In this document: one piece after another, positions 1 to 64,000 of the stretch | Layout of the letters: each line of letters starts with the position of its first letter | Position numbering within the stretch: position 1 is the first letter of the stretch | Source: Escherichia phage vB_EcoP_PhAPEC7 | Sequence record: NC_024790.1 | Reading direction: 5' to 3' (one strand) | Length of the DNA stretch: 64,000 nucleotides | Program-made: the position numbers and the translations under genes | The notes under the pieces: model-generated | Seen by the model: only the letters and a program-made list of their open reading frames with translations | What the model was told of the DNA's origin: nothing | Database searches by the model: none

Positions 1-84
1 TGGCAGGGGCTACACCCTTACACTCAACCATCCCCCCGGTATGTTGACCCTGTAGCCACTACCCTACCCCACCTTACACGTTAC

Positions 85-99
85 GCATGCTCCGCATGT
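85..99 (+). promoter_or_regulatory. Candidate vRNAP-type early promoter hairpin (5-bp stem CATGC/GCATG, 3-nt loop; template-strand loop GGA)
   Basis: Perfect inverted repeat 86-90/94-98 with 3-nt spacer, about 45 nt upstream of the first early ORF. N4 virion RNAP is known to use template-strand hairpins with 5-7 bp stem and 3-nt loop. Consensus not verified. Confidence 0.3.
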
Positions 100-141
100 T
101 ATGGACATGTCGTCCTATCATCAACTATTGGAGCTATCATC

Positions 142-465
142 ATGACTACTACCGCTACTGTACGTATGACCGCAGGAACTTTACTTGGTACTGTTAACTC
201 TGCTGCTACTACTGTTGCAGATACATTTGGTACAGCTACTAAAGCAGTAGGTATGCTTAACTCATATGTATCTACTATGGCAGAGAAACAAGCCATCCGT
301 ACTAAATTAGAAATGCATACATTCGTAAACAAATTAGCTGAAGAAACAGCTATGAACGAGACTATGCGTAAGAAAAGTATCGAAGAATTCTGCAAAGATT
401 CAGAAAACGCTCGTATCTATAACGCAGAATATTCAAAAGTAATCGACATCCTGACTAAAGACTAA
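142..465 (+). CDS. Early hypothetical protein (107 aa, Thr/Ala-rich N-terminus)
   Basis: ORF with GGAG 8 nt upstream of ATG; followed by an intrinsic terminator. Confidence 0.55.
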   Translation: MTTTATVRMTAGTLLGTVNSAATTVADTFGTATKAVGMLNSYVSTMAEKQAIRTKLEMHTFVNKLAEETAMNETMRKKSIEEFCKDSENARIYNAEYSKVIDILTKD

Positions 466-474
466 ATCAATATA

Positions 475-500
475 GGAGGCTCTTCGGAGTCTCCTTTTAT
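475..500 (+). terminator. Intrinsic terminator
   Basis: GGAGGCTC-TTCG-GAGTCTCC stem-loop followed by TTTTAT. Confidence 0.6.
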
Positions 501-520
501 AAAGATTAGATAGTTTAACT

Positions 521-540
521 AAGTAGATAGTTATCTACTT
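521..540 (+). promoter_or_regulatory. 20-bp perfect palindrome AAGTAGATAGTTATCTACTT (possible operator or promoter element)
   Basis: Perfect dyad symmetry 16 nt upstream of the ATG at 556; function unknown. Confidence 0.25.
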
Positions 541-555
541 TAAGGATAGAAAATC

Positions 556-903
556 ATGACTAAATTCCGTTGTATCAAAGGCAATTCTGACATCCCTGTT
601 GGAACAATTATTGAAGGAGAACTTAGTGGTGAAACGATAGTTCTCACTAAGGATTCTACTGTTCTAATTGGGGAAGAACCTTTCTTTCAGAAAGGAGAAC
701 CCGTTAAGTTAACTAGTTATGTATGGCAATGGGAATCCTGTACTGATAAGGAAGAACTACTGGAACGCTTTGAAGATGCAGCATATGTTCTTGCAACATA
801 TGAAAGAGACATCCTTGAGTATGGTGAGTCAGATATTGACCACTCCAAAGCTACTGAGGAGTACGAATCTGCTAAGGCAGAGCTGCTTAAACACTTGTCT
901 TAA
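556..903 (+). CDS. Early hypothetical protein (115 aa)
   Basis: ORF with AAGGA upstream of ATG. Confidence 0.55.
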   Translation: MTKFRCIKGNSDIPVGTIIEGELSGETIVLTKDSTVLIGEEPFFQKGEPVKLTSYVWQWESCTDKEELLERFEDAAYVLATYERDILEYGESDIDHSKATEEYESAKAELLKHLS

Positions 904-1036
904 AAACCAGACGCTCCGCGTCTTATGGATGATGTAAATGCATCCACTAATCATTGAAATCTTAAGTCTTTTCTTGGGTTTAGTCACCGACGGACAAACC
1001 CATAAATCAAACAATCATTTATCTGGAGAGTACAAA

Positions 1037-1423
1037 ATGTCTATTCAAAAATTCACTTTCGGTCAATCTAACGCTGCTGCTGCTACCACTGAAACTAAAA
1101 CTGCTAAGCCTAAGGCTCAGTTCTGGTTGAACATTGGTTATGTTGCTAATGAAGGTTCTGAAGAAGAGAAGTTCATCTCTCTGCCTACTGGTATTCCACT
1201 GGATACTCAGGAACCACTGCCTACTAACAGCAGCAATGCTGACTTCCGTGCTATGCGTTGTGCACAGAACGATTTGCTGGAACAGTTAATCGAATATGCT
1301 CAGAACCTGGAACCAGGTGAAGAAGGTATCATTAACCTACAAGTTCAACTTCGTCGTGTGAAAGCAGAGGCTGCTGACATCCCAGCAGACGAGAATAAAT
1401 ATGCTCGTAAACTGACTTTCTAA
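1037..1423 (+). CDS. Early hypothetical protein (128 aa; start trimmed from track ORF 938)
   Basis: Internal ATG at 1037 preceded by GGAGAG; terminator immediately downstream. Confidence 0.5.
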
Positions 1424-1432
1424 ACAACAACT

Positions 1433-1461
1433 GGACTCCCTTCGGGGAGTCTTTTATTTTT
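1433..1461 (+). terminator. Intrinsic terminator
   Basis: GACTCCC-TTCG-GGGAGTC stem-loop followed by TTTTATTTTT. Confidence 0.7.
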
Positions 1462-1564
1462 AACTAGACGATAAGCTATTCCTACTTTTTGAGTATCTTT
1501 AGACGAAGGGTACTGAAACAGTAACTAGATAGATATAGATTTATATTAGAAGAGGATATGTACT

Positions 1565-1807
1565 ATGTCTGTATACGAATTAGGCTATTTAATCTCTGCT
1601 GCTACATGGTTGTTCATCTTCTTTGTAGCTTACAAAGTAAGATTCATTGTATGGAATGTTGCTAAGTGGCTAACCACTAAAGCTATCATTCTTATCAAAC
1701 TACCTGGTGTTTACATTAAGTGTCTGTTTGCTTCCATAGTAGCTAAAGAAGTTCGTAAGCAACTCTGGGCTAAAGAAGCAGAAGAGTTTGCGAAGAGGAA
1801 CCAGTGA
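1565..1807 (+). CDS. Early small membrane protein (80 aa)
   Basis: Hydrophobic segment AATWLFIFFVAY; GAGGA upstream. Confidence 0.5.
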   Translation: MSVYELGYLISAATWLFIFFVAYKVRFIVWNVAKWLTTKAIILIKLPGVYIKCLFASIVAKEVRKQLWAKEAEEFAKRNQ

Positions 1808-1969
1808 TATTCACTAACATTGAGGATGCCATTGAAGAATGTATCTTCCGTAGATATCACACTGGAGTACAGAAACGGCACTATGGTGTAGTGCAACTCA
1901 ATGGTTATCAAATGGCTGTAAGAATTGTACGTAACAATAAACCTTTTAACTTTATGTGGAGTACTAAAC

Positions 1970-2146
1970 ATGCGTAAGTCATTAATCATGGGAACCAAAG
2001 AAGATGTGTCACGTTTACGTAATCGTAATGTAGCAAGTAAACGGACACTCAGCATGACCAATGAGCAACTGCAAGAGTTCATTGATGCAGGGCTTAAACA
2101 AAGTAAGGCTCGTATTGTTACCTACAATCACCCATGCATTAAATAG
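1970..2146 (+). CDS. Early hypothetical protein (58 aa; ATG start inside track ORF 1925)
   Basis: Track ORF starts at TTG; internal ATG at 1970 has GGAG upstream. Confidence 0.35.
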   Translation: MRKSLIMGTKEDVSRLRNRNVASKRTLSMTNEQLQEFIDAGLKQSKARIVTYNHPCIK

Positions 2147-2149
2147 TAA

Positions 2150-2180
2150 GGAGTCCTCCAATAGGAGGATCCTATTTTTT
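2150..2180 (+). terminator. Probable intrinsic terminator
   Basis: TCCTCC-AATA-GGAGGA stem followed by T-run; the T-tract is a few nt from the stem. Confidence 0.45.
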
Positions 2181-2223
2181 ATTCTTGAATAGTTAGATAT
2201 GTATTTAAATAGGAGAAACAATC

Positions 2224-2532
2224 TTGAATGAAATAGTATGTATACTTCCTCACTTAGCTAAAGTAGCTGACAGGAATATACGGGTACATTTACCCTTCCC
2301 ATTAAGTAATCCGTTCACTCGTAATGAAAGAACCACAGTAGAGGATATAGAGGTAGCTTATGAAGCCTACCTTCGTAATCGTCTTATTAGTGGTGACAAA
2401 TTAATTACAGCAGAGATGGAAAGGATTGCATCCTTTGTCACAGATAGTACAAAGAAACCTGTTGGTTTAATTGGTACTGAATCTGATGTTAACGTTATTC
2501 GTAAAATATTAATGGAGGCTTTAAATGGCTAA
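2224..2532 (+). CDS. Early hypothetical protein (102 aa, TTG start)
   Basis: AGGAG upstream of TTG; contiguous with neighbouring genes. Confidence 0.45.
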   Translation: MNEIVCILPHLAKVADRNIRVHLPFPLSNPFTRNERTTVEDIEVAYEAYLRNRLISGDKLITAEMERIASFVTDSTKKPVGLIGTESDVNVIRKILMEALNG

Positions 2533-2764
2533 ATATAAAGTAATTCGTTTTGCAGATAATAAACGTGGCATCGGTGCAGAAGTAGAGAAGAAAACAATCT
2601 TTGGAACCAGTACATGGGTGAAGGTTGCTACACCTGGATATGACGAAGCCTTCGACAAATGGGTTAATAAAGTGACCGGTAAATCTGGGTATGCTGATAT
2701 TTGTATGGCAGAGCTTAATGACTTCTATACCGCTAATCACATTACTAAGGAATATGCAAAATGA
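2525..2764 (+). CDS. Early hypothetical protein (79 aa)
   Basis: GGAGG upstream of ATG; start overlaps previous stop. Confidence 0.5.
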   Translation: MAKYKVIRFADNKRGIGAEVEKKTIFGTSTWVKVATPGYDEAFDKWVNKVTGKSGYADICMAELNDFYTANHITKEYAK

Positions 2765-2982
2765 TGTACTCAAACGATTATGGTATATGCCCAGTCTGTA
2801 AGAAAGGACGTGGAGTTGCCAATCATAAACGTTGTAGTCGTATATTGCAGAAACAACGGAACCAGGAAGAATGGGATAAGTTGTTAAATAATCAGCACAA
2901 AGAAGAGAATCAACAGATGGCTGTTAAGGCATCTACTCAACGTATTCGCCGTATTAACTATATACAAGGATACCAAAAGTGA
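2761..2982 (+). CDS. Early small protein with CxxC...HxxC zinc-ribbon-like motif (73 aa)
   Basis: CPVCKKGRGVANHKRC motif; ATGA start/stop overlap with upstream gene. Confidence 0.45.
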   Translation: MMYSNDYGICPVCKKGRGVANHKRCSRILQKQRNQEEWDKLLNNQHKEENQQMAVKASTQRIRRINYIQGYQK

Positions 2983-3236
2983 TTATTACATTCCCTGTAA
3001 CTAAATCATTTAACTATATGGGACAAACTATTGAAGTCCCATTATGGGTTAAATATGTAGCCTTATTACCTCGTCCTCAGAAGAGTAGTAATGCCTCACT
3101 AATTGGATTTAGTAGAAAGCCTAAGCTAACTGAAAACTGTATTTGGAAGTCTAGTGGTAGACAAGAGGAAATTGGTTTTTGTGATTATGTACCTCAACCA
3201 AATATAGTATACCTAACCCTGGAGAAAGTAGAGTGA
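2979..3236 (+). CDS. Early hypothetical protein (85 aa)
   Basis: Translationally coupled ORF in the operon. Confidence 0.4.
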   Translation: MIITFPVTKSFNYMGQTIEVPLWVKYVALLPRPQKSSNASLIGFSRKPKLTENCIWKSSGRQEEIGFCDYVPQPNIVYLTLEKVE

Positions 3237-3547
3237 ATAACATCGTAGTAGTACATGATAATACATTTACTGACGTAGATAAGATGATGCGTAATATTGA
3301 TTATGTATCTCAGACTAGTAAAGCATTTAATGAAGAGTTCACTATTTACTGTGAACCAGAATCACCACTGGTTCCTGTATTAAAGGAAGCAGGTCTACCC
3401 TTCTCTACAGAGAACTTCCCAGAGGAACCAGAGTATATGATTACATTCGTATATGACTTACATGATGGCTCTCCTGCTAGTGAACTAGCCATGAACCAGT
3501 GGCGTAGCAAACGACCTGTATTCGCTTTTCAGGTACTTAAACCATGA
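3233..3547 (+). CDS. Early hypothetical protein (104 aa)
   Basis: Coupled ORF. Confidence 0.45.
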   Translation: MNNIVVVHDNTFTDVDKMMRNIDYVSQTSKAFNEEFTIYCEPESPLVPVLKEAGLPFSTENFPEEPEYMITFVYDLHDGSPASELAMNQWRSKRPVFAFQVLKP

Positions 3548-3924
3548 AAACTATCCCATTGGGTGATAACACCAATGCTTTGCTGGGTGTATCCGCACGT
3601 CCAATTATCATTGTTAACAAACATCACGGTAAATCCGGTGAATATATTGGACGTGGTTCACCTCTTGGAAATCCATTCGTCATTGGTAAGCATGGAACCA
3701 GAGAGCAAGTAATTGCTAAGTATAGAGTCTGGCTGCAAGAACAGATTGATAAAGGTAATCCAGTTGTACTGGATGAACTTAATCGTCTGGGTAATAAAGC
3801 CATTGACGAGAAAGGTCTGGCCTTACAGTGCTTCTGTTATCCAAAGCCATGTCATGGTGAGGTTATTAAAGAGAAGCTCGTACAGGCTATGTATAATTAC
3901 TTTGTGGAGAATCCAAATGGATAA
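3544..3924 (+). CDS. Conserved phage protein, DUF4326-like (126 aa)
   Basis: GRGSPLGNPF motif recalled as typical of the DUF4326 family; not checked against HMMs. Confidence 0.45.
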   Translation: MKTIPLGDNTNALLGVSARPIIIVNKHHGKSGEYIGRGSPLGNPFVIGKHGTREQVIAKYRVWLQEQIDKGNPVVLDELNRLGNKAIDEKGLALQCFCYPKPCHGEVIKEKLVQAMYNYFVENPNG

Positions 3925-4165
3925 GCCAAAGAACCATTCCAAAGAATGGGATAATCTAGATAATACTAACTTAAAATTATTAGTGGAATCTGATAAGTCT
4001 TTTGTAGAAATATCAAATATTATGCAGAGAACTCTTGCAGCTACTATAACCCAAGCACAAAGGCTAAACCTAATCCATGTACAAGATGTTGGAGGAGAAA
4101 TAAGAAGTAAGATTATTTATAAAATTACTTACTTAGAGTCCATACCATGGAGTACTTTCAAATGA
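3917..4165 (+). CDS. Early hypothetical protein (82 aa; start trimmed from track ORF 3713)
   Basis: ATG at 3917 with GGAGAA upstream; the track ORF overlaps the previous gene in another frame. Confidence 0.4.
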   Translation: MDKPKNHSKEWDNLDNTNLKLLVESDKSFVEISNIMQRTLAATITQAQRLNLIHVQDVGGEIRSKIIYKITYLESIPWSTFK

Positions 4166-4347
4166 ATAAACAATGTAATTGTGGCAAAGGCTATGTATCC
4201 CAATGGGATAACAAGTGTGGTCACTGCCGAACCAAGAAAGAACAGCGTGACCATGAGTATGCTCTCGATTGTGTAACAGAGTGCCAGTGTGAGTCACAGG
4301 CCGATGCACTTATCTTTTATAAAGAAGTAAGGAATCAATGCAAATGA
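4147..4347 (+). CDS. Cys-rich small protein (66 aa), possible zinc-binding
   Basis: CNCGKG...CGHC...CVTECQCE cysteine pattern. Confidence 0.4.
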   Translation: MEYFQMNKQCNCGKGYVSQWDNKCGHCRTKKEQRDHEYALDCVTECQCESQADALIFYKEVRNQCK

Positions 4348-4724
4348 AAGAAATCTTCGTATTCGGTAGTAATTTAGCAGGTCGTCACGGTGCTGGTGCA
4401 GCGAAAGTTGCATATAAGAAACATGGTGCACGTTATGGAATGGGAGTTGGTCACTATGGTTTCAGCTATGCAATCCCAACCAAAGACCAGAACATCAAGA
4501 CCATGAAACTGGATGACATCAAAGTATTCGTAGATGCTTTCATCCTATATGCAGCATCACACCCAGAGTGGGACTTTAAAGTAACACGCATTGGTTGTGG
4601 ATTGGCTGGTTATAAGGATGAAGAAATTGCTCCTATGTTTGCCAATGCTACAGGCAATGTCATGTTTGACGAAGCCTGGAAGCCTATTCTGGGAAATGAT
4701 TATATCTACTGGGGAACCTTCTAA
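4338..4724 (+). CDS. Conserved protein with Gly-rich loop FVFGSNLAGRHGAGAA (128 aa)
   Basis: Rossmann-like Gly-rich motif; family not resolved. Confidence 0.45.
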   Translation: MQMKEIFVFGSNLAGRHGAGAAKVAYKKHGARYGMGVGHYGFSYAIPTKDQNIKTMKLDDIKVFVDAFILYAASHPEWDFKVTRIGCGLAGYKDEEIAPMFANATGNVMFDEAWKPILGNDYIYWGTF

Positions 4725-4984
4725 TGACATATGAAGAACTATGGGCTGCTCAGGTCAGAGCCAGAGCACTCACACGGCATGACATCTATTGTGCATTACA
4801 GAACGAATTAAAGGGACGTACTAAGCTAGGTCACATATCAGGTTTCATTAAAATACCTATGCGTAGTCTAGTATGGCCTTATAAAGAAAAAAGCAATGAA
4901 TTTAGTGGTAATGGTTTATATGTACGTATCAACTACCTTGGCCAAGAGAACAGTATTCGTATTGCCTTTTGGACTAAACGTTAG
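4724..4984 (+). CDS. Early hypothetical protein (86 aa)
   Basis: Coupled ORF. Confidence 0.45.
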   Translation: MTYEELWAAQVRARALTRHDIYCALQNELKGRTKLGHISGFIKIPMRSLVWPYKEKSNEFSGNGLYVRINYLGQENSIRIAFWTKR

Positions 4985-5037
4985 GTAATAGCTGCTCCGC
5001 AGCTTTTGGTTATTAATAACATTTAGGAGAATATGCG

Positions 5038-5856
5038 ATGTACTCATCTATTGAACATCAGAAGCAGCTTGAAGTCCTATTCAATAAAAATCAATTACTG
5101 CCTCGCATGAGGAAGGAATTCGAGGACTCCAAAGAAATTGACTTTAAGGCATTCGCTGCCTATTTAAAAATTGATTATAAGCTGCTCATTGATGCAATGG
5201 TGCAGATTGCCCTACATAAACGTGCTGACATCCAGACTATGATTGGCTCTCTCATGAGTCACTCAGATGATGCTCAGTACATCGCTGACTGTCTATATAA
5301 GATGGCAGAGAATGACTGCTTCAACTATGACCCTACCATCGACAAGTTCGGTGTTATCTACGAGATTAGTGAAGATGTTCAGATGGAACTGGAAGCATTC
5401 CAGTATCCATTACCTATCGTAAGTGCCCCTAATCCTGTCAGAACTAACAAGGATACTGGTTACTACCAGACTAAAGGAAGCATCATCCTCAAGAAGAACC
5501 ATCATGAGATGGATGTCTGCCTTGACCACATCAACCGTATGAACAACCAACGTCTCTGTATTAACTGGGACGTTGCTAACTATGTAAAAGACTCTCGTCC
5601 TAACATGGATAAACCTAAAGAAGGTGAAACCCGTCAGGACTATGAGAAACGTGTTAAAGCCTTTGAAAAGTACAGTCGTACTGCTAAGGAAGTAATGGAG
5701 TTAGTGACTCAGGAAGGTAATAACTTCTCACTGGGTCACAAATATGACAAACGTGGGCGTACTTACGCTCAGGGCTACCACATTAACTATCAGGGAACCA
5801 GCTACAACAAAGCTGTACTGGAGTTCGCTGAGAAGGAGTTAGTAAATGAAGACTAA
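5038..5856 (+). CDS. T7-like RNA polymerase, N-terminal/small subunit (N4 RNAPII gp15-like, 272 aa)
   Basis: Lies directly upstream of the catalytic subunit; sizes 272 + 405 aa match the recalled N4 RNAPII heterodimer (about 269 + 404 aa). Confidence 0.55.
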   Translation: MYSSIEHQKQLEVLFNKNQLLPRMRKEFEDSKEIDFKAFAAYLKIDYKLLIDAMVQIALHKRADIQTMIGSLMSHSDDAQYIADCLYKMAENDCFNYDPTIDKFGVIYEISEDVQMELEAFQYPLPIVSAPNPVRTNKDTGYYQTKGSIILKKNHHEMDVCLDHINRMNNQRLCINWDVANYVKDSRPNMDKPKEGETRQDYEKRVKAFEKYSRTAKEVMELVTQEGNNFSLGHKYDKRGRTYAQGYHINYQGTSYNKAVLEFAEKELVNED

Positions 5857-6007
5857 CATTGGTTCCTATGAGTTATGGGTTAATGAAGAGTGTGTCTATT
5901 CAGGTACGTATGTGAAGTGCTTATACTTTGAGAAGCTTTACAAGCTTAAGAACCCTAAGAATAAAACCATTATTTACAAACTATCCGCCGACGTAGTAAC
6001 TAACTAA
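5846..6007 (+). CDS. Small ORF (53 aa) between the RNAP subunit genes
   Basis: ATG overlaps stop of upstream gene, AGGAG 8 nt upstream; below the track length cut-off. Confidence 0.3.
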   Translation: MKTNIGSYELWVNEECVYSGTYVKCLYFEKLYKLKNPKNKTIIYKLSADVVTN

Positions 6008-6063
6008 TCCTCCAATAAGCAGGCTCTCCATAGTGGGGAGCCAAGAAGCAAAAGGAATATAAA

Positions 6064-7281
6064 ATGCAACTGTTAACCGCTCGTGAATACCTGAAAGTAG
6101 ATATCGCCAATAACTATGGCTTGGATAAAAAGACATGGGATGAGCGTATTGCCTGGTTCGATGAGAACGAAGCTAACCTGCTTAATCTGGTAGATGAAGC
6201 TGAAGAATCTGCACTGTTCTATGCCGGTGTAAACGCATGGAAAGATATGAAAGACGGTAAGCCTATCGGTTATGCCGTAGCTCTGGATGCTACATCATCT
6301 GGCTTGCAGTTACTGGCTTGCCTGACTGGTGACCGTTCTGCTGCTGAACTGTGTAACGTAGTTAACTACATGAGAGAGAATGGTAAGCCATTACGTCGTG
6401 ATGCTTATACAGTTATCTATCACAAGATGCTGGACATCCTTGGTGAAGCATCCCGTATTAAACGTAGTGACACTAAACAAGCAGTTATGACTGCATTCTA
6501 TGGTTCAGAAGCTAAGCCTAAAGAAGTATTCGGTGAAGGCATCCGTCTCAAGACTTTTGAGAATGTAATGGAAACAGTTGCTAGTGGTCCTTGGGCACTG
6601 AACAAGTTCTTACTGCAATGTGGTAATCCGGATGCTAACCGTTACGTATGGGTACTGCCTGACAACTTCCATGCTGTCATTAAGGTCATGGTTCCTGAAG
6701 TGCAGACCGTTAACTTCTTAGGTAAACCATTCGACATCACTCGTATGGTTCAGGGTACTGAAGAGAAGACTCGTATGCTCTCTGCTAACATCACCCACTC
6801 TATTGATGGGATGGTGGTACGTGAGATGCTGCGTCGTTGTAACTTCAACATGAACCAGGTGAACTATATTAAGTCCCTATGCGAAGGAACCAATGATTAC
6901 ATGGTTGGTTCTGATGATAACTATGAAATGGTTAACACACTGTGGTCTAACTATGAGAAGTCGGGATTCCTGTCTACCCGTATCTTTGATTATCTGGACT
7001 CAGAAACGATTGCATTGGTTGATACAGATGTAATCATGGCTATGCTCAATACCATGCCTAAGAAACCATTCCCTGTAATGACCGTACACGACTGCTTCCG
7101 TTGTCATCCTAACTATGGCAATGACTTGCGTCGTCAGTACAATCAGATTCTGTCTGACATTGCTAAGAGTGACTTGCTGGGCTTCATTCTGTCTCAAGTA
7201 CTGGGACAAGAGTTCTCTGCTGGTAAGCTGGATGACAGCCTCTGGCAGGACATTCTTGAAACGGATTATGCATTAAGTTAA
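6064..7281 (+). CDS. T7-like single-subunit RNA polymerase catalytic subunit (N4 RNAPII gp16-like, 405 aa)
   Basis: Motif B RSDTKQAVMTAFYGS (T7 RSVTKRSVMTLAYGS), motif C TVHDCF (T7 HDSFGT), motif A-like LDATSSGLQ. Confidence 0.8.
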   Translation: MQLLTAREYLKVDIANNYGLDKKTWDERIAWFDENEANLLNLVDEAEESALFYAGVNAWKDMKDGKPIGYAVALDATSSGLQLLACLTGDRSAAELCNVVNYMRENGKPLRRDAYTVIYHKMLDILGEASRIKRSDTKQAVMTAFYGSEAKPKEVFGEGIRLKTFENVMETVASGPWALNKFLLQCGNPDANRYVWVLPDNFHAVIKVMVPEVQTVNFLGKPFDITRMVQGTEEKTRMLSANITHSIDGMVVREMLRRCNFNMNQVNYIKSLCEGTNDYMVGSDDNYEMVNTLWSNYEKSGFLSTRIFDYLDSETIALVDTDVIMAMLNTMPKKPFPVMTVHDCFRCHPNYGNDLRRQYNQILSDIAKSDLLGFILSQVLGQEFSAGKLDDSLWQDILETDYALS

Positions 7282-7288
7282 TAAACTG

Positions 7289-7324
7289 GCCTCATACCTT
7301 CGGGTATGGGGCTTTTTATTTTTT
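7289..7324 (+). terminator. Intrinsic terminator
   Basis: GCCTCATACC-TTCG-GGTATGGGGC stem-loop followed by TTTTTATTTTTT. Confidence 0.7.
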
Positions 7325-7341
7325 GCTTGGAGGTAGTCAAC

Positions 7342-7524
7342 ATGCCAGACATCTATGATGTTATTACTAATACTGTACTGATAGTTTTACCCGCTATTGT
7401 GATATTCACTATAGTTAACGCCCACAAATCCAAGTTTACCTATTGCTACTATGGAGCATACTCTGCCGGATGTTTTGTATTAGCTGGTTGGATAGCTTAC
7501 TGGATTTACCACATCAACAACTAG
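7342..7524 (+). CDS. Small membrane protein (60 aa; start trimmed from track ORF 7306)
   Basis: Track start lies inside the terminator stem; internal ATG has GGAGG upstream; two hydrophobic segments. Confidence 0.4.
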   Translation: MPDIYDVITNTVLIVLPAIVIFTIVNAHKSKFTYCYYGAYSAGCFVLAGWIAYWIYHINN

Positions 7525-7551
7525 CCACCCTCAAGGGTGGCTTTCTTTTTT
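7523..7551 (+). terminator. Intrinsic terminator
   Basis: AGCCACCC-TCAA-GGGTGGCT followed by T-run. Confidence 0.7.
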
Positions 7552-7598
7552 ATCAGCCTTCATAATGATTAGGCATATTTACTCAAGAGGATACATGC

Positions 7599-8432
7599 AT
7601 GCCAACCTTAAAGATTGCGTTTAATAAAACTACCAACGTTGCTACCGTGCTTGATTCAGGTGGCAGTGTTCCAGGTGGTTCTGTGGAAGTAGGTACTTTT
7701 GAACATCCAGATGCCACTTACCCTGATAGCTTAGTTATCTATCACGGTGTACGTGACCTGTTGTATAAACGCTCTGCTAAAAACCCTGCTGAAGAAGGCT
7801 TCTGGCCTAACAACATTGTGGACATGCAGTCGGTCACTATCGACATGCAAGCTACCCCACGATTGACTGTTGCTACCAAACTGCCTCGTGTAGTCTCCAC
7901 CATCGAAGGCGAAGACATTAACTGGCATATTGATGTGGCAGGTGGTAAAGCACCATTTACTTATAAGTGGCAATTCAAAGCTGATACTGCTGGTGCAGTA
8001 TTCGCTGATATTGATTCTGGTGATAACGCATCTGCTGCTACTGCAACATTGACCATTAGTAATGTAACAGCTACTTCTGCTGGTACTTATAAAGTGATTG
8101 TTACTGATGCTAATGGAACCACGGTAGAAGATACCTCGTTGCTGGCTGTAGGCTATTACGAAGCAAGCTCACTGGTAGCTACCCCTGCTTCACTGACTCT
8201 ATCTGTTGCTGAAGATACTGCTGCTGGTAAGACTGTAACCATTGCTGCTATACCTGTTGGTTCATCTGCTGGTACTTTATCTATTAAGACTGCTCCAGAT
8301 TCCGGTCGTGCTACAGCTACCATTACTGGTAACGTACTGACAGTTAAACCTGTGGCTGCTGGTGAAGCTACTTCTGTAGTAGTTACCAATGGTACTGTCG
8401 ATGTAACCATCGCTATTACTGTTGCAGAGTAA
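7599..8432 (+). CDS. Ig-like domain protein, putative capsid decoration protein (N4 gp17-like, 277 aa)
   Basis: Ig-like sequence features (YKWQF..., TATSAGTYKVIVTDANG); position after the RNAPII genes matches N4 gp17. Confidence 0.5.
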   Translation: MPTLKIAFNKTTNVATVLDSGGSVPGGSVEVGTFEHPDATYPDSLVIYHGVRDLLYKRSAKNPAEEGFWPNNIVDMQSVTIDMQATPRLTVATKLPRVVSTIEGEDINWHIDVAGGKAPFTYKWQFKADTAGAVFADIDSGDNASAATATLTISNVTATSAGTYKVIVTDANGTTVEDTSLLAVGYYEASSLVATPASLTLSVAEDTAAGKTVTIAAIPVGSSAGTLSIKTAPDSGRATATITGNVLTVKPVAAGEATSVVVTNGTVDVTIAITVAE

Positions 8433-8482
8433 GGGTATCCCTTATTTGGGGTTATAAACCCCGAAATGAAACCCTCAAGTTT

Positions 8483-8512
8483 GACCTCCCTACTAATGGG
8501 AGGTCTTTTTTT
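8483..8512 (+). terminator. Intrinsic terminator
   Basis: GACCTCCC-loop-GGGAGGTC followed by TTTTTTT. Confidence 0.7.
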
Positions 8513-8537
8513 GACTTAAACAAACTGGAGCCAGGAA

Positions 8538-8726
8538 ATGTATAAAGAGATTGCACTCTTCTCGTTCATATTAGGTGGGTTCATTGGTGCAGGAATTGTA
8601 GCTATTTCTAATACCTACTTTGGTTCTACTCCAAATTCTGTAACACAAACCCTCAAGCATGAATGTGAATTGAATATCCCTCGTAATCAAAACTGCGTAA
8701 TGCAGTTCGTACCGGAGAAGAAATGA
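8538..8726 (+). CDS. Small membrane protein (62 aa)
   Basis: N-terminal transmembrane helix; AGGAA upstream. Confidence 0.4.
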   Translation: MYKEIALFSFILGGFIGAGIVAISNTYFGSTPNSVTQTLKHECELNIPRNQNCVMQFVPEKK

Positions 8727-8908
8727 AACTTACCCAGTCCCAAGCAATTTTCCTTCGCATGGTTCAAGGTGGTTCTGCCACCAGCAACCGTAATAACAAA
8801 ACCGCACAGTCTCTTAAGAAGCTGGGCTTAGTACAGTTCAATGCTGGTCTTGGGTGGTCATTAACCCCTACCGGAGTACTTCAACTCGACACGTTAAAAG
8901 GTAACTAA
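8723..8908 (+). CDS. Hypothetical protein (61 aa)
   Basis: Coupled ORF. Confidence 0.35.
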   Translation: MKLTQSQAIFLRMVQGGSATSNRNNKTAQSLKKLGLVQFNAGLGWSLTPTGVLQLDTLKGN

Positions 8909-9235
8909 ATGAAAACTTTATTTGCTGTTGTTCTAGTAGCTTTATCAGTTATGTCATTCGGTGCTCAGGCATCTAGTCGTGCAACCTTATTGGAAGCTGC
9001 TGCTGATTACAAAGCCGATAAGGGAAACTTTTTGAACCAGGGTTACTTCATGGGCATGGTTACCATGGGTGTAGAAGCAGGAAATAACTGTGTACCTGAC
9101 AATATGAAGTTAGGGCACATTTTTGACAAAGTGGCCTCTATTATTCTGTATGACCGAAAGGTTAATGCAGTAAAAATACCATCAGACATGGTTCTGCTAG
9201 CGATTGATACAGCGTATCCATGCGTTAAATCTTAA
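8909..9235 (+). CDS. Secreted/periplasmic protein with signal peptide (108 aa)
   Basis: N-terminus MKTLFAVVLVALSVMSFGAQA is signal-peptide-like. Confidence 0.45.
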   Translation: MKTLFAVVLVALSVMSFGAQASSRATLLEAAADYKADKGNFLNQGYFMGMVTMGVEAGNNCVPDNMKLGHIFDKVASIILYDRKVNAVKIPSDMVLLAIDTAYPCVKS

Positions 9236-9269
9236 TTAGTAATTCCATTAACTTTAGGAGAGTAAGTAA

Positions 9270-10322
9270 ATGGCGAGCATTGACTCCTTGACTGTATGTA
9301 ATACACGCCAAGCCCGTAATTTTATTATCCGTGCCCTGCAAGCAGGTAACGTACCGTTCCTGACTTCATCACCAGGCATGGGTAAATCTGCAATTATCCG
9401 TTCTGTTGCAGAAGAATTTGGCATGAAGCTGATTGACCATCGTCTGTCTACTTCTGCCCCGGAAGACCTGTCTGGTCTACCATTCCGTAATGGTGACCGT
9501 GCAGAATTTATCCCATTCGCTGACTTATTCCCTATCGAGGGAGATGAAGTACCGGAAGGTTATAATGGCTGGCTCCTGTTCCTTGATGAGTTCAACTCAG
9601 CTAAGAAAGAAGTAGTAGCTGCAGCATACAAACTGATTTTAGACCGCATGACTGGACAGAAGAAACTTCACCCTAATGTGATGATTATCTGTGCCGGTAA
9701 CAAAGCTACTGACCGTGCTATCGTTAACCCACTGGGTACTGCAATGCAGTCTCGTGTTGTCCACTTCGAAATGGAACTTAACTTCGACATCTTTGTTGAA
9801 GACGTAATGATTCCGCAGGAATGGGATGAACGTCTGGTTGCATTCTTACATGCTAACCCTGGCTATCTGCATGACTTCGATCCTGCCCACAAGAACAAAA
9901 CGTTCTGTTGTCCTCGTACCTGGGACTTTGTTAACAAAGACCTCAAGAATCGACCAGAAGGTGCTCTGCCTGATGAAGATTCCCTATACTACAGTGGATT
10001 TGTTACACCAGGTAAGGCTGTAGAGTTTGTTCAGTTCACTCAGGTATACAATCGTATGATTACGATTGAGAAGGTAGTCAAAGACCCGCTGGGCTGTGCA
10101 CTGCCTGAAGATAATAACCTGTGCTGGGCTACCGTTAACCATCTGGCTAACAAGACTACTGAAGATAACTTCGCTGATGTACTTCAGTATATTGAACGCT
10201 TTAAAACGTTCACTCATAAGATTCTGTACTTCCGTACAGTAGGCAGAGCATTACCAGAAATTCAGGCTACCCCTGAATGGCGTAAGGCTGCTGCCAATAT
10301 CTCTCGTTACATTCACGGATAA
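9270..10322 (+). CDS. AAA+ ATPase (MoxR-like, 350 aa)
   Basis: Walker A SPGMGKSA, Walker B LLFLDEFN; paired with the downstream vWA gene. Confidence 0.65.
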   Translation: MASIDSLTVCNTRQARNFIIRALQAGNVPFLTSSPGMGKSAIIRSVAEEFGMKLIDHRLSTSAPEDLSGLPFRNGDRAEFIPFADLFPIEGDEVPEGYNGWLLFLDEFNSAKKEVVAAAYKLILDRMTGQKKLHPNVMIICAGNKATDRAIVNPLGTAMQSRVVHFEMELNFDIFVEDVMIPQEWDERLVAFLHANPGYLHDFDPAHKNKTFCCPRTWDFVNKDLKNRPEGALPDEDSLYYSGFVTPGKAVEFVQFTQVYNRMITIEKVVKDPLGCALPEDNNLCWATVNHLANKTTEDNFADVLQYIERFKTFTHKILYFRTVGRALPEIQATPEWRKAAANISRYIHG

Positions 10323-10329
10323 TCACAAC

Positions 10330-11505
10330 ATGAACCAGATACCTCAGCACACACTTAGTGATGAACAACTCATGCGTGAGTATGACCGTATTCAGGCGCA
10401 GGCATTCCTTGGACGTAGTGCAGCGTTTTTTGGTTCATTGCTGTGTAGTCTTAAGTTCTCATGGAAACGCGAGGACTGCCCTACTGCATGTACTGACGGG
10501 ATAGAACTCCATTTCAATCCAGACTTCTTTATCTGGATGTGCCCTGATGCGAGAGAAACAGTGCTAATGCACGAACTCTGGCATGTGGCATATCTACATG
10601 GCATCCGCTGTGGAAGCCGTGACCCGGAAATCTGGAACCAGGCATGTGACCACTTCATTAACCTTCAGTTAGAGGAAGATGGATACAAGTTCACTGGTAT
10701 CGACAAAGGCATTTGCAAAGACCCTCAATATAAAGGTTGGGTCGAAGAAGACATCTACGATGACCTGATGAAGAACCCTCAGAAAAGGCAGAAGCCGTCA
10801 GGGGGTGCTGGAGCAGGTCTTGCTGGCGACATGAAAGCTCCCTCTTCGGGGCAGTCCCAGGGTGCTGTTGTCAACAACGTAGTACGTGCAATGCAAAGCC
10901 AGAAGATGGCTGGTGGAATGATGCCCGGTAAAGGTGCTGGTCGTATGGAAGAGGTAATTACCCAATTCCTTAAGCCAGTGGTTCCATGGCAGGAAGTCCT
11001 GCTGAACTTCTTTACCGACATTGATGACTCACACTATACGTGGGCCAGACCTAACCGTCGTTTTACTGACATCTATCTACCATCTCTGGAAGATGATGAA
11101 GGACGCTTACGACACTTAGCTTACTTTGAAGATGTATCTGGTTCCATTAGTAGTGCTGACTCTCTACGTTTTAACTCAGAGGTTGCCTACGTTAAGAGCC
11201 AGTTCAATCCTAAGAAGATGACCCTTATTACCTTCGACGATATTATCCAAGAAGAAATAGACATCACTGAAGAAGATACTTTTGAAGAAATTAAGATTAC
11301 TGGTCGTGGTGGTACAAACCTTGAACCAGTGCGTGAATGGATTATTAAGAATAAGCCAACCGCTGCAATCATATTCTCCGATATGTATGTTCGTCCAATG
11401 GAAGAATTACCATTTGATATCCCTATCATCTGGTGTGTTCTGAATAATCCCAATGCTACCGTACCTTTTGGGGAGGTAGTTCATATCCCTAAAGGAATGA
11501 AATAA
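10330..11505 (+). CDS. vWA-domain protein with N-terminal HExxH metallopeptidase-like domain (DUF2201-like, 391 aa)
   Basis: HELWH zinc-binding motif; MIDAS-like DVSGSIS motif; partner of the AAA+ ATPase. Confidence 0.6.
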   Translation: MNQIPQHTLSDEQLMREYDRIQAQAFLGRSAAFFGSLLCSLKFSWKREDCPTACTDGIELHFNPDFFIWMCPDARETVLMHELWHVAYLHGIRCGSRDPEIWNQACDHFINLQLEEDGYKFTGIDKGICKDPQYKGWVEEDIYDDLMKNPQKRQKPSGGAGAGLAGDMKAPSSGQSQGAVVNNVVRAMQSQKMAGGMMPGKGAGRMEEVITQFLKPVVPWQEVLLNFFTDIDDSHYTWARPNRRFTDIYLPSLEDDEGRLRHLAYFEDVSGSISSADSLRFNSEVAYVKSQFNPKKMTLITFDDIIQEEIDITEEDTFEEIKITGRGGTNLEPVREWIIKNKPTAAIIFSDMYVRPMEELPFDIPIIWCVLNNPNATVPFGEVVHIPKGMK

Positions 11506-12011
11506 TGGTTGTTAATGGTAATTCTCTATACCGTTCATCCCAATTGCTGGATGTTCCGGACCATAAGGTATCGGAACATGGCGTAAGCTACGGACTAGGT
11601 GAAGCTGGTTATGATATTCGTATTAAGCAAGATATCACCTTCTATCGCTTATTTGGGTTGATTCCAATGGTGAAGACTGTCGATGCTGGGGTTGTTAAAC
11701 GCCACTTCGGTAAATTCGCATTGGCTTCGGCAATTGAGAAGTTCAACATGTCTCCGTCCTGTGTAGCTATCGTTCACGATAAGTCTACATGGGCAAGACG
11801 TGCATTATCAGTGTTCAATACCGTAATAGAACCAGGATGGAAAGGGCATCTTACCCTCGAACTGGTCTATCACGGTCGTAAGAAACTGCATATCCCGGCA
11901 GGTGCTGGGATAGCTCAAGTATTATTTCATCTGGTTCAAGAACCTGCTAATTACAATGGCAAGTATCAGAACCAGGAAGACAAACCAGTATCTGCTAGAC
12001 CTTCAAAATAA
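11505..12011 (+). CDS. dcd: dCTP deaminase / dUTPase-fold protein (168 aa)
   Basis: GEAGYDIRI motif typical of the dCTP deaminase/dUTPase fold. Confidence 0.55.
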   Translation: MVVNGNSLYRSSQLLDVPDHKVSEHGVSYGLGEAGYDIRIKQDITFYRLFGLIPMVKTVDAGVVKRHFGKFALASAIEKFNMSPSCVAIVHDKSTWARRALSVFNTVIEPGWKGHLTLELVYHGRKKLHIPAGAGIAQVLFHLVQEPANYNGKYQNQEDKPVSARPSK

Positions 12012-12041
12012 AAGGCTATCCAGATTAACCAAGGAAACAAC

Positions 12042-12227
12042 ATGTCAGTATTTCAAGTAACTCCTGTTGATAGTACCCAGCGTAAAACTATTGTTGCAAC
12101 TAACGTAGTAGACGTAGATGAAACTCCGGCTGGTGCTGTAATTCATCTCATTGATGGGCGAACTATAACTGTAAAAGAAAGCTACCGTTCGGTACGCGGT
12201 TACATTCGCAAAGCTTTAGCTGAGTAA
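12042..12227 (+). CDS. Hypothetical protein (61 aa)
   Basis: ORF with AAGGAAACA upstream. Confidence 0.4.
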   Translation: MSVFQVTPVDSTQRKTIVATNVVDVDETPAGAVIHLIDGRTITVKESYRSVRGYIRKALAE

Positions 12228-12300
12228 GTAGCTGCCTAAATAGCCCAGCATAGTTGGGCTATTTGTGAAGAAACTAACTCAACCCCACATAGGAACCATC

Positions 12301-12543
12301 ATGGAATCTTTAGCAGCAATCCTTATTCTGTTATTTGCACTAGCTGTATACCTTATCCCTACTATTATTGCTTTTGCACGAGGCCATGCCTCTAAGTGGG
12401 GCATTGGTGTACTCAATATCGTATTAGGCTGGTCTTTAGTCTTCTGGGTAGTAGCACTGATCTGGTCACTGTCCAACAAAGGTCAGAACCAAGTTACAAA
12501 TGTAACTGTTGTTCAAACCAATGGTGGCAGTAAAGCAGAGTAA
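12301..12543 (+). CDS. Small membrane protein, superinfection-immunity (Imm)-like (80 aa; start trimmed from 12265)
   Basis: Two transmembrane helices with the ARGHASKWGIGVLNIVLGW pattern; ATG 12301 has AGGA upstream. Confidence 0.45.
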   Translation: MESLAAILILLFALAVYLIPTIIAFARGHASKWGIGVLNIVLGWSLVFWVVALIWSLSNKGQNQVTNVTVVQTNGGSKAE

Positions 12544-12618
12544 CTAACTTAAGCATCATTGCATAGTGGTGCTTGTGGAAGTTACTTCCAGCTCATTGCT
12601 TATCCATCTCCTAATCCA

Positions 12619-12645
12619 AGCCCACCTAACCCGTGGGCTTTTTTA
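12619..12645 (+). terminator. Intrinsic terminator
   Basis: AGCCCAC-loop-GTGGGCT followed by TTTTT; lies inside the 5' part of track ORF 12559. Confidence 0.6.
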
Positions 12646-12660
12646 ATTACAGGTACTCTT

Positions 12661-13041
12661 ATGTCAAACAGACAAAATGGTAAGTCTATCTTATATGGAC
12701 TGGACTTAAGTAAACTGGAACAAACTGCAATGCTTACTTTAGGCAAAACTATACATGACCAAGTAGAGAATGAAATAGAATCAGATGTTTATGCAGCAAT
12801 GCAAGCTACTATTCTGAAAGGATGGAATATTAGATCATTTAATGCTTTCCCATACATCCCTCCCGAACCTCATCTGAAATCTAAGGTAGACCGTATCATA
12901 GATAAGTTCTGGCTTAGCCCGTGTGACGAAATGCATCTTTACCTGGCTCAAATACAAAAGAATCCTCGTACTAAGGATGTGTTCAAAAGCAAGAGCACTA
13001 CCCATCATTACCCTTGGTATAGAAGAGGTAGCAAATATTAA
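12661..13041 (+). CDS. Hypothetical protein (126 aa; start trimmed from track ORF 12559)
   Basis: First in-frame ATG downstream of the terminator. Confidence 0.45.
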   Translation: MSNRQNGKSILYGLDLSKLEQTAMLTLGKTIHDQVENEIESDVYAAMQATILKGWNIRSFNAFPYIPPEPHLKSKVDRIIDKFWLSPCDEMHLYLAQIQKNPRTKDVFKSKSTTHHYPWYRRGSKY

Positions 13042-13484
13042 TGCGTATTCCATTCCTAAGAAAAAGGGAACGAAATCCTGTTCTTTATAATAAAGGCATA
13101 GAGGATGAGTATGAACTCAACCGTAAAGCCCGTTCCTACGCAACAAAATTGTTCATGGGTACTAACACCCCAGATAGATTACTGGACTTTGTTTTCGAAC
13201 AAGTCTTTATCATATACAGCTTAGCTATGTCTGCTGGTTCACAAGAAGTAAGTGATAAGGCAAGATATGCTCTCTGTATGCTCCGTAAAGAGTATGAAGC
13301 CCTCATGTATGAAGACTTGTACTCCTTTAAAAAAGAAACCGCTGTAGCGTGTTCTGTGGCTCTTACTGAAGGTATAGCAGTATTACAGGAACTACCTCGT
13401 AGTGAGTTTAAGCTGGTATATGTTCAGGCCAAGAGGATTACAGAAAACCGTAGTGGTATTACCAACTATCTAAGGTCATTCTAA
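13041..13484 (+). CDS. Hypothetical protein (147 aa)
   Basis: Coupled ORF (ATGA overlap). Confidence 0.45.
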   Translation: MRIPFLRKRERNPVLYNKGIEDEYELNRKARSYATKLFMGTNTPDRLLDFVFEQVFIIYSLAMSAGSQEVSDKARYALCMLRKEYEALMYEDLYSFKKETAVACSVALTEGIAVLQELPRSEFKLVYVQAKRITENRSGITNYLRSF

Positions 13485-14428
13485 TGATTAAGGCAACTGT
13501 CATTGCAGATTCCGTTCATCATGCAACGGGTACTCGTATTACTACCTTTGAATTGGTTTATCCCCGATTCATCCACAGTGAGTTTATGACTCACCGTGTA
13601 TTCAACCGCAATGCTTCAAGTAGTCGTGCTATCCCTACTTCTAAGTTCATCGAACAGGTTCGTAATGAACCAGTGATGCCAAGTCATTGGGGCAAGAACC
13701 AGAAAGGTATGCAAGCAGATGAAGAACTCACTCCTAAAGAGATTGAGGATGCTAAGTTTATCTGGGATAACGCTGCATCTGCTGCTGCTGTATACGCTGA
13801 GCAACTGCGTCGTGGACAAGTACATAAGCAGATTGTTAACCGTATTCTGGAACCATTCACACATATTCGTGTGGTGGTAACTTCAACTAGCTGGGCTAAC
13901 TTCTATGGCTTACGTGACCACGAAGATGCCCAACCAGAGATTCGTGAACTGGCTCAAGCAATGCGTAAGGCACATAATGAAAGCACTCCGAGAGCACTCC
14001 CACAAGGGGAATGGCATTTACCGTATATTGCTCATATTGATCGTGTCGGGGCTTATAATTACTGCAAACATCAGCGAATTACTCGTGATGAGCCAAGTAG
14101 TGAAGAAGTGTATGGCTTACTTCTTAAAGTAAGTGCTGCTCGTTGTGCTCGTGCTTCTTACAACAACTTCGAAGGCCGTCCTTCTACTATTGAAGAGGAC
14201 TTAGGATTGTTTGCTAAGTTAGTTGAGAACCAACCTATTCATGCATCCCCTACAGAACACCAGGCAACTCCTATGTTGTTCGGTGATAAGTTCATTAACA
14301 ACCAGAATCCATTAACATGGGAACAGGGTGTTACCTCTATGGATAGAGAAGGTAAGTTGTATTCAGGCAACTTACTGGATTTCATCCAATTTAGGAAACT
14401 AATCCCCGGAGAAACAATTACAGAATGA
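13484..14428 (+). CDS. thyX: Flavin-dependent thymidylate synthase ThyX-like (314 aa)
   Basis: THRVFNRNASSS resembles the ThyX RHR-x7-S signature. Confidence 0.55.
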   Translation: MIKATVIADSVHHATGTRITTFELVYPRFIHSEFMTHRVFNRNASSSRAIPTSKFIEQVRNEPVMPSHWGKNQKGMQADEELTPKEIEDAKFIWDNAASAAAVYAEQLRRGQVHKQIVNRILEPFTHIRVVVTSTSWANFYGLRDHEDAQPEIRELAQAMRKAHNESTPRALPQGEWHLPYIAHIDRVGAYNYCKHQRITRDEPSSEEVYGLLLKVSAARCARASYNNFEGRPSTIEEDLGLFAKLVENQPIHASPTEHQATPMLFGDKFINNQNPLTWEQGVTSMDREGKLYSGNLLDFIQFRKLIPGETITE

Positions 14429-14664
14429 AACGTTTAGCTATCCAAGCAATGATTATAAGTATCATCCTGGTTCTGGAATTTGTATTTGCACTACATGGTG
14501 CACAGAGCCTGGAAGAGATGTTCTTCGTAGTAGCCCGTTTCTCTGCGTGTGTTCTTAACCTATGGTGTGTGTATTACTATGCACGCGACTATGTAGCTAT
14601 CAAGGAACAGGATGATGCTAAGGAACGTCTATTACAATTCTTCGTAGGACGGAATCGTAAGTAA
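14425..14664 (+). CDS. Small membrane protein (79 aa)
   Basis: N-terminal transmembrane helix; ATGA overlap with thyX-like gene. Confidence 0.4.
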   Translation: MKRLAIQAMIISIILVLEFVFALHGAQSLEEMFFVVARFSACVLNLWCVYYYARDYVAIKEQDDAKERLLQFFVGRNRK

Positions 14665-14670
14665 ACCTAA

Positions 14671-14696
14671 GACCTCCTCCGGGAGGTCTTTTTTTG
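14671..14696 (+). terminator. Intrinsic terminator
   Basis: GACCTCC-TCCG-GGAGGTC followed by TTTTTTTT. Confidence 0.75.
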
Positions 14697-14723
14697 ATTC
14701 TATTAACTCTTTTAGGAGGGCAT

Positions 14724-14939
14724 ATGCCTGCTAAATACCGTATCAAAGACACGCCTGTAATGGACTCACAAGTCAATAAAGGTGATGTTGTTTATGCCTG
14801 TACACAGGATGATTTCGACACTGCTATCAGCATGTCCCAGATTACTGGTATTCATCATGTGTCCGTAACCCTAGACCCCACAGGGGATTATCCATTCTTC
14901 CCCATCCCCACTCATAACCTGGAGCAAATCCATGATTAA
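14724..14939 (+). CDS. Hypothetical protein (71 aa; start trimmed from 14694)
   Basis: Internal ATG with AGGAGG upstream; track start lies within the terminator. Confidence 0.4.
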   Translation: MPAKYRIKDTPVMDSQVNKGDVVYACTQDDFDTAISMSQITGIHHVSVTLDPTGDYPFFPIPTHNLEQIHD

Positions 14940-15258
14940 TCCTGAAGTTATTCATAGTAAAACTGGTAAGGCTGTTCCACTTAGCGATATTGCAGTTACT
15001 GGTGATATTGCTGCTTGTCCGGCTAACATCGCTTCCCTGTGTATGTGCATTGCTGCACTAGCAGAGGAACGTAAATTATGGCTGGAACCAAGCAAAGAGA
15101 TGATTCAGGCTGGTTTGGCAGAAGTACAAAGAACCGTAGACCAGTGGCATGAAGAGTCATTCGCTGGCTTATGTATGCCAGAAGATTTAACTGATGATAT
15201 GGCATCAGATATGGCTGTATTCGTCCTTCAAGCAATGGCAGGTAAACGCAATGGCTAA
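14932..15258 (+). CDS. Hypothetical protein (108 aa)
   Basis: Coupled ORF. Confidence 0.4.
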   Translation: MINPEVIHSKTGKAVPLSDIAVTGDIAACPANIASLCMCIAALAEERKLWLEPSKEMIQAGLAEVQRTVDQWHEESFAGLCMPEDLTDDMASDMAVFVLQAMAGKRNG

Positions 15259-15442
15259 TGTAAACATCGCCTCAGAGAAAACGTATAGCATTCAGATTAA
15301 TGGCTTAACCGAATATCAGGTCTTATTCCTAATGAATGCTTTTCAAAACAGTCCAGTGGGTCACCACCCTAATGATGAACCGCTGGAAGAAGCTGAACTT
15401 CGCAAAGCTATTTTTGATAAGTGCAAACAAGTTCTACTTTAA
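15251..15442 (+). CDS. Hypothetical protein (63 aa; start trimmed from 15194)
   Basis: ATG overlapping the upstream stop (AATGGCTAA). Confidence 0.35.
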   Translation: MANVNIASEKTYSIQINGLTEYQVLFLMNAFQNSPVGHHPNDEPLEEAELRKAIFDKCKQVLL

Positions 15443-15469
15443 GCAACATTTAAACTGGAGAGTAAATAA

Positions 15470-18031
15470 ATGTTAGTTGCAGATACCAATCAATCAGCCA
15501 CTTCAGCGACACTGGGTGGCAAAGAAGCAATCGCCTTTGGCATCTCTGATGACCCGGCATTCTTTCACGTATTAAGTACTTCCCTGTATAACAACCCAAC
15601 TCTGGCAGTAGTCCGTGAGACTATCTGTAACAGTTGGGATGCTCACATTGAATCAGGTAAGACTGATACTCCTATTCGTATCACTATTGATACTGACAAC
15701 TTTATTACCTTCCGTGACTTTGGTAACGGTATCCCGGATGAACTCATTGGTTCCATTTATGGTGTCTATGGTGCATCTACTAAGAAGTCCAACAGTAGTG
15801 TTACTGGTGGCTTTGGCCTGGGATGTAAATCCCCATTTGCTTATACAGATAGCTTCCAGGTTACATCATGGAACCAAGGAAAGATGTCGGTATATAACGT
15901 AGCTAAGGCTGCAATTGAAAATGATGGCAAACCGGGTATTGTTCCTATTGTTACTGGTATTCCTACTGAGGAATCCGGTCTGGAAGTTAAATTCCAATTA
16001 GGTAAACATGATTTAGATACTTTTATTCGTTATATCAAATCAATTGTATTTAATGGGGAGATTAAGGCTGAGCTTAGTATCCCCAAACTCACTCGTGAAG
16101 AAACGGGTAATATTATTGCCCAGGGTGACTACACTCTACTGAATACACTAGGTATGTCATTTGAACCTGGTTCATATGATTTGTCTGATAGCTGGTATCA
16201 GAACTATATGGGTAGCAGTAACATCTTTGTTCGCTACGGTAACGTAATGTACCCAATAGTATCTAGTCCAGCTAGTGAAGAGGCTGTAGGTCTTATCCTC
16301 AACTTCATGAACATCGTTGGTGCCGGTACTTTAGTAGTTCAGGCTGCACCAGATACCTTAGCTATTGCCCCTAGTCGTGAAACTCTGTCTAACCAGAAGC
16401 TAACCGACGATGGTATTACTACTCTATGTGTAGATTTAGTAGACCGGATGGAGAAAGAGATTAAGACTAAGATTCCTGAAGCTATTAAGCAGGTTGAAGA
16501 GTATGCCTCTGAAGCCACTACTCGCTACTGGGAATATCCATCTTTCTTGGGTGCTGTTACAGACAGAACTGTTCAACGCTATATGTCCTCTAGCTTGTGG
16601 GCTAAGCAACGTAAGCATCATATTAAGCACTGGCGTAATCTATCCAATAAGGCATTATTGGCTCGCCCTGAATATGCAGGTCTTAAGAAACTGTATAGTA
16701 AAGCTATGAGTGCTCTTAAGGATACTCGTACAGATGGTACTTCCACATTCCATGAATTAGTATATCGCCATCTGCACCTACCTCGGCTTGCTGATTTAAA
16801 AGCTACTGGTATTAAGTGGTCTGGTTACATAATGAACCAGGGTAACCGTGTTGACCTGGTGAAAGGTAAACTTACTGATTACTTTAAGATGGGCTATAAC
16901 AGCCATTTGGGTATCGGTATATTCACTACCAAGAACGTTGTAGTTACTCGACGTTTATCTGACTGTGCAGACTCTTTCTCATACTTCCCAGAATACAACC
17001 GAGGTGACCTGGAGCGTACAGCTTTTGTTCACGTCGTTGGTCCTAAGAAGGGTGAAGCAGAGAAAGCTGTAGCTAAGTTCACTGCTATGGGTTATCGGGT
17101 CATTGACCTTACTCAATATAATGAGTGGGACAAGCCAACTAACTTCCGCAGAGAACAAGCTAAGATAGCTGCTGAGAAACGTGCTAAGACAATAGCTGCC
17201 AATAAAACCAAAGCAGGAGGTAAAACTAATGCACTGGTTTCATTGAATGCTGTACTAGGTACTACCCCTGTACGGGATAAAAGTGGTGATTGGGTATCTA
17301 AGCCGTATATCCAGAAGGAATTTGCTGACCCGAGCTACCATGAGAAATCTGGTTTCATTGAAGTGGAACTGCCTAAGTACTACGTTCTAGCCAATCAGGT
17401 TGGTTCTGGTAGACCAGAAACTGCCAAGATTGGAACCATGTGGAAATGGTATGAACTGTCCGATGAGATGAAAGCAGAGACTGTTGTCTGTCGTAATCAA
17501 ATCGAAGTTAACAAGGCCAAACGCCGTGGTGCTATTCACATTGACGATATTCGTCTTAATGAATTGATGTCTGTTATTACCAGCAAGGGATTCAAGAAGT
17601 ATGCCAGTGAACAGCGTATTGGTGTTCTGGAATACGTAGGGCTGGATGACAGGGAATATTGGGAAATTCTCGATATTCTGGGACTAACATTCAAACCATT
17701 GCAGAACCTGGTTCTTAAACCAGAATACGAGTGGGCATGTGACTTCCTAAGAAGTCATTCACGTAACAAAGAGAAACTCGTTGAGATGGGCCTCATTAAG
17801 TCAGTAGATGACTTGGAACCATATGTAAGAATGGTTATTCCTCGTATGCATAAGCATTTCGAAGTACTTAACGAGTACAAAGGACTATTCAGTTACAACT
17901 GGAGTGCTGGCGACATTCTACAGAACCTGGACTTAGGTAGTTTAGTCAAACATCTCAAGAAGAATCCAGAGGATATTCCTGGGTTTAAGTCCCTCTACCG
18001 TAATCGTCTAAATAAACTGAAAGGTAAATAA
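15470..18031 (+). CDS. rIIA: rIIA-like protein with GHKL-type ATPase domain (853 aa)
   Basis: N-box ETICNSWDA and G1-box RDFGNGIPDE of a GHKL ATPase fold; size and position match N4-like rIIA. Confidence 0.6.
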   Translation: MLVADTNQSATSATLGGKEAIAFGISDDPAFFHVLSTSLYNNPTLAVVRETICNSWDAHIESGKTDTPIRITIDTDNFITFRDFGNGIPDELIGSIYGVYGASTKKSNSSVTGGFGLGCKSPFAYTDSFQVTSWNQGKMSVYNVAKAAIENDGKPGIVPIVTGIPTEESGLEVKFQLGKHDLDTFIRYIKSIVFNGEIKAELSIPKLTREETGNIIAQGDYTLLNTLGMSFEPGSYDLSDSWYQNYMGSSNIFVRYGNVMYPIVSSPASEEAVGLILNFMNIVGAGTLVVQAAPDTLAIAPSRETLSNQKLTDDGITTLCVDLVDRMEKEIKTKIPEAIKQVEEYASEATTRYWEYPSFLGAVTDRTVQRYMSSSLWAKQRKHHIKHWRNLSNKALLARPEYAGLKKLYSKAMSALKDTRTDGTSTFHELVYRHLHLPRLADLKATGIKWSGYIMNQGNRVDLVKGKLTDYFKMGYNSHLGIGIFTTKNVVVTRRLSDCADSFSYFPEYNRGDLERTAFVHVVGPKKGEAEKAVAKFTAMGYRVIDLTQYNEWDKPTNFRREQAKIAAEKRAKTIAANKTKAGGKTNALVSLNAVLGTTPVRDKSGDWVSKPYIQKEFADPSYHEKSGFIEVELPKYYVLANQVGSGRPETAKIGTMWKWYELSDEMKAETVVCRNQIEVNKAKRRGAIHIDDIRLNELMSVITSKGFKKYASEQRIGVLEYVGLDDREYWEILDILGLTFKPLQNLVLKPEYEWACDFLRSHSRNKEKLVEMGLIKSVDDLEPYVRMVIPRMHKHFEVLNEYKGLFSYNWSAGDILQNLDLGSLVKHLKKNPEDIPGFKSLYRNRLNKLKGK

Positions 18032-18035
18032 TCTG

Positions 18036-20096
18036 ATGAAAATCGAATTGATTTCTATCATCGCACTGGCAGTTGACAGTCGTAACCTCACACTGTGGAA
18101 GCCTGATGGCTCCACGGTTGTATATCCACAGAGCGACCCACGGGTTGCTCGCATTGTATCTGAAGCACAGACTAAAGGTCTTGGTACTACCCAGGACCAA
18201 ATAGAAGTAAACATTGCACCAGAAGTAGAACTTCATACTGAATACCTGGAAGCAGAGAAGAACACCAACGGATTCGTTCGTTTCTTCAAGGTAGCTAAAG
18301 CTAAACTCAAAGAGTTCTTCGAAGATGGTACAAGTGTTCAACCAGCCCGTACCATCCCAGAAATTAAACTAGGTAATCCCACTAAGACATTGGTGTCTAA
18401 AGCTATGGATACCTTCCTGGCTGTTCAGGCTAATGAACCAGAGGTAACGGTAGCAGACGGTTGTTATGACAAACGTGACAATCTGATGTGGGTTACTGGT
18501 TGGGACAAAGACCATAACCATCCTGCACTGGTTCGCTTTATTAACGACGTACTAGGCTGGGGATATGCCCATACCGATCGTATTCTTAGACAGGAATGGC
18601 CTATTGGAATTCGTGCAGTATCTGACGATGAAATGGGTGAGTTTGCTAAACAAGCCCAATGCATCAAAGGCGTACACGTTGTATTTACCAATCGTGGGGA
18701 AACACCACTGCCTTATGTGGAAGTAGTTAAAACTACGAACAAGGATAAGCTGGCTGCTGCTTCAGAGAAGCTAGCTGCATTAGGTGCTATCAGTACCGAT
18801 GATGCTAACTTCCACACTGATGTGAAGGAAGATGAAGTGGTTGTTGCTGTTACTAACAATGGGGTTATCCCTGGAGTTGAGAACCTGCAACGTCACCTGC
18901 GTCAGTCTGCCAAGCTGAAAGACTACAAGGGCTTTACTAAGTTCCTTGAGCGTCTGGCTCCGGTTATTAAAGACCGTTTGCACTCAGTGGAAGACCTGAT
19001 GAAGTTCATGGAAACTGCTGAACTGCCCATCGCTGATGATGGCTCTATCCTGTTCCTGAAACGACTTAAGTTCAGAGGTACAGAAGATGGTAAACGTGTA
19101 TTCGTTGACTGTCACTCAGGCAACATCCGTCAGTGGGTAGGCTGTAAAGTACAGGTACGAGAAGACCTGGTAGACCCTGACCGACGTCAGGACTGCTCTA
19201 ACGGTCTGCATGTGGCATCCATGAGCTACATTCGTCACTTCGGTGGTAACGTAACTATCCTTGGTAAAGTAGCACCAGAAGATGTTTTTGCTGTTCCTGA
19301 GTACAACACTAATAAGATGCGTGTAGCTGCGTATCACATTATTGCTGAACTTCCAGAAGAGGAACGTTGCAACGTTAACAGTGGTATCTACCTGTCTAAG
19401 ACAGAAGTAGGTAAGAAGTTGCTTAATGATGCCATCGTTGGGAACCATAGTTCACCTACTACACTTATTATGGTTGGTGGTCACTATGGTACTAACCTCA
19501 AATACACTAATCTCTCATCTGGTTCTGTAGAACAATTCCGTATAGTTGCTAATAAAGAGGCACTGAATATGGAAGAGTCACTGAATGAAGCTTTAGCTGC
19601 TGAACCAGTGAAGGCTACTGACCTTAAACCTATTAGTAAGAAGGCTCCTACTGTGAAAGAACAAATCCAGGAACTGGTTAAAGAGTTCCTCAATGCAACA
19701 ACTCCATATGATAAGTTAGCTGCTGCTGATTTGCTTGTGGAAATACGAGGTAAGGCTCGTAAGCCGTGGGCTGCTTTAGGTGTAGGTAATGATGTAGTAG
19801 CTAAGATTGCTGATGTACGTGCTACCTATACAGCTAAGTCTATTGGTAAACCTAAAGCTGTTAAGCAGGATAAGACAGTTAAGCCTACACGTTCTGCTGC
19901 TGCCACTAAAGTAGCTCCATCTGGTAAACACGTTGATAACCTGCGTAGCATTCTGAACGATACGTCATATTCTGACTATCAGAAAGGTCATGCTCTGCAA
20001 GACTATAAGCGTCATGCCAAGAAGTCATTCACTGCAATGGGTCTGACTGAAGAAGAAGCTAAGTTAGCTACCAAGCTAGTTAAAGCTGCTAAGTAA
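18036..20096 (+). CDS. rIIB: rIIB-like protein (686 aa)
   Basis: Large gene immediately downstream of the rIIA-like gene; assignment by synteny only. Confidence 0.45.
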   Translation: MKIELISIIALAVDSRNLTLWKPDGSTVVYPQSDPRVARIVSEAQTKGLGTTQDQIEVNIAPEVELHTEYLEAEKNTNGFVRFFKVAKAKLKEFFEDGTSVQPARTIPEIKLGNPTKTLVSKAMDTFLAVQANEPEVTVADGCYDKRDNLMWVTGWDKDHNHPALVRFINDVLGWGYAHTDRILRQEWPIGIRAVSDDEMGEFAKQAQCIKGVHVVFTNRGETPLPYVEVVKTTNKDKLAAASEKLAALGAISTDDANFHTDVKEDEVVVAVTNNGVIPGVENLQRHLRQSAKLKDYKGFTKFLERLAPVIKDRLHSVEDLMKFMETAELPIADDGSILFLKRLKFRGTEDGKRVFVDCHSGNIRQWVGCKVQVREDLVDPDRRQDCSNGLHVASMSYIRHFGGNVTILGKVAPEDVFAVPEYNTNKMRVAAYHIIAELPEEERCNVNSGIYLSKTEVGKKLLNDAIVGNHSSPTTLIMVGGHYGTNLKYTNLSSGSVEQFRIVANKEALNMEESLNEALAAEPVKATDLKPISKKAPTVKEQIQELVKEFLNATTPYDKLAAADLLVEIRGKARKPWAALGVGNDVVAKIADVRATYTAKSIGKPKAVKQDKTVKPTRSAAATKVAPSGKHVDNLRSILNDTSYSDYQKGHALQDYKRHAKKSFTAMGLTEEEAKLATKLVKAAK

Positions 20097-20108
20097 TAGC
20101 CTGTTCAA

Positions 20109-20143
20109 ATAGCCTCACTTATAATAAAGTGAGGCTATCTTTG
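20109..20143 (+). terminator. Weak intrinsic terminator or stem-loop
   Basis: ATAGCCTCAC-loop-GTGAGGCTAT with a short T-run. Confidence 0.35.
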
Positions 20144-20158
20144 AAGAGGAAATAAGCT

Positions 20159-20554
20159 ATGTCTAAAGTATTCAGAAGTAATCGCAAAGCAACTGATGAA
20201 GACATCATTCGTATGAATGCTGTTGGTCTGTCCCTCGCAACTATCGCTAAGACGTTGGGGGTTCACCCCACTACGGTTACTTTGCGATTGCGTTCTCTAA
20301 ACATTGAACCAGCTGACACACGTCGGACGTTCATGGAGAATGTACTCCGTCCATTACCAACCCATGTGGCAGATTGGCTATCAGAACAAGTTGGTCCTGC
20401 TTATGAGATTCGCTCATATGTAAGAGACTTGATTCTGGAGGCTTATAATAATCGCCACCTTAACCAAGAGAGTGAGCATGACAAGTTCATCCGTTTGTAC
20501 GCTGGCAAATACGGAAGCCTGGTTCCGGAAAGCAGTACCAAATCCGACGAGTAA
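20159..20554 (+). CDS. Helix-turn-helix DNA-binding protein (131 aa)
   Basis: HTH-like segment GLSLATIAKTLGVHPTTVTLRLRSL. Confidence 0.5.
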   Translation: MSKVFRSNRKATDEDIIRMNAVGLSLATIAKTLGVHPTTVTLRLRSLNIEPADTRRTFMENVLRPLPTHVADWLSEQVGPAYEIRSYVRDLILEAYNNRHLNQESEHDKFIRLYAGKYGSLVPESSTKSDE

Positions 20555-20942
20555 GAATATTAGTACCCAGATTGGTTGCCATCTGGAAGAAGTGGTGGAA
20601 ATGCTGGATGTACTCCAGACTAAATATCCTGGTTACAAAAATAAGTTAGATGATGCCCGTAAGCATTTACGCTTCATTTCTAACTTACTTAAGCAGGAAG
20701 AGGGCAGTTTCTTCATTCAAGAAGAAGACCGTCAAGAACTACTGGATGCACTGGCAGACCAGATTGTTACAGCAACTGGCGTCGGTACTTTCCTTGGGAT
20801 GAATGTCCCTGGAGCATTGGCTGAAGTCAATCGCTCAAACTATTCTAAGTTCGACGAAGACGGTAATCCTATCTTCAATGAGAATATGAAAGTAATGAAA
20901 GGCCCACATTACACCAAGCCTGACCTCAAACCATACATCTAA
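20472..20942 (+). CDS. MazG-like nucleotide pyrophosphohydrolase (start uncertain; overlaps upstream gene by 83 nt if ATG 20472 is used)
   Basis: EExxE motif HLEEVVEMLD and downstream acidic motifs; alternative starts GTG about 20595 or ATG 20601. Confidence 0.45.
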   Translation: MSMTSSSVCTLANTEAWFRKAVPNPTSKNISTQIGCHLEEVVEMLDVLQTKYPGYKNKLDDARKHLRFISNLLKQEEGSFFIQEEDRQELLDALADQIVTATGVGTFLGMNVPGALAEVNRSNYSKFDEDGNPIFNENMKVMKGPHYTKPDLKPYI

Positions 20943-20963
20943 CCCTCTACGGAGGGTTTTTTA
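20941..20963 (+). terminator. Intrinsic terminator
   Basis: AACCCTC-TACG-GAGGGTT followed by TTTT. Confidence 0.7.
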
Positions 20964-20975
20964 CTGGAGATTTAA

Positions 20976-22286
20976 ATGTTTTCCAAACCTACCAAAGCCC
21001 CATTGAACCAGGGGCAAGAAGCGGTTGCGAAGGAGTTCTTCGACTTCCTGCTCGACCCTAATGCCTCAGAATTCAATATTAGTGGACCTGGGGGAACTGG
21101 TAAGACATTCCTGATGTCGCACCTTATTGATGACACTATGCCTGCATATATGGAAACCTGTTCTCTGATGGGAACCAAGCCTCTGTATAACGAAGTTGTC
21201 ATGACAGCGACCACGAACAAAGCTGCTGAAGTTCTGGCTCAAGCTACAGGGCGTCCAACGTCTACCTATCATTCCTTCCAGGGGCTGATTGTTAAGAATG
21301 ACTTTAAGACTGGTGAGGCTAATGTTGTACCGTCTAAGTCATTCACCATTAAGAAGAACAAGATTATCTTCGTAGATGAAGCATCCATGATTGACCGTCA
21401 GTTACTTAAGTATGCTCGTGAAGGTACTCACCAGTGCAAACTGGTATTCGTGGGTGATGCTTCCCAGCTTCTGCCTGTTAAAGAGAGTAAGTCTCCAGTG
21501 TATGCAGGTAATATCCCAACACACTATCTGACTGAACAGATGCGTACCGATACACCAGAACTCAAGGCATTGCATCAGCAATTGCGTGATACGGTGGAAG
21601 GTAAGACAGGCTTCCTGCCTATTAAATGTATTCCAGGCATCATTGACTGGGTACAGGAGGAAGAGATGGAGAAACTGGTTCTCAGTCACTTCACTCAACC
21701 CACCAATAGTCGTATTGTTGCTTACACAAATGACCAGGTTATTAATTACAATAACTACATTCGTGAAGCTAATGGCTACGTGGGTGAATACTCCATTGGT
21801 GAGCAGCTTGTTTCTAACTCAGCCGTTCGCTTGGGTGTGGATGACCGTCTGTCTATCGAGCAGGACGTAAAACTTATCGACCAGGATAGTAGTACTCGCA
21901 TGATTAAAGTTACAGGTGACCTGGAACTAGAAGTCCGTGATAGTACTCTAGACCTTGGTTATGGTGGTATTGTTAGTGAAGTTCCAATTCCTACCGACCC
22001 AGACTACTTCAACCGTTTGGTTAAGTGGTTAGGTAAAGAAAAGAACTGGGAACCATACTTCCGTCTTAAAGAAACCATTCCAGACCTTCGTGCTACACAT
22101 GCATGTACTGTTCATAAATCACAAGGCTCTACTTACGACACAATCTTCATTGACGCAAATGACCTCTCAAGCTGTCGCCAACCTGATATGGTTGCCCGTC
22201 TGCTTTACGTCGCTGTGTCTCGTGCTCGTAAGCGTGTAGTGTTCTATGGCAATCTTGCCAGTAAGTATGGTGGTCTAACTTTCTAA
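20976..22286 (+). CDS. Superfamily 1 DNA helicase (Dda/RecD-like, 436 aa)
   Basis: Walker A GPGGTGKTF, Walker B IIFVDEASM, C-terminal VAVSRARKRVVFYG. Confidence 0.7.
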   Translation: MFSKPTKAPLNQGQEAVAKEFFDFLLDPNASEFNISGPGGTGKTFLMSHLIDDTMPAYMETCSLMGTKPLYNEVVMTATTNKAAEVLAQATGRPTSTYHSFQGLIVKNDFKTGEANVVPSKSFTIKKNKIIFVDEASMIDRQLLKYAREGTHQCKLVFVGDASQLLPVKESKSPVYAGNIPTHYLTEQMRTDTPELKALHQQLRDTVEGKTGFLPIKCIPGIIDWVQEEEMEKLVLSHFTQPTNSRIVAYTNDQVINYNNYIREANGYVGEYSIGEQLVSNSAVRLGVDDRLSIEQDVKLIDQDSSTRMIKVTGDLELEVRDSTLDLGYGGIVSEVPIPTDPDYFNRLVKWLGKEKNWEPYFRLKETIPDLRATHACTVHKSQGSTYDTIFIDANDLSSCRQPDMVARLLYVAVSRARKRVVFYGNLASKYGGLTF

Positions 22287-22296
22287 GGGAGGGTAT

Positions 22297-22827
22297 ATGC
22301 CTCAGATTGGTTCAGCGACTATTGGTCAGGTTGCCAATAGTAGTGAGATAGTCAAGCACCTGTTCTTAGCAGAACTAGTTCGTCTTGATGGTGTGTTAAA
22401 TGGCATTATTGATAAGAATGATCGTATCAATGGTGTAGACGTATCGGCTGGATTCCTTCATCAAGGAGAGTTCTATCAGCGTTCTAATGCTTCCAGACCC
22501 CCAACCTATGGTGAACGATTAACGCTTAATCCAGAACTCTGGCCTGCAATGGACAAGTATCTGAAAGCCTCCAGTCGTCTGATTATGGAAGTACACCTTG
22601 TGAACCAGACTGTATATCGACTGGTTCGTGGTTGTATGTCCTATCAGGATGTACGTGATGCTCTACCCGAATGTCTGGTAGCACAAGACCAGACTGGTCA
22701 GTACAAAGGGCTACCCCGTACTCGTGAAGCAGCTTGGACTCTTGCTGGCGATGCTATGGCAATCAAACAGTATGAGAAGATTCTACCTTCTATTGAGTAC
22801 TATGCAGCTTCACATTTGATTTTCTAA
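22297..22827 (+). CDS. Hypothetical protein (176 aa)
   Basis: ORF with GGGAGGG upstream. Confidence 0.45.
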   Translation: MPQIGSATIGQVANSSEIVKHLFLAELVRLDGVLNGIIDKNDRINGVDVSAGFLHQGEFYQRSNASRPPTYGERLTLNPELWPAMDKYLKASSRLIMEVHLVNQTVYRLVRGCMSYQDVRDALPECLVAQDQTGQYKGLPRTREAAWTLAGDAMAIKQYEKILPSIEYYAASHLIF

Positions 22828-22836
22828 GGTAAAGCT

Positions 22837-24507
22837 ATGCGTTACATCACCTCTCAGGATACTGGTAAGTATCCTATTGCTATCCTCGGTCATCAAATCC
22901 GAAGGGAGGAGATGATTAAAACCTACCTGCTGCCTTATGACCTAAGCATGGAAGATTTCATCTTCCTTGAACTTCATTCTGCCCCCGGCAAGAAGAAAAC
23001 TCCTGCAAGGGAGATTAAGGAGTTCATTCAGCAGGAACTGCAACAAGTACTGGATGATGCAGAGACTCAGTACATTATCTGTACCGATTCTGATTACTTT
23101 AAAATACTGACTAAAGAAGCTAAAGCAGAGGCTAACCTCGGCTATGTTTGTGACTCAGTATGGGGTAAGCAGAAGGTTATCTATACACCTAGCTACAGAC
23201 AGGTCTTTTATGATCCACCTGTAGTGAAAGCTAAGATTGCTCAGGGTATGGATGCATTACTTAACCACATTCGTGGGCAGTATGCTGAACCAGGACAGGG
23301 AATCATTGAGTTTGAAGCCTATCCGGATACACCAGAAAAGATTAAAGCCTGGCTAGACCAGTTGCTTGAGATGAATAAGCCTCTGGCTATAGACATCGAA
23401 TCATTCGGTTTAAAGCACTATAACGCTGGTATAGGGACGATTACGTTCTGTTGGAGTAAGACACAAGGTATAGCCTTTAATGTGGACTACGAGCCAATTA
23501 AGGGGGCTACTGAAGCACCCTATGGGCGTATCAACAGGAATGATGTTGTTCGTAACCTGTTACGTGAGTTCTTCATTAAGTACACTCAACGGCAGATGTA
23601 TCACAACATTAGCTATGACGTGTACGTGCTTATCTATCAGTTATTCATGGATAACCTGATTGATACGGAAGGCTTACTGCACGGCATGGAAATCATGCTA
23701 CGTAATTGGGACTGTACTAAGTTAATTACCTATCTGGCTACTAACAGCTGTGCCGGTAATCACCTTAGTCTGAAAGAACAGGCTCAGGAATATGCTGGTA
23801 ACTATGCTCAGGATGACATTAAAGACATTCGTCTTATTCCTAATGAGCAACTGTTACGCTACAACCTCATTGATGGTTTGTGTACGTGGTACACCTACGA
23901 GAAGCACTGGGATACTCTCATTGCTGATGACCAATTAGATGTTTACAACAATATCTTTAAACCAGCCTGTGAAGACATTATTCAGATGCAGTTAACCGGT
24001 ATGCCCATGAATATGGAAACCGTTAACCAAGTAGCTGAGGAGATGGAAACTGACAGGAACCAGGCTCTGAAAACTATTCGTGAGTCTAAGCTCATGAAGA
24101 ACTTCACCCTGATGCTTCGTCAGGAATGGGTAGACGATAAGAATGCTAAGCTAAAGAAGAAGCAAGTAACACTGGCTGATTGTGACATAGTGTTTAATCC
24201 TAATTCAGGGCCACAATTACAGAAACTGTTATTTGATTACATTGGCTTACCGGTTCTTGGTCTTACTAAGAGCAAGCAACCTGCTACTGACGGAGACACT
24301 ATTAAAGCACTGCGTACACATACGCAGAGTGAAGATGTTAAGGAACTGCTCAATGCACTTATCGACTATAAACTCGTGGATAAGATTATCACTAGTTTTA
24401 TACCAGCTTTCAGGAATGCCCAGCCGGGGCCGGATGGCTGGCACTACCTATTCGGCAACCTCAATCTTGGAGGCACAGTCTCCGGTAGGCTATCGGCTTC
24501 AGAGCCT
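22837..24507 (+). CDS. DNA polymerase I-like (family A), exon 1
   Basis: Ends in ...TVSGRLSASEP, matching Pol I TGRLSSxDP immediately before PNLQNIP; continues in-frame at 25214 after intron removal. Confidence 0.75.
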
Positions 24508-25213
24508 AAAATAAATTGGGCTATTTAAACCATGTGAATTCAGGGGAAACCCAGACCGGGCAATCCTGAGCCAAATCAACCATACCTGCCTTAGGAGGCA
24601 CATGATGGATATCAAGAATCTGTACGAGAATACTGACCTATCTCAAGCAGAAATATCAAAGCGTTTGGGTATTAATTACAAAAAAGTCTCTAAATATATT
24701 AGGGAGAACTACAGTAAAGAATACCGCCAAAGCAGAAATGCAAAGTCTTACCGACGCTCCAAGCTGGGGAAAAATAACCCCATGCTCGGTAAATTCGGCA
24801 AAGACCATCACAACTACAAAGGTTTAGTATCCGATAGTAAGGGCTACTTAATGGTACTTAAACCCGATTGGTATACTGCACGCAAAGGTAGCAAACATGT
24901 TTTTGCTCACCATGTAGTGGTATGTGAGGCACTTAATATCAGTGAAATACCTAAGGGCTGGTGTGTGCACCATTGTGATGAAAATCCATACAACAACGAC
25001 TTTGATAATCTTGTATTGCTAAGTGTTCCTGACCACGCTCGGTTACACTCAGCATTGAAAGGTGCAACGACTATCTCGAAAGAGAGTACACTCATGTGGG
25101 TGGAAGCGCATGGCACGCCTTACTATCTGGCGTGATGATATAGTCTGCTCTGCATAGGAATATGCAGCAGTCGAAAGACGGGCATGGATTAACGACCCAT
25201 GCTGAACAACAGG
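24508..25213 (+). mobile_element. Group I self-splicing intron (706 nt) carrying an HNH homing endonuclease gene
   Basis: Splits the conserved PNLQ(N/T)IP codons; 5' exon ends in U pairing with G of guide GGGCT (24518-24522) to give a 5-bp P1; intron ends in G; P/Q-like core 24535-24574; R-like GACTA 25069-25073 and S-like GATATAGTC 25137-25145. Confidence 0.7.
24602..25135 (+). CDS. HNH homing endonuclease (intron-encoded, 177 aa)
   Basis: HNH motif HHCDENPYNNDFDNLVLLSVPDHARLH; strong AGGAGG RBS; sits inside the intron. Confidence 0.8.
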   Translation: MMDIKNLYENTDLSQAEISKRLGINYKKVSKYIRENYSKEYRQSRNAKSYRRSKLGKNNPMLGKFGKDHHNYKGLVSDSKGYLMVLKPDWYTARKGSKHVFAHHVVVCEALNISEIPKGWCVHHCDENPYNNDFDNLVLLSVPDHARLHSALKGATTISKESTLMWVEAHGTPYYLA

Positions 25214-26122
25214 AATCTACAAACAATTCCATCCGGTTCTAAATATGCCAAGAAGATTAAGAAATGCTTCGAAGCCCCACCTGGCTGGGTATTTTGCGGT
25301 TTGGACTTCGCCTCGCTGGAAGACAGAATATCTGCATTGACTACTAAAGACCCCCAGAAACTTAAGGTATATACCGATGGTTACGATGGTCATAGTCTTC
25401 GTGCGTATGCTTACTTTGGTGAGCAGATGCCAGACATTGTAGACACAGTTGAGTCAATTAATTCTATTCAGACGAAGTATAAGCACCTGCGTAGTGATTC
25501 TAAAGCCCCAACCTTCTTGCTTACCTATGGTGGTACGTATATGGGCTTGATGAAAAACTGTGGCTTCTCAGAAGAGAAAGCTAAAACAACAGAGAAACGT
25601 TATCACGATCTCTATGTAGTTAGTGATATGTGGGTTCAGGCTAAGCTAGATGAAGCTGCCAAGACTGGTTATGTAACTGCTGCATTTGGTTTGAGAGTGC
25701 GTACTCCTTTACTGGCTCAGGTATTACGTGGGACATGTAAGACTCCATATGAAGCAGAAGCTGAAGGTAGAACTGCTGGCAATGCTTTAGGGCAAAGCTG
25801 GTGTCTATTGAATAACCGTGCTGGTTCAGAGTTTATGCGTAAAGTCAGAGCCAGTGAGTTCAGGTTAGATATACGCCCTAGTATTCACATTCATGATGCT
25901 CAATACTTCATGATTCGTGACAACATGGATACCTTGCAGTACACGAACAAGCATTTGGTTGAAGCCGTTAACTGGCAAGACCATCCTGATATTGCTCATC
26001 CAGAAGTTGGTTTGGGTGGGGAACTATCCTTGTTTTACCCAACGTGGGCTAACGAGATTGAGATTCCAAATCACGCTACCCCAGAAGAAGTTAATCAAAT
26101 AATTCAAAAGGCATTCGCATGA
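25214..26122 (+). CDS. DNA polymerase I-like (family A), exon 2
   Basis: Starts NLQTIP; motif A DFASLEDRI, motif B RSDSKAPTFLLTYGG, motif C IHIHDA. Confidence 0.75.
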   Translation, partial: NLQTIPSGSKYAKKIKKCFEAPPGWVFCGLDFASLEDRISALTTKDPQKLKVYTDGYDGHSLRAYAYFGEQMPDIVDTVESINSIQTKYKHLRSDSKAPTFLLTYGGTYMGLMKNCGFSEEKAKTTEKRYHDLYVVSDMWVQAKLDEAAKTGYVTAAFGLRVRTPLLAQVLRGTCKTPYEAEAEGRTAGNALGQSWCLLNNRAGSEFMRKVRASEFRLDIRPSIHIHDAQYFMIRDNMDTLQYTNKHLVEAVNWQDHPDIAHPEVGLGGELSLFYPTWANEIEIPNHATPEEVNQIIQKAFA

Positions 26123-26424
26123 CTAAAAGTACTAAAGAAACCGCCGTCAAAAAATATCATTGGATGGTGGCAGCACAGGTAATCTTCCAGCTTCCTAAAG
26201 CTGATGATGGTTCCCTGCTTACCATGAATACAATGCTGCTCACTGACGAACCTCATGTGACTTATAAAGATTTGGCCCGTGTTAATCACTCTCTGAAGAT
26301 TAGTCTGGACCAGCGTTTCGACACCTCAGTTGACTTGAAAGACATTGTTTATCTATCCATCAATAACCTGGGTCTGATGTCTGAACCAGAGTTCCAAGCA
26401 AACATGATTCCCAAGGGGGAATAA
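26119..26424 (+). CDS. Hypothetical protein (101 aa)
   Basis: Coupled ORF (ATGA overlap). Confidence 0.4.
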   Translation: MTKSTKETAVKKYHWMVAAQVIFQLPKADDGSLLTMNTMLLTDEPHVTYKDLARVNHSLKISLDQRFDTSVDLKDIVYLSINNLGLMSEPEFQANMIPKGE

Positions 26425-26891
26425 TGACTAAGCTCTCCGGTGGCCTTAATAACTACTATGTAGTTCCAATTAAGAATCCCCAACGGAAAGAGCAAGAGCC
26501 ATATCAAGCAGAGTGTGAGGATATTATCCAAGCACTTGGCATGACCTTCGATGAAGGTTGTGCCTTTAAAGCTCTATGGCGAAATGCTGCTGCCCGTATG
26601 GGTAATGGTAAACCTGGTAACAAAGCCCTGTATGACTGTGAGAAGCTGGTTCATTACGCTAATCGTATTCTAGCTAAAGAAAGGTTAGCAGATGAATTAC
26701 TTAACCGGAATAACACCACTATTGGAAGATGCTGGCATTACCCAGGAAAGGATAAACCTTACATAACAACGAACTTTCAATTCATTGAGGTAGCATACAA
26801 GGGTGAGTTGGATAATGTAGTCAGCTATAACTTCGATGAGATAGATGGTATTCGCTGGAACCAAGTTCACAGATACAGGATTACTTACTGA
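26424..26891 (+). CDS. Hypothetical protein (155 aa)
   Basis: Coupled ORF. Confidence 0.45.
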   Translation: MTKLSGGLNNYYVVPIKNPQRKEQEPYQAECEDIIQALGMTFDEGCAFKALWRNAAARMGNGKPGNKALYDCEKLVHYANRILAKERLADELLNRNNTTIGRCWHYPGKDKPYITTNFQFIEVAYKGELDNVVSYNFDEIDGIRWNQVHRYRITY

Positions 26892-27871
26892 TGAAGATAA
26901 CCAACAACCATGATGTCTCGCTGGCCCTGGCTGTATGGCTATTACATGACGAATATGATTACGTAGACAATCCTAAGTACCTGTCTGCTACTACATTGCT
27001 TAAGCCTATTAAGCAAATCGTCATGAAGCATCGTGTAGATTTTAGTGACCAGTCAATTGATGTTATGGATTTCGTCTCCACATCAATGGGTACTGGCTTA
27101 CATGACTCTATTGAGAAAGCCTGGAAGCTAGGTCATAAGACTGCATTGAAGAAGCTAGGTTATCCTCAGCGAGTAATTGATGCAGTAGTCATTAACCCAA
27201 CCAAAGCAGACTTTGCTGCTAACCCTGACCTTATCCCAATCTACATTGAACAGCGTGGAACCAAGGTAGTTAAGGGTTGGACCATCGGTGGTAAGTTTGA
27301 CATCGTAACGGAAGGTCTGTTGCAAGACTTCAAGTCTACCTCAACCTATTCTTGGGTTGCTGGTTCCCGTGATGATGAACACAAGATGCAAGGCAGCTTG
27401 TACCGTTGGATTCACAACGACATCATTACTGAGGATGTAATTCGTATTAACTACATCTTCACCGACTTCATGAAACACATGGCTAATAGCAATCCAAACT
27501 ATCCTGCTAATCGTATTATGCATAAGGATATTCCGTTGCTGTCTGCTGAGAAGACTGAACGTTGGGTGGAAGAGAAGATTCACTTCATCGAAAAGTACTG
27601 GGATGCACCTGAAGAGGAAATCCCTGAATGTACTGATGAGGAGTTGTGGCGAACAGAGCCACAGTTCAAATACTTCTCTGATGCTTCTAAGGTAGATGTA
27701 CCTGGAGCCAGGAGTACCAAAAACTTTGACGATATGGCATCTGCCCGTATCTTCATGGCTGAAAAAGGTGGCAAGGGTGCTATCAAGGTCGTGGAGGGGC
27801 AGGTTAAACGTTGTTTATATTGCCCTGTCGCGTCCATTTGCAAACAAAGAGAGAGATATTTTCCATCATGA
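26891..27871 (+). CDS. PD-(D/E)XK nuclease, Cas4/RecB-like exonuclease (326 aa)
   Basis: D...QDFK nuclease-like motif and C-terminal CxxC...C cluster (CLYCPVASIC). Confidence 0.5.
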   Translation: MKITNNHDVSLALAVWLLHDEYDYVDNPKYLSATTLLKPIKQIVMKHRVDFSDQSIDVMDFVSTSMGTGLHDSIEKAWKLGHKTALKKLGYPQRVIDAVVINPTKADFAANPDLIPIYIEQRGTKVVKGWTIGGKFDIVTEGLLQDFKSTSTYSWVAGSRDDEHKMQGSLYRWIHNDIITEDVIRINYIFTDFMKHMANSNPNYPANRIMHKDIPLLSAEKTERWVEEKIHFIEKYWDAPEEEIPECTDEELWRTEPQFKYFSDASKVDVPGARSTKNFDDMASARIFMAEKGGKGAIKVVEGQVKRCLYCPVASICKQRERYFPS

Positions 27872-30021
27872 GTATTGACCTTACCGGAGTAGTGCACCAT
27901 CCAGCGATTGAAGAAATCGTAGATGTGCTCTGCAATAAAACCCAGAATAACGACCGGGGATTCTTCCGTGTCGAAGTGGCCTACTTCTTGGCTAAAATGG
28001 CATCCTGCATGGGTGCAACCATCGTAACTAAAGACCGTGGTGACCTGCCAGTAAACATCTACGCTATGGCGTTGGCTACATCTGGTTTCGGTAAAGGTCA
28101 CTCGGTAAATATCATTGAAGACGGGTTCATGACTGGCTTCCGTAAGCGTTTTATGGAAGACACCATGCCCGTCATTGCAAATGACCGTCTATGGAAGATT
28201 GCTAACGAACGTGCTGCTCGTCAAGGCACAGACCAGAATGATGAGTTCGATAAAGTTGAAGCAGAGTATAAACGTGCTGGGGCATTCCCATTCACATTCG
28301 ACTCTGGTACAGCACCTGCTGTAAAACAGCTTCGTCACAAACTACTTATGGCTGGTTGTGGTGCTATTAACTTACAGATTGATGAGATTGGTTCCAACCT
28401 CATTGCCAACGTTGAAGTGCTTAACCTGTTCCTTGAGTTGTATGACCAGGGGAAAGTAAAACAGAAGTTAACCAAGAACACTGCTGAAAGTGTTCGTGGT
28501 GAAGAACTGGATGGTAAGACTCCCGCTAACCTGCTGCTGTTCGGTACTCCGAGTAAGCTGCTGGATGGTGGTCAGACTGAAGACCAGTTCTATGACTTCC
28601 TCGATACAGGGTATGCACGTCGTTGTCTGTTTGCCATTGGGCACTTAGACAAGCGAGCACATGCAACGCTGACTCCGGAAGAAATCTACCGTAACCTGAT
28701 TAAGCAGGATAACGTTCAGTCTCTTGGTAAGTGGGCTAACCACTTCCATAGTCTGGCTGACCCAAACCTGTTTGGCTTTAAGATGATTGTGGAAGATGCA
28801 GTGGGTATTGCTCTGATTACTTACAAAATTGATTGTGAGAAAAAAGCAGAAGCTATGGCTGACCACGAAGAAATTCGTAAGGCTGAAATCTCTCATCGTT
28901 ACTTCAAAGCTCTTAAACTGGCAGGTGCACTGGCGTTTGTTGATCAGAGTTCATTCATTGAGATGTCTCACCTTAAACAAGCAATCCTGCTAGTAGAAGA
29001 ATCCGGGGCAGCATTCCAAGGTATTCTCAATCGTGAGAAAGCCTATGTGAAGCTGGCTAAGTACATTGCATCCGTAGGTAAAGAAGTGACTCATGCTGAC
29101 TTGCTGGAGTCGTTGCCGTTCTATAAGAGTGGCAATGCAGCTCGCAATGAGATGATGACTCTTGCTACAGCATGGGGTTACAAACAGCACATCATTATTA
29201 AGAAGACATTCAATGAAGGTATTGAGTTCTTCCGTGGTGAGACTCTGAAAGAGACTAACACCAATGAGATGCTGGTGGCATATAGTGATAGCTTTGCTTA
29301 TGACTATGTTGGTGAACGTGTACCGTTTGACCAGCTACATGTATTAACCCAAGCTCACGGTATGCACTGGGTGAACCATCACATGAAGAATGGGCATCGT
29401 TCTGAAGAGAACGTTATCCCAGGATTTAACATGATTGTTATTGACTGTGATGGTGGAGTACCACTGCATACGTGCCATGAGCTGATGAAGGAATATAAGT
29501 TCATGACCTATACCACTAAGCGTCATACCGACGAAGAGAACCGCTTCCGTCTGATTATTCCAATGAACTATGAGTTACACCTCGATACCGAGGAATACAA
29601 AGAGTTCATGAATAACGTTATGGCTTGGCTACCATTCGAAACGGATGAGTCTGCTAACCAACGAGCCAAGAAGTGGATGTCCTGTGAGACTGGTTCCTAT
29701 CATTACAACCTTGATGCGAATCTGTTGGATGTACGTGACTTTATTCCTCGTACCAGTAAGAACGAGCAGTTCCAGAACCAGATGAAGGAAGTTCAGTCGT
29801 TGGACAATCTGGAGCGTTGGTTCGCTGGTCGTATTGCCTCCGGTAATCGTAATAATCAAATGATTAAGTACGCACTGGCATTAGTAGACAGTGGTTGGGA
29901 CTTTGCTCAAGTACAGCAAGCCGTCTACTCATTCAATAAGAAACTGGCTAATCCATTACCAGATGATGAATTGAATGCAACTGTAATGGTCACCGTGGCT
30001 AAACGCTTCGCTGGCAAGTAA
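27868..30021 (+). CDS. Putative DNA primase / replication protein (717 aa; start trimmed from 27811)
   Basis: C-terminal VIDCDGG DxD-like motif reminiscent of primase-polymerase; position matches the N4 primase; ATGA overlap with upstream gene. Confidence 0.4.
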   Translation: MSIDLTGVVHHPAIEEIVDVLCNKTQNNDRGFFRVEVAYFLAKMASCMGATIVTKDRGDLPVNIYAMALATSGFGKGHSVNIIEDGFMTGFRKRFMEDTMPVIANDRLWKIANERAARQGTDQNDEFDKVEAEYKRAGAFPFTFDSGTAPAVKQLRHKLLMAGCGAINLQIDEIGSNLIANVEVLNLFLELYDQGKVKQKLTKNTAESVRGEELDGKTPANLLLFGTPSKLLDGGQTEDQFYDFLDTGYARRCLFAIGHLDKRAHATLTPEEIYRNLIKQDNVQSLGKWANHFHSLADPNLFGFKMIVEDAVGIALITYKIDCEKKAEAMADHEEIRKAEISHRYFKALKLAGALAFVDQSSFIEMSHLKQAILLVEESGAAFQGILNREKAYVKLAKYIASVGKEVTHADLLESLPFYKSGNAARNEMMTLATAWGYKQHIIIKKTFNEGIEFFRGETLKETNTNEMLVAYSDSFAYDYVGERVPFDQLHVLTQAHGMHWVNHHMKNGHRSEENVIPGFNMIVIDCDGGVPLHTCHELMKEYKFMTYTTKRHTDEENRFRLIIPMNYELHLDTEEYKEFMNNVMAWLPFETDESANQRAKKWMSCETGSYHYNLDANLLDVRDFIPRTSKNEQFQNQMKEVQSLDNLERWFAGRIASGNRNNQMIKYALALVDSGWDFAQVQQAVYSFNKKLANPLPDDELNATVMVTVAKRFAGK

Positions 30022-30077
30022 GCAAACAGGAGTCTTTCTTTGGTTTGAAGGACTCCTAAACTAAACGAGGAAAAATA

Positions 30078-30410
30078 ATGTCCGAAGAAATCTCCAACGA
30101 TATGAACACTCAGCTAATCCTGATTGCAGGATTCTCAGCTAGTGGTAAATCAGCATCACTGCGTAATATCCGGAACCAGGAACGCTGGCTGTATCTGAAT
30201 ACAGAAGCGGGTAAACGTCTACCTTTCCGTAATAAGTTCAACACCTACAATATCGAAGACCCATACCAGATTTGGGAAGCATTCGATGTTGCATCTCCTG
30301 GTGGTGAAATGGCAGACGATGTTGATGGCATCATTATCGACTCTGCTACCTTCATGATGGACATGCTGGAATCCCAGTATGTATTACCATCTGCTAATAC
30401 CCAAAAGGCT
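30078..30410 (+). CDS. RecA-like/Sak4-like ATPase, exon 1
   Basis: Walker A IAGFSASGKSA, Walker B GIIIDSATF; the TAA at 30411 is read as the first intron codon. Confidence 0.5.
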
Positions 30411-31182
30411 TAACTACTAAGGCCCGTTAGTCAGTAATGATTAATGATAACTGATTGAATTCAGGGAAACCCCTAACGTAAAGACGAGGGCAATCCTGAG
30501 CCAAGACTTAATCTTTCTCCGGTTTTTATTAACGGAGTTACAAACATGAGTAAGAAAAGATTCGGTAATGAATTACATCCTCTGTATTACACATGGTTAA
30601 CCATTAAACAGAGATGTGACAACCCTAAGCACGCTAGTTATAAAAACTATGGGGCTAGGGGGATAACTAGAGCAGAAGAGTTCTCTGACTTCAAAGTGTT
30701 TGCTGCCTATCTAGAATCATTAGATGGTTACGCAGACAGGGAGAGACTGGGTCTTACTTTAGATAGAATAGGTGGTTCACTTGGCTATGTGCCAGGAAAT
30801 CTGAGATAGGCAACTAGAACAACTCAGACCATTAATTCCAGAAAAAGAAGAACCAGTAAAGCTACCTACTTAGGGATAGGTTTAAACACCACTAAGAAAA
30901 AATGGTCAGCAAGAATCTGCAACGGTAATGAAAGAATCTTTGTAGGTAATTTTGATTCCGAGATTGAAGCTCTGAAAGCTAGAAATGCCTACATTATTGA
31001 GCATGGTTTACCTCATGCCATTCAAAAGATTAAGTAAGGTGCAACGACTATCCAGTAATGGAGTAGGGCAGAAGCTAATGCTGCTCGAAGCGGTCAGCAT
31101 CCTATCGTAATTAACGAGGATGAAGATATAGTCTGGACTGCATGGAAACATGCAGATGCAGGTAATGCTGCTGGGAGTGTAG
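30411..31182 (+). mobile_element. Group I intron (about 772 nt) carrying a disrupted HNH-AP2-type homing endonuclease ORF; 3' boundary approximate
   Basis: P/Q core 30453-30504 near-identical to intron 1; 4-bp P1 between exon GGCU (30407-30410) and guide GGCC (30421-30424) at the same 10-nt spacing; R-like 31038-31052, S-like 31126-31134; 3' splice site placed after G 31182 by frame and a 3-bp P10 (alternative about 31209). Confidence 0.6.
30546..31037 (+). pseudogene. HNH-AP2 family homing endonuclease-like ORF with in-frame TAG at 30807-30809
   Basis: N-terminal YYTWLTIKQRCDNPKHASYKNYGARGI..., then DRIGG...GNLR-stop-ATRT where the family has NxRWAT; the same frame continues into an AP2-like domain (KKWSARICNGNERIFVGNFDSEIEALKARNAY) to TAA 31035-31037. 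Confidence 0.55.
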
Positions 31183-31626
31183 TTGCGTACACTCTTGAAC
31201 GTATCGTGGGGAGACTTTGCACAGTTCTTTAAAGTACTGCTGCAACAGAAAGTCGTTAAGTTTGGTAAGCCGGTAATCATTACTGCCCATGCCAAAGATG
31301 AACTCGACGAAGCTGCTGGTGTAATGAAAACATTCATCCCGGTCAAGGGTTCACTGAAGAACAATGGCCTTGAGGCTTACTTTTCTACAGTGGTTTACGC
31401 AGAACGTGTAGACATTAAAGAACTGGAGAAGTACGGCAACAAGATGCTTGATATTACGGAAGAAGAACGTGACTTAGGCTATAAGCACGTATTCCAGACA
31501 CGTCCAACCAAGAAGTCTGTTGGTAAACGTCTTCGCTCACCAATGGGTATGTTCGATAAGTCTCAGACTTACATTGATAATGATGCCCAAAAACTCTTAG
31601 ACCATCTGGCTGAATACTACGCTTAA
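31183..31626 (+). CDS. RecA-like/Sak4-like ATPase, exon 2 (start approximate)
   Basis: In-frame continuation after intron removal; the track start at 31183 is a TTG. Confidence 0.45.
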   Translation: MRTLLNVSWGDFAQFFKVLLQQKVVKFGKPVIITAHAKDELDEAAGVMKTFIPVKGSLKNNGLEAYFSTVVYAERVDIKELEKYGNKMLDITEEERDLGYKHVFQTRPTKKSVGKRLRSPMGMFDKSQTYIDNDAQKLLDHLAEYYA

Positions 31627-31666
31627 GCGTTTGCCTGGTTGTTAATCACTTATTAGGAAAAATATT

Positions 31667-32470
31667 ATGTCACTGTTCGGTAACTTGAAAGAAAAGACCA
31701 AAAACGTTGAAGCTGCAAAAGACTCCCTTGGTGGTGGTGGCTTCGGTGCAAAAGAATCTGATATCTATACCGGTACTGTAAAAGTAGCTTACGTAGGTAA
31801 AGCTGACTCTGGTGCAGACTGGATGCAGTTAATCATCGAAAACCTGAAAGGTTCTGACGGCAATGATGCTGGTGAGTTCCGTGCCCAGGTATACTTTACT
31901 TCCGGTAATACTAAGGGCAATAAGCCAACTTACGAGAAGAACGGTAAAGAGTACTTCCTGCCTGGTTACACTGTCATTAATGACATGATGCTTATGGCTA
32001 CTGGTTGTGAACTGCCAGATGCAGACTTCGAAGAGAAGATTGTTAAAGTCTATGACTTCGACCTGAAAGCTGAAACCAATAAGTCTGTCATGGTTCCAGT
32101 TGATCTGGTTGGTCAGACTGTTACCTTCGCTCTGGAAAAGGTTCTGGAAGCTAAACAGGTTAAAGGTGACAACGGTTACGTTGACTCCGGAGAAACTCGT
32201 GAAGTAAACGAGATTCAGAAAGTGTTTCACCCGGAACTGCTGGTCACAGTCGTCGAGGCTCAGGAAGCAGAGAAGGCTGAGAAAGAACTGACTCCGGAAC
32301 TGGCTGTATTCTATGCAGCATGGTTGGAAAAGAACAAAGGTAAAACCCGTGATAAGACCAAGGGTTCTGCTGGTGGTAATGGTAAAGGTGGCTTGCCTCC
32401 TAAACCAGGTGCAGGTGCTGGCACAGGTACTACTCCTGCCGGTGGTAAATCACTGTTCGGTAAGAAGTAA
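31667..32470 (+). CDS. Single-stranded DNA-binding protein-like (267 aa)
   Basis: Size and position match N4 SSB (about 265 aa); Gly-rich flexible C-terminal tail. Confidence 0.5.
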   Translation: MSLFGNLKEKTKNVEAAKDSLGGGGFGAKESDIYTGTVKVAYVGKADSGADWMQLIIENLKGSDGNDAGEFRAQVYFTSGNTKGNKPTYEKNGKEYFLPGYTVINDMMLMATGCELPDADFEEKIVKVYDFDLKAETNKSVMVPVDLVGQTVTFALEKVLEAKQVKGDNGYVDSGETREVNEIQKVFHPELLVTVVEAQEAEKAEKELTPELAVFYAAWLEKNKGKTRDKTKGSAGGNGKGGLPPKPGAGAGTGTTPAGGKSLFGKK

Positions 32471-33051
32471 TGAAAATCCCAATTGTCGGTGCAGACATTA
32501 GTCTCCGCAATTGGGGATTGGCTCGTGGGATGCTGGACATTGAGTCTGGCGTCTTCGAGCAGGTCGAACTTAAACTGGTTCAAACTGAAGTTGACCACAA
32601 CAAACAAGTTCGAACCAACTCCAAAGATATACAAGCCTCTCATGATTTGTTTCTTGGTTGTGAGGAATGGTTACGGTCTGCTAAAGCAGTATTCGTAGAA
32701 GTACCAGTAGGCTCTCAGTCTGCTAATGGTATGAAGTCCTATGGCGTATGCGTAGGATTAATCGGTGCATTTCGTGCATTGGGTTGTCCAATCTTTGAAG
32801 TATCCCCAATTGAAAACAAACTTGCACTGGTAGGTGATAAAACTGCATCCAAAGACACGATGATTCGTGCTGCTCATGCCATCTATCCTGAAGCCAACTG
32901 GCTCATGGATAAGAAGGGCAAGCTTCTGAATAAGAATGAGCACTTAGCTGATGCAATCGGTGCAATCCACGCTGGTGTAAATCTCCCAGCTTTCCAGAAT
33001 CTCCTTAAATTAATAGAGACACAATATGCAAATCGTTCTGAATCAGTCTGA
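32470..33051 (+). CDS. RuvC-like Holliday junction resolvase (193 aa)
   Basis: N-terminal IVGADIS acidic motif and C-terminal EHLADAIGAIHAG resembling the RuvC DAxDAxAIA motif. Confidence 0.6.
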   Translation: MKIPIVGADISLRNWGLARGMLDIESGVFEQVELKLVQTEVDHNKQVRTNSKDIQASHDLFLGCEEWLRSAKAVFVEVPVGSQSANGMKSYGVCVGLIGAFRALGCPIFEVSPIENKLALVGDKTASKDTMIRAAHAIYPEANWLMDKKGKLLNKNEHLADAIGAIHAGVNLPAFQNLLKLIETQYANRSESV

Positions 33052-33475
33052 AGTAGAAGCTGCTATTGAAGCTTATGTAAATGAACAAGTTAATCTTGCC
33101 GGGGACATTAATATCCTGGTGAATGCAGATGGTACTGCCACTATTGGTATCAACGAAGAGGTCGGTCATAGTGATGACACTCCACCCTTGGTAGAGAAGA
33201 AGACTCGCCGTCCTCGTAAGAACCCTCAAGAAGCCAAACACCGTCCGGTAGAACCGGAACCGGTTGTTGAGGATGAAGCCGAAGAAGAGGTAAAGGAAGA
33301 AGAAATCCAGACCTCTACTGGTGGACCGAGCGAGAGTTCTACGCCGGAACCTGAAGAAGCAGTAGCTGAACCAGAAGCACAAGAAGAAGTTGTGCAGGAG
33401 GATGTTAAGGCTGAAGAACCAGCAGAGAAACCTGCTGCGAAGCCTTCACTGTTCGCTGGCCTGAAACGTAGTTAA
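33026..33475 (+). CDS. Highly acidic protein with Glu/Pro-rich C-terminal tail (149 aa)
   Basis: C-terminal half is strongly acidic (EEEVKEEEIQ..., PEPEEAVAEPEAQEE). Confidence 0.45.
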   Translation: MQIVLNQSEVEAAIEAYVNEQVNLAGDINILVNADGTATIGINEEVGHSDDTPPLVEKKTRRPRKNPQEAKHRPVEPEPVVEDEAEEEVKEEEIQTSTGGPSESSTPEPEEAVAEPEAQEEVVQEDVKAEEPAEKPAAKPSLFAGLKRS

Positions 33476-33879
33476 TCTGGTAGGTGGCTCAGAAGCTGCT
33501 GCTAGGTGTGGTAGTGTTTATAGTCCTGATGCTATTACTGGTCAGGATTATAGACGTGTCGGCTCCATACATAGCTTTTATCATCACTGTCATTATCCTG
33601 TGGAAATGCAGTGGTAAACACGGTGGTGACAAGCCGCCAGAATAACAACAACCGAACCAGTGGGCTTTAATACTCTCCGAAGTCCATTGGTTCAACCGGG
33701 GTTAATATGAACAAATTTACTATTCACTGGCTCAATGGAAAGGTTAGTTCTTTCATGGGTGGAGAACCTGCTGAAGGAAACAAAGCATTCCACATTGATT
33801 CAGAAGGCTGCAAAATCTTAATACCGTATGTTTGGTATAAAGAGGGTGAAGTTGAAGCATTGAAAAAGAGTAGTTAATA

Positions 33880-35410
33880 TCGTGAAGGGTTCTGTCAGAA
33901 TCCTTTGAGATAGGAACTCCTATCATAACCTTTCTTAACTTAATCTTTGCCGTATGGCACTGACGCTAGGGGTGGCCCCCCATCCGTCAGACAGACTATT
34001 TTAAGAATGGGTTATCTCAGAAAATGTAAAGCAACATTCGGGTTAATCAATGGCCTCTCCCTATAGGGGCCATTTCTGAATCTTAGGCTATATCCCAAAG
34101 GTTAGTATCTTTGGGATAAGGCTTCAGATCCCTTATCAAACTAACTGCTCAATGTTGAGTATATTAATTAACCCAGCCCACTAAGGGGGCGGGAGTTTAA
34201 TGCCGGTAAGCATAAGCCCATCCGACTACAACATCGAAGTGTTAGGTCTTACATGCAATATAGGGTATAAAGGGAGGATTCGTCCCCTCCCTCCTATTAT
34301 GAACTATCGGAGAGTGCATTAGTTGATTAGCTGTGGAAGGTAGGCCGATGTCCACAAGTGTGGCCCAGAGCTAGTGTACTCCCCGATAGTTTTCGTAGCG
34401 ATTATGCGGTTTTTTAGAAACGAACCAATAACATAAATGCAAACGAAGAAGCGTATCTGATGGTCGCCTAACAGCGTAACCTCAGTCAGGAGTGAGTCGT
34501 CCTGATTATCAAACGACCGTGGAGTTCTCCCGTCCATGTATTAGAAACGGGGGACCAACTACCAGTTGCACGAGATGGCTTGATATGTTCAAGTTTGGAC
34601 TAAGTGTGACACCGCTAGATTGGAGGGCTGCTGCGGTAAGCTATAGACTCCAACCGGAGGTTCGAATCCTTCACTGGTAACCAATTCAAAGTAGCACTGG
34701 CTCATATTAGTGGAACTCGAACCCATTGAGCAGACGAGATTAGCTAACTCTCAGTGCTACCCCTAATTGGAAGAATTAAGACGGGTCTGGTGAAGTAGAT
34801 GGGGTTCAATTCCCCCCGGTGGAGTAATCCACTAGCGTGCTTGGTGCACGTATAAGACTTAGTACTGGTGGTTCGATTCCATCCCCCGTTACCTGAAGTC
34901 GCCAGGTACTTATGGCAAACGGGTAGTAACGAACTAGTCATTCGTCAAACGCCCACCCAATTATGAGTCAGCAAGAACGCCTTCACTTAAACTTAAACAA
35001 AAAAGCTTAACGCAATGATTATGTAGGGGTATGTAAGGATTGCGAAGAAGGAGCCAGTTAGAGCCTGGCATGACTCACCTATTATGTCCGCTTAGCTTAG
35101 ACTGGGAAAGCAACCGACTAATAATCGGAAGGTCACTGGTTCAAATCCAGTAGTGGACACCCATTCAGCAGTAACATAGTCCTGATTGCATAGCACTCTA
35201 AAGACAACACTGGTAAGACAGTCCAGTGGCTGCTAATGTATTGTTATTCCCCTCGACGGGAATTTCGCTGGAGAATAGGAACTACTTAAATCCTAGCCTG
35301 AGTATTGCAATATGTGACTATCAATCACGAGAGACGGGACGACCAGACCCCTGAAGCTGGCAATATTGCATATTCATACAAGCCTCCCAGCTATGGGTAA
35401 ATAGTACTAA
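33880..35410 (+). other. Non-coding structured island with tRNA-like elements
   Basis: No RBS-supported ORF; perfect hairpins (for example a 10-bp stem at 34091-34118) and T-arm-like motifs at 34659-34669, 34801-34815, 34870-34880 and 35138-35148. Confidence 0.45.
35086..35159 (+). tRNA. Candidate tRNA (74 nt; anticodon loop CTAATAA, anticodon AAT as parsed)
   Basis: Acceptor GTCCGCT/AGTGGAC (one G-U), D-stem GCTT/AAGC, anticodon stem CCGA/TCGG, T-arm ACTGG-TTCAAAT-CCAGT; CCA not encoded; A34 is unusual. Confidence 0.5.
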
Positions 35411-35446
35411 GTCCCTCAGAGCCGTCACTCTGGGGGACTTTTTTAT
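35411..35446 (+). terminator. Intrinsic terminator
   Basis: GTCCCTCAGAG-loop-CTCTGGGGGAC followed by TTTTTTATTT. Confidence 0.6.
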
Positions 35447-35632
35447 TTGAGCATTAATAATTGGATAATCAATATGATTGATCTAATCTTAACCCCGTAT
35501 GCCTATGAGGTAACGGATAACCGAGGATGTAAGTCTTTGGTATTTGCAGGTAGCGTAGCCTATAACAACGCAGTTATGTTTAAGTACAAACTCAAACCAC
35601 TCTATGAGGCTAATAATGGCAACAGTAAGTAA
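35447..35632 (+). CDS. Hypothetical small protein (61 aa, TTG start)
   Basis: ORF only; weak translation signals. Confidence 0.3.
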   Translation: MSINNWIINMIDLILTPYAYEVTDNRGCKSLVFAGSVAYNNAVMFKYKLKPLYEANNGNSK

Positions 35633-35996
35633 AGAATCAATCGAAGATAAGATTAAGAGCGTCTACTATTTCAATGGTGCTGATGCAGTAAAGTCTGCAT
35701 TCGTTGACCCTTCTGCACTCCCGGCAGACGATCTGGCTAACCTGGGCCTGGTAACCTACTGTATTATCATCCTGGAAAACGGCTTCAAAGTTGAAGGCGT
35801 ATCTGCCTGTGTTGACCCAACCATCTATGATGAGTGGAAAGGCCGTCAGTATGCATATGAAAATGCATTCGATAAGATTTGGGAAATGGAGGGTTACCTC
35901 CTACGTCAGGCATTACATGAGAAAGAGGAGACTGCTAAGGCTCTGGCTTCCTTTGCAGAAAACAACACCTGTGATGGTGGTGGTTGCACCATTTAA
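35616..35996 (+). CDS. Hypothetical protein (126 aa; start trimmed from 35604)
   Basis: ATG with GAGG upstream; C-terminal Cys pair. Confidence 0.45.
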   Translation: MATVSKESIEDKIKSVYYFNGADAVKSAFVDPSALPADDLANLGLVTYCIIILENGFKVEGVSACVDPTIYDEWKGRQYAYENAFDKIWEMEGYLLRQALHEKEETAKALASFAENNTCDGGGCTI

Positions 35997-36114
35997 CAAA
36001 TAAGAGTAAGGTGGTTTTTACCGAAAGGTACTGAACTACCCGACATGTGGTAAGGCTCATGAAGCCAAAACAAAACAAGCCCTCTTAGTGAGGGCTTTAT
36101 CATTTGAGGTAGTT

Positions 36115-36603
36115 ATGTCAGAAGAAATTAAAGTTCACTTCACCAACAACATTGGAACCAAGTGTGTAAATAGATTCCGGATTAACAAGGAAACATATTG
36201 CAAACTACGTGGCTGGGATGTGCCTGCTAATGAAGACCCATTAGAAGTAGGTTACTTAGTAGTATACCCAGATTCTAAACCTAACCATGAGCATTTCCGT
36301 GGTTATATTAGCTGGTTACCAAGGGCTGCATTTGAAGCTGCATATTGTGATGTAGATAAGGGTTGTACTTTTGGTCACGCCGTAGAGCTTCTCAAAGCAG
36401 GCTTCAAACTAGCCCGTAAAGGTTGGAACGGTAAGGGAATGTATATCACCTTAGTAACCGGTGAAAATTGGGCTATAGATAAACATGAGAATACTGTTTG
36501 TGAGAAACGGGATTGGCTGGGTATTAAGACCGTTGATAACCAATTTATGCCATGGGTTCCATCCCAATCGGATGTATTAGCTGAAGACTGGGTATTAGTC
36601 TAG
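36115..36603 (+). CDS. Hypothetical protein (162 aa; start trimmed from 36088)
   Basis: ATG with GAGG upstream; last plus-strand gene before the convergent terminator. Confidence 0.45.
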   Translation: MSEEIKVHFTNNIGTKCVNRFRINKETYCKLRGWDVPANEDPLEVGYLVVYPDSKPNHEHFRGYISWLPRAAFEAAYCDVDKGCTFGHAVELLKAGFKLARKGWNGKGMYITLVTGENWAIDKHENTVCEKRDWLGIKTVDNQFMPWVPSQSDVLAEDWVLV

Positions 36604-36612
36604 TAAGAATTA

Positions 36613-36643
36613 AAGCCCCTCATTAGAGGGGCTTTTTTATTTT
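36613..36643. terminator. Terminator between convergent plus- and minus-strand transcription units
   Basis: AAGCCCCTC-ATTA-GAGGGGCTT with T-runs; sits between stop 36603 (+) and stop 36642 (-). Confidence 0.7.
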
Positions 36644-39600
36644 AGTTTACTAAGTTCATCCAAGGGTTCAGGTTGTGAGCACGAAGCCCTTGACCAAAGC
36701 CCCATGAGTAATCCAGCCCACCCTTAGCAGCAATGCTAAAGATGTTGTCCTGAATAGGTAAGCCAACATTACCAAACATGGTAGGAGTTGGAGCCAGCAT
36801 TGCCATTGCTGCATGTACCGGGTTGTTACGAATCATGGATACTGCAACTTTTGCAGAACGGATCTTAAAGTTGTAGAACCACATTAAACCAACGCTTTCC
36901 ATATACCCACGGAAGCGACCCGGCAGACGGTCATAGTTAATGAACTCTTCAGTTACACGTCCCAGTGCTTCTTCACGAGTCTTACCTTTACGCTGGGTCA
37001 GCTCATCATAGATGATTGCTTTAGCGATAAAGTCAGAGTACTCAACTGTCTTCTGGATACCCTGGAACAGAGCAGTATCCTTAGTAATAAGTGCATAGCG
37101 ACCAGCAGTACGTACAGACTTAGGTAACTTATCAGCCAGTTTCTCCATGTATTCGTGAAGTTTACCTTCGGTAATCAGGATGTCATCACGACCGATACCA
37201 GCATCTGCAATTGAAGAGAACTCACCTGCTTCTAACAGAGGCCATATACTCATACGCTTATGACTATCAGTAATGGACTGAATCTCAGCCTTAAGTTTAC
37301 GAATCTGGTTCGGGTTAGTAGCTGCACGTAATTCTGCTTCTGCATCTACCTGACGCAGACGAGATTTAAGGTACTGGTTAATCTCAGCAGTTTTCTGTGG
37401 AATGCTCTTAGCAATGTTCTTAACCGGTACACCACGAGCAACCATTTGGTAAAGGTTAGCCAAGAAGTTAACGGCAGGTACGACTACTGACTTAACTACA
37501 ATCAGAGTCTTAGCTTCTTTAACTAAGTTCTGAACCAGGTTCTCACCACCCATTGTGTACTTATAAGCACGGTTGCCAAATACACCCAGCATAGCTTTCT
37601 TGAAGGTATCCAGTGTTTCCGGGGACCAACGAGAATTACCAGACCAAGCATCACCTACAGAAGCTGCACGATAACCAAGTGCATCATTAAGCATGTCACG
37701 ACGCACCCACAATTCACCCTCACCGAACAAACTCTCTGCTTTCTGACGTGTTTCACTGTTCATCAGCTTAAGAGCATCAGCAGTTACTGGGTCCAGTTTA
37801 GAACCAAGAAGGTTAACGTACTGGGACTTATTAGAGGCAGACATCTTAATGTCATTCTCATACATGCTATGCAGGTTCTCAATCAGCATATCGTTGAAAC
37901 GCTGAGCCTTAGCTTCTTCCACCTGACGACCACGCCATATACCAATTGCACGGGCAAGATGGTTCTCACCTTCAATATGCTTCAGCATGTTAGGGTCAAT
38001 GGATTGCTCATAGGCAACCACATTACCTTTATCATCATATACAGGCAGGAGTGGTTCATTACCACGTTCACCACGAGCCAGTGCTTTAGTGATACGGTCT
38101 ACGGAAGGCTTGTCAGTGATACGACCAGCTACCATGGAACCCATCGTAAAGCCTGTGCCGAGGTCTACGCCACCAGCAGTATCACGAACGTTCTGTAGGA
38201 TACCCTGTGAGAATGGAGCCTGTGCCTGTACCGGTGCGAAGTAGTAGCTACGTGCCGGACCACGGTTAGCAGAGCTACCCTGATAAGTACCCAGACGTAC
38301 ATAAGATTTCTCAATCAAATCAGCAAACTGATTATCTTCAGCAACAATCAGATTAACACCCTGTTTGTTCTCACTAGGGATATGCCCTTTGTACTGGTTC
38401 AGGGTTGCACGCATATCAGATTTGGCTTTAGCCATTTCATCTTTACGTTGACCAACTAGATAAGAGGTAGCAAAGTCCATCCCATCAACTTCTGTCTGAG
38501 CCAGTGAAGATAACATCTCACGGTCGGACTTGTTCATTGCTTCCAGTGCATACAAAGTAATCAGCTTATCCAGTTGAGCTACATCTACAGTAGAGCGAGC
38601 AGCCTGACGTTCACCCAGCATACGAGAGATTGCAGTAGCATTACGCAGCAGGTTATTACCGACTGTACCGTTAATCATGTACTGAGCCAGTTGCTTAGAT
38701 TTACGGTTAATCAGGGGCCAGTTACGACCAGCTTGCTTCTGCAAATCTGCTTCCAGCTTGTTCACTTCACGGTCAACAATCTTCTGGTCAGATAGCAGGT
38801 CACGGATTTCAGCCAGAGACATGGTGTCACGCAGAACAGCTAAGTCAGTTTTACCCATACCAGTGTGCATTGCTTTCCACTCATCGTTAGTCAGCTTACG
38901 GCTGAATTTAGATGCGATAGTAGTAGGCAGGTGTTCACGGAATTGCTGACGGTCTGCCTGTACCTGTGCACGAACTGCTTTAATCAAATCGTATACAGAA
39001 GCATTGCTCTTAGTACGACCGGTTAAGTCATTAATCAAGTCGTGGAAAGGTTGCCATACCTTACCCTGGTTCATTGCAGCCATAACACCTTCAGCTACGA
39101 TTGCACCATTCTTCTCTGTAGCAATGGCAGCTACCAGTTGTGCAGCATGAGCAGCACCTTTTACTAATGGATTCTTGGTATTGGCTGCAACTTCACGAGC
39201 ACTTTCTAAAGCACGGGTAGACAGTGCATCAATAGAATCCACCAGATACTGGTTAGCACGGTCGATAGCATTACCACTAGGAGTAGCAACGGAATCATAG
39301 AATGACTGTGCATTAAGGCTAGTCTGCATGATTGTCTGAGCCAGTGCATCCATACCTTCCTGTACGTTGGTAGCTTTGGTATCACCTGCTACACGGGCAT
39401 TCAAACTAGACATTGCAGCAGTACCGATGTTAGTCAGCATTGCATCAACGGTATTCCCAGATTTCTTATCTGCTTTCATAACAGGAATGTTAGCCAGTAC
39501 ATTACGCACCTCTTCACTTACCATTGCCAGACCAACAAAAGTAGGCAGTAAGGAAGAACGACCCTGTGCGTCAAACTCAATATTGTTAGCACCCATGATG

Positions 39601-42600
39601 GTATCGAACTTCTGTTGAGCATAGTAACGGTCAGCAGGGTTAGTACTATCTGGGTCAGCCATGAATGATTCAACGGTCAGGTTCTTAGTGACGTGTGCAT
39701 AGTATTCCTGTGCACGAGAAAGAGCAGCCGGACTAATAGCAGCTTCAGTAGCCAGTGCAGCAACGATATTAGTGAACAGTCGCTGTTCCTGCATATTCAT
39801 AGTGAAGCCATGAGCCTGAACATCACGAGTTACTTTAGTTGCATTCACTACTGCATCAGAGAACTTACCTTTACGAATTACTTGCTGTACTGGTTCAGAA
39901 CCAATGTAGTTAATAATCAGCTTATCAAAGGTCTGTCCCAGCTCTTCCAGACGAGTATTGTCACCATACGCCTTGTTATGGAACAAGGTAGTGTCTTTGG
40001 ATACAGCAGCCGTAGGAGCCTGTCCACGCATAACCACAGATGAGTTAAACAGTAAGCCAGAGAACATATCATCTGCATTAGCAGGTGCTTTCTTGCGACC
40101 AAATACCAGACGTTTGATTGCCTCATATACAGACTGAACCATAGTTTTCAGTGCTGTGGTTTTCTTCTGCTTACCAATCAGTTCACGGTTAGTTAAGCCC
40201 CAAGCCATATACTCATTCAGTGCAGCAGCTTTAGCCATTGCTGGTTCAATAAAGCCATTAGACAAGTGACCGTTAATAGTATTAAGTGCATCAGCATATG
40301 CTTCACGTACTGCCGGAGATTCATTCTTAACATCCAGAGTACGGAACTGGTTCATCAAGTCTTCAATATTCTGGATTGCTTCATTAGGAGTACCCTCATA
40401 GTGAGCCAGTACGGATTCAAAAGTGGAAGCATGTACCAATTCATGAACCAGAGTCTCTAAGGAAGAGGTAACTAAGTAGATGGTCTTATCATCAAAGTTA
40501 GTCCAGCCATATGCATTACCAGCTTCGGCAGCTTCAATATCTTTTGGTGCTGGGCGAGTAATGTTCTTCTCAATAGCATAAGCATCCAGTTGAGCAGGAG
40601 TACCGTAAACAACCTTATAGTCTTTGGCAGCAAGGGATTTCTGTACTTCTTTCAATACTGCTTGCTGTTCAGGAGTCATCTCTTTAGCCAGTTTAGAAAT
40701 GGCAGTATTGGACAACAGACGTACACCAGACTTAAGTACACGACCAACCTGTTCCATCGCTGGTACTTCTTTCACTGGTTCTGCTTTAGCAGCACGTACT
40801 GCATTACGACGCTTATTTAATTCAGCATCAAACAGCTCGTTCAGCTTAGCTACTTGCTGGTCTACAGTCAGACCTTCCAGAGAAATTTTACCGTTATTCA
40901 CATATGGAGCACCTACAGCAGCCATCTGGTCAACAGTGGTCTGTACCTGGTTCATTACTTTGTGGCGAATATCTACACCCAGAGCAATATTACGTAGGTT
41001 ACGTTCAATCTGTTCAGCACCTGCACGAAGTAAGTCATCGGTAGCACCCTCACGTTGGTCATATTCCAGAGCAGACTTAGCGATAGCCTGTTTGGTTTCA
41101 TCTGACAGTTTGCTGAAGTCTACATTCTTCATGAACTTAGCGTAGGAGTCATAAACATTCTTGATAGGGTTCCCCTGCCAGGAAGTGTATACAGCCTCAT
41201 TTGCTTTACGACTCGCATCAGTGATGTCGTTGATACCAATGTTCATACCATCAAAGATTTTCAGGGTATTCTTCGGTGCACCTTTCATAGTAGAAAGAGT
41301 CTGCATCATCATGCCATCACCAGTACCGATGGTCATAAATGGAATACCTGCAACACCTGCTTGTGAAGGAGCATAGATGCTCATTGGCACACGCATACGG
41401 TCATCTAAGTTGGTAGCCAGTACTTGGTTAGCAACATCAGTATTCTCACTACCAGCAATGTAGAAAGTCTGTGAACCAGTCTCAATCATTGGAGCCAGTG
41501 GAGATAATGATTCCTGGATTTCATTCAGTTCTTTCTGTGTTAAGAAATCACCCTTCTTCCAGGTTGGGTCTTTTTCTTTTTCTGCCAACTTAGTCTGTAC
41601 TGCTTGCTGGAACATATCCTGCAATACCAGAGACTGAATCTGAGTAGCCTTCTGCAAGTTCTCGGTAGAGTGCATCAGACCTTCACCAACAGTATTACGA
41701 ATACCAGTTCGCATTGGTTCAACGAACAGGTGGAGCATGTTCTCCTGTAAGTTCTTCAGGGCATTACCAGATACGGTAAATTTCTGAGGGTCTAACTTAC
41801 CAGTCAGAGCACCATCTACCTGCTGAATAGACAATTCACCTTTACGCATAACTGGAACATTGCCTGTCAGTGCTTCCATAGAAGTAAGGAAAGTATCCAG
41901 CATAGCCTGAGCATCAGCCTCAGACGCAGCCTCCTTACCAAACATTGCCATAGCTGGGGAAATGCTAGGGTCAGCAGCCCGTGCTTGCAGAACGTCACTG
42001 AAGCGTTCGTAGATGGTGTCAGTAATTGCACTGACCATCTTCCCAGCAATACCACGAGCACCGGAACCATAGATGGTAATGGTCAGTGGGTTTTTAGCGA
42101 TACCACGTTTCAGGTCCAGAGTACCATCTTCATTCAGATTAAAGTCTTTAATGAACAGGTCCATTAACTTCTGAAGATGATTCATCTGGCTCATAACCGG
42201 AACGTTGTTACGGTAAGTAGTACGTAACTCATTTAGTGCTTGTTGCAGACCATTAGTAGATGCTTCATACAGGTCAACACTGTCATCCTGTGAACGATGT
42301 TCGTTCATAGTCTTACCGGCTTTACCGAAGAACAGACCACCTTTAGCAGTATTCTTAATCCAGTCTGGAGTGAACTTACCCCCAGTCATTAATACCATTG
42401 CGTTAATCGGGCCGTTGGTTACACCATCAGCTTCAACGTACAGTGGAGTAGTAAAGTTGGCACGGTCATCACTGTTCAGGTAACGGGCATATTCCATCAG
42501 AGCCATGAGAGCTACGAAGGATTTGTCACCACCCAGGGAGGTCTTCAGAATATCTACTGCATCAGCAGGTAAGTGACCAGACTTATCGAACTCAACCATC

Positions 42601-45600
42601 ATATCAACAGCAGGTTTCAGATTACCTTCCAGAGCCTTGGTCAACTTTTCAGACATAGCTTCACGGGACATGTTATGTACCTTGATGCCTAATGCCTGAG
42701 CCAGTCCTAACTGGAAGTCAGAGACTGCTTGGCTGTTTTCATTACTCAAGTCAATAGTAGAGAAGGTTGGCAGAATTGCTTCACGAACCAGCTTACTGGA
42801 TTGTGGGTTATTCTTACCTAGCATCTGCATACGACCTACACGGGTCATGTTGTAACCATAGTGAATAGGAGTATCCAGACCATTCTCTTGTTCCCGTATC
42901 TGGCTGATTACACCAAACAAGGAATCATATGCCATAGACACGGACAGGTTTTTACCCTCCAGTGACTTAGCAGTGTTCATATTCAACAGTTCTGGATTAA
43001 GAGAACCAGCACCCATCAGTTCCAGAATGTTGTCACGACCTAAAGCTTCATAGAAGTTAACCATCGGCATGTGTACACGGAACTCAGTAGCTTGTTCAGC
43101 TTTCAGTGCAGCTTTCTGTTCCGGGGTATTTTTAACAGCAGGGTTACGTAACTGAGTTTGAGCCACGGAAGGAATGTCGTCACCGAAGTACATTTTCTCT
43201 TCTGGTTCTAAGAGGACAGCTTCCTCAATAGCAGTAGGGAATTTGTTAATGGCATCATTGTCATCCAGCTTCTCAATGGTATACAGACCAACAGTCTTAT
43301 TAGAGTCTGGGTCAATCTCAGACACATCCAGCATAGACTCTTTAACTTCACCCATTTCAATGAGGGAAGACAGAATCTCTGTAGCCATTGCCATTGGGAT
43401 ACCTTTTGTGTAACCCAGTGGTGCATTAGGATTACGATTCAAACCCCAATAAGATTCAATCTTCTGAGCCAGTGAGTTAGTAGCTTCGACCAGAGTCTGG
43501 GCATTCTCAAACTCAGCCAGAATACCTTCTGGTAACAGAGATGCTTCCACACCAGTAATAGCAGCTACGTCTTTCATGTCTTTAATGGCAGCATTCTGTG
43601 TAGCAGTCAGTCGCCATTGCAGTCCGGCAAGTACAGCAGTCTCTAACAACTGATCATTGAACTTAAAGGTGTCACCATCTCGTTCAACGATATTCAGCAA
43701 TTTGCCACCTACCCAACGGTTAGCTTCAGTACCTTCTGCAAAACGTTTACCAACGTTCTTATTAGCAAGGAACTTAACCAGACGTTCAGACAAAGTAGTC
43801 TTCAGAGTTTCCCCAAAGTCCATCAAGTCCTGATAACGTTTCATCACATCACTAGTGAGAGCGTTATTTTCTTTTTGAGTGAATGCCTCAAAGCGAGCAG
43901 CAGAAGACAGTGCTTGCTTAATATCAGCCAAAGGAGATTCAGAACCAATGGTACGGGACTTAGGTTCTTCCGGTAGGGTAAATGCTTTCAGGAACTGGTT
44001 CGGTGTCTTTTCATTGTTATAGACAGGGAACACTGTTTCCATTTCTGTTTTAGTTTCAGCTACTTCCTGGATGGTATCCTCATTAGTGAGGGTAGCTTCT
44101 ACTGTTTCGGGCTTAGTAGTAGAGACTTCTTCTGCTTTTGGACTAGTCTCCTTAGTAGGAGCAGTCTTATTTTCTACCACTGGTTTAGCTTTAGGCTGTA
44201 CAGTAGTAGTGTCCTCTTGCACTGGTGCAGGAGTTTCATCAACCTGATTCACTGGTTCATTAGTCTGTTGAGACTGAGTGGCATCAAGACCACCTTGACG
44301 GAACTCTTTAACTACCTGGGCAACTGGCTTGTTCAGACGTGAATCCAACGAGGTAACTTTCACATGAGAAACATTAAGCTCCGGGTAAGCCGTAGCAAGT
44401 GCGTTAGCAATATCAGCTACGGTTTTGGCCTCCAGTCCTACTTGCTGGGCAAACTTAACAGACTTGGTATCGTAAGGATTGACACCGAGGCCAGTACGAC
44501 TACGTACCCATTCACGGGAAGGCGAGAGAGCCTGATAATGGACAGACTTATTCTTATCCGCATTCCCCGAAATCAGATGCTCATTCAACGCTCCGACCTT
44601 ATTCTGCATGTGCTGGGCGAACTTCATAAAGTCGCTCAGATAAGCGGAGGCCAAATCGAAGTTACCAGAGTTATACGCAGAACGAATGCGTTTCGCATGT
44701 TGCAACGCAGAGTACTGTCCTTCATTAGAACGAGACTCATCGGTTTTAATCTGTTTACTAACAATGTCCTGAGGACGTAAGCCCAGTTCTTCTGCTTTAG
44801 CGTCGAACTCACGTGCACCCTGTAACAAGGCAGCAGCAGATTGCAGGGCAGCACGTTGACGATTCCCTAATGTAATCTTACCTTCACTTGCATGTTTAAG
44901 AACCATGTTCACTGAATCTGCATCCAGTACTTCTGGAGACACATCAGCAGCCATAGCAATGTTGTTTGCTTGGGCTTGGTTAGCTTCTTCAGTAGCTTTC
45001 AGTTTACCTGCCTCAGCCTGTTCCTGAATCATGGAATGGATAGCACGGAATGCACGAAGTACTTTAGGGGTATTCTGTACGTTAGCCATCAGGCCGGAGA
45101 ACTGGTCTACGATTGCAGCAGCAGGGGAACCTTGTTCCAGATTAGCCAGAGCACCTGGGTCACGGTTAATGAAGTTATCCATAGACATGATGTTGTCATA
45201 CATCTGAATTGCAGCTTCCATTTGAACGTTAGGGTCTTCGGCAGTATTAACCAAGTCAGCCATCTTCTGAATAGCTTCTACACGGTTAGTGGAACCAGAA
45301 ACAGCTTCACGGATTACTGGGTTAACTTGTTCCAATTCTACTGGGTCAAACTTCATTGCCTGAGTTAAATCAGCAGCATACTGGGTAGCAGCAGCTTTCT
45401 CTTCTGGAGTGATATCCATTGCATCTACTGCTTCTTGTACAGTTGCTTGTGCTTGCTCTGCTTGAGCAGCAGCTTCCTGTGCAGCAGCATTAACCGTAGC
45501 ATCAGCTACAGGGGATGCTTGTTCATTACGCTTAGCAACTTCTTCACCACGTTGAACCAGGATGTTAGTAAGGGGAGATGTAGCTTTTGCTAATGTTTTA

Positions 45601-47012
45601 CCAACCAGAGAAGCACCAGCCAGAGTAGTACGAAGAGTAGGACCAGCAGCAGCACCGGCAGCTTTAACAGTTGCACCAGGAGCCTGAGCAACACCAGCAC
45701 TACCGAAGCCATAGAGTGCACCCAGACCTGCTTGCTCACCGACTCCCTTGAGGGTATCTCGGGATGCATCAACATTCTCTTTGATTGCAGTGTTTTGTGC
45801 GAACTGACCAAAGCCTGACTGAATACCTTCCTCTACAGTTTCACGCAGCATATTAGAACCAGCACCAGCCAGTGAACCTACCTTAAGTGGGTTAAGTTCA
45901 AATCGAGATACCAGTGGACCGGTAGCAGCAGCAACTGGAGCAGTTAAGCCAGCAGCAGTAATACCTGTTTCAGATGCAGTCTGACGACGTGCTTCATCAG
46001 GAGATAAACCATCAGCAATATGTTGTTGGTAAACAGGAGACTTACTTGCCAGTTCTTGATGGGACATCTTCATGATTTCAGAAGCAGTCTGTTGGTATGC
46101 ACCACCAGCTTCCATGCCACCGATTGCAATAGCAGGTGCAACAACACGACCAGCAGACAATGCAACCTGTGCAGGGCGTGAACCTAATCCAGCAGCTAAG
46201 GTAATACCCTTAACAGCTTTATCACCACCTACCATTACTTTACCGAGTGCAGATACACCACGGATAAGTGGACCACCAGTAAAGAGGGAACCAACACCTT
46301 CACTAAGTCCGTCGGAAGCAGCCATACCATTATCAAGTGTATTAGCAACAGAATCGAAAGCATCACGACCAATACGAGACAGGGAGGCAACCAAATCGCT
46401 CTCCCCGTTTTTGACATCTTGTTCATAGAGTTTCTGGTTCTTTTGAGCAGAAATCTGGTTCTGATTCTGAACAACTTTACGAGTAGCATTCAGTGCATCA
46501 GATTGTAGATTGTGTACACCTTCATTCAACCAATCCATCCCGGAAGCAATGGATGCCCCGGCATTATCATTGACCAGACCTGTGCCAAGAGCAGCAATGC
46601 CCCCAAGGGTATTAGCAACACCAAGACCAACACCAGAAAGAGTATCGCCAAATGCTTCTGCGTTAGTACGTTGTTTAGATAAGTCCTGACGTACAACATC
46701 AGCAGCATTAGCTCGGCTATTAAGAATTTGTAGACCTTGCTCATTACCGTATTTATTAATGATTTCTAATGGGGAGGCTTGAGTGAAATCTGCCTGAAGT
46801 GAACCTGGTTCGAATGCACCGATTCCAAGATTACCTACTCGTCCAGTCTGGAGATTGTAAGCGTTCTCTGGGGTTAATTGGAAAGGGCTTTGCCCTTGTG
46901 CAGCTTGCTTCTGGGAGGTTGCAGTAGAGACATCGACTTGCTTAGCATTAGTGATGCTGTCTGCGAAACCTGCCAGACGGTCAAATGTTGACATAGCATG
47001 TTTCCTGTTCAA
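36642..47012 (-). CDS. Virion-encapsidated RNA polymerase (N4 gp50-like vRNAP, 3,456 aa)
   Basis: Single giant ORF at the start of the late module; size and position match N4 vRNAP (about 3,500 aa). Catalytic motifs not individually checked. Confidence 0.75.
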   Translation of the reverse strand: MNRKHAMSTFDRLAGFADSITNAKQVDVSTATSQKQAAQGQSPFQLTPENAYNLQTGRVGNLGIGAFEPGSLQADFTQASPLEIINKYGNEQGLQILNSRANAADVVRQDLSKQRTNAEAFGDTLSGVGLGVANTLGGIAALGTGLVNDNAGASIASGMDWLNEGVHNLQSDALNATRKVVQNQNQISAQKNQKLYEQDVKNGESDLVASLSRIGRDAFDSVANTLDNGMAASDGLSEGVGSLFTGGPLIRGVSALGKVMVGGDKAVKGITLAAGLGSRPAQVALSAGRVVAPAIAIGGMEAGGAYQQTASEIMKMSHQELASKSPVYQQHIADGLSPDEARRQTASETGITAAGLTAPVAAATGPLVSRFELNPLKVGSLAGAGSNMLRETVEEGIQSGFGQFAQNTAIKENVDASRDTLKGVGEQAGLGALYGFGSAGVAQAPGATVKAAGAAAGPTLRTTLAGASLVGKTLAKATSPLTNILVQRGEEVAKRNEQASPVADATVNAAAQEAAAQAEQAQATVQEAVDAMDITPEEKAAATQYAADLTQAMKFDPVELEQVNPVIREAVSGSTNRVEAIQKMADLVNTAEDPNVQMEAAIQMYDNIMSMDNFINRDPGALANLEQGSPAAAIVDQFSGLMANVQNTPKVLRAFRAIHSMIQEQAEAGKLKATEEANQAQANNIAMAADVSPEVLDADSVNMVLKHASEGKITLGNRQRAALQSAAALLQGAREFDAKAEELGLRPQDIVSKQIKTDESRSNEGQYSALQHAKRIRSAYNSGNFDLASAYLSDFMKFAQHMQNKVGALNEHLISGNADKNKSVHYQALSPSREWVRSRTGLGVNPYDTKSVKFAQQVGLEAKTVADIANALATAYPELNVSHVKVTSLDSRLNKPVAQVVKEFRQGGLDATQSQQTNEPVNQVDETPAPVQEDTTTVQPKAKPVVENKTAPTKETSPKAEEVSTTKPETVEATLTNEDTIQEVAETKTEMETVFPVYNNEKTPNQFLKAFTLPEEPKSRTIGSESPLADIKQALSSAARFEAFTQKENNALTSDVMKRYQDLMDFGETLKTTLSERLVKFLANKNVGKRFAEGTEANRWVGGKLLNIVERDGDTFKFNDQLLETAVLAGLQWRLTATQNAAIKDMKDVAAITGVEASLLPEGILAEFENAQTLVEATNSLAQKIESYWGLNRNPNAPLGYTKGIPMAMATEILSSLIEMGEVKESMLDVSEIDPDSNKTVGLYTIEKLDDNDAINKFPTAIEEAVLLEPEEKMYFGDDIPSVAQTQLRNPAVKNTPEQKAALKAEQATEFRVHMPMVNFYEALGRDNILELMGAGSLNPELLNMNTAKSLEGKNLSVSMAYDSLFGVISQIREQENGLDTPIHYGYNMTRVGRMQMLGKNNPQSSKLVREAILPTFSTIDLSNENSQAVSDFQLGLAQALGIKVHNMSREAMSEKLTKALEGNLKPAVDMMVEFDKSGHLPADAVDILKTSLGGDKSFVALMALMEYARYLNSDDRANFTTPLYVEADGVTNGPINAMVLMTGGKFTPDWIKNTAKGGLFFGKAGKTMNEHRSQDDSVDLYEASTNGLQQALNELRTTYRNNVPVMSQMNHLQKLMDLFIKDFNLNEDGTLDLKRGIAKNPLTITIYGSGARGIAGKMVSAITDTIYERFSDVLQARAADPSISPAMAMFGKEAASEADAQAMLDTFLTSMEALTGNVPVMRKGELSIQQVDGALTGKLDPQKFTVSGNALKNLQENMLHLFVEPMRTGIRNTVGEGLMHSTENLQKATQIQSLVLQDMFQQAVQTKLAEKEKDPTWKKGDFLTQKELNEIQESLSPLAPMIETGSQTFYIAGSENTDVANQVLATNLDDRMRVPMSIYAPSQAGVAGIPFMTIGTGDGMMMQTLSTMKGAPKNTLKIFDGMNIGINDITDASRKANEAVYTSWQGNPIKNVYDSYAKFMKNVDFSKLSDETKQAIAKSALEYDQREGATDDLLRAGAEQIERNLRNIALGVDIRHKVMNQVQTTVDQMAAVGAPYVNNGKISLEGLTVDQQVAKLNELFDAELNKRRNAVRAAKAEPVKEVPAMEQVGRVLKSGVRLLSNTAISKLAKEMTPEQQAVLKEVQKSLAAKDYKVVYGTPAQLDAYAIEKNITRPAPKDIEAAEAGNAYGWTNFDDKTIYLVTSSLETLVHELVHASTFESVLAHYEGTPNEAIQNIEDLMNQFRTLDVKNESPAVREAYADALNTINGHLSNGFIEPAMAKAAALNEYMAWGLTNRELIGKQKKTTALKTMVQSVYEAIKRLVFGRKKAPANADDMFSGLLFNSSVVMRGQAPTAAVSKDTTLFHNKAYGDNTRLEELGQTFDKLIINYIGSEPVQQVIRKGKFSDAVVNATKVTRDVQAHGFTMNMQEQRLFTNIVAALATEAAISPAALSRAQEYYAHVTKNLTVESFMADPDSTNPADRYYAQQKFDTIMGANNIEFDAQGRSSLLPTFVGLAMVSEEVRNVLANIPVMKADKKSGNTVDAMLTNIGTAAMSSLNARVAGDTKATNVQEGMDALAQTIMQTSLNAQSFYDSVATPSGNAIDRANQYLVDSIDALSTRALESAREVAANTKNPLVKGAAHAAQLVAAIATEKNGAIVAEGVMAAMNQGKVWQPFHDLINDLTGRTKSNASVYDLIKAVRAQVQADRQQFREHLPTTIASKFSRKLTNDEWKAMHTGMGKTDLAVLRDTMSLAEIRDLLSDQKIVDREVNKLEADLQKQAGRNWPLINRKSKQLAQYMINGTVGNNLLRNATAISRMLGERQAARSTVDVAQLDKLITLYALEAMNKSDREMLSSLAQTEVDGMDFATSYLVGQRKDEMAKAKSDMRATLNQYKGHIPSENKQGVNLIVAEDNQFADLIEKSYVRLGTYQGSSANRGPARSYYFAPVQAQAPFSQGILQNVRDTAGGVDLGTGFTMGSMVAGRITDKPSVDRITKALARGERGNEPLLPVYDDKGNVVAYEQSIDPNMLKHIEGENHLARAIGIWRGRQVEEAKAQRFNDMLIENLHSMYENDIKMSASNKSQYVNLLGSKLDPVTADALKLMNSETRQKAESLFGEGELWVRRDMLNDALGYRAASVGDAWSGNSRWSPETLDTFKKAMLGVFGNRAYKYTMGGENLVQNLVKEAKTLIVVKSVVVPAVNFLANLYQMVARGVPVKNIAKSIPQKTAEINQYLKSRLRQVDAEAELRAATNPNQIRKLKAEIQSITDSHKRMSIWPLLEAGEFSSIADAGIGRDDILITEGKLHEYMEKLADKLPKSVRTAGRYALITKDTALFQGIQKTVEYSDFIAKAIIYDELTQRKGKTREEALGRVTEEFINYDRLPGRFRGYMESVGLMWFYNFKIRSAKVAVSMIRNNPVHAAMAMLAPTPTMFGNVGLPIQDNIFSIAAKGGLDYSWGFGQGLRAHNLNPWMNLVN

Positions 47013-47049
47013 ACTTATATCGTATATAGGTAACTTACTCTACAGTAAG

Positions 47050-47082
47050 CCAGTTAAAGAAAAAAGCCCCGTAGGGCTTTTA
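47050..47082 (-). terminator. Hairpin with flanking T-runs between the upstream virion gene and the vRNAP gene
   Basis: AAAGCCC-CGTA-GGGCTTT with A/T runs on both sides. Confidence 0.4.
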
Positions 47083-47088
47083 TTAGTA

Positions 47089-49053
47089 TTACCGATTTTG
47101 TCTTGGTTGCATATACTCAGGCAGTCCTTGTGCCTGACGAAGGTATCGTTCAGCACGCTCCTTGTTTTCTTTCTCAACTGCCCGGTCTACAGAGGCCTGA
47201 GATTGAAAGTTACGTGGAGCCAGGTTAGTTGGGTCAGTCTGTACTTGTGCCTGTGCAGCTTGGAGCATTGCAGCAGCTTTAGTAACAGCCTCCTGTCGTG
47301 CAGGTAACAATGCAGTAAGACCAGTTTGTCCGGTGTTAATCTTATTCTGAGTATTTGTCAGTGCAGCTACGGCAGCATCATATGCAGTCTGTGCTGCTTG
47401 AATATTCTGCATAGCCTGAGCACGACCAAGGTTACGTACACTACCCTCCAGTGGTTCTCCCCGTTTCACACCCTCAATTAACTGTTCTACCTGACGGTCA
47501 TTAAGACGCATACCATTACCGGCTTCATTGGTAATGAATGGGTTAACTGCATCAATAGCACGACTAATATAACCCTCCGGTACACCAGTCTGTGCACGTT
47601 GCATAACAGCAGCAGCCATAGCTGGCGACATATTCCCACGTTGGGAAATATCGTTCAGTCGGTTCAGTACCCAGTTACGGTCAGCACCTTTAAAATCACC
47701 TTCCAGCAGACGGTTAGCAATCTCGCCTACTGGGGTATTATCAGTGACTGTACCAAGGAAGTCAGTATTAAGACTACCGGTATTATCCTGCATAGAACGT
47801 GTGCCAATCATACCCTGAGCCAGAGTAGATACTGCCTGATTACCTTGGTTATTCTGAACCATAGCGAGTGGGTCAGCCCCTACTTCAGCTTGGGCAATAA
47901 CAGGTTTAATCTGTTCCCAAGTCATATCCTTATAAGCACCTGGGGTAGAGTTAGGCAGAGCAGCCCAGGTATCTTTAAGGTTGCCATTCTTACGAGCCTC
48001 GAAGATAGCCTTACCAATCTTATCCTGGTTCTCAGGAGAAAGAGGCTGGCTTTGCCAGTCTGAACCAAGAACTTTGGGAGCGAAATCTTTCAGAGTAGCT
48101 TGGTTAATCTGGAATGCCCCAACAGGCGAAGCACCTTGGTTCGTCTTCATACCATCCTGGTGTTTAATTACATCACCAATACTCATTTGAGTAATAGGAG
48201 TAGATGTACCAGCAAACTGGTAGGTAACATCGTAAGGGGAACCCTGTCGTGTACCAGCAGTACCCGGAGCAGACGTAGCACCAACATTATTACCGTAAAC
48301 ACCCGGGTATGCTCGTGCAAGCATTTCCTGCAAACGTGCCTGTGCAACCGGGGACAGGTTCTTACTATATGCTTCTGCCAACAGACGGGCATCATTAGGG
48401 TTCTCAGCACCACGAGTAATCTGTGACATTACGCCCATAGCTGCCTGACTATCGGCATCATTACGCTGAGCAACACCCAAATCAAAACGGTTCTGTGCCT
48501 GATTAATAGCCTGACCACCTTGGCCTTGAAGACGACCCAGCATGTCCAATTGCTGGTCAGCAGGGAGTGCAGACAGTGCATCACGGGTCTGACTTAATGC
48601 AGCATTAATACGGTTCTGGTCACCGGACTGATAAGCCTCAGACAGTAAACGAATAGCTGGGGAAGCATTATCTAATGCAGTGTTAGTATCCTGTAAACGA
48701 CCAAAGCGATATGCATTGTAGTCATTGGTTCCCTGCTGTCCTTGTTGCGTCAGTAATGTACCTGCTCGCTCATCCAGATTCTGGAGAGTACGCTGATTTA
48801 CCAGTGAAGGATCAACCCCCTGAAACAGTGCACCAGATGCCAAAGCATTACGGTATTCATTCGGGTCTTGGTACTGCATAGCATTCATCATGACGGCATT
48901 GCCAGCCTCCTGCTTGGCAGCGTTCTGGAAATTACCCAGTGCATCACTTAAGCCGGAGGTGGCGTTACCAATCATGCTGCCAAATGTGCGAATGCTGTCA
49001 CCTACTCCAGAGAAGTTAGGTGCATCAACATTACGCCATGTAATTTGAGCCAT
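47089..49053 (-). CDS. Virion structural/internal protein (654 aa)
   Basis: Gln/Ala/Asn-rich large protein in the structural operon. Confidence 0.5.
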   Translation of the reverse strand: MAQITWRNVDAPNFSGVGDSIRTFGSMIGNATSGLSDALGNFQNAAKQEAGNAVMMNAMQYQDPNEYRNALASGALFQGVDPSLVNQRTLQNLDERAGTLLTQQGQQGTNDYNAYRFGRLQDTNTALDNASPAIRLLSEAYQSGDQNRINAALSQTRDALSALPADQQLDMLGRLQGQGGQAINQAQNRFDLGVAQRNDADSQAAMGVMSQITRGAENPNDARLLAEAYSKNLSPVAQARLQEMLARAYPGVYGNNVGATSAPGTAGTRQGSPYDVTYQFAGTSTPITQMSIGDVIKHQDGMKTNQGASPVGAFQINQATLKDFAPKVLGSDWQSQPLSPENQDKIGKAIFEARKNGNLKDTWAALPNSTPGAYKDMTWEQIKPVIAQAEVGADPLAMVQNNQGNQAVSTLAQGMIGTRSMQDNTGSLNTDFLGTVTDNTPVGEIANRLLEGDFKGADRNWVLNRLNDISQRGNMSPAMAAAVMQRAQTGVPEGYISRAIDAVNPFITNEAGNGMRLNDRQVEQLIEGVKRGEPLEGSVRNLGRAQAMQNIQAAQTAYDAAVAALTNTQNKINTGQTGLTALLPARQEAVTKAAAMLQAAQAQVQTDPTNLAPRNFQSQASVDRAVEKENKERAERYLRQAQGLPEYMQPRQNR

Positions 49054-49065
49054 GATGGGTTCCTA

Positions 49066-49530
49066 TTAACGAGTTAGTTCATTAGCTGCAATGTAAGCAT
49101 CAGCCGAAGACTGGTCACGATTCTCTGCTGTAGCACGACTACGAGCACGGTCTTCCAGTGCAGTGTTATAAGACTTAATCTGGTTATTCAGGTTAGTGTT
49201 AGTAACACTCTTAGTGAAGTTCAACTGGTCTTTGGCTAACTTGTTAGCCTGGAAACCACCGTAGATATTCGCTAAGGAACCAATTGCACCAAGTCCTAGT
49301 TGGAAAGTAGGTACGTTCATACCCAACTGATTAGCTGAACCAGATAAGAAGGAAGTTGGGGAAGCCACTCCTGTACCTGCATTCATACCAATAGCTGCAC
49401 CTGGGTTATAGTTCATAGCTGGGGTATTAAAGTTCTGATTGTTATTAGACATCCAAGACATAGCAGCTGGCTGTGGGGTTTGGTTGCCTGTTAAGAATGA
49501 CAAATCCATGGGGATTCTCCTGTTAAACAA
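49066..49530 (-). CDS. Virion structural protein (154 aa)
   Basis: Coupled ORF in the structural operon. Confidence 0.5.
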   Translation of the reverse strand: MFNRRIPMDLSFLTGNQTPQPAAMSWMSNNNQNFNTPAMNYNPGAAIGMNAGTGVASPTSFLSGSANQLGMNVPTFQLGLGAIGSLANIYGGFQANKLAKDQLNFTKSVTNTNLNNQIKSYNTALEDRARSRATAENRDQSSADAYIAANELTR

Positions 49531-52177
49531 GGTCAGTATTAAGAGTCATATCAGAGTAGCTGCCAACCATGTTTAAAGACATGTCAGCTATATCCGAACC
49601 AGTCATGAGAGTACGTGATAGAAATGAATCCATCGACTCCATTGACACAAATTGCATAGGGTCAATTACACCCTGTCCAGCAGTACCAAACATTTCTTCA
49701 TACTGCTTATTGATTGCCATCATATCAGTATTGTACTGCTGCATTACATTCTCTGCTTTCTGAATAGTAGCAGCCGTAGATGCATTAATATACTGGCTAA
49801 TACCATTACCTACTGAACTGGTAAGCTGCATGATGTTCTGAGCATTCATCATTTCACCAACTAAAGTAGACATAGATGCACCTGTAGACATGGCAGTACC
49901 AACGTTCATGGCCACCATTGAAGCAATAGCAGCAATGATAAAACCTAGCTTATCACCAAACAGTGAAGTGGATACTTTAGTGATAATAGATACCAGAATC
50001 ATTGCAGCAATGGCGTTTGCTACAGCACCCACTATTACAGCAGCTAACCCAACAAAGCCAAGCGATGCACCAACTGCACCGTATGCCCCAAGGATACCTG
50101 CACCACCAGCACCCATAGTGAATACGGATACAACAACAGCAACTACAACAACCACAATCTTAAAGGCAGACGATGTATACCACTTCTGTTTAACCTTCTT
50201 ATATGAGTTCATCACTAAGTAGGAACAGGCAGTAGACAGCTGTGTACTACGAGTCAGTGACATTGAACGGTAGATGTTAGTGTGTAGTGGAATAATGAAT
50301 CCACTCTCCTCTGCATCACCCATTGCTTCGGCAACATCAATGTTTACTGACTTATTTTTATATACCCTGTTGTTGTGGTTTAGCCCCAGTACCCTAAGTT
50401 TACGGTAGGTGTTGTTACCATCCTGCCAAAGCAACTCATACTCCTGCATAGAGTAAAACGTAGTAGTAACTTCCAGTTTCTTAGTCGAACCAGAGTTACT
50501 GGCAGTACGTATGTTCTTACGGGTAAGAGTTATATCTCCTGCATACCTGGCTCGAAGTTGTCCTTGTTTAGCACCAGTCCATGCTTCACCGGAATGAGTA
50601 GTTTCAGACACATAGTTCCAACCAATGGTCATGTCGTATTTGTACTGCTTATTACTATGTACCCTAAACTCTCGCTTAGGTATAACGGGGTATTCTGGCA
50701 AGGGTGGAGGTGTTCCAACAGTTTGACCTTCATGCCTGTTCCACCATTCTACGTATGCATCGACTGCATCATTTGCTGCCTGATAACCTGCAATCACTGC
50801 TTCCAGTGTGGGGTAGGTTGGGTCAGGTGGGAATGCTTCAGTAGCCATTTGAAAGAAACGGTAGATGTATTCCTTAGCAGTATCTTCCGGAGTATTAAGA
50901 GATACACCGAATGTGCCATAGATGTACTGAATATCACCTATGTCCTCATTCTTCTTAAGCTCGGTTACTACTTTATCAAGTTTACCGCCTGTAGCTTTAT
51001 AGAGTGCTTTCTTACAGTGGGGGTAGATTGGGTCATTCTCCACCCATTGTTTATCATTCCTGATTGGAATGAAGGGGTAAAATCGGTTATCAGTAGCTTC
51101 AGTCTCAAACAGTGAATCGAGTGCAACGTTGCCTGAGTTCTGCTTATAGATAAGCATCTTAGGTGTACCAACAGCAGTCATCTCAGTATCCGTACGAGTA
51201 GTCTGAGATGAGTACTTACGAACCAGTGTCTCTGTAGTTGTGGTGATTGTATCTGTGCGAGTAACACCACCACCTAAATCAACAACATTGGTTGTTACAG
51301 TAGTACTGGATTGAATCTCACCAAACTTTGTATGAGTCATTACCCTATCAGATATAACTACAGTTATATCATCTGGTTTCTCAGTGAATCCTCTGCGATA
51401 AACCTTAACGTAGGAGTTCCAGTTATCCACACTTGGTTCAGTAACAGTGCTGTCTTCATCCGGTCTACCATCAGAGTAAACAGAATGAGTCTGTATAGTC
51501 TTAGTAAGATTGGCTGTATTAGCTGTCGTATCACTTGAGATGGTAGTCCACAACAAAGTAGATGGTAAGTCATCTTCATCATCGTAGACAGTAATCGGCC
51601 CTACTACAGGTGGGTTGGTAGTAGGGGACTTATAGAATGAGTAATCAGCATAGAGATACAAAGCACCTGGTTCAAAGTTAGTAGGTGTGAATGTAATGGT
51701 AGAACCTCCATCCAGGGAGGTCATAGTAATTTCATTGGTATCTTCATCAATGTCTACGTCGAATCGTTCCATGATTCGACTTGGGGCATTCTCATAAAGA
51801 TACTGGTCACACCATTGCTCAAAGTCAGCAAAGCCAATCTCTGCTGCCTGAACATAGACAGATTCCCCAGCAGGTGGGGTAATTTGACCCTCTATAACAG
51901 TAGGGTCAATCTTAGCCAGTACACCTAAAGAAGAACCAGCCATACCAACTTCTGAGTCATAGTGGTTCTTACTCCAGCTGGAGAACAGTCGCATACGAAT
52001 ACCCGGCCCATTCAGATAACTATCGGAGATAGTGTCTGCCATAGTGAATCCTGTATCAGCAACAATCTTACCGATGACTACAGTCTTCATATAGTTTGGA
52101 CGTTTGTGTATATCCCCTGCCATGTTATAGACAGAGGATGCTACGTATACTTTGGTCTTCCCACTGAATAAGCCCAT
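49523..52177 (-). CDS. Large internal virion protein with C-terminal cluster of transmembrane helices (884 aa)
   Basis: About 90 residues of consecutive hydrophobic helices (IVVVVVAVVVSVF..., LAAVIVGAVANAIAAMILVSII...). Confidence 0.55.
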   Translation of the reverse strand: MGLFSGKTKVYVASSVYNMAGDIHKRPNYMKTVVIGKIVADTGFTMADTISDSYLNGPGIRMRLFSSWSKNHYDSEVGMAGSSLGVLAKIDPTVIEGQITPPAGESVYVQAAEIGFADFEQWCDQYLYENAPSRIMERFDVDIDEDTNEITMTSLDGGSTITFTPTNFEPGALYLYADYSFYKSPTTNPPVVGPITVYDDEDDLPSTLLWTTISSDTTANTANLTKTIQTHSVYSDGRPDEDSTVTEPSVDNWNSYVKVYRRGFTEKPDDITVVISDRVMTHTKFGEIQSSTTVTTNVVDLGGGVTRTDTITTTTETLVRKYSSQTTRTDTEMTAVGTPKMLIYKQNSGNVALDSLFETEATDNRFYPFIPIRNDKQWVENDPIYPHCKKALYKATGGKLDKVVTELKKNEDIGDIQYIYGTFGVSLNTPEDTAKEYIYRFFQMATEAFPPDPTYPTLEAVIAGYQAANDAVDAYVEWWNRHEGQTVGTPPPLPEYPVIPKREFRVHSNKQYKYDMTIGWNYVSETTHSGEAWTGAKQGQLRARYAGDITLTRKNIRTASNSGSTKKLEVTTTFYSMQEYELLWQDGNNTYRKLRVLGLNHNNRVYKNKSVNIDVAEAMGDAEESGFIIPLHTNIYRSMSLTRSTQLSTACSYLVMNSYKKVKQKWYTSSAFKIVVVVVAVVVSVFTMGAGGAGILGAYGAVGASLGFVGLAAVIVGAVANAIAAMILVSIITKVSTSLFGDKLGFIIAAIASMVAMNVGTAMSTGASMSTLVGEMMNAQNIMQLTSSVGNGISQYINASTAATIQKAENVMQQYNTDMMAINKQYEEMFGTAGQGVIDPMQFVSMESMDSFLSRTLMTGSDIADMSLNMVGSYSDMTLNTDLV

Positions 52178-52178
52178 A

Positions 52179-53021
52179 TTAGTTCAGCCCGTTGTTAGAC
52201 TTCAGCTTGGTCAGAATGGTATCAATACTTGCATTAGTGAAACCATTAGGTGGGTTCAAGCCTTCATCAATAGTCTTCTGTGTAATCCATGCATCAGTAA
52301 ACAGCTTAGATGCTTTAACTTCTGCATCACGTTGGTAAGAAGTAATCTGTTGAGAGTACAACTCTTTCTGCTTACCTACGGAACCAGTAACAGTAGCTCC
52401 ATCGCTTCGGGTATCCAGTGTCTGTGCACGCTGTGCTTCAGTCTGCTCAGTAATCAGTTTAAGCTGTTGAGGTAACATCTGGTCAGCGTTAAACAATGCA
52501 GCACAGTATGTTTCAGACTCAGTAGCAATCTTCATCTTAGTGAGAGCATATTCACTCTTAGCAGACAGTGCCTGAATCTTAGCCAGTACAAACTGTGCCT
52601 TAGAGGTTGCCAGTTGAACACGTGCAGTAACTGCCTGAATCTGTGCCATAGCAGCAGCCCAGTATGCCTGGTCACGACCAAGTAAGAACTGAACAGCATT
52701 ACTCATGCATGATTCCATCATAGCAATGTATGCTTTGGTGTATTCACCACCGGTAATACGGTTAGCTTTAAACTCAGCTTTAAGGTGATTGTGTGCAGAT
52801 TCCATTAATGCATCAAACGTACCACTACCACCTACTTCACGGGTAGTAAGTGATTCATTTGTTACTTTAGTAATAGCATCAAAGATTGGGGAATTATCAC
52901 CACCAGGGATATCCCATTCAGGACCAGACATATCAATGTCAGGGAGGGTAAAGTCATCACCCTTAGTTAACTCTTCTAGGAGTCGGTTAGCTTCTACCTC
53001 AGCAGAACAAGACATAATCAT
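52179..53021 (-). CDS. Virion structural protein (280 aa)
   Basis: Coupled ORF. Confidence 0.5.
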
Positions 53022-53091
53022 TCCTCTTGGTTCAAAAAGAAACGGCCCACGGAGTTACCCCAGTGAGCCGTGTTGAACTGTAGCTTATACG

Positions 53092-53733
53092 TTAATCGTT
53101 CAGGCTACCAGCAGCAATCTGTGCTTGAGCCAGTTGAGCCAATTCTGCTTCAGTCAGCGGAGGCAATACTTCAATGGAGAACTCGCGTGCTTCTGTTGCA
53201 CGAATATCCGGTAAGCCATTCTTACCTTTACGAGTCGTAATGTTGATGAACTTACGCTCTTTAAGGAACTCGTAGATACAGTACGGAATATGATAACCAT
53301 TGTCAGTGACTTCACCGAATGGAACAAACTTACGTACAGTACCCATATATTCGTTAGCTACGGTGATAATCTCACCAGGCAGGTCTTTCTTCTTGGGGTC
53401 AAGGTTCTGGATACGTACACGAATCAGTCGAGTCTGTTCTGCACGAATCTTCTGACCCAGAGTCATTTTCTTAACACCTGCTTCTTGTTTTTCACCCAAA
53501 GGATTAACAGCAGCTTCTTTTACTTCTGGTTCATCTTTTGCTTGTGCAGCTTCAATCTTCTCACGAAGTTTCTCAACGGAGATGTTGTTAGAGAACTTAA
53601 TATTCATCAATGTTGCACGTTGCTTAAGAACATCAAGTTCGCTAGGCATTGCAATATCGTTAACGGTATCTTCGTTGCCCTGTACGTCCAGTTCTACGTC
53701 AGTGGTCGGTTTATCGTTAATGCTCATGTTCAT
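53092..53733 (-). CDS. Virion protein (213 aa)
   Basis: ORF downstream of the capsid gene. Confidence 0.5.
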   Translation of the reverse strand: MNMSINDKPTTDVELDVQGNEDTVNDIAMPSELDVLKQRATLMNIKFSNNISVEKLREKIEAAQAKDEPEVKEAAVNPLGEKQEAGVKKMTLGQKIRAEQTRLIRVRIQNLDPKKKDLPGEIITVANEYMGTVRKFVPFGEVTDNGYHIPYCIYEFLKERKFINITTRKGKNGLPDIRATEAREFSIEVLPPLTEAELAQLAQAQIAAGSLND

Positions 53734-53800
53734 ATTTCCTGTGGTTCAACTAGTTTTATTAAGAGGGGGACTTATGTCCCCCTTGTTTTATTTAGGACTA

Positions 53801-55003
53801 TTACAGAGGAGCAACAGTCTTAATCAGAGCCAGACGTTCTGGACGTTTAACCAGAATACCGTAGTACCACTTGATGGAACTGAAGCCAGTCTCACCATAC
53901 GGGTCATTACGGTCAGCAGTTTCTCGACCAGGCATCTTAGTCATAATGGAGAACTTAACAGACTTACCATCAGTCTGGAAGCCAATGGTAGAGAAGGAGT
54001 CATCACCAACTACCAGCATCGGGAATACGTCGTAGTGTTCTTGGCCACTAACCATAGAAGAACGGTAACCTGGGTTAGTAGTAACCTGAGCACCAGCACC
54101 TGCCCAATGAAGCATCTCAGGAACCTGGATAATACGGAACTTGTCGATACAACCAATTTCGCCGTTCATCAGAGTACCAGCATCAGCATAGTGCTGAACC
54201 TCAATGAATGCTTTGTTGCCGAACAGGTCTTTCATCGCTTTCAGTTCTGGAACCAGTTCAGAACCAACATACATTACACGAGTACCACCAAGTACTTTGG
54301 TATCAGTAAGTTTAGAACCAGTGATAATAGTAGTCTGAGTCGGGGTACGGTTCTCAGTAAGAATCTGGTCAAGACGCATCAGGTTCTTATAAGAAACTAC
54401 AGAAGGGGTAGCACCTTCACCAGTGATAGTAGCATCGGAAGTAGCAGCACCTGCATACAGTACAGTACCGGCAGCAGCCAACAGGTCTTTCTGGAGAACA
54501 GCTTCAGTCAACTGTACAGCACCGTTCATCAGTTCACGAGACAGGTGTTCTTTAAGTTGGTCATCAGAATCAAAGTCCAGAGACTCTTGAGTAAATTCGT
54601 AGAAGAAACCGAACTTATGGATGGAACCTTCACGAGACAGACGAGTAAAGCCTACACGGTTAACACGACCACCGTTCTCTGTCAGCAGAGGCAGTTTAGA
54701 GGTGATGTTACCAACGTCTCTGGAAGAACCATACAGGTTACCGTTAACGATGGTAGCACCATTAGCATCAATACCCTGGTCGTTGATGTTCTTATCGTCG
54801 AGCAGTGGAACGTACTCATACACCTTAACAGTCTTACCGTAGTTCTTCGGCATGTTAATGGTGTTAGCCAATGGCATGAAGTACTGATCTTTACGGGACT
54901 GAATAATAGCTTTCTTCAGCCAGTAATAGGTATTCATCTGGTCGGAACCAGCACCATCAATGCTAGATTTCTGACCGTCAATTGGGGCGTTATAGTTTAA
55001 CAT
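53801..55003 (-). CDS. Major capsid protein (N4 gp56-like, 400 aa)
   Basis: Size and position match N4 major capsid (about 401 aa); follows the scaffold-like gene and portal. Confidence 0.7.
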
Positions 55004-55019
55004 ATCATCTTATTCCTGT

Positions 55020-56240
55020 TTAAAGACTACCCGGTACTGGGAGTTTAGCGAAATCTTCATCACTCATAGCTAGTGGGTTTACAATAGGTGTTGCTTTACG
55101 TGTAGCAGCCCGATTAAGGGAAGCTGCTTTAGCTTGCTCGCTGTTAGCCAGAGTCTGCTTAGGTTGTGCTACACGCACTACCGGCTGAACTACTGGTTTA
55201 ACTGCTTGTACCGGTTCAGGCTTAGTCACTCGGTTAAATGCCCCTTGTTGTGCAAGGAGGTTACCGACGTGGTTATAAGCCTGAATGAACGGAGTACCTA
55301 CCGGAATCTGGCCTAACATCTGAAGACGGTTCACTTCGTTTGCAATGGTGTCATAAATACCATTCTCACGTTGTTCGTGAATAGTCTGGAGTAGGCCACG
55401 ATTCTGGTAAAGAGCATCTTTACTGGCAGCATCCCATGTCGAGCCGATAACACCTAATGTAGCTTGTCCTTCTTGAGTAGACTTTAAGTCGTCAATTTCG
55501 GTTGCAAAATCTGCTTCGGTGTCGGTAACACGGTGATTGCCACCCTGGTAGTTAATTTCCTCATCTGGGTTAAAATCCAGAGGGTCTGTACCAGAGTCTT
55601 TGAGCAACTTCTTAATGGCTTCGGGATTCTTTTTATCCAGGTCAATCAGGAAAGAAAGTTTATCCTCATCCATTAAACCGTTGTTCTGTAACATCAGCAT
55701 TACCTTACGGTAAGGCTTTAGTTCTTGCATCTTACGAGTATAGTTAGCACCCATCTGCATCAGGCTAATGGCCTCCTCCGGTGAACGGGGAGTAATCACT
55801 TTGCCGTTAGCTTTAAAAGGAGCCATCAACTTTTCGTAACTTTCCTTATAGTTGAAGTCAGCAGGCAGACCTTCAGACTGTTTGCCTTCTTCTTTCTGTT
55901 CCTGGCCTGGTTCAGTAGTAGAAGGTTCAGCTTTAGTAATCGGCTCGCCGTTACTATCAACTTCTGTGTCAACAACTTTATCATCAACTTTATCAGAAGT
56001 TAAAGGATTTGCTGAATCTTCTTCATCTGGTTCGGCTTCAGGGGGGGTTTCTTCGGTTGGTGGGTCTTCAACAGCAGGGGTGTCAACTTCTTCATCAGGA
56101 GTCTGTACGCCGTTGGTTTCTGGGTTGTTCTGAGTGGAAGTGTCTTCCTCAGCAATAATTGCTGGGGCTTCCATATTCAGAATCTCATCATCCGACATTG
56201 CGAGAATGTCGGAAGCTGTGGTTGCAGCTTCCGTAGTCAT
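55020..56240 (-). CDS. Putative scaffolding protein (406 aa)
   Basis: Highly acidic, Pro/Glu-rich N-terminal region; lies between portal and capsid genes. Confidence 0.45.
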   Translation of the reverse strand: MTTEAATTASDILAMSDDEILNMEAPAIIAEEDTSTQNNPETNGVQTPDEEVDTPAVEDPPTEETPPEAEPDEEDSANPLTSDKVDDKVVDTEVDSNGEPITKAEPSTTEPGQEQKEEGKQSEGLPADFNYKESYEKLMAPFKANGKVITPRSPEEAISLMQMGANYTRKMQELKPYRKVMLMLQNNGLMDEDKLSFLIDLDKKNPEAIKKLLKDSGTDPLDFNPDEEINYQGGNHRVTDTEADFATEIDDLKSTQEGQATLGVIGSTWDAASKDALYQNRGLLQTIHEQRENGIYDTIANEVNRLQMLGQIPVGTPFIQAYNHVGNLLAQQGAFNRVTKPEPVQAVKPVVQPVVRVAQPKQTLANSEQAKAASLNRAATRKATPIVNPLAMSDEDFAKLPVPGSL

Positions 56241-56259
56241 AGGAAATATCTCCGGTTAA

Positions 56260-56604
56260 TTATTCGTCTTCAGGTTCAGCACGAACTGCATCGAGTTCTT
56301 CTTCTACCTGTAGAATAACGTCAGCTTCGTTTTCGCCCATACGAATAGCGAGGTCGAGCCAACGACGTAAGTGCCCAGCAGCTTGAGCCATGTTCAATGC
56401 ATCTGCACGGTTGTTGGCTTCAAGCAGTGGGTCACCAGACTCTTGCACGTAACGTGCACAATCTTCAGTACAGAACTGGCGAAGGATTACTTTACGGAAC
56501 AGTGGATTCTCCAGAAGTTTACGTACATCTTCTGCATGTGCAACTGCACCTTTAGCAGCTTCTAGTCGATGTTCCAGTCCAGCGATTGTTGATTCTTTAC
56601 TCAT
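56260..56604 (-). CDS. Hypothetical virion-assembly protein (114 aa)
   Basis: Coupled ORF between the portal and scaffold-like genes. Confidence 0.45.
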   Translation of the reverse strand: MSKESTIAGLEHRLEAAKGAVAHAEDVRKLLENPLFRKVILRQFCTEDCARYVQESGDPLLEANNRADALNMAQAAGHLRRWLDLAIRMGENEADVILQVEEELDAVRAEPEDE

Positions 56605-56617
56605 GTGAAGGTCTGCC

Positions 56618-58888
56618 TTACAGGTTCATGCCAAGAGCCGATGCTGGGTCTTGGCTAGGGTCATAGTATTGGGAACTAAGTGAATAAGCCGGGTCTTGTT
56701 GAGCAGCTAAATCACGTTCTGGTATAGAGTTCCCGTTAGTCAAAGTATTATATCCAACAGCTGCAGATATGTTGGGGGTAGTTTCCCCTTCTTTAATAGG
56801 TGTTGTCAATGCCTTAGTTATCTGAAGATTCTGGTTTCCTTGAGATTGTGCTTTTTGTTTTTCCATATCACGGGCATGTTTAGTACCAGATTCCTGTTCC
56901 AGATAATCCAGGTCTTTAAGGTCACCAGCAGAAGCAGCCTCTTTAGCCTTAGCCATATTGAGTGCAATCTTGCTTTGTAACTCTTCATTCTCAAGCTGTG
57001 CTTTCTGAATTGCCAATTGCTTAAGCTGCTCTTCCATAGGGTCTGGCTGTGGTTGCCAAGTACGTAATTCATGAGCCAAGTCAGGCATACGTTTAAGTTC
57101 TGCAATCTTAGCTACGAGAGATAACGTAATAGTCTGGTCAACCGTATTACCCAATGTTTGAACCATGAAGCTCAAATCCTGGGATTTCTGGTTATCAATT
57201 TCAGCAGTGTTAATATCAACTTCAATATCGAAGTTACCTTTAAGGTCTTCACGGTTAATCTCTACGTACTGCTCGTTAGTAATACGTACTACTTCCTTCT
57301 CAGATAAGAACACGGCATTCATTGCACAAATCTTAGTGCCAATGTCTGCCATACCCTTAGCTAATCGGCGAAGGATTGCCATCTCACGTTTGGATGCTGC
57401 ATCAAGTGCACCACGAATACCAGCAGCCACGTCTCCATAAGCTGAACCAGTTACACCACCAGAGAATGCTTTAACACCAGTTAGGGATTCTGCTTCCTGG
57501 TTTTGCATCTGGGTCATTACTATTGCTGACTGAGGTAACTCAGGGAACTTATGTTCCATAATGGCCTGACTAGGATTGCCCTGCATTGGGTTATATTCAT
57601 AGTCTTGTCCATCGTCATATCGACGTCGGTTTAGTGTATCCAGCATCCCTTTAGGATAACCACGTTGACCATTTGCACTTCGACCTAACAGGTCAATCAT
57701 CCCACGCATAGTTGCACCAAGAATTGCTTGGTTATCTCCTAATAGTTCAGCATCAGCTTCGCCAAAGAGTTCACGTTTACGTGGCATGTAAGGAACAACT
57801 ACTAAAGGTAACTTACCATCCGGGAATGGGTTCTTCTCCATACGAATAAGAGTAGAACCAATCCAGGTAGCAACAATAGGTTCCAGAGAACCATCATCAT
57901 TGATGTCGTAAAATCCCCAGTATTCATAAGCGACAACTTTCTTGCGAAGTGCATCCTTAAACTGGAAGTCACTTGGAGTTTTACTTTCATGGTCTGGGTC
58001 AGTCATAGGACTGGAACTTTCCCAGTCAATCTTATCTAAATTGTGATAACGGTCCTTGTTCTTCATGAGGTCTGCTTTGCATGTCTCAAATGAAATAACT
58101 GCATACAGAGCCTTATCCAAATCACCATTACAGCTTGGGTCAATAACTACGTTATTGGGATTAAGCATTTCAACGGTAGGTCTGTTAACCAGTGCCTTCT
58201 CTACTTCTACTTCAGTAACCCCAGTCTGGATTGCATAAGTAGCTTCCCCAGTTTCATTGAAGTAGTTAACAGCTTCCTTAATATCTTCCGGCATAGTTTC
58301 ATCATACTCACGAGGATTCTCTGCCTGAAGCTGTAAAGCCTGCTGTAGAACATCTGCCTGTTCCTGGTTCTCAATTGGATACAACTGGAAGACTGGTGTT
58401 TCTGTTTTAATCTTAACAGTCTTACGTTCCCAACCAATACGAGCAATACCAGTACCATCATCTACGACACTGTGTACGTAATCATCTATCAGTTTCACTT
58501 TATTAAGCTGGGTACGGAATTGGTAGTTAAGAACTAATTCATTCTGTCGTGCAGCCAACTCATCTTCAAAAGTAACCGGAGTTACTTTAAAAAGTTTATT
58601 AGACGAAAGGAACGGCTCAGACAATGGAGCGTATCGCCACTCTGCCTGACGACGAACCAGTCTGGGCTGGACTTGTGAACGGCCTTTAACCTTTGGGGGT
58701 TTAGCCTTACCCTTGACTTCCATCAGGTCATTCCACTCACGAATCTGTGCCATAATCGCTTCGTGAGCAGGTTTAGCTGATTCCAAATCACCCTTCAGTA
58801 ATTGGATACTTGGTTCCTTCTTCCAGTCCGTTAGCTTCTCTGATTGAGCCGGGTCTGGTAAAGGCTTAAAAGTGTCTTGGTGTTCCAT
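56618..58888 (-). CDS. Portal protein (N4 gp59-like, 756 aa)
   Basis: Size and position match the N4 portal (about 760 aa). Confidence 0.65.
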
Positions 58889-58896
58889 AGTTAATC

Positions 58897-59418
58897 CTAT
58901 TCAAAAAGTTTACGGTCAGCCTGAATTTGTTTACCCAACTCAATTAGTTGGTTGTCACGGAGTCTAACAGTTGCCCTGAGTTCTTCAACCAAACGTCTGC
59001 CTTCTTCAAGACTGCTGTCGAGTCTGGCTGCATGGCTTGCAAGACTTCTGCACTCAAGGGTTCCGGCTTCGGCTTGACGTTTATATACCGATGCTCGTCT
59101 TTCAGACTGTTGCATCCGGCTGTCGTAATCACTGCTAACGCGAGCAAGCTCGCTTGCGTAATTACTCTCAGCCGTCTGCAACCGGGAAGTGAGTAACCCG
59201 ACTTCATAACTATGGTTTCTTTGGAGAGCATTGTATTTGTCCTGTAATTTTTGCGTTGCCTTCTGGTCTTCAACCTTTTGGGCATCCCACTTCTTTTGAA
59301 CAGTAGACTGTCCATTGGAATTGCCCCAAAAGTAAATGGTGGCCCCGAGGACCACCACCAGAAGATAAGGCCAACCCTTAGAGATTAGCATCTTCATTAC
59401 ATGCCTCCAGTGGCACAT
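58897..59418 (-). CDS. i-spanin (Rz-like; N-terminal TM helix plus coiled coil)
   Basis: N-terminal [15 protein letters not shown] helix followed by coiled-coil-like periplasmic domain; immediately downstream of the endolysin. Confidence 0.5.
58944..59207 (-). CDS. o-spanin candidate (Rz1-like lipoprotein) embedded in the +1 frame of the i-spanin gene
   Basis: Embedded ORF with signal-like segment and Cys ([12 protein letters not shown]); start assigned to an internal Met. Confidence 0.4.
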   Translation of the reverse strand: MKSGYSLPGCRRLRVITQASLLALAVITTAGCNSLKDEHRYINVKPKPEPLSAEVLQAMQPDSTAVLKKADVWLKNSGQLLDSVTTN

Positions 59419-60013
59419 TACCGATTCGGTTAGCTACCCAACCATACGTAAAGTCTGGCATGTTCAATGAGGTGTAGTGGTTCAGCTGTTTAGCATCAAG
59501 TAACTTAATCATTACCTTACATGCTGCAACTTTGCCTCGTTTTTTCTGCAATGCTTTATATGCATTAACAGTACCTGCACCGACTTTACCATCAACTTGT
59601 ACTTTAGGGTAGTCTTTGCCATTACGGGACATTTCATTAAGGGATTGCTGCAACCATTTAGCCGGTCTGGTTACACCAGTATTAACACCAGCATCAACCA
59701 GTTTGTGTGTTACAGCAGGAGATATATCAGCGAAGGCTACGAAGTTAGGCTTAAGAACGTAGTCATCAATGTATATCTCAGCAGCCATTTCTTTCGATAA
59801 ACCCTTCATGGAACCATCCCAACCATACTCAGTAGCCAAAACTTCTTTATGAGACTTAGCTACTGATTGAGTAATACCATGATTAGTTTCCCCACCTGGG
59901 TCACGAGGATTGTTTACGTACCCTCCTTCCATATAGAACACTGCCCCCAGAATAGCAGCGACAACTCCTCCCACTGCACCACCTTTTGCAGCAAGTTTTT
60001 GTTTAGCTTTCAT
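59378..60013 (-). CDS. Endolysin, GH108-type N-acetylmuramidase with peptidoglycan-binding domain (211 aa)
   Basis: GH108 signature EGGYVNNPRDPGGETNHGIT; size matches N4 gp61. Confidence 0.75.
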   Translation of the reverse strand: MKAKQKLAAKGGAVGGVVAAILGAVFYMEGGYVNNPRDPGGETNHGITQSVAKSHKEVLATEYGWDGSMKGLSKEMAAEIYIDDYVLKPNFVAFADISPAVTHKLVDAGVNTGVTRPAKWLQQSLNEMSRNGKDYPKVQVDGKVGAGTVNAYKALQKKRGKVAACKVMIKLLDAKQLNHYTSLNMPDFTYGWVANRIGNVPLEACNEDANL

Positions 60014-60263
60014 GAGAATCTTCCTTTGGATGGAATCGTATTAGTCTGCCTACAATGTTTAAGGCAAATAGTGCGATTGTAATACTGGAACCATGTGGAA
60101 TATCTTCAAGGATGTGACGAGGTAGTCCTGTCAGCATTGGTTGGATAATATCTACAGCAGAAAACAGAATTAATCCAAATGCACTAATCTGAACAGATGC
60201 CCACTTCCAGGACTTCTTCCAGTTAGGTACTAACCCTATCTTTCTTTTTAGCTTGCAAACCAT
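60003..60263 (-). CDS. Holin-like small membrane protein (two TM helices; start trimmed from 60329)
   Basis: Two hydrophobic helices (ISAFGLILFSAVDII, ITIALFALNIVG); sits next to the endolysin gene. Confidence 0.4.
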   Translation of the reverse strand: MVCKLKRKIGLVPNWKKSWKWASVQISAFGLILFSAVDIIQPMLTGLPRHILEDIPHGSSITIALFALNIVGRLIRFHPKEDSHES

Positions 60264-60580
60264 GCGAATATCTCCCGTCTTGCAGCAGCCAATACACCAA
60301 TAAATGCACCTGCTCCAGCCCATACCCACTTACCAAAAATTCCAGCACCGGCAACTTTATGTTTAATAGTGATGAACTCTTCGATGGTAGGTTCAGACTT
60401 AGTGATGCTCTCCTCTACCCGTTTAAGCCGGGTACTAAGGTCGCCCATAGACTCACTTAGCTTTTTAATAGACTCTTCCATTTTCTCCCTTTCCCTCGAT
60501 TCACGGGTTTGGTTTTCGAAAATGTTTCTCAGTCTCTCTTCGAGTCTGGCTAGAGTTACGTTATCCGGTTCATTTCCCAT
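60248..60580 (-). CDS. Coiled-coil protein with C-terminal TM helix (110 aa), possible holin/antiholin
   Basis: Charged coiled-coil N-terminus and C-terminal GAGIFGKWVWAGAGAFIGVLAA helix. Confidence 0.4.
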   Translation of the reverse strand: MGNEPDNVTLARLEERLRNIFENQTRESREREKMEESIKKLSESMGDLSTRLKRVEESITKSEPTIEEFITIKHKVAGAGIFGKWVWAGAGAFIGVLAAARREIFAWFAS

Positions 60581-60805
60581 AGGGGATTTCTCAGGTTAGT
60601 TAAGTCAGGATTGACTGAAACAGTCTACATAAAGGATTGTTTGCGGTACAACAAAAACCCACCCCTACAGCCTAGTTGGCAGGTTGGAACCTGAAACATC
60701 GAGTAGCAATTGGGTCAACAGCAGTGAACACCAAAACAGTAAAACCCACATGGAGGCAATGAGCCTACGATGGGTCCCGATAATTCAATACCCTTCTGAT
60801 GATAA

Positions 60806-60836
60806 AACTAGCCCCACTTCGGTGGGGCTAGTTTTA
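60806..60836. terminator. Terminator hairpin downstream of the tail gene
   Basis: CTAGCCCCAC-TTCG-GTGGGGCTAG with T-runs on both strands. Confidence 0.55.
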
Positions 60837-60837
60837 A

Positions 60838-62973
60838 TTAAATCAATCCGTAAATGGTATTGTGTATTACGACGCCACCAACAACAGAGGAAACGTTGAA
60901 ATTAATTTCAGCTTTGTAAGCTCCTTGCGGAACGCAATCCACCAAAGCATAAAAGTTGAACGTGTTCCCTACTGGGATGATGTACCCTATGGAATCTGCT
61001 ACAGCATTCCCCAGCTGGTCCAAGAATCTCAATGACACCAGGGTGGTTGTTGTACTCTTAGACCAAAAACCAAATTGAAAGTAACGCCCAGGTTCACAGT
61101 CAATAATTGTTTGGGTGAAGTTAGCTGCTGCGTCAACCGATGGCACAGATAAAACAAAAGAAGTTGAAAACATTAAATCATTAGGGACATCGTTTCCTAC
61201 AGTAGCAGTGACAATGCCGGTTCCGGTTTGCGAGAGTGTCCAGTTAGATATGTTATTAAACTGCCCAGACCCATTACTAATACTATTAATATAGGGGCTT
61301 ACAATGCTTCCTAGATTCCAGTTAGTTGTGATGAATCCTGCACGGGGGAAGCACCCACGTGATGTAATCTTCTTACTAGAGCCACCTACTAACTGACGGG
61401 TTGGAAATCCAGTACCTACAGTAGTGTTACCATACAGTGGAAGTGAGCAGTTATTAAAACTAACTACCCCGTCACCGTTACTAACAATAGGCACTGTACT
61501 GTAGCCTTCCGGAAGCAGAAGCGTAGAATCTTTAATACTGAGTCGGGAGCTTCCATTCACAGTAAAGCCTACAAAACTCTGCCCAGGTTGATACTCAATA
61601 TTACCGTTAGCAAACACCAAGGTAGCATTATCACCCAATGCCATTACCGGGTCGAAGTAGCCTGCCTTTTTACCTGCTGGCAATGAGCATGAATCAAAGA
61701 TGAACTGCCCATTCTCAAAGGTAAATGGACCTCCATTATCAACCATCCAGCAGTGGTTGAACTTTATAACCTCACCTGCATTAGCCGGGGAATTAAAGAT
61801 TACAGAGTTAGTAAAACTACGAGAAATGATGCACTTATCAAACAGGACACGATATGCATTATCTTTAAACTCAATACCCGCAGTAGATATAAACCCGCAG
61901 TTAGCTATACGTAATTCTGCTACCTCCCCTGAGGTGCTACCACCCAAACACATCTTTCGAGCACCTTTACCTACAAAGGAGATTCCTGTTAATAAGGCGG
62001 TAGCATTAATGGCATCACGGGCTGTGTAATCTGTATTAGAGTTGGTTACGATTAAGTAATACTCCCCTGTTAAACCTTCCACTTCCGTAAGGGTACACTT
62101 ATTAGCTCCTACTAAAGATCCCTTAGCCACATCCAGTACGATAGGTGCACTAATGGTCCCTGAGGTAGGTACAAGACAGTCGTAACCGGCAGAGTTTACC
62201 TTGTTAATGAACGGAGCAATATCCCCCGTACCGGTATACCCAGCATCATACACGTCCACGGTGCCGTTGAAGAATTTCCTTTTCCATACCACCCCACTTC
62301 CTAAGAAGGTAACAATATTGTCTATAGTGGTATCCTCACTAACAGCTACCATAATACCACCACCAAGATTAAACCCGCTCACATACGAATCAAGGATTAT
62401 GGAATCGCCGATTGATCCTGATAATGATGATAACTCAGAAACCGATGATGCAGTTCCTATATAAGATAAGCCATTTGGTTTATTTAAATCACTCCTAAGA
62501 GCGTCAACACCAACACTTAACCATGCACCTAAACCAATGTCACCAGTGGTTTTAGGAGTCGAGTTAGCAAGAACTTCTTTAGGTAGCGTACCATCCCAAC
62601 GGTATTTACCATCCGTAAAGACAACCAGTTCATTCTTAGTATTAACAGTTACACCAGTAGTAAATGAACCAGGTAAGGTTACATACTCTTCTCGCGTAAC
62701 AGCAAGTGCACCTAAGTCTACACTACCAGCAGAGTGAACTAATACCCCAGCAGGACTAAGGCTTACAGCAGTAACCCCTGGACCAATGTCAGCAGGTAAG
62801 GAATAAGCACGTTGTGACGCTTTGTCATAGATGACTTTGTAACCAGTAAGTAGAGCACCCACTGAGAAGTAAACAACATCTGATTGCTTAACCCCAAAGT
62901 GACGGGCTACTGCTTGTTTATTGGTTAAGATTCCGGTTGAACCTTTACCACCTTGTGAGAACATTTCGTTCAT
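60838..62973 (-). CDS. Putative tail fiber / tailspike protein (711 aa)
   Basis: Gly/Ser/Thr/Asn-rich beta-rich sequence; position in the tail module. Confidence 0.45.
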   Translation of the reverse strand: MNEMFSQGGKGSTGILTNKQAVARHFGVKQSDVVYFSVGALLTGYKVIYDKASQRAYSLPADIGPGVTAVSLSPAGVLVHSAGSVDLGALAVTREEYVTLPGSFTTGVTVNTKNELVVFTDGKYRWDGTLPKEVLANSTPKTTGDIGLGAWLSVGVDALRSDLNKPNGLSYIGTASSVSELSSLSGSIGDSIILDSYVSGFNLGGGIMVAVSEDTTIDNIVTFLGSGVVWKRKFFNGTVDVYDAGYTGTGDIAPFINKVNSAGYDCLVPTSGTISAPIVLDVAKGSLVGANKCTLTEVEGLTGEYYLIVTNSNTDYTARDAINATALLTGISFVGKGARKMCLGGSTSGEVAELRIANCGFISTAGIEFKDNAYRVLFDKCIISRSFTNSVIFNSPANAGEVIKFNHCWMVDNGGPFTFENGQFIFDSCSLPAGKKAGYFDPVMALGDNATLVFANGNIEYQPGQSFVGFTVNGSSRLSIKDSTLLLPEGYSTVPIVSNGDGVVSFNNCSLPLYGNTTVGTGFPTRQLVGGSSKKITSRGCFPRAGFITTNWNLGSIVSPYINSISNGSGQFNNISNWTLSQTGTGIVTATVGNDVPNDLMFSTSFVLSVPSVDAAANFTQTIIDCEPGRYFQFGFWSKSTTTTLVSLRFLDQLGNAVADSIGYIIPVGNTFNFYALVDCVPQGAYKAEINFNVSSVVGGVVIHNTIYGLI

Positions 62974-63022
62974 ATAAACCTCTTTGTTTTTCTAGGAAAC
63001 CCCTCCGAAGAGGGGCCGTATA

Positions 63023-64000
63023 TTAACGCTCTGCAAAAATAGTAATACCCTCTAAATCGCCACCATTCGCTGTAGTATCAGCAGAAGCTGTAGCTCGTAC
63101 ATCAATAACCTGACCAGCATTAAGATTACCAAGGAATACACGAACAGTTGCAGAAATTGCATTAGGAGCACCAAGTGTCTTAACTGCACTATCTACATAT
63201 ACATCTAACTGTACGTTGCCTGCTGCTACGCGAATGTTAGCTAATACCTCTACATCTCTTAGACCACCAGCAGGAACAGTGAAACGACCTGCTGAATAAT
63301 TAGAAGTCCAACGATACATGTCATCAGACGTCTGTGGTGTAACGTAGTTAACTACACCTGGTGAAGTACCAATTGCCTGCCCATTACTGTTATACGCACG
63401 ATACACAGCACGACGTGGGAACAGAAGAATACCTCCGGATACTGCCTGTAAACCGGGTACAAACTGCCAACCAAATCCAGATGGGTCATAGTCAACAAGG
63501 GTATTAGCACCAGCAACGATATTTGCTTGGTTACGAACAACCCCACAATAAAGTTGAATATCTTTGGTAGTAATTTTACCTGCATACTCAGATGCAGAGG
63601 AATGAACAGTAATCATCCCACCATTGTTTTGACTATGATACCCACGGATATTAGTAAAGCTTACTCCAGTACGATTACTTATTGTAGAGGTAACCTCATC
63701 AAGATTAGCAATCATACATAGCTGTGCAGCAGTTTCTACATGGCAGTTAGCAACACCAACGCTACCATAGCTATTACCATAGTTATTCTCATCACCATCG
63801 GTAATATCCGTTACTGGTTCAACAAGGATAGTAGCACCACTAATATTGTCATTATGCTGTAACTCACCACCAATGAACATGACATTTGCACCCTTGGTAT
63901 GCAGGGTGTACTGAGTAGCTACAGACAGTCCACCGGGAGCACCAGATACAGCATTAAATCCAATGAAGTTGATATAAGTCTGATTACCAATTGCACGGAT
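63023..64000 (-). CDS. Tail protein, 5' end outside window (partial)
   Basis: Reading frame stays open from 63880 to the window edge with no stop, so the track Met at 63880 is probably internal. Confidence 0.45.
   Translation of the reverse strand: MRAIGNQTYINFIGFNAVSGAPGGLSVATQYTLHTKGANVMFIGGELQHNDNISGATILVEPVTDITDGDENNYGNSYGSVGVANCHVETAAQLCMIANLDEVTSTISNRTGVSFTNIRGYHSQNNGGMITVHSSASEYAGKITTKDIQLYCGVVRNQANIVAGANTLVDYDPSGFGWQFVPGLQAVSGGILLFPRRAVYRAYNSNGQAIGTSPGVVNYVTPQTSDDMYRWTSNYSAGRFTVPAGGLRDVEVLANIRVAAGNVQLDVYVDSAVKTLGAPNAISATVRVFLGNLNAGQVIDVRATASADTTANGGDLEGITIFAER

Follow-up and report, generated by a model that had tools for sequence, protein, structure and literature searches.

A hairpin close to the left end of a 64-kb coliphage sequence is very probably the P1 early promoter of an N4-like virion RNA polymerase

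The window, i.e., the whole stretch of 64,000 nucleotides which was analyzed, is identified by homology as the left 64 kb of a Gamaleyavirus coliphage, G7C-like and related to N4. Its first 3 kb match those of G7C-like coliphages at 88–94%, and the nearest relative overall is PhAPEC5 with 97% identity over a 24-kb internal segment. At its very start, TGGCAGGGGCTACACCC, the window can be aligned to the physical left end of N4, TGGTGGGGCTACACCCC. By this alignment position 1 corresponds by homology to the left end of N4, that is, to the end of the genome which in N4 enters the cell first. The 141 nt ahead of the first gene were described as a C-rich leader in a preliminary description of this DNA, and the base composition bears this out: C accounts for 42% of positions 1–84 and 35.5% of positions 1–141 vs. 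21.7% of the whole window. A record identical to the leader was not found in the phage collection, the best match being 97.9%. A poly-C tract in the leader (32–39, atccccccgg) varies in length; it has 6 C here and 10 in N4, and further contigs of Gamaleyavirus have 6–9.

Three early genes of the N4 type are each preceded by a small hairpin, designated P1 (86–98), P2 (909–923) and P3 (4990–5004). All three hairpins are on the + strand, intergenic and within 5.1 kb of the left end, and they are located upstream of the orthologues of gp1, gp2 and gp15, respectively. The gp1 orthologue is the first early gene (142–465, + strand; 66% identity to N4 gp1; phrog_5020) and has a Shine-Dalgarno sequence, GGAG, at 131–134. 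In N4 gp1 is a cofactor of RNAPII. The gene is followed by a terminator-like RNA hairpin at 474–500 (+ strand; the hairpin proper at 474–495) which possesses a UUCG loop and a U-tract and has a folding energy of −14.7 kcal/mol (z = −5.09); it is absent from the list of the consensus terminator scan. The gp2 orthologue (1037–1423, + strand) matches phrog_4099 over the entire length if the ATG at 1037 is taken as its start, and is predicted to be driven by P2. N4 gp2 is the ssDNA-binding cofactor of RNAPII. A second terminator-like hairpin after gp2 (1433–1462, the hairpin at 1433–1452) again has a UUCG tetraloop, a GC-rich stem and a U-tract. Presumably, both UUCG hairpins are vRNAP termination signals which bound the gp1 and gp2 units. 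The third gene codes for the small subunit of RNAPII (5038–5856, + strand), the orthologue of N4 gp15 (phrog_2166, N4-like RNA polymerase, E = 1e-116), and is the predicted target of P3. Pfam searches gave no match for gp1, gp2, gp15 and an extra ORF located between gp1 and gp2.

This extra ORF (556–903, 115 aa, phrog_24403) is positioned between the gp1 terminator and P2. At this site N4 has no gene and PhAPEC5 has different ones. The ORF lacks a hairpin promoter and would thus depend for its expression on read-through of the 474–495 terminator. P2 is shifted to 909 because this ORF, absent from N4, is inserted upstream of it. Just before the ORF an AT-rich inverted repeat, AAGTAGATA-GT-TATCTACTT, is present at 521–540; part of it, ATCTACTTTAA, is common to the sequence just upstream of N4 P2. 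As to gp2, the longest ORF comprises 161 aa and begins at an ATG at 938, and N4 gp2 is annotated likewise (586). The ATG at 938 is 11 nt past the predicted +1 of P2, inside a 5′ stem-loop and without a Shine-Dalgarno sequence; the ATG at 1037 is preceded by GGAGAG and would give a 128-aa product. The true start of gp2 is probably at 1037.

Promoters of the host type are scarce in this part of the genome. Between 1 and 7000 five sigma-70-like sites were found vs. 19.9 ± 5.0 expected, an approximately four-fold depletion, and the promoter scan found none in the leader (1–141). The depletion fits with an early region which is not read by the host RNA polymerase. Within the same 7000 nt terminator-like hairpins number 14 vs. 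4.2 expected.

On the non-template strand P1 consists of the arms CATGC (86–90) and GCATG (94–98) and the loop TCC (91–93). The inverted repeat that had drawn attention to this locus, 5 bp without a mismatch around a 3-nt spacer, was thus recovered by the hairpin scan of the window. The template (−) strand reads CATGC-GGA-GCATG; its loop is GGA as claimed, the complement of TCC. The GC-rich heptamer GCTCCGC spans 89–95 and is centered on −11 (C92). From the end of the hairpin to the first ATG (142) there are 43 nt, close to the earlier estimate of about 45 nt. The proposed extension of the stem by a G-T pair to 85–99 had to be given up: G85·T99 pairs on the non-template (+) strand only, and the corresponding bases of the template strand form an A·C mismatch. 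As vRNAP reads the template strand, the functional stem of P1 is 5 bp. Relatives which have A85 possess a true sixth pair.

Geometry and folding energy of P1 are by themselves not above chance. Hairpins with a 3-nt loop and 5 or more stem pairs number 120 in the window vs. about 70 in shuffled sequences. The 5-bp hairpin is the minimum-free-energy fold of the template strand, yet at −3.7 kcal/mol its z-score is −0.94 and 38 of 200 shuffles are equally stable, whereby the nearest-neighbor parameters do not model a sheared G:A loop. N4 P1, a validated promoter with an experimentally mapped start site, scores similarly in the same test (z = −1.65); P2 and P3 of the window reach −2.90 and −2.89. 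With z = −0.94 for P1 and only −1.65 for N4 P1 we have dropped thermodynamics as evidence for promoters. A Rho-independent terminator was considered for P1 and rejected: there is no gene upstream, the stem is followed by TTATGG and not by a T-run, and the terminator scan does not list it.

A different picture emerges when the three hairpins are aligned with those of N4. The N4 early region has hairpins with stems of 5–7 bp and 3-nt loops at 90–102 (GTTGC-TTC-GCAAC), 557–573 (AAGAAGC-TCC-GCTTCTT) and 4546–4562 (AAGCTGC-TCC-GCAGCTT), and each of these early promoters is matched by a hairpin in the window. P1 can be aligned base for base, acacgttacacGTTGCttcGCAACTTATGGACATG of N4 (90–102) vs. acacgttacgCATGCtccGCATGTTATGGACATG of the window, and the flanks CACGTTAC and TTATGGACATG are identical. 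N4 P1 (EF056009, 90–102; read by the vRNAP gp50) and window P1 are alike in their distance from the left end, flanks, 5-bp stem, 3-nt loop, C:G closing pair, −8G, GG at +1/+2 and a gp1 orthologue downstream. They differ in the loop, TCC in the window (template GGA) vs. TTC in N4 (template GAA), −11 A or G both being allowed; in the upstream spacer, which is one nt shorter in the window; and in the stem, GTTGC/GCAAC in N4 vs. CATGC/GCATG here. In the two outer pairs of the stem both arms have changed in a compensatory manner, G-C of N4 being C-G in the window and T-A being A-T.

The sequence determinants of N4 promoters are known in detail. vRNAP recognizes −11A/G, −10G, −8G and +1C of the template; extrusion of the hairpin needs a C:G closing pair plus the 5′G and the 3′A of the loop; RNA synthesis is initiated 8 nt past −8, two GTPs being positioned opposite +1C/+2C of the template (PMC4496689). 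The template strand of P1 carries every one of these determinants, i.e., −12A, −11G, −10G, the −9C:−13G closing pair, −8G and +1C. The loop, 5′-G(−10) G(−11) A(−12)-3′, supplies the purine at −11 on which W129 of the polymerase stacks. According to the N4 rule transcription from P1 is predicted to start at 103–104 (+ strand), with G103 as +1, 8 nt downstream of −8 (C95), and G104 as +2. In an alignment of the promoters (A1) at least 90% of the sequences have G at +1, and G at +2 is invariant.

P2, AGACGC-TCC-GCGTCT at 909–923 (+ strand), is the orthologue of N4 P2 (557–573) upstream of gp2, and its predicted +1 is G927. P3, AGCTGC-TCC-GCAGCT at 4990–5004 (+ strand), is the orthologue of N4 P3 (4546–4562), is located 30 nt upstream of the gene for the small RNAPII subunit, and has a predicted +1 at G5008. 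P1 had been described as the only element of its geometry upstream of the early operon; this is true of the leader before gene 1, yet in the early region P2 and P3 were overlooked. N4 P2 and P3 share the GCTCCGC core and the template loop GGA with the window promoters; stems are 7 bp in N4 P2 and P3 whereas they are 6 bp in P2 and P3 of the window and 5 bp in P1. The terminator scan lists P2 (− strand) and P3 (+ strand) as terminator-like, a reading we reject in view of the shared core, the +1 register, the orthology and the position directly before genes.

How often would such elements arise by chance? The bare heptamer GCTCCGC is expected 2.6–3.9 times and occurs three times, each time within one of the three hairpins; there is no further copy on either strand of the 64 kb. 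When the full consensus is required, i.e., the core, three more Watson-Crick pairs and GG at +1/+2, the expectation for both strands of the 64 kb drops to 0.003; 0 of 300 first-order Markov simulations contained one, and three are observed. GCTTCGC, the core with the loop of N4 P1, was considered as a fourth class. Its four occurrences in the window are unpaired and inside genes, and were set aside as chance.

The window also codes for a polymerase of the matching type. The product of 36642–47012 (− strand), 3456 aa in length, is the orthologue of the N4 vRNAP gp50 and matches the N4 vRNAP chains in PDB over its full length with E = 0. Identity to N4 gp50 is 66% overall and 70% in the mini-vRNAP domain. 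Alignment to N4 gp50 shows that K114, R119 and W129, the recognition element for −11/−10, are kept, as are D901 and R904 of the specificity loop, which reads −9, −10 and −8, as well as K849, K850 and the catalytic residues. A single promoter-contact residue deviates, K267 in N4 mini-vRNAP numbering, which is N in the window product (residue 1238); the others are identical. In N4, K267/K268 of the β-intercalating hairpin melt the base of 7-bp stems. By homology, this is the enzyme which would read the three hairpins.

Relatives were retrieved without specifying the hairpin, using either flank anchors or the downstream proteins gp1, gp15 and gp2. The hairpin is conserved in the related genomes upstream of all three genes. 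Loci anchored on gp1 have it within 75 nt upstream in 16 of 17 cases; in the remaining one (L015) an insertion separates the hairpin from the gene, and the distance is about 130 nt. All 11 gp2-anchored loci have an upstream hairpin; for gp15 loci of 69% identity or more the count is 12 of 14, here within 120 nt upstream. Among the first 14 loci listed, three of the four which are hairpin-less have a copy further upstream, adjoining inserted sequence. Wherever GCTCCGC occurs in the window and in the fetched loci, it is embedded in a gene-sense-strand hairpin whose stem has 5 bp or more.

Conservation extends over all 141 nt of the leader, including the C-rich segment 1–84. That the hairpin region is conserved therefore says little by itself, and the compensatory changes bear the argument. 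For a covariation analysis every distinct 35-mer with GCTCCGC was collected (n = 38). Constancy of the core within this set is uninformative because it was the selection criterion; the outer stem was free of selection. Stem pairs 3–5 are paired in all 38 sequences, each with 3–4 pair types, the sixth pair in 31 and the seventh in 16. Overall 89% of the cells are paired, whereas sliding of the partner columns leaves 17–47%. The score for covariation is 0.478 vs. 0.131 for shuffles and was reached by 0 of 500. Many of the 38 sequences are from close relatives, such that cell counts overstate the number of independent events; a sounder measure are the distinct stem alleles, of which P1 has two, P2-type hairpins at least four and P3-type hairpins at least five. 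In the N4 structure two pairs of a 7-bp stem are melted by the intercalating hairpin of the polymerase, and 5 bp remain. The covariation pattern fits with a stem of 5–7 bp, with a free choice of stem bases coupled to required pairing, and with melting from 7 to 5 bp. It amounts to a natural covariation test of the biochemical rules established for N4: five pairs are obligatory, pairs 6 and 7 optional, the stem sequence is free and the GC-TCC-GC core fixed.

The number of copies differs between the relatives. One locus (L007) has four hairpin promoters, PhAPEC5 (L002) has copies at 147, 431 and 4510, and Klebsiella phage KP8 (L059) at 89, 962 and 1225, plus one at 5965 according to the KP8 paper. 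The extra hairpin promoters immediately precede small genes which are inserted in the early region. Accessory genes of this region seem to bring along their own vRNAP promoter, and the copy number varies from three to at least four among the relatives.

Taken together, orthology to N4 P1, the full set of published sequence determinants, covariation of the stem and the encoded cognate vRNAP support the earlier suggestion of a hairpin promoter for the virion RNA polymerase. We infer with high confidence that 86–98 is the P1 early promoter of this N4-like coliphage and active as such.

Related systems put this into perspective. P1–P4 of KP8 have the same core and register and were predicted by homology to N4 (PMC6950046, Table 1); KP8 P1, ACGTTGCTCCGCAACCTATGGA at 89–110, is annotated as 'early promoter' in RefSeq (NC_048700). 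KP8 differs in that it belongs to the genus Kaypoctavirus, has four copies instead of three and carries another stem allele in P1. In the more distant Pseudomonas phage LUZ7 hairpin promoters are likewise used by an injected vRNAP (PMC3715699). Early starts of LUZ7, preferentially at G, were mapped by ONT-cappable-seq to hairpins which have a conserved 3-nt loop and 4 or more stem pairs (PMC9163698). LUZ7 belongs to a distant genus, however, and of its nine mapped early starts some are without hairpins (PMC9163698); the distance from the hairpin center to the start is 13–14 nt vs. 11 nt (−11 to +1) in N4 and in the window. The T7-like single-subunit RNA polymerases belong to the same superfamily and share the specificity loop, the intercalating hairpin and a G start, yet T7 promoters are duplexes of about 20 bp which lack a hairpin and require neither gyrase nor SSB. 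Judged by these comparisons, window P1 is an unremarkable member of the already known family of N4-type hairpin promoters, and the current understanding of N4-type transcription is unchanged by P1–P3. The main value is in annotation, as three early transcription units are fixed with predicted starts at G103, G927 and G5008.

By analogy to N4 the following sequence of events may be envisaged. The RNA polymerase packaged in the virion would accompany the left genome end into the cell. As known for N4, the entering DNA would be supercoiled by DNA gyrase of the host, and the inverted repeat would be extruded as a small cruciform. E. coli SSB would then melt the hairpin of the non-template strand, and that of the template, 5′-CATGC-GGA-GCATG-3′, would stay intact as it does in N4. 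vRNAP would bind the template hairpin with W129 stacking on −11G, K114 and R119 touching −10G and −11G, and D901 and R904 contacting −9C/−10G and −8G. Binding of the hairpin would unlock the polymerase, RNA synthesis would begin with GTP at G103, and gp1 would be transcribed. Transcription of gp2 and the RNAPII genes would be driven by P2 and P3. Entry of N4 DNA proceeds to only about 500 bp, after which transcription is needed to draw in the remainder. Of the three hairpins P1 alone is inside such a segment, and for this reason it is probably the first promoter used.

P1 might be orthologous to N4 P1 and nevertheless be weakened or inactive in this particular phage, with early transcription proceeding mainly from P2 and P3. 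What could raise such a suspicion are G85, which leaves a 5-bp stem, and the exchange of K267 for N: all 12 distinct P1 sequences of close Gamaleyaviruses with the CATGC stem have A85 and hence 6 bp, and an exact search of IMG/VR gave no match for the G85 variant of the window. Yet N4 P1 itself functions with a 5-bp stem, the P1 sites of the G7C type and the KP8 type likewise have 5 bp, longer stems are melted to 5 bp by the enzyme in the N4 structure, and the base-specific determinants are all intact. We consider a weakened P1 very unlikely.

Even less probable is that the hairpin serves the terminal repeat, i.e., packaging, end recognition or priming of replication, rather than transcription. 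It is positioned 86 nt from the left end, its G7C orthologue is inside an annotated terminal repeat (1–1160) and duplicated at the right end, and the leader is conserved as a whole, C-rich 1–84 included. A terminal function of this kind would, however, not account for the fact that two internal sites, just before gp2 and gp15, share the core, the geometry and the +1 register, nor for the extra copies before inserted early genes in relatives, and the start at N4 P1 has been mapped experimentally. A dual role, in transcription and in the terminal repeat, is conceivable. Finally, a chance palindrome, possibly with a sigma-70 promoter in the leader doing the actual work, is hardly credible: the abundance of such hairpins in the window and the ordinary fold z-score would allow for it, yet three full-consensus sites face an expectation of 0.003, stem pairs covary and are kept in 38 of 38 sequences, and sigma-70-like sites are missing from 1–141 and depleted in the early region.

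With 86–98 taken as P1, a further element of the module deserves mention. The predicted +1 of P1 is the first base of an inverted repeat, GGAC-ATGTC-GTCC at 103–115 (+ strand), and the predicted +1 of P2 is the first base of another, GGATG-ATGTAAATG-CATCC at 927–944 (+ strand). Both are kept in N4 and in all relatives, including the KP8-like phages, and one locus (L003) has a compensatory variant, GGATTC/GAATCC. P3-type leaders are without such a repeat. As RNA folds they are weak (z = −0.04 for 103–115 and −1.47 for 927–944), and the case for stem-loops at +1 therefore has to be made from their conservation. The N4-type promoter literature we consulted contains no description of a repeat anchored at +1. 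Tentatively, and with more doubt than conviction, the repeats may be viewed as a second co-evolving element of the P1 and P2 modules, either as a protective 5′-terminal stem-loop of the RNA or as a hairpin in the template DNA which would affect promoter escape or SSB loading. Their position agrees with the predicted start sites.

Small hairpins of another kind are present in the gp2 leader of some relatives. In one locus (L049, about 1100–1150), and in L007 too, this leader carries an insertion, absent from the window, with two GAA-loop mini-hairpins, which in L049 are GTCGC-GAA-GCGAC and AACCATAC-GAA-GTATGGTT.

Follow-up and report, generated by a model that had tools for sequence, protein, structure and literature searches.

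The genes gp24 and gp25 of N4-like phages, which lie side by side in the window (the whole 64,000-nucleotide stretch of Escherichia phage vB_EcoP_PhAPEC7, NC_024790.1, that was analysed), encode a MoxR-type AAA+ ATPase and a partner in which a zincin-like metallopeptidase domain is joined by a flexible linker to a vWA domain, and we propose, with moderate confidence, that the two proteins make up an ATP-driven remodelling protease that acts on a conserved target in mid-infection. The pair is already known, since gp24 and gp25 are catalogued among the 14 genes that make up the N4-like core and are middle transcripts in N4 (PMC4193335), and since jumbo phages were reported in 2021 to have the same architecture. 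The present finding is therefore the correct reading of a gene pair already annotated, and what is new is not the domain reading; new are the wider distribution, the replication-like divergence, the targeting of both genes by inteins and an intron, the loss of the catalytic Glu in some homologs and the recognition of an HNH mislabel.

Why return to this pair? The two genes are among the N4-like core genes that have no assigned role, in a phage family that is a well-studied model and is also used in therapy. The original prediction was right to call the role in a lytic phage unestablished: PMC4193335 gives 'Unknown' for gp24 and 'vWFA domain' for gp25, and the lone functional proposal in the literature searched is that of PMC7824862, a virion-assembly idea for jumbo phages. 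A literature search for functional data on N4 gp24/gp25, DUF2201, DUF3150 and phage MoxR-vWA pairs gave annotations and this one proposal only, and the transcriptome papers on PA5oct, HH109 and LUZ7 do not mention the gp24/gp25 genes.

Features of the gp24-gp25 locus (positions in the window; residue numbers refer to the encoded protein)
Feature	Position	Strand	Remarks
Terminator-like hairpin, upstream edge of the gp24-gp25 unit	8483..8505	+	8-bp stem, 6 GC pairs, T7 tail
gp24 ortholog, MoxR-type AAA+ ATPase	9270..10322	+	ORF; 350 aa, 39.6 kDa, pI 5.8
Walker A / P-loop SSPGMGKS, gp24 ortholog	9366..9389	+	P35, G38, K39, S40 invariant in 51 homologs
Conserved acidic segment HRLSTSAPEDLSGLP, gp24 ortholog, strand beta2 to Walker B	9438..9482	+	pore-loop / helix-2-insert region
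Walker B LLFLDE, gp24 ortholog	9573..9590	+	D106, E107 invariant in 51 homologs
Candidate sensor 1 (N144), Arg finger (R162) and sensor 2 (R216), gp24 ortholog	9687..9923	+	
Lid and C-terminal helical extension, gp24 ortholog	9780..10319	+	AF2 helices 172-348
Spacer, gp24 stop to gp25 start	10323..10329	+	7 nt
gp25 ortholog, zincin peptidase and vWA domains with a flexible linker between	10330..11505	+	391 aa, 44.5 kDa, pI 5.0
Zincin-like metallopeptidase domain, gp25 residues 17-150	10378..10779	+	pLDDT mostly >90
HELWHVAYLH, HExxH zinc site and H90	10570..10599	+	
WNQACDHFIN, second invariant motif	10633..10662	+	D107 candidate metal ligand
Gly/Ser-rich basic linker	10780..11115	+	pI 9.2; ends in W-A-RPNRR-FTDI-YLP motif (11041-11082)
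Minimal vWA domain, complete MIDAS	11116..11487	+	D268-x-S270-x-S272, T329, D351
MIDAS DVSGS	11131..11145	+	
GRGGT of the vWA domain	11302..11316	+	
dCTP deaminase, gp26 ortholog	11505..12011	+	PF22769 3e-16, phrog_1663
Terminator-like hairpin, downstream edge of the gp24-gp25 unit	12618..12640	+	

The window is a Gamaleyavirus of the G7C/PhAPEC5-like kind, with nucleotide identities of 96.8% to PhAPEC5 and 93% to G7C, where the two genes are annotated as gp24 and gp25. The order gp24, gp25, dCTP deaminase is common to N4, G7C, PhAPEC5 and the window, and against N4 the window proteins are 61.5% (gp24) and 60.4% (gp25) identical. The same comparison gives 62.5% for dCTP deaminase, 68.7% for the helicase, 66.7% for DNA polymerase and 39-47% for rIIA/rIIB; in other words, gp24 and gp25 (about 61%) diverge like replication genes and are better conserved than rIIA and rIIB. 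The terminator-bounded unit holds gp24, gp25 and the dCTP deaminase gene, lies on the early/middle strand and has ThyX close by. Translational coupling of gp24 to gp25, which had been claimed outright, is plausible at a spacing of 7 nt, but the two reading frames do not overlap (TAA TCACAAC ATG); the tighter junction is that between gp25 and dCTP deaminase, where stop and start overlap (TAATG, 11503-11507). The dCTP deaminase gene is co-transcribed with gp25 and is treated here as context, outside the pair. A sigma-70 promoter scan gave sites no more numerous than in shuffled sequence; N4 middle promoters are of another type, outside such a scan.

Among Pfam families, only the generic AAA family exceeds its threshold for the gp24 ortholog (PF00004, 2e-6, 28.7 against a cutoff of 21.2), and the protein also matches phrog_1297 'ATPase' at about 1e-132 in PHROGs. 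Of the profile assignments anticipated in the original prediction, DUF2201_N and DUF2201 were recovered for the partner. AAA_5 (17.6 against 22) and bpMoxR (13.7 against 27) stay below their curated Pfam thresholds for the ATPase; a bacterial homolog does pass the AAA_5 cutoff (26.4 against 22). NCBIfam has no family for either ortholog. The assignment to the MoxR class comes from the structural match together with the adjoining vWA gene, and on these grounds it stands: the AF2 model of gp24 (pLDDT 87) finds its best Foldseek matches in NorQ (9qhg, 9qh4) and CbbQ (6l1q, 5c3c), the ATPases of the NorQ/NorD and CbbQ/CbbO systems, followed by dynein and midasin. The TM-score against NorQ is 0.46 when normalised to the query and 0.60 when normalised to NorQ, and the NorQ/CbbQ alignments leave part of gp24 uncovered, gp24 being about 90 aa longer than the NorQ/CbbQ chains, with an extra and apparently C-terminal helical extension. 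The top match in a PDB sequence search is a midasin AAA module (5.8e-5). The gp24 ortholog is, in short, a divergent branch of the MoxR class.

The Walker A and Walker B motifs that had been read in this gene are present, and their key residues are invariant across the 51 homologs compared, as are N144, R162 and R216, whose sensor and Arg-finger roles are suggested by their positions in the AAA+ fold. The acidic segment between strand beta2 and Walker B is similarly constrained (D56, H57, R58, P64, D66, G69, L70 and P71 invariant in the 51 homologs), and AF2 pLDDT is low at residues 66-72; judging from the helix-2 insert of NorQ (PMC13036017), this segment is a predicted contact for the partner protein.

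The partner was predicted to carry an N-terminal HELWH motif and a C-terminal vWA MIDAS of the form DxSxS, and both are there, the first in DUF2201_N (PF13203, zincin; residues 17-253, 4.5e-54) and the second in DUF2201 (vWA; residues 263-386, 2.2e-34). As these two Pfam families account for the entire length of gp25, which also has a PHROGs match at 1e-145, we regard the 'HNH endonuclease' label carried by phrog_1314 and by many RefSeq records, including N4 gp25, as an annotation error; no HNH family was matched in Pfam at E up to 0.1. In the AF2 model of gp25 (pLDDT 80), the C-terminal domain has the vWA (Rossmann-like) fold. A fold search with the full model returned vWA matches only, so the zincin fold rests on sequence profiles, in which the domain matches the minigluzincin MJ1213/selecase (E 0.0017) and M48 peptidases (E 0.0027), the alignment spanning the HExxH helix and the strand just before it. 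Full-length gp25 has no match in a PDB sequence search, and the N-domain of a bacterial gp25 homolog has sub-threshold Pfam matches to SprT-like (2.6e-4), M48 and WLM families.

Both sites are strongly conserved. HExxH is kept in all 49 N4-like orthologs, as the original prediction requires, and in these H81, E82, H85, D268, S270, S272, T329 and D351 are invariant. With the Pfam and PHROGs scores given above, such conservation goes well past anything that chance would produce. When phage and bacterial homologs are taken together, H81 and H85 are found in 69/69, E82 in 63/69 and H90 in 68/69; the second motif retains W102, N103, A105, D107, I110 and N111 in 69/69 and C106 in 67/69; and the MIDAS retains D268, S270, S272 and T329 in 69/69 and D351 in 67/69. 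By their conservation, H90 and D107 are both candidates for the third zinc ligand. E82 is replaced in six Desulfobacterota homologs that keep H81, H85, H90 and D107; proteolysis is therefore not family-wide, and the metal site may serve another role. The linker has pLDDT below 50 at residues 158-163, 214-218, 234-242 and 247-256, and despite this W238, P241, N242, R243, R244, Y249, L250 and P251 are kept in phage and bacterial homologs. The linker with its RPNRR motif is a candidate ATPase-docking 'finger'.

How far does the module extend beyond N4-like phages? Searched with a profile, 1.84 billion representatives yielded about 21,800 protein clusters at 50% identity; the best 150 matches listed all have E of 1e-95 or better and are seemingly close N4-like relatives, and the more distant context is drawn from genome and plasmid scans. 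The gp25 homolog has a gp24-type ATPase gene upstream of it, in the same orientation, at the majority of the 80 genome loci, and the two genes appear to be obligately paired across phages, plasmids and chromosomal mobile elements. In jumbo phage ph0011 and cyanophage S-TIM54 the gene immediately before the gp25 homolog encodes an ATPase that is annotated as MoxR or has an AAA domain; in an rV5-like phage the preceding gene has no assignment, and a MoxR ATPase is encoded nearby on the opposite strand. The module is also carried by 132 plasmids and by chromosomal mobile-element regions; in the latter its neighbours include conjugative-transposon genes (TraM, DUF4138), RadC-JAB, Mom, HEPN and, in Acidobacteria, RNase H and Sipho_Gp157; DUF5983 and nSTAND3 are further neighbours, the copy on the C. 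necator plasmid pBB2 has a PRTRC system gene nearby, and toxin-antitoxin genes lie beside that on Synechocystis pSYSA. In bacteria a gene of about 300 aa can stand between the ATPase and peptidase-vWA genes; single-linkage clustering had made it a second ATPase paralog, a reading that BLAST and hhalign reject, and some copies match DUF3150. Searches at E up to 10 found no homolog of this intervening gene in the window or at the other phage loci. Structural genes or Hsp20 lie near the pair in several phages (PMC4193335 among the sources), a setting that fits a role in virion assembly.

The work on NorQ/NorD serves as our mechanistic template for a MoxR and vWA pair (PMC13036017), and in the AF2 model gp25 is laid out likewise, with an N-terminal domain, a linker and a vWA domain. 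We infer from these features that gp24 would form a MoxR-type AAA+ ring, that gp25 would dock on it via its vWA domain and/or the basic RPNRR linker segment, and that the MIDAS metal would hold an acidic residue on a target, which ATP hydrolysis would pull or twist via the linker and the N-terminal zincin domain (HExxH with H90 and/or D107) would cut. A contact between RPNRR of gp25 and the acidic PEDLSG pore region of gp24 would suit such docking, though this is conjecture. NorD inserts a finger of roughly 45 residues into the pore, whereas the minimal vWA of gp25 has no such long finger, and the docking may therefore differ. The presence of the module on carriers that make no virions, together with its replication-like divergence, suggests that the target would be a conserved protein of establishment or replication, the element's own or the host's, and not a capsid or tail protein. 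Functions may differ between the phage and plasmid copies.

Other readings of the pair deserve consideration. It might instead be a virion-assembly chaperone with a maturation protease, in which the pair folds or assembles structural proteins and the zincin trims them. This is what Iyer et al. 2021 proposed for group 2.2 jumbo phages, with tail development by ATV p618/p892 as precedent (PMC7824862), and several neighbourhoods agree with it: the ph0011 homologs lie amid 'structural protein' genes, the S-TIM54 pair comes after Hsp20 with virion protein genes on its flanks, four virion-protein genes are near the gp24/gp25 homologs of roseophage RPP1 (PMC4193335), and in the window a Hoc-like decoration gene (7599-8432) is found about 0.8 kb upstream of gp24. 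We nevertheless consider it somewhat unlikely, as the plasmids and chromosomal mobile-element regions that carry the module make no virions and as the N4-like pair belongs to the middle genes, with dCTP deaminase and near ThyX, outside the late structural block. That gp24 and gp25 are missing from the N4 virion protein list (PMC4193335) is a weak argument, because a chaperone may stay unpackaged. A host-takeover or counter-defence protease, which would capture and degrade a host defence or stress factor soon after entry, would suit a module common to phages, plasmids and chromosomal mobile-element regions. RadC-JAB, Mom, HEPN, DUF5983 and nSTAND3 are gene types typical of conflict and establishment regions, and the PRTRC gene near the pBB2 copy and the toxin-antitoxin genes on pSYSA point the same way, as does expression that precedes the late phase (PMC4193335). 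This reading is unlikely in our view: the two genes are a strict core pair despite a host range that takes in Roseobacter, E. coli and Pseudomonas, and they diverge like replication genes and unlike arms-race genes. A universally conserved host target would be required. Nor do PADLOC models match in any meaningful way, gp25 having no match and gp24 only a 14-bit partial match to DolB (E 0.0045).

The six homologs that lack the catalytic Glu and yet retain H81, H85, H90 and D107 bring to mind a different role, that of a metal-insertion or cofactor-maturation chaperone, in which a target enzyme is opened and gp25 uses its His/His/His/Asp site to hold a metal or pass it on, with no cutting. The MoxR/vWA systems cited in the literature (PMC13036017 among the sources) include metal or cofactor insertases, NorQD, CobST, BchID and CoxDE are analogous systems, and the phage copy shares a unit with nucleotide-metabolism genes. 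E82 is, however, present in 49/49 N4-like sequences, and the strand and helix of the zincin active site align with those of true peptidases; moreover, no metalloenzyme client is evident. Neither dCTP deaminase nor ThyX is known to require an inserted metal centre, and we rate metal insertion as quite unlikely. The sub-threshold SprT-like and WLM matches of the bacterial N-domain raise yet another prospect, a segregase-protease that, like Cdc48/p97 with Wss1/Spartan, clears DNA-bound proteins that come in with the DNA or stay on it, such as virion RNA polymerase in N4-like phages and a relaxase or a pilot protein in conjugative elements, and so lets replication proceed. The elements that bear the module enter cells accompanied by proteins, the Acidobacteria copies lie near RNase H and Sipho_Gp157, and the middle-phase timing (PMC4193335) would be suitable. 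Against this, both proteins are acidic, Pfam searches found no DNA-binding domain, minigluzincins and M48, not SprT, give the strongest profile matches, and the link to virion RNA polymerase or a relaxase is conjecture; the chance that this is the function seems to us slight in the extreme. A broader formulation, which we find very improbable, would make the module a 'trans-FtsH' or Cdc48-Wss1-like segregase-protease that clears a conserved protein off incoming or replicating DNA, the N4-like target being, for example, virion RNA polymerase or another ejected protein whose removal would license the passage from early transcription to replication.

Returning to the remodelling protease that we favour, how does it compare with known systems? 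The pair that Iyer et al. 2021 (PMC7824862) described in group 2.2 jumbo phages has the same two-gene architecture of MoxR AAA+ and metallopeptidase-vWA; the ph0011 protein is 25.7% identical over 93% of gp25 (E 3e-14), carries DUF2201_N and DUF2201 and has its AAA gene directly 5'. At 441 and 474 aa the jumbo-phage proteins exceed the N4-like ones in length, and their genes lie amid structural genes, whereas the N4-like copies occupy a middle-gene, nucleotide-metabolism region. Other viral AAA/MoxR and vWA pairs, namely ATV p618/p892 and those of haloarchaeal viruses, are often in replication or accessory modules (PMC7824862, PMC7911831), but ATV has no peptidase domain (PMC7824862), the halovirus vWA proteins are not reported to have one (PMC7911831), and the likeness is judged here at the level of domain superfamilies. 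NorD (69 kDa), a metal insertase, and CbbO, a Rubisco activase, likewise have no peptidase domain, unlike gp25. With midasin (Rea1) the pair shares the logic of a MoxR/dynein-class ring and a substrate-gripping MIDAS, but midasin is one eukaryotic chain of nearly 5,000 residues and the pair is two proteins. Midasin has six AAA modules and no protease, and takes off ribosome assembly factors. With FtsH, an AAA+ fused to an M41 zincin, only superfamily folds are shared, motor and protease being separate here and presumably joined via the vWA; the same limited likeness applies to the proteasome lid, with its AAA ring, Rpn11 metalloprotease and Rpn10 vWA.

If gp24 and gp25 are indeed an ATP-driven protease with a separate motor and a peptidase-vWA subunit, they would represent a new type of regulated protease in bacteria and phages, and, in view of a module so widespread across several phage lineages, plasmids and chromosomal mobile elements, perhaps a common step in the establishment of mobile DNA.

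The two genes are themselves the targets of mobile insertions. Inteins are inserted between A105 and C106 of the gp25 homologs in P0244 and P0251, and an intron with a homing endonuclease is annotated in U1G gp24, whereas the window gp24 has no intron; G7C has an HNH gene between gp24 and gp25, and none lies between the window copies. In all that is essential, the gp24-gp25 pairs of N4, G7C and PhAPEC5 are the same as that of the window.

The phage of the window is a G7C-like, N4-like Gamaleyavirus of the family Schitoviridae, and the 2.2-kb region considered here is 96.8% identical to PhAPEC5 and 93% identical to G7C, with 57 phage records whose match covers 80% or more of it. Its two genes, coordinates of which are tabulated below, are orthologs of N4 gp24 and gp25 (61.5% and 60.4% protein identity, respectively); minus-strand ORFs within the region, the longest of 88 aa, are unlikely to be genes. 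In G7C, gp24 is annotated as an ATPase and gp25 as a VWA-like domain-containing protein; in N4, the two are 'similar to S. coel. protein 1/2'. Both are in the 14-gene core of N4-like phages, where they are entered as 'Unknown' and 'vWFA domain' (PMC4193335). The pairing of an AAA+ ATPase with an HExxH- and vWA-containing partner, read in the original prediction from the sequence, is real and its interpretation is supported. The genes, the domains they encode and their place in the core set had all been recorded before; as written, the finding adds nothing to existing annotation. Our literature search found no experiment on gp24/gp25 function; the pair stands for a core function of a model phage family.

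Features of the gp24/gp25 region and of related genes in the window
Feature	Position	Strand	Description
Terminator-like hairpin	7523-7542		flanks gp17 ortholog
gp17 ortholog	7599-8432		Hoc-like Ig-domain head-decoration gene
Terminator-like hairpin	8483-8505		flanks gp17 ortholog; one end of gp24/gp25 unit
ORF immediately 5' of gp24	8909-9235		108 aa; phrog_11132 (unknown function)
gp24 ortholog	9270-10322	+	350 aa ORF
gp25 ortholog	10330-11505	+	391 aa ORF
Intein insertion site of homologs	10645/10646		between A105 and C106 of gp25
Membrane protein (G7C gp27.1)	12265-12543		92 aa; final gene of gp24/gp25 unit
Terminator-like hairpin	12618-12640		other end of gp24/gp25 unit
gp39 ortholog, both parts	22837-26122		split family-A DNA polymerase gene
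gp39 ortholog, one part	22837-24528		563 aa
HNH_3 homing-endonuclease ORF	24602-25135		between the two halves
gp39 ortholog, other part	25199-26122		307 aa

What kind of ATPase is gp24? Among Pfam profiles, generic AAA (PF00004, 2e-6) passes its threshold, whereas AAA_5 and bpMoxR both fall under theirs; the PHROGs match is phrog_1297 'ATPase' (1e-132), and the best PDB sequence match is one AAA module of midasin (5.8e-5). With the confident AlphaFold model (pLDDT 87) as query, Foldseek ranks the MoxR proteins NorQ and CbbQ first, followed by dynein, midasin and clamp loaders. Structure, together with the neighbouring vWA gene, is what supports the proposed MoxR assignment. Walker A residues G38, K39 and S40, Walker B residues D106 and E107, and N144, R162 and R216 are invariant across 51 homologs, as are residues of an acidic segment, HRLSTSAPEDLSGLP, which lies between strand 2 and Walker B, the position at which MoxR proteins carry their pore loop and helix-2 insert. 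At TM-scores of 0.46 (query) and 0.60 (target), gp24 is ~90 aa longer than the matched NorQ and CbbQ chains; judging by the helices predicted at residues 172-348, it is apparently a helical extension at the C terminus that makes up the difference.

The DUF2201 assignment suggested for gp25 was recovered by Pfam as DUF2201_N ('putative metallopeptidase', 4.5e-54, residues 17-253) and DUF2201 ('VWA-like', 2.2e-34, residues 263-386). The structural model has three parts: a confident N-terminal domain, a low-confidence linker that is Gly/Ser-rich and basic (pI 9.2), and a confident minimal vWA domain. By profile, the N-terminal domain matches the minigluzincin MJ1213/selecase (E 0.0017) and M48 peptidases (E 0.0027) across the edge strand and HExxH helix, and a bacterial homolog gives SprT-like, M48 and WLM matches, all sub-threshold. 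Across 69 phage and bacterial homologs, with identity as low as ~26%, H81, H85, R93, W102, N103, A105, D107, I110, N111, Y143 and W220 are invariant, and H90 (68/69) and C106 (67/69) nearly so; the MIDAS residues D268, S270, S272 and T329 are likewise invariant, with D351 in 67/69. HExxH is conserved across the N4-like orthologs, with the catalytic E82 kept in 49/49 sequences. Six chromosomal homologs of Desulfobacterota (loci L045, L050, L057, L059, L074 and L082) have V, I, L or T in place of E82 but retain the MIDAS residues and every putative metal ligand, H81, H85 and D107 among them; these copies are probably non-proteolytic yet metal-binding, and with the catalytic Glu absent from one bacterial group, proteolysis would not be universal across the family. 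At the linker end, the pattern W-x-RPNRR-x4-YLP is conserved despite predicted disorder, as is typically seen where a stretch of protein becomes ordered only when bound to its partner. An 'HNH endonuclease' identity for gp25 (phrog_1314) was rejected, as no HNH profile matches and DUF2201_N and DUF2201 explain the full protein; the label, which N4 YP_950503 and orthologs in many RefSeq or Pharokka records carry, is an annotation error that has spread.

The two genes are separated by 7 nt without overlap, and gp25 overlaps a dCTP deaminase gene at TAATG. The hairpin-bounded unit comprises three small ORFs, gp24, gp25, the dCTP deaminase, a gp27-like ORF and an Imm-like membrane protein; it is preceded by RNAPII subunit gp16 and the Hoc-like protein gp17 and followed by gp29 and ThyX. 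N4 expresses its gp24 and gp25 as middle transcripts (PMC4193335). The small ORF next to gp24 has a hydrophobic, signal-peptide-like N-terminus and a weak, sub-threshold match to the immunity protein Rap1a (E 0.0046), and the membrane protein closing the unit matches the PHROG 'immunity to superinfection' (4e-31). The gp17 ortholog sits on the early/middle strand, away from the late structural block.

By tblastn, gp25 homologs occur in 693 phage records, including N4-like phages of many hosts, ~350-kb jumbo phages, rV5-like phages and one cyanophage. The jumbo phage and the cyanophage have an ATPase gene immediately 5' of the homolog. In the rV5-like phage, the gene at that place matches no Pfam family, and one for a MoxR ATPase is nearby on the opposite strand. 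When 1.84 billion representatives were searched by profile, 21,815 clusters were returned at E <=0.001 and 5,465 at E <=1e-30. Most of 80 fetched bacterial genome loci have a gp24-type ATPase upstream on the same strand. In bacteria and plasmids, a third gene of ~300 aa often lies between or after the pair (L036, 7033-7977; L020, 9150-9989; L086, 8097-8984, in locus coordinates); some copies match DUF3150, an ATPase identity was ruled out, and no homolog was found in the window or the other phage loci, all of which have the two-gene form. The module is present on 132 plasmids, for example C. necator pBB2, Synechocystis pSYSA and Rhodococcus pRHL2. On pBB2 (L086), a PRTRC system ThiF-family gene lies ~7 kb upstream, and chromosomal neighbours (alignment A3, from 14 genome loci) include TraM and DUF4138 of a conjugative transposon, RadC-JAB, DUF5983, Mom, HEPN, nSTAND3, RNase H and Sipho_Gp157; together these suggest that the module is mobile-element cargo.

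How might the pair work? In NorQD, a finger of the vWA domain inserts into the MoxR pore, touching the helix-2 insert; the ring twists, stretching the linker between the partner's N-terminal and vWA domains; and the MIDAS is the proposed grip on the target (PMC13036017). gp25 is laid out in the same way, from N-terminal domain through linker to vWA, except that a predicted zincin takes the N-terminal position, and we therefore propose a remodelling-protease mechanism. By analogy, gp24 would assemble as a ring, against whose acidic PEDLSG region gp25 may dock through its vWA domain and/or basic RPNRR segment; the MIDAS would grip an acidic residue on a target, which would be remodelled by ATP hydrolysis and then cut by the zincin. 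The pair would be an ATP-dependent protease assembled in trans, a functional counterpart of FtsH.

As to the role of the pair, Iyer et al., describing a homologous pair in group 2.2 jumbo phages, suggested virion assembly (PMC7824862). A purely virion-specific role is less likely than one in establishment or replication, because plasmids and other virion-less mobile elements carry the module, because the N4-like pair sits in a middle unit with nucleotide-metabolism genes, and because its divergence (~61% identity) matches that of helicase, DNA polymerase and dCTP deaminase (62-69%) rather than rIIA and rIIB (39-47%). Virion assembly, host takeover, metal insertion and the clearing of DNA-bound proteins are the rival candidate roles; that the pair is a segregase-protease common to mobile elements, removing a protein from incoming DNA, is a long shot. 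In cyanophage S-TIM54 (L085, 4490-7122), Hsp20, a MoxR-like ATPase and the gp25 homolog follow one another in a tight cluster that hints at a link to chaperones; the last two genes share a 4-nt overlap, with ThyX 3.7 kb further downstream.

Both genes are targets of self-splicing or homing elements, which usually occupy conserved sites in important genes. Two metagenomic gp25 homologs, P0244 and P0251, carry inteins (C...HN|C) placed precisely within the invariant motif WNxA|CD, one a mini-intein of ~140 aa and the other of ~310 aa; P0251 matches Intein_splicing (4.7e-11). In phage U1G (L089, NC_070872, 501-2435), a gene labelled 'HNH homing endonuclease # Phage intron' interrupts gp24, leaving two ATPase CDS of 107 and 224 aa, and gp25 is likewise annotated as two CDS; in G7C (L002, 7057-7533), an HNH gene lies between gp24 and gp25. 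In the window both genes are uninterrupted. Elsewhere in it, the family-A DNA polymerase gene is split in two, with an HNH_3 homing-endonuclease ORF between the halves.

Follow-up and report, generated by a model that had tools for sequence, protein, structure and literature searches.

What interrupts the DNA polymerase gene of Escherichia phage vB_EcoP_PhAPEC7, and is the interruption removed from the transcript, from the protein or not at all? In the stretch of DNA analyzed here (64,000 nucleotides of sequence record NC_024790.1, hereafter "the window"), the polymerase reading frame (22837-24528) proceeds as far as ...GRLSASEP, then gains the residues KINWAI and reaches a stop codon, and the residues NLQTIP are to be found from 25214 onwards within a separate downstream ORF (25199-26122). 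A preliminary description, made from the letters alone, had taken the intervening 24508-25213 for a group I intron with an HNH homing endonuclease, a reading which the present analysis supports and also refines, in that the tail of the endonuclease ORF appears to supply the ribozyme strands P6a' to P8. Judging by its sequence, the insert is very probably a mobile, self-splicing group IA2 intron in a family A polymerase gene, carrying an HNH homing endonuclease gene in its P6a loop. The element is already known, having been annotated in phage PhAPEC5, and its family has been characterized experimentally through the intron of the cyanophage Pf-WMP3 (PMC3428280); obtained here are its exact boundaries, the ribozyme architecture along with its covariation, the homology of the endonuclease, the purifying selection acting upon it and its sporadic distribution.

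Polymerase Gene and Boundaries of the Insert

The phage is a member of Gamaleyavirus (N4-like, Schitoviridae), and its 3,286-nt polymerase region shows 98.4% identity to that of Escherichia phage vB_EcoP_PhAPEC5 and 92-97% identity to those of many G7C-like phages. The region is organized as follows:

22837-24507, + strand: exon 1 of the family A DNA polymerase (N4 gp39 homologue), recognized by its ORF, its Pfam DNA_pol_A match and collinearity with G7C gp39
24508-25213, + strand: predicted group I intron, subgroup IA2, 706 nt, recognized by the indel relative to G7C, RF00028, covariation and identity to PhAPEC5
25214-26122, + strand: exon 2 of the DNA polymerase, first residues NLQTIPSGSKY..., recognized by Pfam DNA_pol_A and collinearity with G7C

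The DNA_pol_A match of exon 1 extends up to profile position 126 and that of exon 2 commences at position 127, so that the two meet at the junction and the exons represent neighbouring parts of one domain. The intron-less gp39 of G7C comprises 2580 nt and its counterpart in the window 3286 nt, which is exactly 706 nt more, and excision of 24508-25213 yields an open frame of 860 codons for an 859-aa polymerase with 99.3% protein identity to that of G7C; the junction reads SASEP/NLQTIP in both the spliced window polymerase and G7C gp39. The earlier claim that a PNLQNIP-type motif is split here and restored by excising precisely these positions was thus borne out by comparison with the polymerase genes of intron-less relatives. 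The insertion separates the Pro codon from the Asn codon in the conserved SxxP/NLQxIP block, the G7C-type intron-less polymerase target around the site being ...TCAGAGCCAAATCTACAAAC....

Since the insert breaks a polymerase motif of high conservation and, like many inteins, codes for a homing endonuclease, an intein or some other protein-level element was also considered as a candidate. The length of the insert, however, is no multiple of three (706 mod 3 = 1), the frame of exon 1 hits a stop after 7 codons of it, and the HNH ORF is furnished with an RBS and a start codon of its own. The frame and the stop codons within the insert rule this candidate out, and it was left with no probability whatsoever.

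Predicted Splice Sites

By DNA comparison alone, the boundary could be shifted by 0, +1 or +2 nt with equivalent outcomes, as A/AA is repeated at both ends of the insert. Of these three possible cuts, only 24507/25213 places a U ahead of the 5' splice site (U24507, the last base of exon 1) and ends the intron in a G (G25213). The same procedure, when checked on the Pf-WMP3 intron, yielded 672 nt, which is its published length. In P1, the exon sequence AGCCU (24503-07) would pair with the internal guide GGGCU (24518-22), leaving a U24507·G24518 wobble at the cleavage site; the helix is short, comprising 5 bp, or 7 bp if an intron A-U extension is counted, and P10 is only 3 bp long (AAU 25214-16 with AUU 24515-17). 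These three elements (the U/G pair in P1, the terminal G and the 3-bp P10) had all been named in the preliminary description, and all can be read in the sequence; the Rfam alignment puts P1 at 24503-24522 and the splice site exactly at GCCU/AAAA.

A U ahead of the 5' splice site paired to a G, together with a terminal G, is a feature of 15/15 introns compared, including those of the window and of Pf-WMP3. Across the same 15 introns the guide sequence varies along with the exon (AGCCU with GGGCU, AACCUU with GAGGUU, AACCCU with GGGGUU, GUCCU with GGGGU, and CCAGCGUU with GGCGCUGG). At the junction, Pro is encoded by CCT in each of the three gamaleyavirus sequences with the intron (window, PhAPEC5 and Moonfish) and by CCA in G7C and SP5M, both of which are devoid of this polymerase intron, a pattern fitting the need for U at position -1.

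Ribozyme Core

The helices were worked out by hand and then mapped onto the window coordinates. The predicted core is split by the endonuclease ORF into two halves:

24530-24579, + strand: 5' half of the core, based on the Rfam match (27.3 bits), covariation in P3, P4 and P5, and the fold
25055-25213, + strand: 3' half of the ribozyme, from P6a' to the terminal G25213, based on the Rfam match (31.5 bits), compensatory changes and the fold

Its predicted elements, among them the P3/P7 pseudoknot and all on the + strand, are:

P1: 24503-07 with 24518-22
P3: 24530-36 with 25107-13
J3/4: AAU, between the 5' strand of P3 and P4
P4: 24540-45 with 24564-69
P5: 24550-52 with 24558-60
P6: 24570-72 with 25061-63
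P6a: 24576-79 with 25055-58
P7: 25069-73 with 25141-45
P7.1: 25074-77 with 25082-85
GUA linker, P7.1 to P7.2: 25086-88
P7.2: 25089-93 with 25098-102
P8: 25114-19 with 25129-34
P9: 25150-56 with 25161-67
P9.1: 25170-72 with 25177-79
P9.2: 25181-87 with 25197-203

There is no P2, and P7.1 and P7.2 are linked by GUA, a combination which is the IA2 signature of the Pf-WMP3 and phiI/W31 introns (PMC3428280). In an alignment of 14 homologous introns from which the P6a interior had been taken out, 98.5% of the helix cells form standard pairs and 28 of the 56 pairs exhibit a compensatory change, as opposed to 29-42% paired cells and 4-10 compensatory pairs in slid controls, for which the partners had been moved by 1-3 columns; the covariation score was reached in none of the 500 shuffles. 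Compensatory changes are seen in P3, P5, P7.1, P7.2, P8, P9, P9.1 and P9.2, while P7 and the greater part of P4 do not vary and are uninformative in this respect. The minimum-energy fold of the ORF-deleted RNA (z = -3.88) recovered P1, P3, P4, P5, P6, P6a, P7.1, P7.2, P8, P9 and P9.2.

At the gathering threshold, the Rfam group I intron model (RF00028) is absent from the whole window, the sole Rfam match there being a tRNA. When searched against the contiguous intron region, the model does match at 38.0 bits (E 5.7e-8), which is below the 50-bit gathering threshold, and in this alignment its 5' part is forced into ORF sequence. When each end was matched on its own, model positions 1-126 (P1 to P6) were found in the 5' segment, 24498-24600, with 27.3 bits and model positions 112-253 (P6' to P9) in the 3' segment, 25040-25167, with 31.5 bits; the E-values of the three RF00028 matches (5.7e-8, 1e-6 and 1.1e-5) are far beyond chance. 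The P/Q-like and R/S-like core elements glimpsed in the preliminary description have thereby gained the support of two half-matches and of covariation across 14 introns. The sub-threshold score of the window intron is attributable to the ORF insertion of about 475 nt in P6a, which cannot be spanned by the model: ORF-less homologues sharing the same core exceed the gathering score (Acinetobacter 1137_KEN_02, 84.7 bits; Xanthomonas Valrath, 69.7 bits; Xanthomonas MK21, 61.9 bits; Pseudoalteromonas pYD6-A, 88 bits), and the Pf-WMP3 intron, which splices both in vivo and in vitro (PMC3428280), attains 31.9 bits with its ORF in place.

Might the RNA nevertheless remain intact, with the polymerase being made as two polypeptides (exon 1 extended by KINWAI, and a product initiated at ATG 25199) that assemble non-covalently? 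PhAPEC5 and Moonfish are indeed annotated with two polymerase CDSs, and there is an in-frame ATG 15 nt upstream of exon 2. The genus may, moreover, tolerate split polymerases, given that the polymerase inserts of SP5M and ST4, which lie at other positions and contain an endonuclease-type ORF (annotated as HNH in SP5M), gave no group I signal. A complete ribozyme with covariation flanks the ORF of the window insert, however, and ATG 25199 is without a Shine-Dalgarno sequence, lies within the P9.2 stem and is unconserved in the homologues; the break would also hit the most conserved motif of the enzyme, and the homologous intron that occupies this site in Pf-WMP3 is known to splice. A polymerase of two separate chains is, consequently, considered very improbable, and excision of a group I intron is by far the preferred reading.

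Homologues and Their Distribution

Among 110 polymerase-matching records, the window intron was found in only two other phages, PhAPEC5 (two records) and Shigella phage Moonfish, the copy of the latter being 96% identical; such a sporadic distribution among phages with matching polymerases fits what would be expected of a homing element. Polymerase introns of other phage groups show 66-76% nucleotide identity over the aligned 70-98% of the 706 nt, and the phages bearing them, mostly Autographiviridae, include those of Acinetobacter, Pseudomonas, Providencia, Dickeya, Pectobacterium, Klebsiella and Xanthomonas; a related polymerase intron is also carried by a schitovirus, Shigella phage B2. The 3' core additionally matches T4-type nrdB introns, Staphylococcus phage sequences and other phage introns.

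The Pro/Asn site is occupied in 10 of the 15 introns (the copies of the window and of Pf-WMP3 counted); numbered after E. coli Pol I, this is site 674, which the introns of SPO1, SP82 and Bastille occupy as well (PMC3428280). The remaining five (phiL7, phiB1_1, PS3, BF25/12 and Valrath) reside at PNL/Q, two codons downstream (site 676). The copy of Xanthomonas MK21, which is ORF-less, interrupts the polymerase at an unrelated position, and some of the homologous introns (239-279 nt) have lost the ORF.

A second group I intron is present in the window at 30411-31206, which is not annotated as an intron in four related phage records carrying it, and whose endonuclease gene has an in-frame stop.

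The HNH Endonuclease Gene

The ORF within the intron and the stem-loop preceding it are located as follows:

24580-24608, + strand: stem-loop around the Shine-Dalgarno sequence and start codon of the HNH gene, predicted in 11/11 homologues
24602-25135, + strand: HNH homing endonuclease gene, 177 aa, recognized by its ORF, Pfam HNH_3, PHROG 7545 and homology to I-PfoP3I

The HNH motif noticed in the preliminary description corresponds to a Pfam HNH_3 match over residues 104-147 (30.8 bits versus a cut-off of 24.8, E 2.3e-7), placing the motif in the C-terminal part of the protein, with an HTH-like region in the N-terminal one; the PHROG 7545 match spans the full length (E 1e-57). The protein is 45% identical over 159 aa (E 3e-44) to I-PfoP3I, the endonuclease of the Pf-WMP3 intron, which has been purified and is a Mg2+-dependent nicking enzyme whose nick falls on the coding strand, 4 nt upstream of the point of insertion, and which recognizes positions -3 to +11 (PMC3428280). 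The second ATG (24605) is probably the start codon corresponding to those of the homologues. Searched by sequence against the PDB (E up to 1), the HNH protein returned nothing meaningful, the best match (E 0.029) being to the unrelated Cas12a3, and the active-site geometry proposed for the protein is taken from the conservation of the motif.

The preliminary description had credited this ORF with a strong RBS. The Shine-Dalgarno sequence itself is certainly there (AGGAGG, 24593-98); its accessibility is another matter, for it lies in a predicted two-tier hairpin, the inner stem of which pairs 24587-91 with 24596-600 and the outer one CCAU (24580-83) with AUGG (24605-08). This hairpin is predicted in all 11 ORF-containing homologues, Pf-WMP3 included, and the inner-stem variants, as read by eye rather than formally counted, keep the pairing (UGCCU with AGGCA, UACCU with AGGUA, CGCCU with AGGCG, CACCU with AGGUG). 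According to this structural model, the RBS is probably masked in the folded RNA and expression of the gene kept low. A scan of 24300-25400 for sigma-70 promoters and intrinsic terminators revealed none above the shuffled expectation and none on the + strand; N4-type promoters aside, which lie outside the coverage of such a scan, nothing thus points to the endonuclease gene having a promoter of its own.

At its other end, the ORF runs beyond the P6a loop through P6a', P6', P7, P7.1, P7.2 and P3' into P8 (stop codon at 25133-35), so that its final ~80 nt (~26 codons) double as ribozyme core, an overlap also known for Pf-WMP3 (PMC3428280). A ribosome translating this tail would be expected to unfold the core, which would make translation and splicing of one and the same molecule mutually exclusive. 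Compared with the Moonfish copy, the HNH gene differs by 21 synonymous and 6 non-synonymous codon changes, and the ribozyme segments flanking the ORF are almost invariant; the synonymous excess and the near-invariant flanks taken together argue that protein and RNA alike are under selection.

Could the endonuclease gene, then, be a non-functional or domesticated passenger of a ribozyme that still splices but no longer homes? Its RBS and AUG are buried in a hairpin, there is no homologue at the PDB level against which the active site could be checked, and the in-frame stop in the endonuclease gene of the second intron indicates that such genes decay in this lineage. The ORF, however, is full length (177 aa versus 161 aa for I-PfoP3I), its HH...NN...H residues align with those of the active I-PfoP3I, and the codon differences from Moonfish are those of a gene under constraint; the Pf-WMP3 intron, for its part, has the same sequestering hairpin and yet encodes an active enzyme (PMC3428280). 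A passenger gene is, all in all, regarded as unlikely, though appreciably less so than a polymerase of two chains, and an intron whose endonuclease is still functional is the preferred reading.

Proposed Mechanism and the Question of Recent Homing

From the predicted structure and by analogy with characterized homologues, we infer the catalysis, nick position and regulatory coupling of the window intron to be as follows. The polymerase pre-mRNA would fold into P1 to P9.2, whereupon exogenous guanosine would attack after U24507, held in P1 by its wobble with G24518; the freed 3'-OH would then attack after the terminal G25213, the exons being held in line by P10, and GAGCCU would be joined to AAUCUA, giving the message for the 859-aa polymerase. 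Synthesis of the endonuclease would be low, as its RBS and AUG are in a stem-loop and the 3' end of its gene is inside ribozyme strands. The enzyme, as suggested by I-PfoP3I, would nick those polymerase alleles of co-infecting relatives that lack the intron, a few nt from the insertion site, and in the course of repair by recombination the intron would be copied into them (homing).

Did such an event take place in the recent past of this phage? Up to 24468, exon 1 is 96.9% identical to PhAPEC5, which is no closer than to intron-less relatives, whereas the following 24469-26207 (1,739 nt, including the last 39 nt of exon 1, the whole intron and exon 2 in full) contains a single mismatch versus PhAPEC5, a block that looks like a co-conversion tract beginning 39 nt upstream of the insertion. 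Near-identical blocks of similar size do, however, occur elsewhere (e.g., 2674-5166, with one mismatch) in the parts of both genomes compared. With comparable blocks elsewhere, the block was rejected as proof of recent homing, being compatible with ordinary mosaicism, and a very recent acquisition of the intron by homing from a PhAPEC5-like donor is, on these sequence comparisons, a tentative and rather doubtful proposition.

Comparison with Described Introns

The closest described counterpart is the one already deposited for PhAPEC5 (GenBank KF192075; PhAPEC5_40/41/42), in which an intron 99.9% identical over 706 nt occupies the same site and holds the same HNH gene. Exon 1 of the window is just 96.9% identical to that of PhAPEC5, indicating that the two phages are different isolates. 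The PhAPEC5 record annotates "DNAP split by an intron of 672bp" and a "putative HNH endonuclease inducing intron mobility", giving 672 bp and two polymerase CDSs with no join, whereas the excised segment found here is 706 nt. A literature search (PhAPEC5/Gamaleyavirus) found no paper on a gamaleyavirus intron.

The intron of Pf-WMP3 (Kong et al. 2012, PMC3428280) is inserted at the same Pro/Asn point as that of the window and shares with it the IA2 subgroup, the absence of P2, the GUA-linked P7.1/P7.2 and an ORF reaching from P6a into the 3' core. The two differ in their phages (a T7-like cyanophage versus an N4-like coliphage), in length (672 nt in Pf-WMP3 versus 706 nt), in where the ORF ends (P7.2 in Pf-WMP3, P8 in the window) and in their exon targets (CCT/AACATCCAACA against CCA/AATCTACAAAC). 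The HNH-bearing introns of Acinetobacter Friunavirus, Pseudomonas phiB1_1, Providencia PS3, Dickeya BF25/12, Pectobacterium PPWS1 and Xanthomonas phiL7 have the ribozyme core and ORF position of the window intron, several of them being at the same Pro/Asn site; in those at PNL/Q (e.g., phiL7), the guide sequence differs from that of the window accordingly. The introns of SPO1, SP82 and Bastille, with their endonucleases I-HmuI, I-HmuII and I-BasI, are likewise of subgroup IA2, encode nicking HNH enzymes and occupy the same polymerase position (PMC3428280), a likeness to the window intron that is drawn from their description; in the PDB search (E up to 1), no I-HmuI chain was matched by the HNH protein of the window.

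Implications

As far as annotation is concerned, the polymerase of this phage should be represented by a single joined CDS (22837-24507 plus 25214-26122) rather than by two fragments. The Rfam group I model, when applied at its gathering threshold, misses ORF-bearing phage introns, even the validated one of Pf-WMP3, and introns of this kind are probably under-annotated. For the biology of these phages, the element offers nothing new in principle, being one more mobile intron aimed at the most conserved motif of family A polymerases. Should the 1,739-nt block truly be a co-conversion tract, however, it would record, as it happens in nature, asymmetric homing set off by a nick among N4-like phages, and the intron family would, if the present reading is true, have crossed between Schitoviridae, Autographiviridae and cyanophages, with its guides matched to two adjacent target sites.

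A second group I intron, in the ATPase gene

Besides the polymerase intron, the window contains a second group I intron, which splits the gp44/Sak4-like ATPase gene and carries an endonuclease ORF of its own:

30078-30410 and 31207-31626, exons of the gp44/Sak4-like ATPase gene
30411-31206, group I intron (796 nt)
30546-31038, HNH/AP2-like endonuclease ORF inside the intron

The intron is immediately preceded by T30410 and ends in G31206, and the spliced product (250 aa) is identical at 249/250 positions to PhAPEC5_48, the gene of which is uninterrupted in the sister phage PhAPEC5. The endonuclease ORF is probably decaying, as judged from an in-frame TAG at 30807-09. Copies of the insert that are 97-98.6% identical to that of the window are also found in SP5M, PW8 and Bas96, the records of which have it without an intron annotation.

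Target sites and surroundings of the polymerase intron

A comparison of records L007, L009, L010, L012, L013 and L005 shows that the polymerase intron family uses two target sites, P|NLQ and PNL|Q, separated by two codons; the guide sequence fits the respective target in each case, and an additional copy is found elsewhere in the gene:

Xanthomonas phage MK21 (L007) 1488-1766, ORF-less intron copy at an unrelated polymerase site

The two matched target sites and the copy at an unrelated one indicate ectopic transposition with an accompanying change of the guide sequence.

Within 24469-26207, which encompasses 39 nt of exon 1, the intron, the entire exon 2 and 85 nt further, the window differs from PhAPEC5 by one mismatch, whereas the sequence on either side is about 3% divergent. 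This block may be a co-conversion tract left by homing, but similarly long blocks of identity to PhAPEC5 are also present elsewhere in the window (e.g., 2674-5166).

Two other gamaleyaviruses have polymerase inserts that differ from the window's intron, although they reside in the same gene:

SP5M (L003) about 3330-4031, insert of about 700 nt, following nt 1829 of the G7C polymerase gene
ST4 (L004) about 3234-4082, insert of about 850 nt, following nt 1733 of the G7C polymerase gene

Both contain an endonuclease-type ORF (annotated as HNH in SP5M only), and with the cut-off relaxed to E 0.01 a group I signal was still absent from both. Neither insertion is precise, 6-7 nt being replaced, and both polymerase fragments bear short novel extensions. 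The inserts look like cases of true "genes in pieces" or of a splicing system that has escaped recognition.

Neighbouring HNH genes and tRNA

PhAPEC5 has a free-standing HNH endonuclease gene, PhAPEC5_46, between gp42 and the primase gene, where the window has none (about 27868-27874); a second such gene, gp41.1, lies between gp41 and gp42 in the intron-less relative G7C (L002 4924-5421), and its counterpart is missing from both the window and PhAPEC5. Free-standing HNH genes are gained and lost in this part of the genome. The window's sole tRNA gene has an annotated counterpart in PhAPEC5:

35085-35163, tRNA-Ile, anticodon AAT (ARAGORN; Rfam 62.4 bits)

Detection of ORF-containing introns

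The Rfam group I intron model, RF00028, fails at its gathering score (50 bits) to detect ORF-containing phage group I introns, including that at 24508-25213; the ATPase-gene intron scores 49.5 bits in its 3' part and 30.9 bits in its 5' part, and even the experimentally validated intron of cyanophage Pf-WMP3 (L022 10280-10951) is missed, at only 31.9 bits. Under-annotation of ORF-containing phage group I introns is, thus, probably widespread.

Follow-up and report, generated by a model that had tools for sequence, protein, structure and literature searches.

A split Sak4-like ATPase gene

The window analysed here, a 64,000-nt stretch of phage DNA, comes from a Gamaleyavirus of E. coli (G7C/N4-like, Schitoviridae), as determined by BLAST of positions 30000-31700 and 22000-34000 against phage genomes. 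The closest record overall is PhAPEC5 (98.4% identity, with 93% of the 12-kb query 22000-34000 covered). Between the primase and SSB genes lies a split ATPase gene, a homolog of N4 gp44 that the records of relatives call either 'AAA family ATPase' or 'Sak4-like ssDNA annealing protein'. Its first ORF (30078-30413) is closed by a TAA at 30411-30413 and a second ORF of the same frame occupies 31183-31626, which bears out the initial annotation of this DNA, where a RecA-like ATPase ORF was described as broken by TAA at 30411 and resuming near 31183. That annotation had placed both Walker motifs in exon 1, where we found Walker A as GFSASGKS and Walker B as GIIIDSAT, and had proposed that the gene holds the second group I intron of the window, a proposal that our analysis supports. 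The spliced protein matches Pfam AAA_24 (E = 6.1e-11), and the locus comprises the following features:

30078..30410, + strand: exon 1 of the Sak4-like/AAA_24 ATPase gene, 111 codons with Walker A and B, ending ...AAG GCU (ORF list, Pfam)
30411..31206, + strand: probable group I intron of the Sak4-like ATPase gene, 796 nt, IA-type P1-P9.2 with P7.1 and P7.2 (intron-less alleles, Rfam RF00028, covariation)
30517..30537, + strand: hairpin CUCCG...CGGAG, its 3' arm carrying a GGAG Shine-Dalgarno sequence that precedes the AUG of the endonuclease by 8 nt
30546..31037, + strand: intron ORF, a putative endonuclease pseudogene in the P6a loop, 163 codons in relatives (PHROG 374, E = 2.4e-38; alignment with SP5M, Bas96 and PW8)
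31207..31626, + strand: exon 2 of the ATPase gene, 139 codons plus stop, beginning UGG GGA GAC (W-G-D-F)

Both exons are collinear with intron-less homologs, and the 250-aa spliced protein lines up in the same way with about 60 relatives that lack the intron. In exon 2, 18 of 19 differences from the Bas96 phage and 35 of 38 from phage PW8 fall at third codon positions, a pattern indicating that purifying selection acts on this exon.

Intron boundaries and splice junction

The boundaries 30411-31206 were set by alignment with seven intron-less alleles that are contiguous across the site (PhAPEC5, G7C, phi G17, PBM-2, St11Ph5, pSb-1 and Moonfish), each with an uninterrupted 753-nt ATPase gene. 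Excision of the intron yields a 753-nt ORF of 250 aa, equal in length to all seven intron-less homologs, for example PhAPEC5 gp51, with the protein junction ...NTQKA/WGDFAQ... (K-A/W-G, between the Ala and Trp codons; here and below a slash marks the junction). Exon 1 ends ...CAA AAG GCU and the intron starts UAACUAC; at the other side the intron ends ...ACGUAUCG (...UAUCG) and exon 2 opens UGGGGAG at 31207. The predicted spliced RNA junction is thus ...CAAAAGGCU/UGGGGAGAC... (GGCU/UGGGG), and the intron-less target site reads CAAAAAGCC/TGGGGAGAC.

Shifting both junctions by one base gives an identical product, and 30411-31206 is preferred because it is the sole choice that provides both a terminal G and a last exon U paired with G. 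The terminal base, G31206, is the omega-G, and a terminal G is found in 8/8 family introns, as is the U.G wobble formed in P1 by the U that precedes the intron (U30410.G30421). Against the intron-less alleles, the 5' end given initially (30411) proved exact. The 3' end then favoured, 31182, lies 24 nt too early, since the final 24 nt of the intron are open in the exon frame, and the alternative of about 31209 came close to the true end at 31206. Inspection by eye gave no convincing P10 pairing of the guide region with the beginning of exon 2.

Ribozyme structure and covariation

At the gathering threshold (50 bits), an Rfam scan of the whole window reported a tRNA alone and no intron. A scan with a laxer E-value, which over the whole window gave group I signals in the Sak4-like ATPase and polymerase genes only, matched the ATPase intron to Intron_gpI in two halves, one at 30928-31155 (49.5 bits, E = 2.4e-11) that aligns P7 to P9 correctly and one at 30401-30670 (30.9 bits, E = 8.6e-06) that aligns P1 to P6. 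The better half falls 0.5 bit under the gathering score, and the match is split because of the 492-nt ORF inside the intron. The intron copy of phage SP5M, in which one ribozyme base differs from the window, gives a full-length match of 58.3 bits, above the gathering score. SP5M carries a G-to-A change at 31201. The helices assigned to the intron are:

30407-30411 with 30420-30424, + strand: P1, exon GGCU plus intron U against the guide AGGCC, with U30410.G30421 at the 5' splice site, 100% paired
30427-30444, + strand: P2 hairpin, 7 bp with a GUAA loop, present in the MFE fold, compensatory changes in 6/7 pairs
30451..30516, + strand: 5' core, from the P3 5' strand to the P6a 5' strand (Rfam alignment, pair counts)
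30451-30457 with 31091-31097, + strand: P3, 100% paired (8 homologous introns)
30461-30465 with 30495-30499, + strand: P4, 100% paired (Rfam alignment)
30470-30490, + strand: P5/P5a (Rfam alignment)
30500-30502 with 31038-31040, + strand: P6, 100% paired
30506-30515 with 31026-31035, + strand: P6a, a perfect 10-bp helix, compensatory changes in 10/10 pairs
31026..31206, + strand: 3' core, from the P6a 3' strand to P9.2 (Rfam 49.5 bits, MFE fold, covariation)
31046-31050 with 31129-31133, + strand: P7, 100% paired, 2 compensatory pairs
31051-31062, + strand: P7.1, 100% paired with compensatory changes
31067-31085, + strand: P7.2, 100% paired with compensatory changes
31099-31121, + strand: P8, a local helix of the MFE fold
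31138-31155, + strand: P9, GAAA loop, 100% paired, compensatory changes in 5/7 pairs
31158-31171, + strand: P9.1, 100% paired
31173-31196, + strand: P9.2, followed by the terminal G at 31206

The conserved group I core, P3-P8 with the P3/P7 pseudoknot, was found in full, with P3, P4, P6 and P7 paired throughout and showing compensatory changes. Across eight homologous introns at the same Sak4 site, 94.0% of cells were paired, compared with 34-41% when the 3' partners were slid, and 45 of 82 pairs had changed on both sides; none of 500 shuffles reached the observed values. A set of nine diverse phage introns gave a comparable result (90.1% of cells paired versus 32-40% slid; 38/59 pairs compensatory). 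In the eight homologous introns, exon and guide covary in three of the five P1 pairs. In P7, one member of the family (L026) has replaced GACUA/UAGUC by GAUCA/UGAUC. The unconstrained MFE fold of the ORF-deleted intron recovered all local helices and missed the P3 and P7 pairings, as expected given that P3 is long-range and P7 is a pseudoknot strand. P6a closes the ORF-bearing loop, and its 3' strand overlaps the last codons of the ORF.

The combination of P7.1 and P7.2 defines the IA-type architecture that is usual among phage introns. The Sak4 intron has this architecture, with P7.1 and P7.2 between P7 and the P3 3' strand, and is assigned to the IA type, with IA2 as the candidate subgroup.

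A putative decaying endonuclease gene in the P6a loop

From fold and profile results, the intron ORF encodes a predicted His-less HNH-like nuclease fused to an AP2 domain. The position of the catalytic His of the first strand, the general base, is held by an invariant Arg (D73-R74) in 44 homologs, in which the other invariant residues of the nuclease motif are Y81, N85, Q94 and N97. With the canonical His absent and an invariant Arg in its place, nuclease activity is only putative. The nucleases set beside the ORF were I-HmuI, the HNH nicking endonuclease of the SPO1 polymerase intron (PDB 1U3E), and the restriction enzyme PacI (PDB 3M7K). An AP2 DNA-binding domain was recognised in the ORF; searches of Pfam and NCBIfam returned no significant match, AP2 alone appearing in Pfam at E = 0.58.

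In the window, the ORF is interrupted by a premature TAG at 30807-30809 (codon 88), where relatives have TGG. Seven substitutions are private to the window copy, and four of these are nonsynonymous (D76G, W88stop, A95T and E143K). W88 is nearly invariant, and W88stop removes the helix of the nuclease motif together with the whole AP2 domain. It is conceivable that the TAG reflects an error in sequencing. Among the four gamaleyavirus copies of the intron, 3 of 304 ribozyme positions vary compared with 28 of 492 in the ORF, and synonymous to nonsynonymous changes in the ORFs of other copies stand at 7:0 and 15:2.

The hairpin at 30517..30537 is one instance of a predicted hairpin found directly upstream of the ORF AUG in all seven family members folded, with stem sequences that differ. 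It covers the purine-rich ribosome-binding stretch in six of the seven; in the remaining one (L024), a trailing GGAGG is partly paired. In the T4 td intron, translation of I-TevI is reportedly controlled by a hairpin, which the AUG-proximal hairpin of the window resembles. Such a hairpin would stop ribosomes from disturbing the folding of the ribozyme.

Distribution and same-site relatives

The initial annotation had proposed a survey of homologs for presence or absence of the intron, and both states were found among related phages. The intron is present in three deposited gamaleyaviruses, vB_EcoP_SP5M (MT682708/NC_070869), vB_EcoP_PW8 (PQ362703) and RudolfBernhard Bas96 (PQ850623), and absent from about 60 other gamaleyavirus records in the phage collection, which match the exons only. 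The three copies share gene, site and 796-nt length with the window intron and are 97.0-98.6% identical to it, the ribozyme differing by at most 2 bases. Their endonuclease gene is intact at 163 codons, in contrast to the window copy with its TAG at codon 88 and three further private changes. In the Bas96 record the Sak4-like CDS is a two-piece join, from which we conclude that the depositors recognised the split; the SP5M and PW8 records list separate ORFs. The word intron is absent from the BASEL paper describing Bas96, and searches of the literature on PhAPEC5, Sak4, N4-like phages and Bas96/Gamaleyavirus yielded no description of the Sak4 intron. A described N4-like intron, that of Vibrio phage pVa5, sits in thymidylate synthase.

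Homologs of the intron ORF led to seven N4-like metagenome contigs (L020, L021, L022 and L024-L027) that share with the window the order primase, exon 1, endonuclease, exon 2, SSB. Each has a homologous intron at the KA/WG site, that of L026 lying 1 nt further downstream. Relative to the window, core identity is 71-82% (three members measured) and endonuclease identity 43-83%, and the peripheral helices differ. Identity of the host ATPase to that of the window is 88-94% for L020 and drops to 46-56% for L021 and L022. That the KA/WG site is occupied by homologous introns even at 46-56% ATPase identity indicates a family of introns in N4-like phages that is specific to this site and includes the Sak4 intron.

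In Vibrio phage 1.097.O, a homolog of the endonuclease stands free, directly after an intact Sak4-like gene. At the insertion point this gene reads AAGGCT/TGGGG, which is the spliced junction.

Probable traces of homing

The exons differ from PhAPEC5 at 14 positions. Eight of them cluster within 25 nt at the 3' end of exon 1 (binomial P = 3.7e-9), a patch in which the window equals SP5M and Bas96, and a single one is found in the 420 nt of exon 2. The patch is:

30386..30410, + strand: candidate co-conversion tract of 25 nt that closes exon 1, SP5M/Bas96-like, the rest of both exons being PhAPEC5-like

Exon 1 ends in GGCT in all four gamaleyavirus alleles with the intron and in GCC, GCA, GCG or AGT in intron-less ones, and the exon changes closest to the junction are exactly those that P1 requires. 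The patch may therefore be read as a trace of co-conversion left by homing into a PhAPEC5-like genome. The case for this is strong but not conclusive because the sites that make up the patch are polymorphic in the genus; for the same reason, ordinary recombination adjoining the intron keeps some probability as its source.

The polymerase intron belongs to a different lineage

The other group I intron of the window lies in the DNA polymerase gene:

24508..25213, + strand: group I intron of the DNA polymerase gene, 706 nt, inserted after the Pro codon and before the Asn codon of SEP/NLQTIP (boundaries from intron-less G7C)
24602-25135, + strand: ORF of the polymerase intron, an HNH_3 endonuclease (Pfam HNH_3, PHROG 7545)

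The polymerase-intron stretch is 99% identical to PhAPEC5 (1301-nt query) and its ORF-less core 100%; the PhAPEC5 record notes the intron. The initial annotation had listed several likenesses between the two introns. The core strings GAATTCAGGG..GGGCAATCCTGAGCCAA were found at 30457-30504 and 24537-24574, GGTGCAACGACTATC at 31038-31052 and 25061-25075, and GATATAGTC at 31125-31133 and 25137-25145, all no more than a few bases from the positions given, the Sak4 position of the last being 1 nt off. The equal P1 spacing was likewise recovered, the G of the U.G pair being intron nucleotide 11 in both introns.

These likenesses had been taken to mean that the introns are paralogs that spread within the genome or lineage, a conclusion that does not survive wider comparison and gives way to kinship at the level of the intron class. 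The strings common to both introns make up the P3-P4-P6, P7 and J8/7 core that is conserved across a large class of phage introns; the same 33-60-nt stretches recur with 92-100% identity in the introns of phages of Staphylococcus, Ralstonia, Vibrio and Rhizobium and with 88% identity in Bacillus phages. The closest relatives of the Sak4 intron are the same-site introns of Sak4-like genes in other N4-like phages. By BLASTN its core also scores better with introns of unrelated phages and genes than with the polymerase intron of the window, namely with the polymerase intron of Ralstonia BOESR1 (137-151 bits), a primase/helicase region of an oyster-associated phage (149 bits), rV5-like terminase (142-147 bits), a Vibrio terminase intron (124 bits), Alteromonas AD45 (90-122 bits) and Pseudomonas KIL (88-114 bits).

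The polymerase core, for its part, is 79-86% identical to polymerase introns of T7-like (Autographiviridae) and related phages, with 186-232 bits for most listed matches. The hosts of these T7-like and related introns are phages of Klebsiella, Acinetobacter, Pseudomonas, Providencia and Pectobacterium. In the one case checked, Klebsiella phage RCIP0039, the intron occupies the same SxP/NLQ site (SNP/NLQ) and is 85% identical. The Sak4 intron, in contrast, has 69-73% core identity to the T7-like polymerase introns, which is background for the intron class. The polymerase intron of the window is a member of the T7-like DNA-polymerase intron family, a different lineage from the Sak4 intron.

That one of the two introns arose from the other by transposition within the phage or its immediate lineage is, in our assessment, very improbable. 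Such an origin would account for identical 15-35-nt core strings and the same P1 spacing, and both introns are IA-type with P7.1/P7.2 and reside in replication genes. Set against this, BLASTN between the two ribozymes finds three short patches (37, 35 and 34 bits), and the summed core score of 76 bits falls below what the Sak4 core reaches with BOESR1 (137 bits), the Vibrio terminase intron (124 bits) and three others (86-90 bits), and below most listed scores of the polymerase core with T7-like and related introns. Aligned globally, the ORF-less cores are 69% identical to each other, which ranks 11th among 12 comparators for the Sak4 intron and 8th among 12 for the polymerase intron, and the two were not nearest neighbours in any comparison made. 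Their endonuclease ORFs are unrelated: BLASTP gave no alignment at E <= 100, and the best PHROG families differ (374 versus 7545), a weak phrog_4578 match being common to both (E = 6.1e-11 and 7.1e-04). P2, present in the Sak4 intron, is absent from the polymerase intron, whose ORF runs through P7-P8 into the 3' core rather than being placed in the P6a loop. The two introns also occur in different sequenced gamaleyaviruses, and no deposited genome covered both (best, 93% of the 12-kb query). Low core identity, different families and unrelated ORFs show instead that each intron was gained on its own, so that two introns of one phage genome came from different sources.

Discussion

We conclude with high confidence that 30411-31206 is a mobile IA-type group I intron (P7.1/P7.2, P9.1, P9.2) located in ...NTQKA/WGDFA... 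of a Sak4-like ATPase gene, its splicing and homing being inferred. The intron is real and well formed and probably still splices, with splicing predicted to proceed as follows. The transcribed RNA would fold into the ribozyme, with exon GGCU pairing to the guide GGCC to form P1 with its U.G wobble. An external guanosine would attack the 5' splice site, and the freed 3'-OH of exon 1 would then attack directly behind G31206, the terminal G, so that GGCU becomes linked to UGGGG and the ATPase frame of 250 aa is restored. In mixed infections, alleles lacking the intron would be cut by the HNH-like/AP2 nuclease, and their repair would bring in the intron along with a short piece of the adjoining exon. 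In the phage of the window, a PhAPEC5-like genome appears to have gained the intron by homing, after which the endonuclease gene may have decayed (W88stop, D76G) while the ribozyme was kept intact. Should this reading of decay be true, the intron should still splice and no longer home by itself.

We also considered that the ORFs might be naturally separate genes, or that a dead, non-splicing insertion in a dispensable gene leaves no intact ATPase. Either would agree with the SP5M and PW8 GenBank records, where separate ORFs are annotated, but intron-less homologs are single 250-aa genes, and exon 2 begins at 31207 with neither an ATG nor a ribosome-binding site. These explanations are likewise hard to reconcile with a ribozyme core that is almost invariant while the ORF drifts, with covariation of exon and guide in P1, and with exon-2 differences that are nearly all at third codon positions; we give this pair of explanations hardly any chance. 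The readings as an intein, a group II intron or two natural genes were rejected in view of the in-frame stop at the 5' junction, the covarying group I core and the contiguous homologs.

Accepting a spliced intron has direct consequences for annotation. The 'hypothetical' ORFs 30078-30413 and 31183-31626 are one gene, join(30078..30410,31207..31626), records such as those of SP5M and PW8 need the same one-gene correction, and the intron ORF of the window is to be marked as a pseudogene.

The Sak4 intron is an ordinary kind of element, already present in three deposited genomes, one of which annotates it implicitly, and it leaves knowledge of group I introns unchanged. As a natural illustration of how the homing cycle runs in N4-like phages it is compact, combining sporadic presence, a short co-conversion patch, an intact ribozyme and a decaying endonuclease gene. 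More interesting, as by-products, are the family to which the endonuclease belongs, the free-standing relative and the decay seen in the window copy. In many phages, members of this family are intron-encoded inside the Sak4-like gene. We tentatively raise the idea, on balance an unlikely one, that the endonuclease represents an uncharacterised lineage of homing enzymes in which a His-less (D-R...Y...N...N) beta-beta-alpha-metal nuclease is joined to AP2 and tied to the N4-like Sak4-SSB locus; the pair of genes in Vibrio phage 1.097.O could then record a gene-targeting free-standing endonuclease colonising, or leaving, the same-site intron. If so, the window shows later stages of the cycle, in which homing with co-conversion comes first and the endonuclease gene then decays.

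Comparison with known phage introns

Like the window intron, the group I introns of T4 td, nrdB and sunY and other phage IA2 introns (Twort, SPO1/SP82) interrupt conserved genes for nucleotide metabolism or replication in virulent phages and carry P7.1/P7.2. A 33-nt P4-P5 stretch of the window intron is 100% identical to one in Twort-like Staphylococcus phages, whose intron is located within the gene for the large terminase subunit or beside it. T4 td and the window intron have in common an endonuclease ORF that loops out from a peripheral helix, which in td is P6a, and a ribosome-binding site held in a hairpin, as for I-TevI. The window intron differs from T4 td and the other known examples in its host gene, and where I-TevI is a GIY-YIG enzyme, the Sak4-intron ORF predicts a His-less HNH-like nuclease joined to AP2.

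Probable decay and predicted translational masking of the intron endonuclease

The endonuclease gene (30546-31037) carried in the P6a loop of the Sak4 intron bears two lesions in the window, a premature TAG at 30807-30809, where three relatives have TGG, and a D76G substitution (30772) within the conserved LDRID motif. The ribozyme of the same intron shows no private changes. Together, these data fit either of two readings: the homing gene has decayed since the intron became established, or the sequence contains an error. Directly upstream of the endonuclease start codon, folding yielded the following element:

30517-30545, predicted hairpin masking the ribosome-binding site

A hairpin at the equivalent place was predicted in all seven of the family members folded (homologous introns in Sak4-like genes of N4-like phages), with differing stem sequences. 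The ribosome-binding sequence was predicted to be covered in six of them, but only partly in L024, an N4-like metagenome contig.

A free-standing relative and a shifted insertion point

A homolog of the intron endonuclease (45% identity) is encoded outside any intron in Vibrio phage 1.097.O (MG592470; locus L023, 1783-2974), where the free-standing gene lies between an intact AAA_24 gene (243 aa), whose 3' end it overlaps, and SSB. This AAA_24 gene reads AAGGCT/TGGGG, the slash marking the position at which the intron sits in other N4-like phages. The insertion point itself varies by a single nucleotide in L026, an N4-like contig from the Logan assembly of SRR29257533, in which the homologous intron lies 1 nt further downstream (GCG U/GG versus GCU/UGG), so that the U which the exon contributes to the U.G pair opens the Trp codon. 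The P1 guide of L026 is altered in step with the shifted junction.

The tRNA gene

A single tRNA gene was found in the window:

35085-35163, tRNA gene (Rfam, 62.4 bits)

ARAGORN assigned it as tRNA-Ile with the unusual anticodon AAT. By contrast, a paper on a related phage describes an alanine tRNA gene in that phage's genome, which may lie at a different locus.

Comparison with other phage introns

Group I introns also occur in terminase regions, with three in Vibrio phage 1.187.O (L013, 1154-2455) and two in Escherichia phage RudolfGeigy (L011, 255-1117), all five scoring above the Rfam threshold. The P4-P6 segment is nearly identical between one of the 1.187.O introns and the Sak4 intron.

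In the gamaleyaviruses ST4 (L007), SP5M and PD205, the DNA polymerase gene is split by a different ORF-bearing insertion, further downstream than the polymerase intron of the window; a scan of one such locus, the ST4 polymerase region, returned no group I match in Rfam at E <= 0.001. The window's polymerase intron (24508-25213) carries an HNH_3 ORF (24602-25135) that overlaps the ribozyme strands P7, P3' and P8. It occupies the site SxP/NLQ, as does the DNA-polymerase intron of Klebsiella phage RCIP0039, and belongs to the family of introns found in the DNA polymerase genes of T7-like phages.

Follow-up and report, generated by a model that had tools for sequence, protein, structure and literature searches.

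Homing-endonuclease genes are well known to pass through a cycle of gain, decay and loss, and the T4 nrdB intron reportedly carries a defective gene of this kind, that of I-TevIII. The locus described here resembles the T4 case in that an apparently splicing-competent intron holds an endonuclease gene disabled in one isolate and intact in relatives; it differs in the lesion, which is a deletion in T4 and a single nonsense substitution, with all the other codons present, in our phage.

Among described nucleases, the closest class is IPA-HNH, the ICP1-like phage AP2-associated HNH-domain genes named by Barth et al, 2023 (PMC10448857), in which HNH-like domains too divergent for Pfam are joined to AP2. 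The protein studied here shares with this class an N-terminal HNH-like module too divergent for Pfam HNH_3 and a C-terminal AP2 domain, a gene position in or beside essential replication genes, and the existence of an inactivated member, the frameshifted ICP1 gp115-116 (PMC10448857), which offers a precedent within the same class. It differs in being intron-encoded, in an N4-like coliphage, and in its length of 163 aa as compared with 272 aa for ICP1 gp59; moreover, gp59 has a Lys at the position of the canonical His, where the family of our protein has an Arg. A second relative is I-HmuI, from the DNA-polymerase intron of Bacillus phage SPO1 (PDB 1u3e), which is likewise encoded by a phage group I intron. 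The family shares with I-HmuI and HNH_3 the block 'D-x-x-D...N-L-R-W-x-T', in a weak match (E = 0.096) that aligns I-HmuI D74/H75, N87, W90 and N96 with family D73/R74, N85, W88 and Q94. Unlike them, it has Arg for the general-base His, Tyr81 for the structural Asn and Gln94 for the metal-ligand Asn, and its DNA-binding part is AP2, not NUMOD/HTH.

We analysed a stretch of 64,000 nucleotides (the window) of Escherichia phage vB_EcoP_PhAPEC7 (NC_024790.1), a Gamaleyavirus (G7C/N4-like) whose nearest record in the collection is PhAPEC5 (95.6% identity). An earlier note on this DNA had singled out an ORF at 30546-31037 (+) as an intron-encoded HNH-AP2 homing-endonuclease gene broken by an in-frame TAG, and had proposed decay, a sequencing error or suppression as possible readings. 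We consider that the TAG is probably real, a nonsense mutation of very recent date with which the decay of the homing-endonuclease gene would have begun.

The gp44 intron and its interrupted reading frame

The ORF sits within a 796-nt insertion in gp44, a Sak4-like AAA ATPase replication gene adjoining the primase and SSB genes. In alignment with the intronless G7C gp44, the gap is exactly 796 nt, which fixes the exon ends at T30410 and T31207, and removal of the insertion restores the gp44 frame, with ligated exons 99-100% identical in protein sequence to PhAPEC5 gp51. The features of the locus are listed below, the P7, P3 and P9 helices being predictions read from the sequence.

30078..30410, + strand: gp44 exon 1, ending in U30410 (G7C gp44 alignment; 99% aa identity to PhAPEC5 gp51 residues 1-111)
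30407..30424, + strand: predicted P1, exon GGCU (30407-30410) with internal guide GGCC (30421-30424), from sequence and Rfam alignment
30411..31206, + strand: group I intron, 796 nt, starting with an in-frame TAA and ending in G31206 (omega-G)
30411..30545, + strand: 5' ribozyme segment, 5' strands of P1-P6 (Rfam alignment)
30546..30809, + strand: stump of the homing-endonuclease gene that is still translated, 87 codons and the TAG
30807-30809, + strand: premature amber codon W88*, TGG to TAG by G-to-A at 30808 (comparison with relatives)
30810..31037, + strand: untranslated rest of the gene, with the rest of beta-2, the helix carrying Q94 and N97, and the AP2 DNA-binding domain
31038..31206, + strand: 3' ribozyme segment, with P7, the P3 3' strand, P8 and P9 (Rfam alignment)
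31046-31051 with 31128-31133, + strand: P7, predicted
31091-31097, + strand: P3 3' strand, predicted to pair with 30451-30457
31138-31155, + strand: P9 with a GAAA loop, predicted
31207..31626, + strand: gp44 exon 2, starting at T31207 (100% aa identity to PhAPEC5 gp51 residues 111-250)

Both halves of the insertion match RF00028 (30401-30670, 30.9 bits, E = 1.4e-5; 30928-31155, 49.5 bits, E = 3.9e-11), each singly below the gathering score of 50 bits because the ORF splits the core. These matches, together with the predicted U-G pair in P1, the terminal G and the frame restored on removal, identify the element as a group I intron; U30410-G30421 would be the wobble pair expected at a group I 5' splice site. 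The insertion is missing from most Gamaleyaviruses and present in SP5M, Bas96 and PW8, and in the Bas96 record a joined CDS spans this element. Its ribozyme-only parts (304 nt) show 0-2 differences from each relative, and the 5' ribozyme segment (30411..30545) has one variable column only in four phages. The gp44 intron presumably splices. Both things that the earlier note had said of the element, that it encodes the endonuclease ORF and that it still looks splicing-competent, are upheld by the bounds set on the intronless G7C gp44 (30411-31206), by the RF00028 matches and by the conservation of the ribozyme parts.

Directly before the intron, CAAAAGGCT (30399-30410) is found in 4/4 of the intron-bearing phage alleles compared. 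At the same site the intronless alleles (L004, L005) read CAGAAAGCC in G7C and CAAAAAAGT in PhAPEC5, the latter with an Ala-to-Ser change, and the intronless gp44 target runs CAGAAAGCC and, from the insertion point on, TGGGGAGAC. This difference appears to fit the P1-pairing requirement, and the intronless variants are possibly cleavage-resistant targets. Our literature search found no paper describing the gp44 intron of Gamaleyaviruses; for G7C-like phages, a preprint describes an intron in g16 that is spliced and an insertion in g39 that is not (10.1101/542787), the g39 insertion of the related phage 10Gb reportedly leaving a split polymerase (10.1101/542787). The window also has a second insertion, at 24526-25198, by which the DNA polymerase gene (gp39) is split, as it is in PhAPEC5. 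It scores 38 and 17.7 bits against the Rfam group I model, which is below threshold, and its ORF (24605-25132) encodes an unbroken 176-aa HNH protein that is 99.4% identical to the PhAPEC5 copy and has zero sequence similarity to the gp44 endonuclease.

Translated, the ORF at 30546-31037 gives 87 codons, the TAG at 30807-30809 and then 75 codons to a TAA at 31035-31037. This reading, and an alignment of 66 family sequences, bear out the description of an in-frame stop followed by 75 more codons through an AP2-type domain; the alignment is colinear through the stop position, which disposes of the objection that the family might end here and the AP2-like part be non-homologous. Restoring the Trp gives a protein that matches PHROG 374 ('HNH endonuclease') across residues 11-150 (E = 2.4e-38), and since this match crosses the stop, the frame beyond the TAG is no chance opening. 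The 87-aa product is identical to YP_009056178.1/AHV82673.1 (vB_EcoP_PhAPEC7), labelled 'restriction endonuclease', and the TAG is therefore already in the public record. A separate AP2 product made by re-initiation was considered and ruled out, as the frame beyond the TAG contains no ATG, GTG or TTG. For a hairpin that would hide the Shine-Dalgarno of the endonuclease gene (30517-30537), the predicted folding is not more stable than that of shuffled sequence (z = -0.59).

An open and conserved frame of 75 codons after the TAG is also what one would see if the amber codon were read through, whether with the help of a suppressor tRNA of host or phage or owing to its context, to give full-length endonuclease, perhaps at a deliberately low level, although a very recent mutation would leave the same frame. 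No tRNA with a CUA anticodon is encoded within the 64-kb window, where the only tRNA has an AAT anticodon, and there is no tRNA in the part of PhAPEC5 equivalent to the ~8 kb of genome beyond the window. In-frame stops are found in 0/58 of the conserved CDS mapped from PhAPEC5 in the window, and TAG is the ordinary terminator of 5/52 conserved CDS. All other copies readable at this position have TGG, so that the TAG is not a conserved feature. The suppression option thus finds no support, the AAT-only tRNA complement, the absence of in-frame stops and the ordinary use of TAG speaking against a suppressor tRNA or recoding, and readthrough in general appears very improbable.

Protein family and active-site residues

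A database search returned 353 homologues, mostly ~160 aa and colinear with both halves of the ORF. W88, conserved in at least 90% of the family, lies in an 'NLRW(A/V)T' motif and aligns with W90 in the corresponding block of I-HmuI, so that the residue lost to the stop is, as had been proposed, the Trp of a conserved NxRWAT block. In an AlphaFold model built from 66 family members (pLDDT 94), residues 1-100 are predicted to begin as a helical region and to go on into a beta-beta-alpha unit (beta 71-74, beta 86-89, helix 91-96); on this model the stump comprises the helical N-terminal part, beta-1, in which D73 and R74 lie, and the Y81 loop. The AP2/ERF assignment of the other domain rests on a three-stranded sheet packed on a helix and on sequence-profile similarity.

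The N-terminal module lacks two features of a canonical HNH or HNH_3 domain, a catalytic His at the end of beta-1 and a Pfam HNH or HNH_3 match: no Pfam HNH family scores at E ≤ 1, and no NCBIfam model matches the module. In place of the His, Arg74 is invariant, in 66/66 aligned sequences and in 351/351 recognisable modules, with His in none; Tyr81, Gln94 and N97 are invariant in the family too. By contrast, the features of IPA-HNH are found, a divergent N-terminal HNH-like domain with a C-terminal AP2 and homology to the founder, ICP1 gp59 (hhalign of the family profile: probability 96.3%, E = 1.9e-9, 120 columns). Judged by these profile and fold similarities, the endonuclease is a member of the divergent HNH-like/AP2 class IPA-HNH, not a canonical HNH-AP2 enzyme. 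The earlier assignment to HNH-AP2 is accordingly retained for the AP2 domain and for an HNH-like module, and given up for a canonical HNH-AP2 architecture, in view of the lack of a Pfam HNH/HNH_3 match. The earlier note had further read DRIGG, in place of DHIDG, as loss of the first catalytic His and a second sign of decay. The Arg is no lesion, as it is the family's invariant residue; the Gly (D76G) is indeed unusual, yet it also occurs in the unbroken ORF of a metagenomic copy of the intron, L008.

The ~100-aa N-terminal HNH-like module is widespread: a threshold of E ≤ 1e-10 yields 118,440 cluster representatives, although neither Pfam nor NCBIfam has a model for it. Two to four tandem copies, mostly without AP2, are present in 132/267 proteins examined; these 267 are top-scoring hits and are biased toward multi-copy proteins. 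A homologue from phage Twort is not the characterised I-TwoI but a free-standing ORF.

That the N-terminal module exists without AP2 in many proteins, often in tandem, would favour a functional truncation, in which the 87-aa fragment would act as a DNA-binding or regulatory protein or as a dominant inhibitor of incoming endonucleases. However, the stump stops within the module and reaches neither beta-2 nor the invariant Q94 and N97, whereas the stand-alone modules in the database reach about residue 98-100, and the 87-aa allele is a singleton. We regard a function for the fragment as scarcely credible.

We found no characterised member of this HNH-like/AP2 family. Since the family lacks the canonical catalytic His, the intact 163-aa protein is presumed to be an active endonuclease solely on the strength of purifying selection on the ORF and of the intron's mobility. 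A precedent for an enzyme without this His is PacI, which uses an omega-loop Tyr (PMC5714182). Given the invariant Arg in place of the His, the invariant Tyr81 in the omega-loop and the recent spread of the intron, it is conceivable, though we hold the idea tentatively, that the family cuts DNA in a His-independent, PacI-like, tyrosine-initiated manner as an active homing endonuclease. Similarity of the family to PacI (PDB 3m7k/3ldy) is weak, and PacI differs in being a dimeric restriction enzyme with two zinc sites; the mechanistic analogy serves only as a lead.

Relatives, age of the stop and spread of the intron

At the position of the stop, SP5M, Bas96 and PW8 have TGG and unbroken ORFs of 163 codons, and so do two metagenomic copies, L007 and L008, recovered in an exact scan of viral and metagenome contigs with an invariant intron-core 35-mer. 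The same-intron comparison that the earlier note had proposed therefore gives TGG and an intact 163-codon ORF in 5/5 readable copies, and a single TGG-to-TAG transition, as had been supposed, accounts for the stop. The TAG allele was sought elsewhere: the exact intron-core scans returned only these two further copies, both TGG, and a search of the contigs for the exact 87-aa protein gave zero matches. In the 90%-identity protein cluster (44 members), the 87-aa form occurs in the PhAPEC7 record only; the other members listed are of 163 aa with the Trp, bar one 113-aa call, and all those listed that span the stop position have Trp. The 113-aa member (P0123; 5 contigs, up to 70 kb) starts at the V51 codon and keeps the Trp, which hints at other phages in which this endonuclease gene has been disrupted in another way, at its N-terminal end.

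The nearest allele is L008, which differs from the window at 4/881 aligned bases, 2 of them within the 796-nt intron. It has G76, T95 and K144 as the window does and yet has TGG; therefore the stop is the newest change on that allele, and would either be peculiar to this phage and very young or reflect an error in base calling. The latter possibility, that the TAG in the PhAPEC7 record is an artefact, due either to a miscalled consensus base or to a minority variant that became fixed in the sequenced lysate while the population has TGG, accords with a single-base change seen in one record only among the 44-member cluster and the six intron copies, and with a nearest allele that is almost identical otherwise. 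Several points weigh against it. No other conserved gene in 49 kb has a stop or a broken frame, which argues that the assembly is not error-prone, and the second intron difference from L008, at position 30943, indicates that real substitutions separate the two alleles. Substitution errors in a high-coverage consensus are, as a rule, much rarer than real differences between isolates. Plaque purification, moreover, could plausibly lose a dispensable and potentially toxic endonuclease, and endonuclease-inactivating mutations did arise in a cloned G7C-like g39 insertion (10.1101/542787). Taken together, a real mutation is more likely than a sequencing error, the TAG presumably being a true mutation in the phage stock, and we hold an artefact of the record to be unlikely. 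Of the three options originally considered for the TAG, decay is thus the most likely one, sequencing error being less likely and suppression without support.

The intron is much less diverged than its surroundings. Between L008 and the window, 2/796 intron positions differ as compared with 56/1905 in the flanks (p = 6e-7), and between PW8 and the window the counts are 12/796 and 167/1905 (p = 1e-14). The history of the intron is therefore uncoupled from that of the surrounding genome, as homing predicts: it has spread horizontally, and these divergences indicate a mobile element that did so recently and between diverged phages. Lineage-specific changes in the ORFs of SP5M, Bas96 and PW8 comprise 2 non-synonymous and 19 synonymous ones, indicating that the endonuclease ORF is under purifying selection in these relatives. 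For the window, the specific changes are 4 non-synonymous and 3 synonymous (versus 2:19 in the three relatives, Fisher p = 0.02). Relaxed selection was nevertheless dropped as evidence of decay: D76G, A95T and E144K occur in the unbroken ORF of L008, thus predate the stop in an intact and recently spread allele, and give no support for long-relaxed constraint.

Predicted consequences of the stop and other features of the window

In the explanation that we propose, a mobile group I intron in gp44 would hold, in its P6 region, a 163-codon homing-endonuclease gene coding for an IPA-HNH nuclease module joined to a C-terminal AP2 DNA-binding domain. A single G-to-A change at 30808 would have turned Trp88 (TGG) into an amber codon in PhAPEC7, ending translation after 87 residues. 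The product would be without beta-2, without the helix of the putative beta-beta-alpha-metal finger with its invariant Q94 and N97, and without the whole AP2 domain, and would be unable to bind or cut the intronless gp44 target; on the sequence and the family model, it should be inactive. The ribozyme being untouched, gp44 would still be made by splicing at no cost to the phage, which should be unaffected because gp44 depends on the ribozyme only. Such a change would be the first step of homing-endonuclease decay once nothing remains to invade, although one nonsense event cannot show a trend.

In itself, the stop matters little: it would be ordinary early homing-endonuclease decay, or a one-base error in the record, and not recoding. 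It would add one more homing-endonuclease gene at the first step of decay, in an intron whose splicing has to persist for the sake of a needed host gene. In the PhAPEC7 record, gp44 should be shown as spliced, and the 87-aa 'restriction endonuclease' should be labelled a pseudogene fragment. The interest may lie in the family rather than in the stop. PhAPEC7 would be a natural knockout for a putative endonuclease family lacking the His, and PhAPEC7 together with the intact-ORF phages SP5M, Bas96 and PW8 would form a natural near-isogenic pair for the study of homing by a His-less HNH-like/AP2 protein. The family-wide Arg/Tyr/Gln active-site pattern poses a testable biochemical question.

Elsewhere in the window, the sole tRNA gene (35085-35163) is called as tRNA-Ile with anticodon AAT and is conserved in PhAPEC5; this anticodon is unusual for bacteria and phages, as A34 would need deamination to read Ile codons. 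In the virion RNA polymerase gene, ~127 PhAPEC5 residues (aa 977-1103) are without a counterpart in the window at 44049-44063 (- strand), where the alignment blocks abut in frame, 15 nt apart; judged from this alignment, one of the two phages has an indel or a module inserted here. The free-standing HNH gene gp49 of PhAPEC5, at the exonuclease/primase junction, is missing from the window at ~27868. Finally, the dCTP-deaminase gene (11505-12008) is 45% identical to that of PhAPEC5, its neighbours being >95% identical, a divergence that suggests replacement of a module.
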